Assembly (NCBI GenBank): GCA_000182565.2
Contig: KQ257464.1
Reading direction: 5' to 3' (one strand)
Source: Spizellomyces punctatus DAOM BR117
Lineage: Eukaryota
DNA: 20,000 nucleotides
This document shows, piece by piece, positions 1-20,000 of this stretch (positions within the stretch are counted from its first letter, which is position 1; the number at the start of each line of letters is the position of its first letter). The translations under genes were made by a program, and so were the position numbers. The notes beneath the pieces are model-generated. The model did no database searches. It had not been told where the DNA came from and was given only the letters and a program-made list of their open reading frames with translations.

Positions 1-198
1 CACTGCCGCATGACGCATTGAGGTTCGGCGTCCAATGCTTGAACTCCTCTCCATTGGTGCGACTGTTCAAGGTAGCCATCAACTGTGGAGAAGCTCCAGC
101 GAGAACGGGACAGTCACGAGTGATTAGTAAGCAACATCTCACTCGCCTCTCCGCAATTGCTTACCAAGATAGTTAAGTAGCTCCTGTGACCTTAGCAT
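1..198 (-). CDS. 5' fragment of an unidentified gene running off the left edge
   Basis: Minus-strand intron 164-83 (GTAAGC donor, TACTAAT branch, CACAG acceptor). ATG 198 gives MLRSQELLNYL|VDGYLEQSHQWRGVQ..., open to position 1. Alternatively the intron is in the 5' UTR and the start is ATG 79 (MATLNSRTNGEEFKHW...). Confidence 0.4.
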
Positions 199-505
199 GA
201 ACTACCACAGTCTCAAGCCAGCCAAAAACCGGCGTCCGCTGTGCGTCGGTGCAGGCGAGTATTATTCGACATTATGATGATATGTTATCAGCTGCCGACG
301 TACAGTTGCTAGCAAATATATATTTGCATCCTTTAACATTACATGAAGGGAAGCGAAGATTAACGACATATCTGTACATAAGCTAGAATGGGCGTGATGC
401 TGCGAAATGCGTGCGATCTACTGTTGGCGTACATGCGCCATTATCTCCGTCAATTACCGTAGCAAAAGCAAGCCCAGAGCTCATCGTTGGCCACATGATC
501 TAAAT

Positions 506-1960
<1,455 letters not shown>

Positions 1961-2401
1961 TTAGAAAGCAGGCACATGGATCGTCCGATCTTGGGTGTGC
2001 GCGTCCGGTGAAACCGGACACAGTCACGTGATTTCTCCCCACCCATTGCACTTTGGGCTTGCTACACTATTGATTTTTTTTCAACTTTTGAAAATTTCGG
2101 ACTCCATTAGACCCACAGCGAATACTCTTTACTCAAACATATCATGTGATAATCTACCGTCTGATGTATGCATGAACGCTAGTGTCAAACTCTCTCCACG
2201 CTGGAACGACGGTTTCGTTTCCTATTATAGGCTGTACACAAGGAGAGAGAGGTGTTGTGCCCGGCTAGTAGCATTTTTTTGCTATGTAGGACTGGCAGTC
2301 TCAGAACGAGCTGATACACGACAAAGGGGATATGCACAACTGGTACCAATAGTTTCGTTTGTACAGTGCAGCGGAGCTCGTCACACTACTTTCAGCGTGT
2401 T

Positions 2402-3912
2402 TCACTGCCTCTCGCCTCTAGAATAGCCATAGCTGTGCTGCTCTCGTCCGTAACTTTACGAAAAATGAGACCATATTTAGCGACGGCCCCTCGACATCTC
2501 CCAGTACAAATTACCACATACTTTCTGCTTTCCTCATATCGAGACTCTCTATATCTGTCGTGTCTGGCATCACCGTATCGATCTCTTTCTGAATTCGATC
2601 TCGGGCTGCGACTCCGCCCTTCACCGGCGCGATGATACCGGCGCGGCGAATATTCACGTCGGTCTAACTGACTGTTAGAAGTTGTCACCGTAATGGTGTT
2701 ATATGGAAGGTCTGCGGACATACCGGGATATTCTCCATCCCCATAGGTCCTCCGTGCACTGCTTTCCCTACTCGAACCTCGGTGCCGACGTGCCTGATAA
2801 GCTTCAGACCGGACGCCACCATTAGCCCCATACCGGTCGCGGCTGGGCCGATCAGATATATATTCACGGTTTGCCTTTTTTGGTGCACTGTCTGCATTTG
2901 AGCTGATCAAGCAGTCAGCACATCGTCATACCATAGGCAATAGCGCTGCCAAGCTTTAAAACCTTACCCAGCCATAGCATCAGTAGTTATTCCGTGCGCG
3001 GGAGGATTTTCCTTCAATTTCTTCTCAATATCTCGTGCAATGGGAACTGGTATCCGAGGGAGCATAGTGCCGATCCACTTGTTGTCGGTCAACAGCTCTC
3101 GCAGAAAACGGCCCATGGACCTACCGAATAAGAAAACGCAATCAGGAAGGCTTACCAAGATCGCCTACAGTGCTTACATACATCATCCTGGGCTTAGCAC
3201 CAGCCTCTACTTGAAGCTCTTCATCATCATCCAAGTAAGGCTCGTACCAGCCCCACAAGTCTGCAGGCTTGCATACATAGCGCAGATACAAAAATCCTAA
3301 CGCACGGATATGCCTTTGGAAAGAACAAAAAAGGGATGAGCAATTGCACCCAAACAGCTGATGAGACGGAGCTAATTAATACGCACGCAGAATCTGTGTG
3401 AGTGATCAGCCCCTGAACCTGCTTTACGGTGAGCTTCAACGTCCAAAGTTTATATAGTAGGCAAAAAGCGGTGGAGGCGTGGGTTCCTTTAAAAAATGGC
3501 TCTATATGAACGAGACACCCCAGTGTCACGGAGTGAGAGCATTATCAGTATGGCACGATAACGACGCTTTGTCACGCTTGGGAAATGCAGCTCTGTACCC
3601 AACGGCGAGCCCAGCTAGATGGCGTCGGGGTGCCTCTAGATACTCACCAAGTGAAGACACTTGATGAGTACACAAATAAATTATGCGGTGATTGTCAGCC
3701 AACCATGGAGCCAAAGGACTAAAGAACTTTCAGGTCCCACCTTGATTATAGATCTCGTCAATCACTTCATGGTAAGTTTTCTTCTCGTATAAGCTCTTAA
3801 AATATGGTGACGAGATGATGTTTTGATATAAGATATTGTGCAGGTTCATCGTGTCCTTGTTTCCGACTGTCTCCAGTCGCTTAGACCGCTTTGAGTCATC
3901 TGTTGTCGACAT
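2402..3912 (-). CDS. PRP38: PRP38-family pre-mRNA splicing factor (PRPF38B-like) with R/S/E/D-rich tail, about 338 aa, 7 exons
   Basis: Motifs TMNLHNILYQNIISSPYFKSLY, STAFCLLYKLWTLKLTVKQ, HIRALGFLYLRY and TMLPRIPVPI. Exons 3912-3741, 3659-3648, 3501-3387, 3313-3182, 3120-2968, 2902-2522, 2453-2402 sum to 1017 nt. Confidence 0.9.
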
Positions 3913-4478
3913 GTTCAAGCGAAGGAGTTTCAATGGGGAGATTGTGACAAGCACCTTACGAATTAAAGTGTACAGACAAATGTTGCGTGGACACGAGAGT
4001 GGATCCAACCACATTGAACGTGACCTTTACGATGGACTGGTTCCTACAATAAGACCAGTCGGTATACATGCTCGTTCAAGTACGCAGATCATGCAAGTAC
4101 CATGAGAGGCCTTTACTTATTCCACGGACATTATACAAAATGCATAGGTCTCAACTTCCTGGGGAGCATCACCTATGGATTGGCGGCTAGACCAACGTTG
4201 ACTCTGGGGATCTGGATCCATACCAGGGTTTTGAGCAACTATTGCTGCTAACGTCCGTTGCGGATAGAATCATCTCCACAGTCCTCCAATCCTTCAGATG
4301 TGATGCCAATCGACTAGTTCTCCTATATCTCCATGCTTATCAACTTCCAGTGGTGGTAGCTGGTTATCCTACTGTGCTCGTCCCGTAGCTAAGGTTACTG
4401 TGCCACACGACAAACATCAAATACACTTGGTCTACTCTCCGCTGGCCATGGCAGCTCACCAGCGCTTCACTGCTCACC

Positions 4479-5020
4479 ATGACAGCTCCCGAAAATCAAA
4501 AACGGCCACCACCCCCTGTAAGTTTGGTGTCATTGCACATTCAAAAGGGCGAGAAAGATGCTTATCGGAGAATCAGGCGAAAGCTCTCTCGGATCATCTC
4601 CTGAAGACCGCCGATTTTCTTGACACTTTCGCCGCACAGCTGGTCGGGAAATCCACTAAGGCTTTCAAAGGAGAGAGAGAAGCCATAATTCAAGACATGC
4701 GAAAAAGGTATGCCGGGTTTTGTCTACCCAAGATACAATTGGGAATCTATAACGCACCTCGAGAAGCTAATCACTCCCAATGTACTTTCACTGTCCGCTT
4801 TTGTGGATTCATATCATGCAGAGGTCAAGATTTGTCGGGGGACGGGCATCCTGAGGAGAGTGATTACCCTCCAGCACCGTCAGAGGACGACGAAGCTGAA
4901 GAGACTGGGGGCAGTATGTCAGATGTCGAAGACAACGGTGCAGCTGACGAAGCAGTGTCTGACACTATGGACGAGGATGAAGAGCATGAGGAAGACGACG
5001 ATGAGCACGATGACCAATAA
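4479..5020 (+). CDS. Small unknown protein with helical N-half and strongly acidic C-tail, about 122 aa, 3 exons
   Basis: ATG in CACCATG context. Introns 4518-4576 (GTAAGT..CAG) and 4708-4821 (GTATGC..GCTAAT..CAG) give MTAPENQKRPPPPAKALSDHLLKTADFLDTFAAQLVGK...DEDEEHEEDDDEHDDQ*. Confidence 0.65.
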
Positions 5021-5139
5021 CCGCCAGGAGAACGGAAGGAATTATATATATATGGAATTGGATTTGTGATGTATCGTATGAACTGGGCTCTGGAAGCGCC
5101 GTCTCTAATCGTGACAGAAGTCCACCCCCTGTCATCCAA

Positions 5140-7679
5140 TTATTCCATGGTGAACAGATTGATACGGCTGGAGGACCGCACAGATCTCAGACCGCCTCCT
5201 TGTTGCTGCTGACCTGATGGTAGTCCATCCATTTCCACCGTGCCTGCACTTCGTGTATGCGATGTGTCACCCTTTGGCGCAGGACGATTTCCCGTCCAGA
5301 CATTACCATTCACGTCATGGAACACCTCCTCCTCTTCTCCACCTTTCCCCGTCGATTCAGGCTTGCGTCCGAAGCTTTGAAAAGCAGATCCGGAACGAAG
5401 ACTACTCGCGATAGGGCGTTGGGGACCGAAGCCCCCTGATGCATGACTGGCTTTTGAGGCATTCCGTAGTTCCTTTCGGCGATTTTCGAAAGCTGAAGGG
5501 GATAGGCCGAAAGTTCGTTGGGTGCCAGAGTTGGTCCGCGCTGCGCCCTCTCCTGAGCCGGCAGGAGTATGAAGTAGCCGTTCTCTTGATGGTGACGCAT
5601 GCCGTCGCCTTCCACCGGTTCGCCCCCATTTCCATCGCGTCCTCGTAAACAGTGGCTTCAACCATTTGTTATCGAAGCTCATGAACCAATGAGTCATATC
5701 ATCATCCCAAATAGTATTACCCCTGCCCCGTGAATCCTCTTCAACATCGATCCGCACCCCTCGATGGGAGTCGCTCTGCACAAGATCTTCCAGTGATCCT
5801 ACACTGACGTTGTCCAAACTTTCGTTGGACGCATGGCTGTCCCCGTGGTCCCGATGTATGGATCCTGGTAAATCGTCATCCCAATCATCCCCCTCTCCGT
5901 CGCTTGAATCTGTGTCTGGATCTTCATCGTCATCCTCAATGTAGTCATCCCCTGTAGCCAATCCGCTTGAATTGACTCCTTTCTTTCCTACACCTGTTCT
6001 AATCCGCAGCCTAGATAGTGCCATGTTCGTGGTGCCACCTAGTAAGATGACGGTGATGATGCATATAATCAAAGTTGTTGTCTGAATCACTCTCGCTGTT
6101 CTCATGGTCTCTTCAGTGTCACCGCTAACTTCAAAAGAGAGCGCAAATGCGATGGCACCACGTAATCCCGCCCACCACAACATTAACTGATGATTTCGAG
6201 GGATTTCTTCCCTCGGAGTTCCCGGGCGAAGTCGTGCGCTGACGAAATTGATCAGTCGGGCGAGAGGAATGACCGACATGTATCTGGCTACCATACAGAT
6301 AATCTATGAAGTCACAGTGAACCTTCCACTTCTCAAAGACGTAACAAAATTCGCATGCACATACCAAAGTGAAGAATATTAGACCTGGCCGATAAACCTC
6401 ATCTTTGAGATTGGTGAATACGGTAACTCCCAAATAGATGAAGACAAAGTTTTCGCTGAGTTGAGATAAAACTCGGAACATATACTTCGTTGTCCGACGA
6501 GTTCTGATACTCATGTTATTATAGGCGTAGTGTTTGAGACAAATTCCACAAAACAGTAGTGAGACAATGCCGGAGAGTTGTACACTATTCGAAAGGAGGT
6601 AAGAAGAATACGCAAGGAGAGCAATGATGGATGACTCCAAGGACGGAAATTCGTGCAAGCGCGAGTGCTTTAGCATCAGGGCGCCTATCAGCGCAATGAT
6701 TATGCCAACCATGACCGAGCCAGTGAAAACTGCCAGGAACGAAGCAGCGCCGTGAAAAAGATTGACGATTGTCACCTCTTTCCCTCGAAACTGGCCGAGT
6801 ACTCTGGCAAGGCAAAAAAATGAGATAATCTGCAGTGGATGTCAGAAGACACTTCCACACCTACTTGAAAAGGACGATAGCGACTGAATCATTTAATATG
6901 CTCTCGCCAAAGATTATAGCGTATAATTTGGGATCCACGCGCAACTGGTGGAATATCGCCAGAATCGTTACTGGATCGGTTGACGAGAGAATTGACCCAA
7001 AGACGATACAATCAAGCATAGTCATCTTCAGCTCGGGGTGCCAATGTGTCACCACAAGCAAGTATACGACAAAATAGACCAGTACCCTAAAGAAGGACAC
7101 AAATATGAGTTCCTGAAGATGATTTCATTAACTACTACGGCTGTGCCTTTACCCAATGATAATGGTGGATATCATTGTACCTATTAGAGCGAAAGTCAAT
7201 ATTGAGCCTATATTTCGAAAGAAGTTTTTCTTGAACAGAGTGAGAATGCGCTAGTGATGGTCTTGGCATCAAACTGAACATACTCGTTTCATATCATATC
7301 CGGAATTCAAAATGATAGGTGGTAGTAATAAATTGAAGAAGTATTTGTGGTTGAAGGTGACCGTGCTGCTGACTGGGGACAAGGAGTAAGTACAACCAAT
7401 CAAAAGTTATTTCGCTCCTCCTTCCAAGCAGTGTATGCACTCACATGGCGTCAATCGCACAACGAGCCCGACCATCAAGCCCAGAACGATAGAAACTACG
7501 GTTTCGTGAATAAAGCGGATCTTCTTCGACTGCAAGTAGTAGCTCGTCAAGAGGATCACAAAAAGCAGTGACACATAAATGAGGAGTGCGCCAGTCGCCC
7601 ATTTGTCATCATTCGGATGTGAGTCGGGAAGTGGTACAGAGGGGCTCTCCGTAAATGTGGGCAGTGTGGGCGACGCCAT
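5140..7679 (-). CDS. NHX1: Endosomal/vacuolar Na+(K+)/H+ exchanger (CPA1, NHX1/NHE6-9 type), about 741 aa, 6 exons
   Basis: [65 protein letters not shown] and [13 protein letters not shown] motifs. Exons 7679-7445, 7372-7284, 7229-7153, 7086-6865, 6803-6365, 6303-5140 sum to 2226 nt. Long acidic/disordered C-tail. Confidence 0.95.
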
Positions 7680-7839
7680 TTCTGACGGGATGCCAAGTTC
7701 TGAAGTATGCCGGAAAGCCAAGTCTTGCCAGCTTCATTGCGCAGCAGTCTTGCTTAGTACAAGCTTAGCCACATGACGTGATTACGAATTCGAGCTTATC
7801 CGAGACATTCTACAGTAGCCTATTGTATATTTACAGTCT

Positions 7840-10736
7840 TCATAACATATATTGTTCCGCTGAAGATGCCAACGGTACCTCCAGATACCAGAGGCCTTTG
7901 TCTTTCAAAGAAAGGGCGCTTGTTGCAGTTCGAATCGCTCTATGAAGGTCGTTCGCGCCTTGCACAGAACCGAGCTGTGAAAGGATGTCGGACAATGGTG
8001 AACATTGGGAGTCATTCGCAACGGGATTCCATAATGCACTTACATTAATGAAATACGTGGGTGACCCGTTCTCGGATGTGGTCACGATAAGATCGCTCTG
8101 TTCAACTTTTAGGGCCACAGTAAACGACAGGAAGAAGTTGATAACTTTCTTGTCATTACAGTCATTGTACATCACTGCGCGGGGTTTCAGTAAAAGGGTG
8201 GTGTCCCGATGCAATCGCCCTTGTCCAACTACTTTACCTAAGCGCGCCGTTTCTGGCTGTCCTAATATCGCCTTAACAGCCACAGTTCCTCGATCGCACT
8301 CCTTCCATGGGATGTTGCGAGTGTTGTCCAAGCGATGAAGCGCCGCGGCGGCCTGCACCCATTATTCAATGAGAGGCATGTGACGGACATCAGATATGCA
8401 GAGCAGCGTACTTTAAAGATTGTGACTTCTTTTATGCTTCGCAGCGTGTCGATAGTGTATTCTGCAACAGCGCTGTTAGGGTGCTCTGAGATTGAATTCC
8501 TCGTCAGAGAGTCGAACTTCTTCATCGCAGGTGTCGGGAGCTCTGTTGTCAAATTGGAGATCGATCTCTTTAAACCCCATCCTGTCTCATCGAGTGGGGG
8601 GCTTTGGGTCTGCATAAGCTGATATGTCAGGTTGGCTTTCAACATGCAATGAATTGTCAGGCGCTTACTTGAGCAATTTTAGGTGAAGATGAGCGTAGAG
8701 ACGTTCGCGAATGAGTCTATCAAACCCAATGAGACCTTACTGAGGAACTCTAAACAGAGATTGTCTCTACGGAGAACCCACCCGAAGCAAGCTCGTACGT
8801 TGTTCTGCATGGTCTCTGGAAGGAACACATTCTATCGGAGAGCCCCGCATCTGCAGAGGGGCTTAGAAATCATTGATTGGCAATTTGATAATGCAAAGAC
8901 CAACCGTAACAGATTCAGCGCGCCCGCCGGTCCCGCGCAATCCCTCCATCATTGATAGCTGTACAGCACGACGTCCTGCATCGTTCGCTGTGTTCAGAGT
9001 CGAGTTACAAGTCTGTCATAAATTGGCAGATAAGTATATAAATGGACGAGCAGAAGTGAACAATAGGGTAAGCTTACCGGCCCCGTGAGAGAATGTGGTA
9101 ATTGGTCCATGGATGGGCTTCGCTCCTAGATAGCTACAGTTAAAAAAATCATACAAAATGCCATTGAGTAGTGGCAGTTCTCAATCACATACTCTTGGGT
9201 AATGATTGTATCCGTCATGATAAGTCGTCGCGTTGTAGACGGGCTGTACTGACTCATTGGGATGCACTGAAAGTGAAGATCCCGCCGCAGTCGGCATTAA
9301 GCCATTTGTCGAACCCATCTGGGAATAGGATCCTCCCGTACGCAGTGTGGTAAGGGGATCTGCAGATAAACGGTTTATGCTGCGACTAATAGACTGTGGG
9401 GGTATAGACGATCTTAATCCATGTTTTGTGGCTGACATTACTGCGTTCGGTCCTGAAGATTTATGCATGTTGGCAGGTTCCGGTGCTGGGGGATATTCGA
9501 GCTCATCGGGTTTCTGATCCCGACCTGTCTTCCATCGCTTGTCTATGAGAAACTCTCTTTTTCTTTTATCTGGAACAGGCTTAAGAACTGGTTTGGCATC
9601 GGAAGTATCCACTGGAAAGTCCTACCAGGTGTGTCCCGAAAGTGTCAAAGTTCAGTTCAAATGGTTAGGCATGGAGGCCCCGATGCATCATGCATACCTC
9701 ACGCAGCCCAGGCTGTTTAGTGACCTCAGCTAGCGCTTCTGGGGGGATTTCAATCTTTAGCATAGCTTCGATCTTCTTCTGTTCTTCCACTTGTTTCAGC
9801 TTTTCTTCATCAACAGGGATTATCGCGCTTGCGTTCGGATCCTCATCCGTCTGACGCTCATCCTCATTACCGAAGTCTTTGGTAGATGGCTCGTATTGAA
9901 TGTCAATGACGGAGTTCTGGATTGCTTTCGTAAACTGGGTTTCTCCCCTTTCGAAATTGACGTCGTGCTTTTTCGACTGGCAAGGATGTCACCACGTTCA
10001 GGTGATATTAGATTCCAAAAAGGGACATTTCAAACTCACAGCTTTCTCAATTTGGTTTAACAGCTGAACCAGTTGTGCCATCTGCTGTTGCTCATTGGCG
10101 CGTTCTTCGCTTTCATGTTTGATTTGGGTTTTCAGACTGCATATTTCCCCCTTAAAAGCAGAGGTGTGAAGAAGATTTTTAGATGCGCAATACATCTGAT
10201 CCAGTTTACATACCTCATAAATACGAGCTTGCGCATCAAGGCGTATATTCAATTGGCGAACATTTTCAGAGAGCTCCGCGATAATCTTATCCTTTTCGTA
10301 AAGTCTGCATCTGGCTTGCTCGCAGTCCAGCTTTGCTTTGAGACACGCATTTTTAGCGGAAAGGACATCAATTCTACGGAAAAAGTGAGTCAGTAACACC
10401 AACGTTGGCAAGAACCGCCAGGTCACACCTGAGCTGCTTCACTTCCTTTTCCATGTCCGTCACTCTGTCGAAGCTTGGTTCTTCTGTAATTACTGTCATA
10501 CATCAAAGTCCCTTTGTGAATAAAAGGCGGCGCTCTTTCCTACCCATATGATTAGTTGAGGGGATTTTCAACCGTTTATTTGGTCCTTCTCCAGAAATTT
10601 CTACCACTGAACGGGGCGATTCGCCTCCTTCTTGCTTTGAGCCAACATTGGAACTGCCCCCGGCTAGTTTCCTTTTCCGTTGTTCCCCGGGTGTCAATAT
10701 GCTCTCGTGCAGCCTGTGTCCTTCGCTTGCCTCCAT
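7840..10736 (-). CDS. Unknown protein of about 680 aa: basic NLS-like N-terminus, coiled coil, disordered middle, C-terminal RanBD/EVH1-like (PH-fold) domain
   Basis: 13-exon GT-AG model summing to 2040 nt: 10736-10544, 10492-10429, 10373-10214, 10150-10040, 9976-9698, 9621-9193, 9125-9078, 9012-8905, 8850-8782, 8609-8412, 8352-8238, 8174-8044, 7974-7840. The start codon and some middle junctions are tentative. Confidence 0.7.
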
Positions 10737-11309
10737 TTCTAACGGGCACTGGTCGAAAAATGCAGAAGCCCCCGAGAAGCACAGATAGGTGTGCAATGCA
10801 ATGCTTAGCCACGCTTAGCAAATGGTCCGATCTGTCAACCATTTGCGTTTCTTCTAGCTACGGGAACATGCTCCTCATGGGAGCATGCAAGTGGAAATGC
10901 CGTACAGTGTTTCTCGCAACTATTCAAAATACTATCTGCTCTGGAAACTTTGAAACATTTTGCGAAAGATAGCCAACAAGACAAGGCGGATAGAATAAAT
11001 CAACAAAAATTCTTGGTGACTACTACCAGATGAGGCCGAAGGATCTGCCAAACACATTCATAAAGTATCATAGTTTGTTGATGCAACCTCAACTATTTCA
11101 TCACAAGTAAATTGTAAGTCTCGCAGTTGTGCAGTGCCCAAGTGTTCGTAGTGATTGTTGATAACATGATTCGAGTGCATTGAAGTCAATATTTAACCAT
11201 CAAGCCGGATATTCAGATGGATCCTAGATGAAACAAAAAATAGATTTTTTGGGTTGTCCATCGACATTTTCACTAGCAATCCTCAGCTTGCAAGGCAACG
11301 AAGTAAAGA

Positions 11310-13133
11310 ATGACCACCGGAACTAAAGGAAAGGTGCTTCTCGCTTATTCTGGTGGCCTGGACACCTCATGCATTTTAGCGTGGTTGATTGACCAGGTAC
11401 GTTTTCCTTTTTACCCTAAATGGTTTCTGAAGAAGCTGACAATTGTTTCTCCAGGGCTACGAGGTGATGGCCTATATGGCGAATATTGGCCAGGAGGAAG
11501 ACTTTGAAGCTGCTCAGAAGAAAGCGCTCGCTATCGGTGCTACCAAGGTGTTCGTGGAGGTAAGGGGACAGTCCCAACACCCTCATTCAGCCACTCCAGT
11601 GCTCACAGCCGACAACCGTGATAGGACCTGCGTAAAGAGTTTGTAGAGGACTTGGTGTGGGCTTCAATTCAAGCTAACTGTCTGTATGAGGTGAGTAGTA
11701 TTGTCTCTTTAGTGAAACGACAGCGTTTTGTGAACGGGCCCGCATCATGTTTTTTTAGGGCGTGTACCTCCTTGGCACCTCTCTTGCGAGGCCTGTGATC
11801 TGCAGAAAGCAGGTTAGCAGATCTTCTATTTAGGCGACTTCATATGTACTAAAAGATCCCGCCCACTGTTAGATCGAGATAGCTGTTCGTGAAGGATGCG
11901 ACTATGTGTCTCACGGTTGCACCGGCAAGGGCAATGACCAAGTTCGCTTCGAGCTTGGCTACTATGCACTGAAACCCACCATAAAAGTCATTGCTCCTTG
12001 GAGGGACCCCGGTGAGTAAGCTTAGTTGCAGATTTCGATATTTTGACTCCCGTCTTACTGTAATTGATGTGTTGTTTAGCCTTCTATGAGCGATTTCCTG
12101 GTCGACCAGCCCTTCTCGAGTATGCTGCCGAAAAGGGTATCCCGGTCTTTCAGACTGCAGCTAAGCCATGGTCAACCGATGAAAACCTCTATCATATCTC
12201 CTTTGAGGCGGGCATCTTGGAAGATCCCAATGTGACACCACCGACGGACATGTGGAAATTGACTGTCGATCCGGAAGACGCACCAAATACTCCTGAGCGC
12301 ATTGTGAGTTGATTAATCACTACGCAACTCTACGTATGCTTTGCATGTTAACACGCCCAAGGCTGTTCATTTTGAAAATGGCAAACCGGTGAAGGTTGAG
12401 AACGCAACCGATAAAGGCACCGGTGAGTGAGTGAATCTATATAATGGAAACATTCCACGCATTAGTATTAATTTGTATCTGTAGTTTACACGGACCCCCT
12501 TGAACTGTTCCTATACCTCAACCAACTGGGCCGGAAACACGGAATTGGCCGCATTGACATTGTAGAGAACAGGTTCATCGGAATTAAGTCGCGAGGGTGA
12601 GACTTGAATTATACTTTGCATGAACGATAGACCAGTTTTTTGAAGCAGCTGAGTTGGCGTTCACCAGGTGCTACGAAACGCCTGGCGGCACAATTCTACG
12701 TGCAGCGCATGTCGACTTGGAAGGGTTAACATTGGATCGCGAAGTCCGCCGGTTGAAGGATCAATACGCTCAGCGCCTCTCTGAGATTATTTACAACGGG
12801 CTTTGGTACTCACCGGAACGTGAGTTCATTATGTCGAGCGTGGAGTACTCACAGAAGGCCGTCAACGGTGTTGTCAAACGTATGTACTCTCTCTAGGTCT
12901 GTTCTTTTTGATAGATGCAGAACTGACTAGAATTCGGTGCAGTCAAACTTTACAAGGGCAATGTAATTGTCGAAGGGCGCTCGTCACCAAATTCCCTGTA
13001 TGACGAGAAAATTGCCTCCATGGATGAAGCAGGTGGATTTAATCCGTCAGACTCTGAAGGGTTTATCAAAATCCAAAGTATCAGGCTAAGGGCCTACATG
13101 ACTCAAAAGGATCTCTTGCAAGGTGGCCGGTAG
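11310..13133 (+). CDS. ARG1: Argininosuccinate synthase, 416 aa, 10 exons
   Basis: [72 protein letters not shown] and LYKGNV motifs. Exons 11310-11396, 11455-11559, 11625-11690, 11759-11812, 11873-12011, 12080-12303, 12362-12422, 12485-12596, 12668-12879, 12943-13133 sum to 1251 nt. Confidence 0.97.
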
Positions 13134-13397
13134 TTGATAGGATGTTCACGTATCTTTGTTTATCCAGACATTTATGTACCGCATACTATTCATTGTTCTG
13201 ACAATTCTGGGTGCATCACACCATGTACGACAACCTTCCCTCTTCAGACTGTGGACATGAAGCAACTTGGCCTAAGAGGGAGGTTTTTACCCTAGTACTT
13301 TACAACTCTTTCTGCATTGTTGATAACGCATTATGTAGCTCTCGTCTGTGGCCATGGTTTTCCGTCCAATCAGCGCTGCAGTACTTAAAATATAAAA

Positions 13398-14971
13398 CTA
13401 GGTATGTGCGTGGGTGTCGGATGATGTTACTGGCTCAGGATGTATCGATAGACGATGGACTTGACTCGACTCCAGATCCATGGCATCATAACTTTACAAG
13501 GAAGGATGAGCCATCGGTGGAACTTCTTCACATGAGCTAACGGCGATACCTTGGTTCTGCCGTCCGGCATAAGAGCCAGCTCCAATTCTTCCAACCGCTA
13601 CCCCGCGAGAAAGGATACAGGCTCGGCTCCTCATTCCCACGTGATGATCTCCCGTGCAGCATTGTTTGCTCGTGTACATGCTGCTTAAGTTGCTCATGTG
13701 TGGTAACTCCGTTACAACTTATGAACGTATGATAACACGACATTCCAACTACCGACCACCCAATGAGAAAGCAATACACCATGAGCACCAGATTCACCGG
13801 TTCGCGACGTATCGCCCACAAGAAACCACCTTCTTCGCTGTTGTCACTCCTTGTTCCATCTCGAGAAGTTTTAAGTAGCCCGGCAAGACTAAACGCAAAA
13901 ATATATAGTGCCAGGGCAGAACAACTGCATAGAAACGAATAGAAGTAGCGATAATTCCTCTTTCCCACACAGTTGGCCATCCACGGGCAGTCTAAATGGA
14001 AAAATGAATCCTCAACTAGTCCGTGAAGAGCGACATTGAATTTCCATGTACTTACGGTGGTCGTGATTATTCACGCAACGATCGCATGAACTGCAATGAC
14101 TAGCTCGAGCTGGCCGCCAAACGTGGCAGGTTGTGCAGTATTTTAACGTCATCGAGGTGTGGCCAATCTGCACTATACGAGGTTCTGGTGAATATATTGC
14201 CGTACGCTGTGCAGCGTTACTCGGTGTAATGAAAGGATAACTCCGGGGAAGTGATGTTGAGGAAGTTTGTGGCTGAGGTAACGAACCGGGGGGGTAAGAG
14301 ACGCTGGACTGCCCGATATTTGTGGGTTGATATGTATGGGACGGTGCGGGTGGGTGGGGCTCAAAGGCACCTGTTGAATCGGCGGTAACTTGAGGCTCAG
14401 GCTCTAAGTTCTTGGGGAGATACTGTACATCCATTGTATAAGCATTGAACATCAATAGCCCGTCCACATAGTTGAGCTTACTCCAGGATCACTGAAGCTG
14501 GTGCGAAACATTGAAGCCTTCGTAACTGCCCAAATCCATACAAACACTGCGATCACCGCTGCAGAGCCCTGACTGAACTGCGGGATTCTGATATGACAGC
14601 AAGAAAGGCATTGTTAGATATTCAATTTCGGGCTAAGAGCAGGCTGTTTACGCTGTTCGTAGCAGAGCAAGCACGTAACAGCCTTTCCCGTAGTATCGCT
14701 GAGCAAAAATGCATACATACACAAAGACGGAAAATAAAACGCAGGGCAAGGTGATCAACACTAGTCCGACGAAAAAAATGCCTCTATCCTTTCCGGTAAA
14801 GAATTTCGTCCAGTTCCACTTGCGTCGCTTGTTGGTTGTGGTGTCAGAAACCGTGGCCAGTCTCGTCTTAGAATCTTGATTTCTAACAGTGCGTATAGTA
14901 TCTGAGGGTGATTCTGCCCTGTCAATAGGGACACCCAGACTGGGGGTGTTTTGCCCGCCCACCGAGGCCAT
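13398..14971 (-). CDS. ERF2: DHHC protein S-palmitoyltransferase, Erf2/ZDHHC9-like, about 419 aa, 5 exons
   Basis: [51 protein letters not shown] and YPFSRG motifs. Exons 14971-14721, 14587-14482, 14422-14056, 13991-13550, 13491-13398. The last exon is inferred; without it the frame stops at 13537. The ERF2 subfamily call is by motif resemblance. Confidence 0.88.
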
Positions 14972-15272
14972 TGTACGCTACAGGATATTGTGACTGACGT
15001 GATCAGTTGGAGGGCGCTGAAGCCGTTCAGGTGGAAGTGCGCCTTGCATTGCGTCCGTGCTAAGCCTCTTAGGTGGATGGATGAACACATTGATTTGCAA
15101 GAAAACGTGAAAAATAACTACAATCTCTAACTTTCGGATGGTGTCTTCCCCTTCCCCACCAAACCACCCGCCGTCTAGATACGAAAAAATGAATCAAGGT
15201 TTGTTGGTAGTGCGCAACTATATAAAAAAAACATCGCCCCGGAGAACCACGTGTGCAGAGACAATCGCAACC

Positions 15273-16399
15273 TCATAGGATTGTGCATATCTTCTTTTTC
15301 TTCTGCTCGCTTGTACTTAGACCACCATCTTTCTGTTGTCGTATCATTCGAACGACATTATAAAAAGCTCTTTTGTCACATAGATGCCGGAAAGAAACCA
15401 ATGTGTACAGTGAGTAAGAAACGAAGATCCGCCGTCACTTCGACCACGGGCGATATCCAAAAACTACGTACTTGTCAACATTCAAGCAGGTTTTTGCACT
15501 GGTCTCGATAAAATCACATTTCAATCGTCTCGCCATCTGCTGTCCTTCCTCTTTGGAAACTTCACGCTCTGCTAACTTGTCGCACTTATTTCCCACCAGC
15601 ATTAAAGGTACCTGGGTGGCAGACCCAGTTAGCATAATGGCGCATTGTCAACAGACCGAAGCACTAGCGCACACCTTATCCATATCTTTTACCCGCGTGA
15701 TTTGCTGCTTAAATCTCTCCACACGTTCGAAGGTGCTTCGGGACGTTATAGAATATACAAGCAAAAATCCCTCCCCGTCCCGTATCCACTGGTCCCGTAA
15801 CCTGGTTTGGGAACAATTCGAGAGTGTTCATCAACGCCCAGAACCCATTTCGCACGAGCTTAAAGAGACCATTCAAACTTACGCTGTATATTCCTCCTGT
15901 CCCGCTGTATCTAGGACCTCCAGTATACAAGGCAATTCATCGATGACGACCTGCTTCCGATATGAATCTTCTATCGTTGGATCATATGTCTGCGACGGGC
16001 TGATGTTCAATTCAAAAGCTTGTTCCAAAGAGGGTTACAGCTGCAAACCTCACCTCTGTGGATATAAAGTGAGCAGCAATGGAGCCGTAAAGCAGTCAGA
16101 CGGAGCGCATTCTTTTGAAGTTTGGACTTGCATGCCCTAACAGAGCGTTAAACCTTCCACTTACCAACAAAATGGTTCAAGCACAACTATGAGTGACAAG
16201 TTCAGTTGGTACATGTCCAGTGGGGCCAGGTTTACACCCGTGGCTATAACATGAAGTCCTCACCTGTATAGTCAATGCTTAGAAAACGGAGATCAGATCC
16301 CACGACGCACAGGAGAGTAGCAACAATGAAGGGGCCTTTCCTCTTACCTGTCTTTCCCACGCCTCCGTCTCCGAGGACAACCAACCGATATAGAGTCAT
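15273..16399 (-). CDS. RAS2: Ras small GTPase, fungal Ras2/RasB type, 186 aa, 8 exons, C-terminal [13 protein letters not shown]
   Basis: [48 protein letters not shown] and ETSAK motifs. Exons 16399-16348, 16277-16264, 16186-16165, 16055-16054, 15989-15883, 15801-15675, 15611-15472, 15369-15273 sum to 561 nt. Confidence 0.95.
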
Positions 16400-17019
16400 T
16401 GCCTCTCCCCTGACGTTCCGTCCGGTGACGGTAATTGTGGTCCGCGGCGGGGTGTAAATACGTATTAGGGTCAATGAACGTCCGTCCGGCGGGGTTCCTT
16501 GCTTCTGGGCTGAAACCGTGGAGCAGCGGCACAGCGCGTCCAGTTGTCACAATGATCCAGGTTCCAACCTACGTCCAGGTGCCTGTGTCCCGAAGGTTGA
16601 TGTCCTTTCAAACATACAGGGTCGAAATGCGTCAATGCTGAAAGGAAAATAAACGCAAAATGGGAGAAGAAAATGAGTTGTGATTGAAGGACATGAGGCC
16701 TGCTCACTTTGTTCAAAGGCAGGACCACTGAAATAAAAGTAGACAGAATCCCTCATCTGACTGCATGGAAGTGATGATGGGGCCCCTTGCAACATCTGAT
16801 CCAAGGTGCTTGGGGACTTTCATGGCAAAAAAAGTTGCATGTAAAGGGGAAAAGTGCAGATCTCTCAGGGAAGCACACCACTAACAAGAAATCTAAAGCA
16901 GCAAAAAAAGGTCAACAATGTGAAGGTCAATCCATGCCCCAGATACAATTACTGCTCAGAAGTGGCTGAAAAGTAACATAGATAATCACATAAACAGTAG
17001 GACATTACTAACAAGACTT

Positions 17020-17119
17020 NNNNNNNNNNNNNNNNNNNNNNNNNNNNNNNNNNNNNNNNNNNNNNNNNNNNNNNNNNNNNNNNNNNNNNNNNNNNNNNNN
17101 NNNNNNNNNNNNNNNNNNN
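17020..17119. other. Assembly gap (100 N, probably a placeholder of unknown size)
   Basis: Run of exactly 100 N. Confidence 0.99.
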
Positions 17120-17855
17120 TCTAAGGTGGTGCTACCATGTAACAGGCTAGCAGGTGTAGCGAATGACTCTGGTAAACTTGGTTCACTCAAAGGCATCAGG
17201 TGACCATGATTGAGGTTTCCTCATTTACAACCTAAGCTTCGAAACACCTGAAATCATGTTTAGTTCTGGACTACACCAGCACAGCATGAAGGATACATTA
17301 CACGGCCATGATCGATCATGGCAATTGTTGGAAACAGGGAACTCAGATGCTGCCACCCTAATGAAGGTTACAGACACTAGTGTAGACATTACCATAGTGT
17401 ATTCTTGTATAAAAGAAAATTAAAAACAGAGATAACTCACAGCAGCAGCTAGACAGCCAGCCACGACTAGGCACCCAAAAAGGACAAGTCCAAGCAAAGC
17501 TAACTAGGTTAACAGGAACCCAACTGCACACACTGACAGACTGATCACCCAAAGGTTGTGCTGCAAATCCTGCTTGGTTCACTAACTGAATCTCCTTGCC
17601 TCTTGCCTCCAAATTCCCTGTTGGAAACCCCCTTTTAGGATTCTGAGACTATTCTGACAAGCACAGAACCTCATGATCCTGCTTGACCCAGTCTTAAATC
17701 TGCTACACAGGGACAAGAAGACAACAGAAAACTAGGGAAGACTTGGTTACTACTTGTTATTTTCCTCCTTTGAGGGGCCTCAGAGAGGTCCTCTTTTTAT
17801 AGACAAAGGGGCTGACAAATGCTATATCCTAATTACCCAATCAGATCTCACCCAC
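17120..17855 (-). mobile_element. Partial 5' LTR plus PBS of an LTR retrotransposon (family A, copy 1), interrupted by a solo LTR; internal region runs into the gap
   Basis: 17120-17154 and 17712-17855 are the reverse complement of about 19654-19828. On the minus strand the LTR ends ...TGTTACA (17138) and is followed by TGGTAGCACCAC. Confidence 0.8.
17155..17707 (+). mobile_element. 553-bp solo LTR (family B) with TGTAGC...GCTACA termini and 4-bp CAGG target-site duplication
   Basis: TG..CA ends with 6-bp terminal inverted repeats. CAGG at 17151-17154 and 17708-17711. The paralogous empty site at about 19794 has one CAGG equivalent. TATAAAAG at 17408 suggests plus orientation. Confidence 0.8.
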
Positions 17856-18648
17856 CCACCAAGTGATAGTACAAAGCAAGGTTGCCATGGTTTATGAACA
17901 TCCCAACCTTCCTAACTGTTTGGGTCTCTATGAACAATATCTGCATATTACTCTCTTTGTTGATACCCATCTTTGTGCTTGAATCTATGACTCCCAGTCC
18001 TCTGCAATATATAGAATAATACTTGTACCTCAGAAGCAGAAGCAGTGTCTACTACATATATACTACATGGTACCTTGTGGCACTAGGTGGTGGTGTAAAA
18101 TACTCAGGTGGTAGAGTCTTACAGTTAGGAAGTTCTGGAAGTGCAGGCAACAACAGGGTACATTGGTTAACATGAAGTTCTTAAAATTGAAGTATAGCAA
18201 TGTTATATTGAAAATTATAATTGCAGCAATTGAAGTATAGCAATATTATATTGGAAATTATAATTGCAGCACTAATGGTGATTATGTAACATTATATTAC
18301 AATATTATTGAGTCTGGGCACCCCTGCTTTGATTAAAGTCAGATATGAGGAAATTACTCCTACACAGATCAGCAGAATGTAGGTGCATATAGGAATAAGT
18401 AAAAAGGGCAGATTATGCTGGCAGCCAATATTTGTGAACATAAGGCTGTATATGGCTGAAAATGAAATGGACATATATATCATAATCTGAAGAGCAGAAA
18501 AACAAACCCATGCAGAGGGAGGCTGAAAAATACCTGGTATAAATGTAAAAAGAACTTTTTGTATACTATATATAATATATAAGTATTATCCCACCAAGTG
18601 ATAGTACAAAGCAAGGTTGCCATGGTTTATGAACATCCCAAGCCTTCC
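17855..18648. repeat. 52-bp perfect direct repeat (17855-17906 and 18590-18641)
   Basis: CCCACCAAGTGATAGTACAAAGCAAGGTTGCCATGGTTTATGAACATCCCAA occurs twice, each followed by (G)CCTTCC. Confidence 0.95.
18185..18271. repeat. 43-bp tandem duplication (2 copies)
   Basis: AATTGAAGTATAGCAATRTTATATTGRAAATTATAATTGCAGC x2 with two A/G differences. Confidence 0.95.
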
Positions 18649-19522
18649 AGGATTGAGTGTTGTTGGGGAAAGTCAAGATATAGGTGTTACCTACAACTAG
18701 ACTGGGTGCACCTGAGAGGTGGATAGCCATGTTAGAAGCTATGCCATCACTAGAGAATGTTTCTGGGGACTTTGTGTCAAAAGAGCAGTGAAAGAGTTGT
18801 ATTACAGAAAGGAAAAAATGGGGTCCTAAATATAGTACAGATCACATGATGACAACCTGATTTCAACCTCTAATTTTGGGCGCATAAAGCAACTAACTAA
18901 GAAAATGTTTTGACAAGCTTGTAGCGCGGATTTAGGGCTTTCTAGAACCATCTTGGTTTTGTTGATAAGTTAATAATTCACTAAGTTATTCAAGGTACCA
19001 TCCCATGGCAACTTCAATGAAATCAATCAATTAATTCCAACAAGTGTAGCAGCCAAGGATCAGTGTTCTAGGTGTTAGGCTCAATAGGGGATAACCCTTG
19101 ATACCTCTCCCCAATGATGTCAGCTTCAAATCTGGTTCTTAACAGCCAGACCAACTTCCATGTGGACCTACCCTTCATAGCCCTCCCATGACATAAGTGC
19201 TGTCTCACCTTAGCCCAACAACAGAAACCACTTAGCAGAGAGCAATTACATATCAGACACAGTGTTGAGATTCAGGCTTAAACCATGCTGTATGATCTAT
19301 AAAACATGTGAGATCATGCTGTGTGACAGAATTCTTCTGTCAGTGCTATGGTTATACTAGTTAGATGTGGTTCCAAACTAGTGGTCACATGACTTTGCTG
19401 ATGGTATCAGCATTCATTTGACCAGAATTAGATAAATAAGCAGATTTAGCCATTTCTGGCTAAATTAGATGAGTATTCTGACACACAGGCATCTGCCCCT
19501 TTCAATCAAGTGGCACAGTGTA

Positions 19523-19672
19523 TTTAGGATGACTTGCCTCACTTGTGATTGGCTCTAAATGGTGCAATAGGCTGACAAATAGTTTAGGATGACATGTATG
19601 AGGTCTGATTGGTTGCAAATGGTGCAATAGGCTGACAAATAGTTTAGGATGATGTGGGTGAGATCTGATTGG
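19523..19672. repeat. 60-bp tandem repeat (about 2.5 copies) in the presumed U3 region of the LTR
   Basis: Unit TTTAGGATGA...TGATTGG...AAATGGTGCAATAGGCTGACAAATAG repeats with period 60. Confidence 0.92.
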
Positions 19673-19810
19673 GTAGTTAGGATATAGCATTTGTCAGCCC
19701 CTTTGTCTATAAAAAGAGGACCTCTCTGAGGCCCCTCAAGAAAAATAACAAGTAGTAACCAAGTCTTCCCTAGTTTTCTGTTGTCTTCTTGTCCCTGCTA
19801 GCCTGTTGCA

Positions 19811-19822
19811 TGGTAGCACCAC
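19811..19822 (+). promoter_or_regulatory. Primer-binding site complementary to the tRNA-iMet 3' end
   Basis: TGGTAGC directly after the LTR-terminal CA is complementary to the ...GCUACCA 3' end of initiator tRNA. The same motif is at 17126-17137 on the minus strand. Confidence 0.7.
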
Positions 19823-20000
19823 CTTAGACAACAACCCCAGACTCTTGGACCTTCTGTGAGAGATCAGAAGCTAAGATCCCCAGACCCCCAGAACCTGCCC
19901 TAGACCTTCTGAGTAATATCAGAAGACCCCTGCCTCTTATCCCAGACCCAACTTATGCCCAGAACCCCGCTCAAGGACTCCTACAGACCAGCTCACACCA

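What the first reader, a model, noticed from the sequence alone, without database searches (positions are those of the whole stretch)
16054..16055. Obligatory 2-nucleotide micro-exon (AG) in the Ras2 switch-I region
Seen: exon 3 ends ...CAT TTT GTT G|GTAAGT (phase 1, 16165), but the next large exon starts CGCAG|ACA TAT GAT CCA (phase 0, 15989) with no adjacent AG to restore phase. Inside the intervening 175 nt the minus strand reads ...TTTATATCCACAG|AG|GTGAGG, an acceptor and a donor 2 nt apart. Including it gives G+AG = Glu, the canonical fungal Ras2 [14 protein letters not shown], and a 561-nt CDS. Skipping it frameshifts the gene. It follows exons of only 14 and 22 nt. Inference: this needs pure intron-definition or sequential splicing and could act as an on/off (NMD) switch. 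Gene predictors would likely mis-annotate it.
Basis: partly seen in the sequence, partly recalled or inferred. Interest (0 to 1): 0.75.

Follow-up and report, generated by a model that had tools for sequence, protein, structure and literature searches.

The report
Two-base exon in chytrid Ras2 gene
A Ras2 signalling gene of a soil chytrid fungus reads correctly only if two letters (AG) lying alone between two introns are spliced in as a tiny exon, a rare but already described kind of gene structure that annotation programs often miss.

Summary
On the minus strand lies an 8-exon Ras2 gene (186 aa, 561-nt CDS). Its exons are 52, 14, 22, 2, 107, 127, 140 and 97 nt, and all 7 introns are GT-AG. 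The 22-nt exon ends in phase 1 at 16165 and the 107-nt exon starts in phase 0 at 15989. CAG|AG|GTGAGG at 16055-16054 is the only splice solution found that gives the conserved HFVETYDPT. A site like this turns up by chance in 1.6-3.6% of shuffles.

An unrelated AT-rich fungal metagenome locus, L049, has the same layout: a 22-nt exon, a phase-1 donor, TAG|AG|GTATAA, and a phase-0 acceptor. Chance there is 0.8-2.0%.

The window encodes the public Spizellomyces punctatus model P0002, which skips three exons. By my reading, 37 of 74 listed relatives' models are defective at this spot.

No RNA read covered the junction, so inclusion of the AG is inferred, not shown. Two-nt exons are already documented in fungi (57 in Coprinopsis, PMC12230235). 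The NMD-switch idea has no support.

Verdict: a real, probably ancient micro-exon, and a new member of a known kind.

The parts
16348..16399 (-). Exon 1 (52 nt): ATG at 16399, [17 protein letters not shown] plus 1 base (P-loop). Ends in phase 1.
   Evidence: The N-terminus matches P0003 and P0007.
16278..16347 (-). Intron 1, 70 nt, GTAAGA...CTAAG
16264..16277 (-). Exon 2, 14 nt (completes Ala, then LTIQ)
16187..16263 (-). Intron 2, 77 nt, GTGAGG...CATAG. It has no YTNAY motif; it carries CTGAAC near its 3' end.
16165..16186 (-). Exon 3, 22 nt (LCLNHFV plus G). Ends in phase 1.
   Evidence: L049 bases 74-95 form an exon of the same length and phase.
16056..16164 (-). Upstream flanking intron, 109 nt, GTAAGT...CCACAG. 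CTCAC has its A 14 nt before the 3' splice site; CTGAC lies 40 nt before it.
16054..16055 (-). Two-nt micro-exon AG. It supplies bases 2-3 of the Glu codon 30 (G+AG).
   Evidence: L049 bases 183-184 are the counterpart.
15990..16053 (-). Downstream flanking intron, 64 nt, GTGAGG...CGCAG. The donor hexamer is identical to that of intron 2. It has no YTNAY motif; TTGAAC lies 16 nt before the 3' splice site.
   Evidence: L050 and L053 have an intron at the same position, phase 0 after the Glu codon.
15883..15989 (-). Exon 5, 107 nt ([13 protein letters not shown]...DTAGQEEYT plus 2 bases). Starts in phase 0.
   Evidence: Pfam Ras, 34.6 bits.
15802..15882 (-). Intron, 81 nt, GTAAGT...ACCAG
15675..15801 (-). 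Exon 6, 127 nt ([18 protein letters not shown]...KDMDK)
   Evidence: Pfam Ras, 33.1 bits.
15612..15674 (-). Intron, 63 nt, GTGTGC...CCCAG, with CTAAC 17 nt before the 3' splice site
   Evidence: RNA depth was 0 over 15630-15672, against 3-6 in the flanking exons.
15472..15611 (-). Exon 7, 140 nt ([11 protein letters not shown]...ETSAK...)
   Evidence: Pfam Ras, 49.5 bits. It is 100% identical to P0001 and P0002.
15370..15471 (-). Intron, 102 nt, GTACGT...AAAAG
15273..15369 (-). Exon 8, 97 nt of coding sequence, ending in the CAAX box CTIL and stop TGA
   Evidence: RNA reads pile up here (depth 16-41).
15990..16018 (-). A 29-nt stretch of the downstream intron that the public model P0002 reads as coding ([10 protein letters not shown]). 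It does so by joining exon 1 to the AAG acceptor ending at 16019.

Best explanation
The window carries the Ras2 gene of Spizellomyces punctatus, or a near-identical strain. Codon 30 (Glu, equivalent to KRas D30) is split three ways. Its first base ends the 22-nt exon, its last two bases (AG, 16055-16054) form an exon of their own, and the next codon opens the 107-nt exon.

Two ordinary short GT-AG introns of 109 and 64 nt flank the AG. Each is recognised across the intron (intron definition). The 3' splice site of the first and the 5' splice site of the second are only 2 nt apart, so the two introns are most likely removed one after the other. The base at -3 of the downstream donor is G both before and after removal of the upstream intron, so either order leaves that donor unchanged.

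Inclusion is constitutive and needed for a functional protein. The structure is old: it comes from two neighbouring intron positions that both survive in this lineage and in at least one distant AT-rich fungus.

Shown: the sequence anatomy, the uniqueness of the solution, the recurrence in L049, and the mis-annotation. Inferred: actual inclusion in mRNA, the order and mode of splicing, and the age.
For: (1) Anatomy. All 7 introns are GT-AG and 63-109 nt long. Read as one intron, the interval would be 175 nt, 1.6 times the longest other intron.

(2) The flanking donors are GTAAGT and GTGAGG. The second is the same hexamer as the donor of intron 2, which is not in doubt.

(3) Only the AG exon restores HFVETYDPT, out of 6 single-intron and 34 two-intron in-frame solutions.

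(4) The V-x-x-Y spacing with Glu first holds in 57 of 57 contiguous metagenome loci and in the gap-free KRas alignment.

(5) L049 has 28% GC and is closest to Gigasporaceae proteins, at 88%. It has a 22-nt exon ending GTT-G|GTATGT, an 87-nt intron, TAG|AG|GTATAA, a 95-nt intron and TTTTAG|GAATATGAT. Such a site arises by chance in 0.8-2.0% of shuffles there and 1.6-3.6% here. The product of the two ranges is roughly 1e-4 to 7e-4.

(6) The position of the downstream intron is shared by L050 and L053.

(7) Mis-built public models leave footprints of the same phase clash.
- Intron-derived text ending in Glu just before TYDPT: P0001 Spizellomyces 'palustris', P0005 Geranomyces, P0027 Umbelopsis.
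- HF|TYDPT with V and E dropped: P0056, P0060, P0068, P0115.
- HFVG read-through of a phase-1 GT: P0008, P0009, P0028, P0051, P0080.

(8) The gene is expressed. Reads on the gene's strand pile up over the last exon and its 3' flank, at depth 16-41.
Against: - No RNA read or contig crossed 15802-16360, so the mRNA junction was not seen.
- Even a cDNA reading GTTG-AG-ACA could not by itself tell this AG from the AG of the CGCAG acceptor.
- The 64-nt intron has no YTNAY branch motif. Neither does intron 2.
- Only 1 of 76 informative metagenome loci (L049) shares the structure at DNA level. The organism behind L049 is not known.
- The footprints in protein models are indirect. The third codon bases that would prove an AG acceptor cannot be read from protein.
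- No independent DNA read covered 15892-16480. The X5 contig stops at 15891.
Confidence: 0.8

Rival explanations
1. There is one 173-nt intron (16164-15992) with a non-canonical 3' end. The spliceosome cuts two bases early, so the AG of CGCAG (15991-15990) stays in the mRNA and supplies the Glu codon. The internal AGAGGT is a coincidence.
For: It gives the same mRNA as the micro-exon, so no cDNA alone excludes it (reading). The internal site could arise by chance in 1.6-3.6% of shuffles.
Against: The intron would end in GC here and in TT in L049. That matches no known intron class (GT-AG, GC-AG, AT-AC; established knowledge) and is not conserved between the two loci. It does not explain why both loci carry YAG|AG|GTR at intron-sized distances from both ends. 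It also does not explain why the interval is about twice the usual intron length.
Confidence: 0.04
2. The real product uses one of the canonical in-frame single introns. One candidate is TTT|GTTGGT...CGCAG, giving HF-TYDPT with V and E missing. The other is G|GTAAGT...ACAAG, giving [12 protein letters not shown]. The micro-exon form does not exist or is minor.
For: Both are GT-AG and keep the frame. Predictors chose the first form in four other species (P0056, P0060, P0068, P0115) and the AAG acceptor in the S. punctatus model P0002.
Against: Neither form is seen in any of the 57 contiguous loci, which all keep V-E-x-Y, or in KRas. GTTGGT is a weak donor lying 4 nt from a consensus GTAAGT. The insertion or deletion falls at residues 29-30, next to F28, in the nucleotide-binding and effector region of Ras (established knowledge). 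The 10-residue insert is intron sequence and has no counterpart in L049.
Confidence: 0.05
3. The locus is a decaying pseudogene, or the assembly has a 1-2 base error near the junction. On either view the phase clash is not biological.
For: No independent DNA read covered 15892-16480. The window has an N run at 17020-17119, so the assembly is not finished.
Against: All other exons are intact, and the model shares 173 of 186 residues with the Phlyctochytrium protein. The gene is expressed. The same phase clash occurs in an independent organism, L049, and is implied by defective models in several genera.
Confidence: 0.03
4. This is an add-on to the micro-exon reading rather than an exclusive rival. 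The tandem AGs (CAG-AG) act as a regulated switch. Use of the second AG as acceptor makes a zero-length recursive site (AG|GT). After the second splice it yields GTTG|ACA, a frameshifted mRNA with an early stop that is degraded.
For: The sequence permits it. Skipping gives a stop five codons on.
Against: No RNA data exist at the site. There is no sign of regulation. By established knowledge, the first AG after the branch point is normally chosen. A housekeeping signalling GTPase has no evident need for such a switch.
Confidence: 0.08

Closest known systems
Exons of 1-3 nt in Coprinopsis cinerea, found with long reads (PMC12230235; passages read)
   Same: That paper reports 57 exons of 2 nt in 50 genes, plus 13 of 1 nt and 27 of 3 nt, in a fungus with short introns. 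Omitting them often creates premature stops, and they break gene models.
   Different: Those are supported by full-length cDNA; this one is not. I could not see whether a ras gene is among them, because supplements are closed. That fungus is a basidiomycete and this one is a chytrid. Conservation of single cases across phyla is not mentioned in the passages I read.
One-nt exon in Fusarium CYP621A P450 genes (PMC12940212; abstract and passages read)
   Same: A phase clash inside a conserved motif. An 'intron' about twice the usual length. An internal AG-N-GT conserved among orthologues. Missed by automated annotation.
   Different: 1 nt versus 2 nt, and P450 versus Ras. That case has read-archive transcript support and 20 orthologues aligned at DNA level. 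Here there are two DNA-level cases and no transcript.
One-nt exon in Arabidopsis APC11 (PMC4674806; abstract and passages read)
   Same: A constitutive ultra-short exon. The authors argue for intron definition, with the two flanking introns removed one after the other.
   Different: That case is in a plant and was tested with reporter constructs and point mutations. Nothing was tested experimentally here.
Spliceosomal twin introns (stwintrons) and zero-nt recursive splice sites (the first recalled, from no call; the second from the abstract listing of bioRxiv 10.1101/006163)
   Same: Two splicing reactions at abutting sites inside what looks like one long intron, which have to occur in sequence.
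   Different: In those cases nothing is left in the mRNA between the two reactions. Here 2 nt stay and are coding.

Membership tests
Ras family small GTPase (Pfam PF00071), fungal Ras2 type | A match to the Ras profile above the curated cut-off | tested here: met
   Exons 5, 6 and 7 alone score 34.6, 33.1 and 49.5 bits against a cut-off of 21.6. The orthologue P0003 scores 191.7 bits.
Ras family small GTPase (Pfam PF00071), fungal Ras2 type | G1 P-loop GxxxxGK[ST], switch-I Thr in YDPT, G3 DTAGQ, G4 NKCD, G5 SAK, and a C-terminal CAAX box. The motif names are recalled; the strings were read from the model. | tested here: met
   [31 protein letters not shown] and CTIL are all present in the 186-aa translation.
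Ras family small GTPase (Pfam PF00071), fungal Ras2 type | Closest relatives are proteins that their sources name Ras2 | tested here: met
   173 of 186 residues are identical to P0003, 'small G-protein Ras2' of Phlyctochytrium arcticum. The name is the source's and was not tested.
Ultra-short (3 nt or less) constitutive micro-exon between two spliceosomal introns | An AG acceptor directly upstream and a GT donor directly downstream of the filler | tested here: met
   CAG|AG|GTGAGG at 16058-16048.
Ultra-short (3 nt or less) constitutive micro-exon between two spliceosomal introns | Both flanking introns are of normal size for the gene and have plausible branch sites | tested here: inconclusive
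   They are 109 and 64 nt, against 63-102 nt for the other five introns. The upstream one has CTCAC 14 nt from its 3' end. The downstream one has no YTNAY, only TTGAAC, as does the undoubted intron 2.
Ultra-short (3 nt or less) constitutive micro-exon between two spliceosomal introns | The filler restores the frame and a conserved residue, and no ordinary splice does | tested here: met
   It is the only one of 40 enumerated in-frame solutions that gives V-E-T. Glu is invariant in 57 of 57 contiguous loci.
Ultra-short (3 nt or less) constitutive micro-exon between two spliceosomal introns | Conserved in orthologous genomic loci | tested here: met
   L049 has the same 22-nt exon, phase-1 donor, TAG|AG|GTATAA and phase-0 acceptor. 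It is 1 of 76 informative loci; the other 75 have one intron or none here. There are indirect footprints in protein models of other genera.
Ultra-short (3 nt or less) constitutive micro-exon between two spliceosomal introns | The transcript contains the filler, and partly spliced intermediates use the internal sites | tested here: inconclusive
   In the RNA run X10, 131 reads were laid and none fell between 15802 and 16360. No joints were listed.
Stwintron / zero-nt recursive splice site | Nothing remains in the mRNA between the two nested or abutting splicing reactions | tested here: not met
   Without the 2 nt the frame breaks, giving HFVDI and a stop. The 2 nt must stay.

The most novel reading that the evidence does not exclude
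The 2-nt exon is not a quirk of one chytrid. It is an ancient feature of fungal Ras2 genes, inherited from the common ancestor of Chytridiomycota and the Mucoromycota/Glomeromycotina lineage, and perhaps still present in some Basidiomycota (the footprint in the Schizophyllum amplum model). It has been kept for hundreds of millions of years. Other lineages lost one flanking intron (Eurotiomycete-like L050 and L053) or both.

That would make it one of the smallest deeply conserved coding exons known. It would also explain why about half of the public Ras2 models of early-diverging fungi are wrong at the same spot.
Probability: 0.5. Interest if true: 0.55.

Novelty: new member of a known kind. 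Interest (0 to 1): 0.4.

Why it matters
Ras2 is a central signalling switch. The public model for this locus (P0002) lacks helix alpha-1 and the start of switch I. By my reading, 37 of the 74 listed relatives' models that contain YDPT are defective between the P-loop and YDPT. Comparative and structural work on early-diverging fungi therefore inherits wrong proteins.

The case gives annotators a concrete test locus for micro-exon-aware gene finders.

If the deep conservation holds, it is also a clean natural system for asking how two spliceosomes deal with splice sites 2 nt apart.

Tried and rejected
RNA evidence
- The look-up of sequencing runs gave one same-species RNA run, X10.
- Laid on 15200-16480, X10 proved 3'-biased with reads up to 60 nt. 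It gave 131 reads, none over 15802-16360, and no joints.
- The X1 contig touches only 15200-15265.
- The X2 contig (15306-15474) runs through an intron, so it is DNA or unspliced RNA.
- The X5 DNA contig ends at 15891, so the assembly near the junction could not be checked.

Other sources
- No whole genome is held for this window.
- Scans for more relatives found no relative in genome contigs (17 pattern matches, none confirmed) or in viral contigs (32 pattern matches, none confirmed).
- The single metagenome scan kept only the best 80 of 554 relatives. Most of these are Dikarya-like and lack the structure.
- L001 looked like a possible cDNA of L049 but is only 82-84% identical in nucleotides, so it says nothing about L049's splice.

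Papers
- Searches for a 2-nt exon by six phrasings found 4 papers holding a term (3 listed); judging by the titles and abstract starts of the 3 listed, none concerns fungi.
- Spizellomyces with micro-exon/Ras2 (first 15 of 422 hits listed) and micro-exon + Ras GTPase + fungus (0 papers) found no description of this exon.
- Subscription journals and supplements were not searchable.

A caution on my own counts
- My first regex classification of protein models called 45 'aberrant'. Eight of those keep canonical spacing and only failed the regex (P0092, P0097, P0099, P0101, P0109, P0113, P0116, P0117).
- The corrected count is 37 defective, 31 canonical and 6 truncated, of 74 with YDPT. A further 46 of the 120 are fragments without YDPT.
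- A first locus classification lost loci to an over-strict regex and was replaced.
- The first enumeration of alternatives returned 0 because of a filter error and was redone.

Full report
**What is in the sequence**

Reading the minus strand of 15300-16800 and locating the boundaries gives a gene of eight exons:
- 16399-16348 (52 nt)
- 16277-16264 (14 nt)
- 16186-16165 (22 nt)
- 16055-16054 (2 nt, AG)
- 15989-15883 (107 nt)
- 15801-15675 (127 nt)
- 15611-15472 (140 nt)
- 15369-15273 (97 nt, ending in TGA)

Joined by coordinates, they translate to a 186-residue protein (561 nt including the stop) with the Ras motifs and a CAAX end. The seven introns are 70, 77, 109, 64, 81, 63 and 102 nt long, and all are GT...AG. 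Without the AG the frame shifts and stops after HFVDI. Every string and coordinate in the finding is correct.

**Whose gene it is**

A search with the 140-nt exon found 389 relatives among 442 candidates, of which 120 are listed. The two 100%-identical hits are from Spizellomyces: P0002 from S. punctatus DAOM BR117 and P0001 from S. sp. 'palustris'.

From TYDPT to the C-terminus my model equals P0002 in 156 of 156 residues. P0002's N-terminal extension is the in-frame translation of the window upstream of the ATG. Its odd [10 protein letters not shown] is the translation of window 16018-15990. So P0002 was built on this very locus, or on a near-identical one. The organism is a chytrid of the order Spizellomycetales.

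The model shares 173 of 186 residues with the Phlyctochytrium protein that its source names Ras2. Pfam's Ras profile is met by single exons. The alignment to KRas has no gap through the first 120 residues, so the split Glu is position 30, equivalent to KRas D30. By recalled numbering that is the N-terminal edge of switch I.

**Is the AG more than chance?**

I shuffled the 175-nt interval 20000 times, keeping dinucleotide content, the outer donor and the outer acceptor, and requiring 40 nt or more on either side.
- A site AG|AG-or-AA|GT with a purine at +3 appeared in 313 shuffles (1.6%).
- With GT alone it appeared in 724 (3.6%).
- With any filler the figures were 10% and 24%.

I then enumerated the alternatives. 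Six single GT/GC-AG introns keep the frame into PTIEDSY. They give [20 protein letters not shown] (V and E lost), [19 protein letters not shown] and VGKWKT. Of 34 two-intron solutions with an inner exon of 1-30 nt, only the AG exon yields HFVETYDPT.

The flanking donors are GTAAGT and GTGAGG. The latter is the same hexamer as the donor of the undoubted intron 2. Read as one intron, the interval would be 1.6 times the longest other intron of the gene. The Fusarium study used the same argument (PMC12940212).

One weak point: the 64-nt intron has no YTNAY motif, only TTGAAC 16 nt from its end. Intron 2 is the same, with CTGAAC.

**Relatives at DNA level**

One metagenome scan with an alignment of the 127-nt exon's peptide (A1) matched 554 relatives, and the best 80 were kept. 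I classified them at the V...Y site.
- 57 are contiguous, always with two residues between V and Y and Glu first (53 ET, 2 EA, 1 ES, 1 EE).
- 15 have one intron after the Thr codon.
- 1 has an intron inside the Thr codon (L036).
- 2 have one intron after the Glu codon (L050, L053). Their sequence looks like a Eurotiomycete rasB gene (my reading). This is exactly the position of the window's 64-nt intron.
- 4 end before the site (L019, L033, L037, L072).
- 1, L049, has the window's problem and the window's solution. It has a 22-nt exon ending GTT-G followed by GTATGT, an 87-nt intron ending ATATAG, then AG, then GTATAA opening a 95-nt intron that ends TTTTAG, then GAATATGATCC. The result is V-E-E-Y, a variant also seen contiguous in L077.

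L049 has 28% GC. Its exons are closest to Gigasporaceae proteins (88%), and it shares other but not all intron positions with the window. Chance for its internal site is 0.8-2.0%. The product of the two loci's ranges is about 1e-4 to 7e-4.

**Relatives at protein-model level (indirect)**

Reading the 120 listed proteins, 74 contain YDPT. Of these, 31 have the canonical spacing, 6 are fragments that start at or just before it, and 37 are defective between the P-loop and YDPT. Among the ten Spizellomycetales models (P0001-P0010), 3 are canonical, 1 is a correct fragment and 6 are defective.

Several defects are what a predictor would do when faced with a phase-1 donor and a phase-0 acceptor.
- V and E dropped (HF|TYDPT) in Phycomyces, Radiomyces, Podila and Schizophyllum amplum.
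- Read-through of G|GT (HFVG...) in Powellomyces (two models), Calcarisporiella, Actinomortierella and Linnemannia.
- The 22+2 nt skipped (ALTIQ|TYDPT) in Rhizophlyctis, Phascolomyces and Clydaea.
- Unrelated text that ends in Glu right before TYDPT in S. 'palustris', Geranomyces and Umbelopsis. That is, a donor placed directly after a Glu codon whose upstream neighbour is not exon 3.

P0001's text (…AHFISTE) is the translation of the window's own pre-acceptor sequence with three changes further upstream. So the acceptor-AG-donor stretch is conserved, at the protein level, in the sister species.

P0046 is an uninterrupted ORF across a whole Umbelopsis-like gene. It enters the 107-nt-exon homologue one base out of frame, after an interval of 217 nt. 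It reads ...CLAPIEVN... 129 nt after the exon-3 G, which is compatible with ATAG|AG|GTNAAY. The third codon bases cannot be read from protein, so these are leads and not proof.

**RNA**

The only same-species RNA run (X10) gave 131 short reads. They lie almost all on the gene's strand and pile up on the last exon and its 3' flank (depth 16-41). A few fall in exons 6 and 7, none in the 63-nt intron, and none at all between 15802 and 16360. No joints were listed. So the gene is expressed, but the junction was not observed.

There is a further caveat. Every intron ends in AG, so a cDNA reading GTTG-AG-ACA cannot by itself say which AG it carries. What excludes the 'early cut' rival is the following:
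- the missing intron class (the intron would end GC here and TT in L049);
- the recurrence of the internal site in both loci;
- experimentally, partly spliced intermediates or a relative with AA as filler.

**How it most likely works**

This section is inference. There are two short introns, each paired across itself. The upstream 3' splice site and the downstream 5' splice site are 2 nt apart, so the two reactions cannot share the site at once and proceed one after the other. The authors of the Arabidopsis 1-nt exon reached the same view (PMC4674806). The base at -3 of the downstream donor is G whether or not the upstream intron has gone, so either order is possible.

The acceptor is a tandem CAG-AG. 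If the second AG were used, the site would become a zero-length recursive site and the final mRNA would be the frameshifted one.

**Origin**

This is also inference. Within six bases the relatives show four intron positions: phase 1 in the Glu codon, after Glu, inside Thr, and after Thr. The micro-exon is the state in which the first two coexist. It is shared by a chytrid and a Gigasporaceae-like fungus, so the simplest reading is an old structure with later losses.

**What is known**

- Two-nt exons are on record in fungi: 57 in 50 Coprinopsis genes from long reads (PMC12230235, passages).
- A 1-nt exon is described in Fusarium CYP621A (PMC12940212, abstract and passages) and in Arabidopsis APC11 (PMC4674806).
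- Pervasive mis-annotation of micro-exons is documented in plants (PMC8831610, abstract only).
- I found no paper on a Ras micro-exon in fungi. Subscription journals and supplements could not be searched.

**Verdict**

- The micro-exon is very probably real (0.8).
- It is a new member of a known kind.
- Its interest lies in its likely age and in the systematic damage it does to public Ras2 models.

Noticed in passing
window 15990-16018 and 16348-16520 (minus strand): The public S. punctatus protein P0002 (219 aa, marked partial by its source) is built on this locus. It starts upstream of the true ATG in what is probably the 5' UTR. It joins exon 1 to an AAG acceptor inside the 64-nt intron, so it lacks ALTIQLCLNHFVE and carries [10 protein letters not shown] instead.
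   Followed up: yes
L005, L017, L021, L022, L036, L045, L050, L052-L056, L058, L066, L068, L075, L076, L078 at the V...Y site: Within six bases (codons 30-31) fungal Ras2 loci show four different intron positions: phase 1 in Glu, after Glu, inside Thr, and after Thr. This looks like a small hot spot of intron gain, loss or sliding.
   Followed up: partly
P0046 (433 aa, from a read-archive assembly contig): An ORF with no stop runs across an entire intron-containing Ras2 gene of an Umbelopsis-like fungus. It passes through exon 2 and the YDPT exon out of frame. That is improbable by chance, and it probably surfaced because the search selected long ORFs.
   Followed up: partly
window 16347/16348 versus L050 about 539, L053 about 1169, and P0046: The first intron sits in phase 1 inside codon 18 in the window. 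In the Eurotiomycete-like loci and in P0046 it sits in phase 0 after Lys16. The 14-nt exon is therefore 18 nt or fused elsewhere.
   Followed up: no
window 17020-17119 and 17000-19000: There is an assembly gap of 100 N just upstream of the gene. An AT-rich stretch follows (GC 0.36-0.39, against about 0.47 elsewhere), with two short tandem repeats at 18185-18271 and 19546-19672.
   Followed up: no
window 15472-16140, plus strand: A 222-codon mechanical ORF lies antisense to the Ras2 gene, spanning several of its exons and introns. There is no evidence that it is a gene.
   Followed up: no
window 15306-15474: Run X2, guessed to be RNA, holds a 169-nt contig identical to the window that runs straight through the 102-nt last intron. 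It is therefore DNA or unspliced RNA, from a sample labelled as a different organism.
   Followed up: no
window 15231: A>C in 4 of 27 RNA reads of X10, in the 3' flank of the gene. This may be a strain difference or an error.
   Followed up: no
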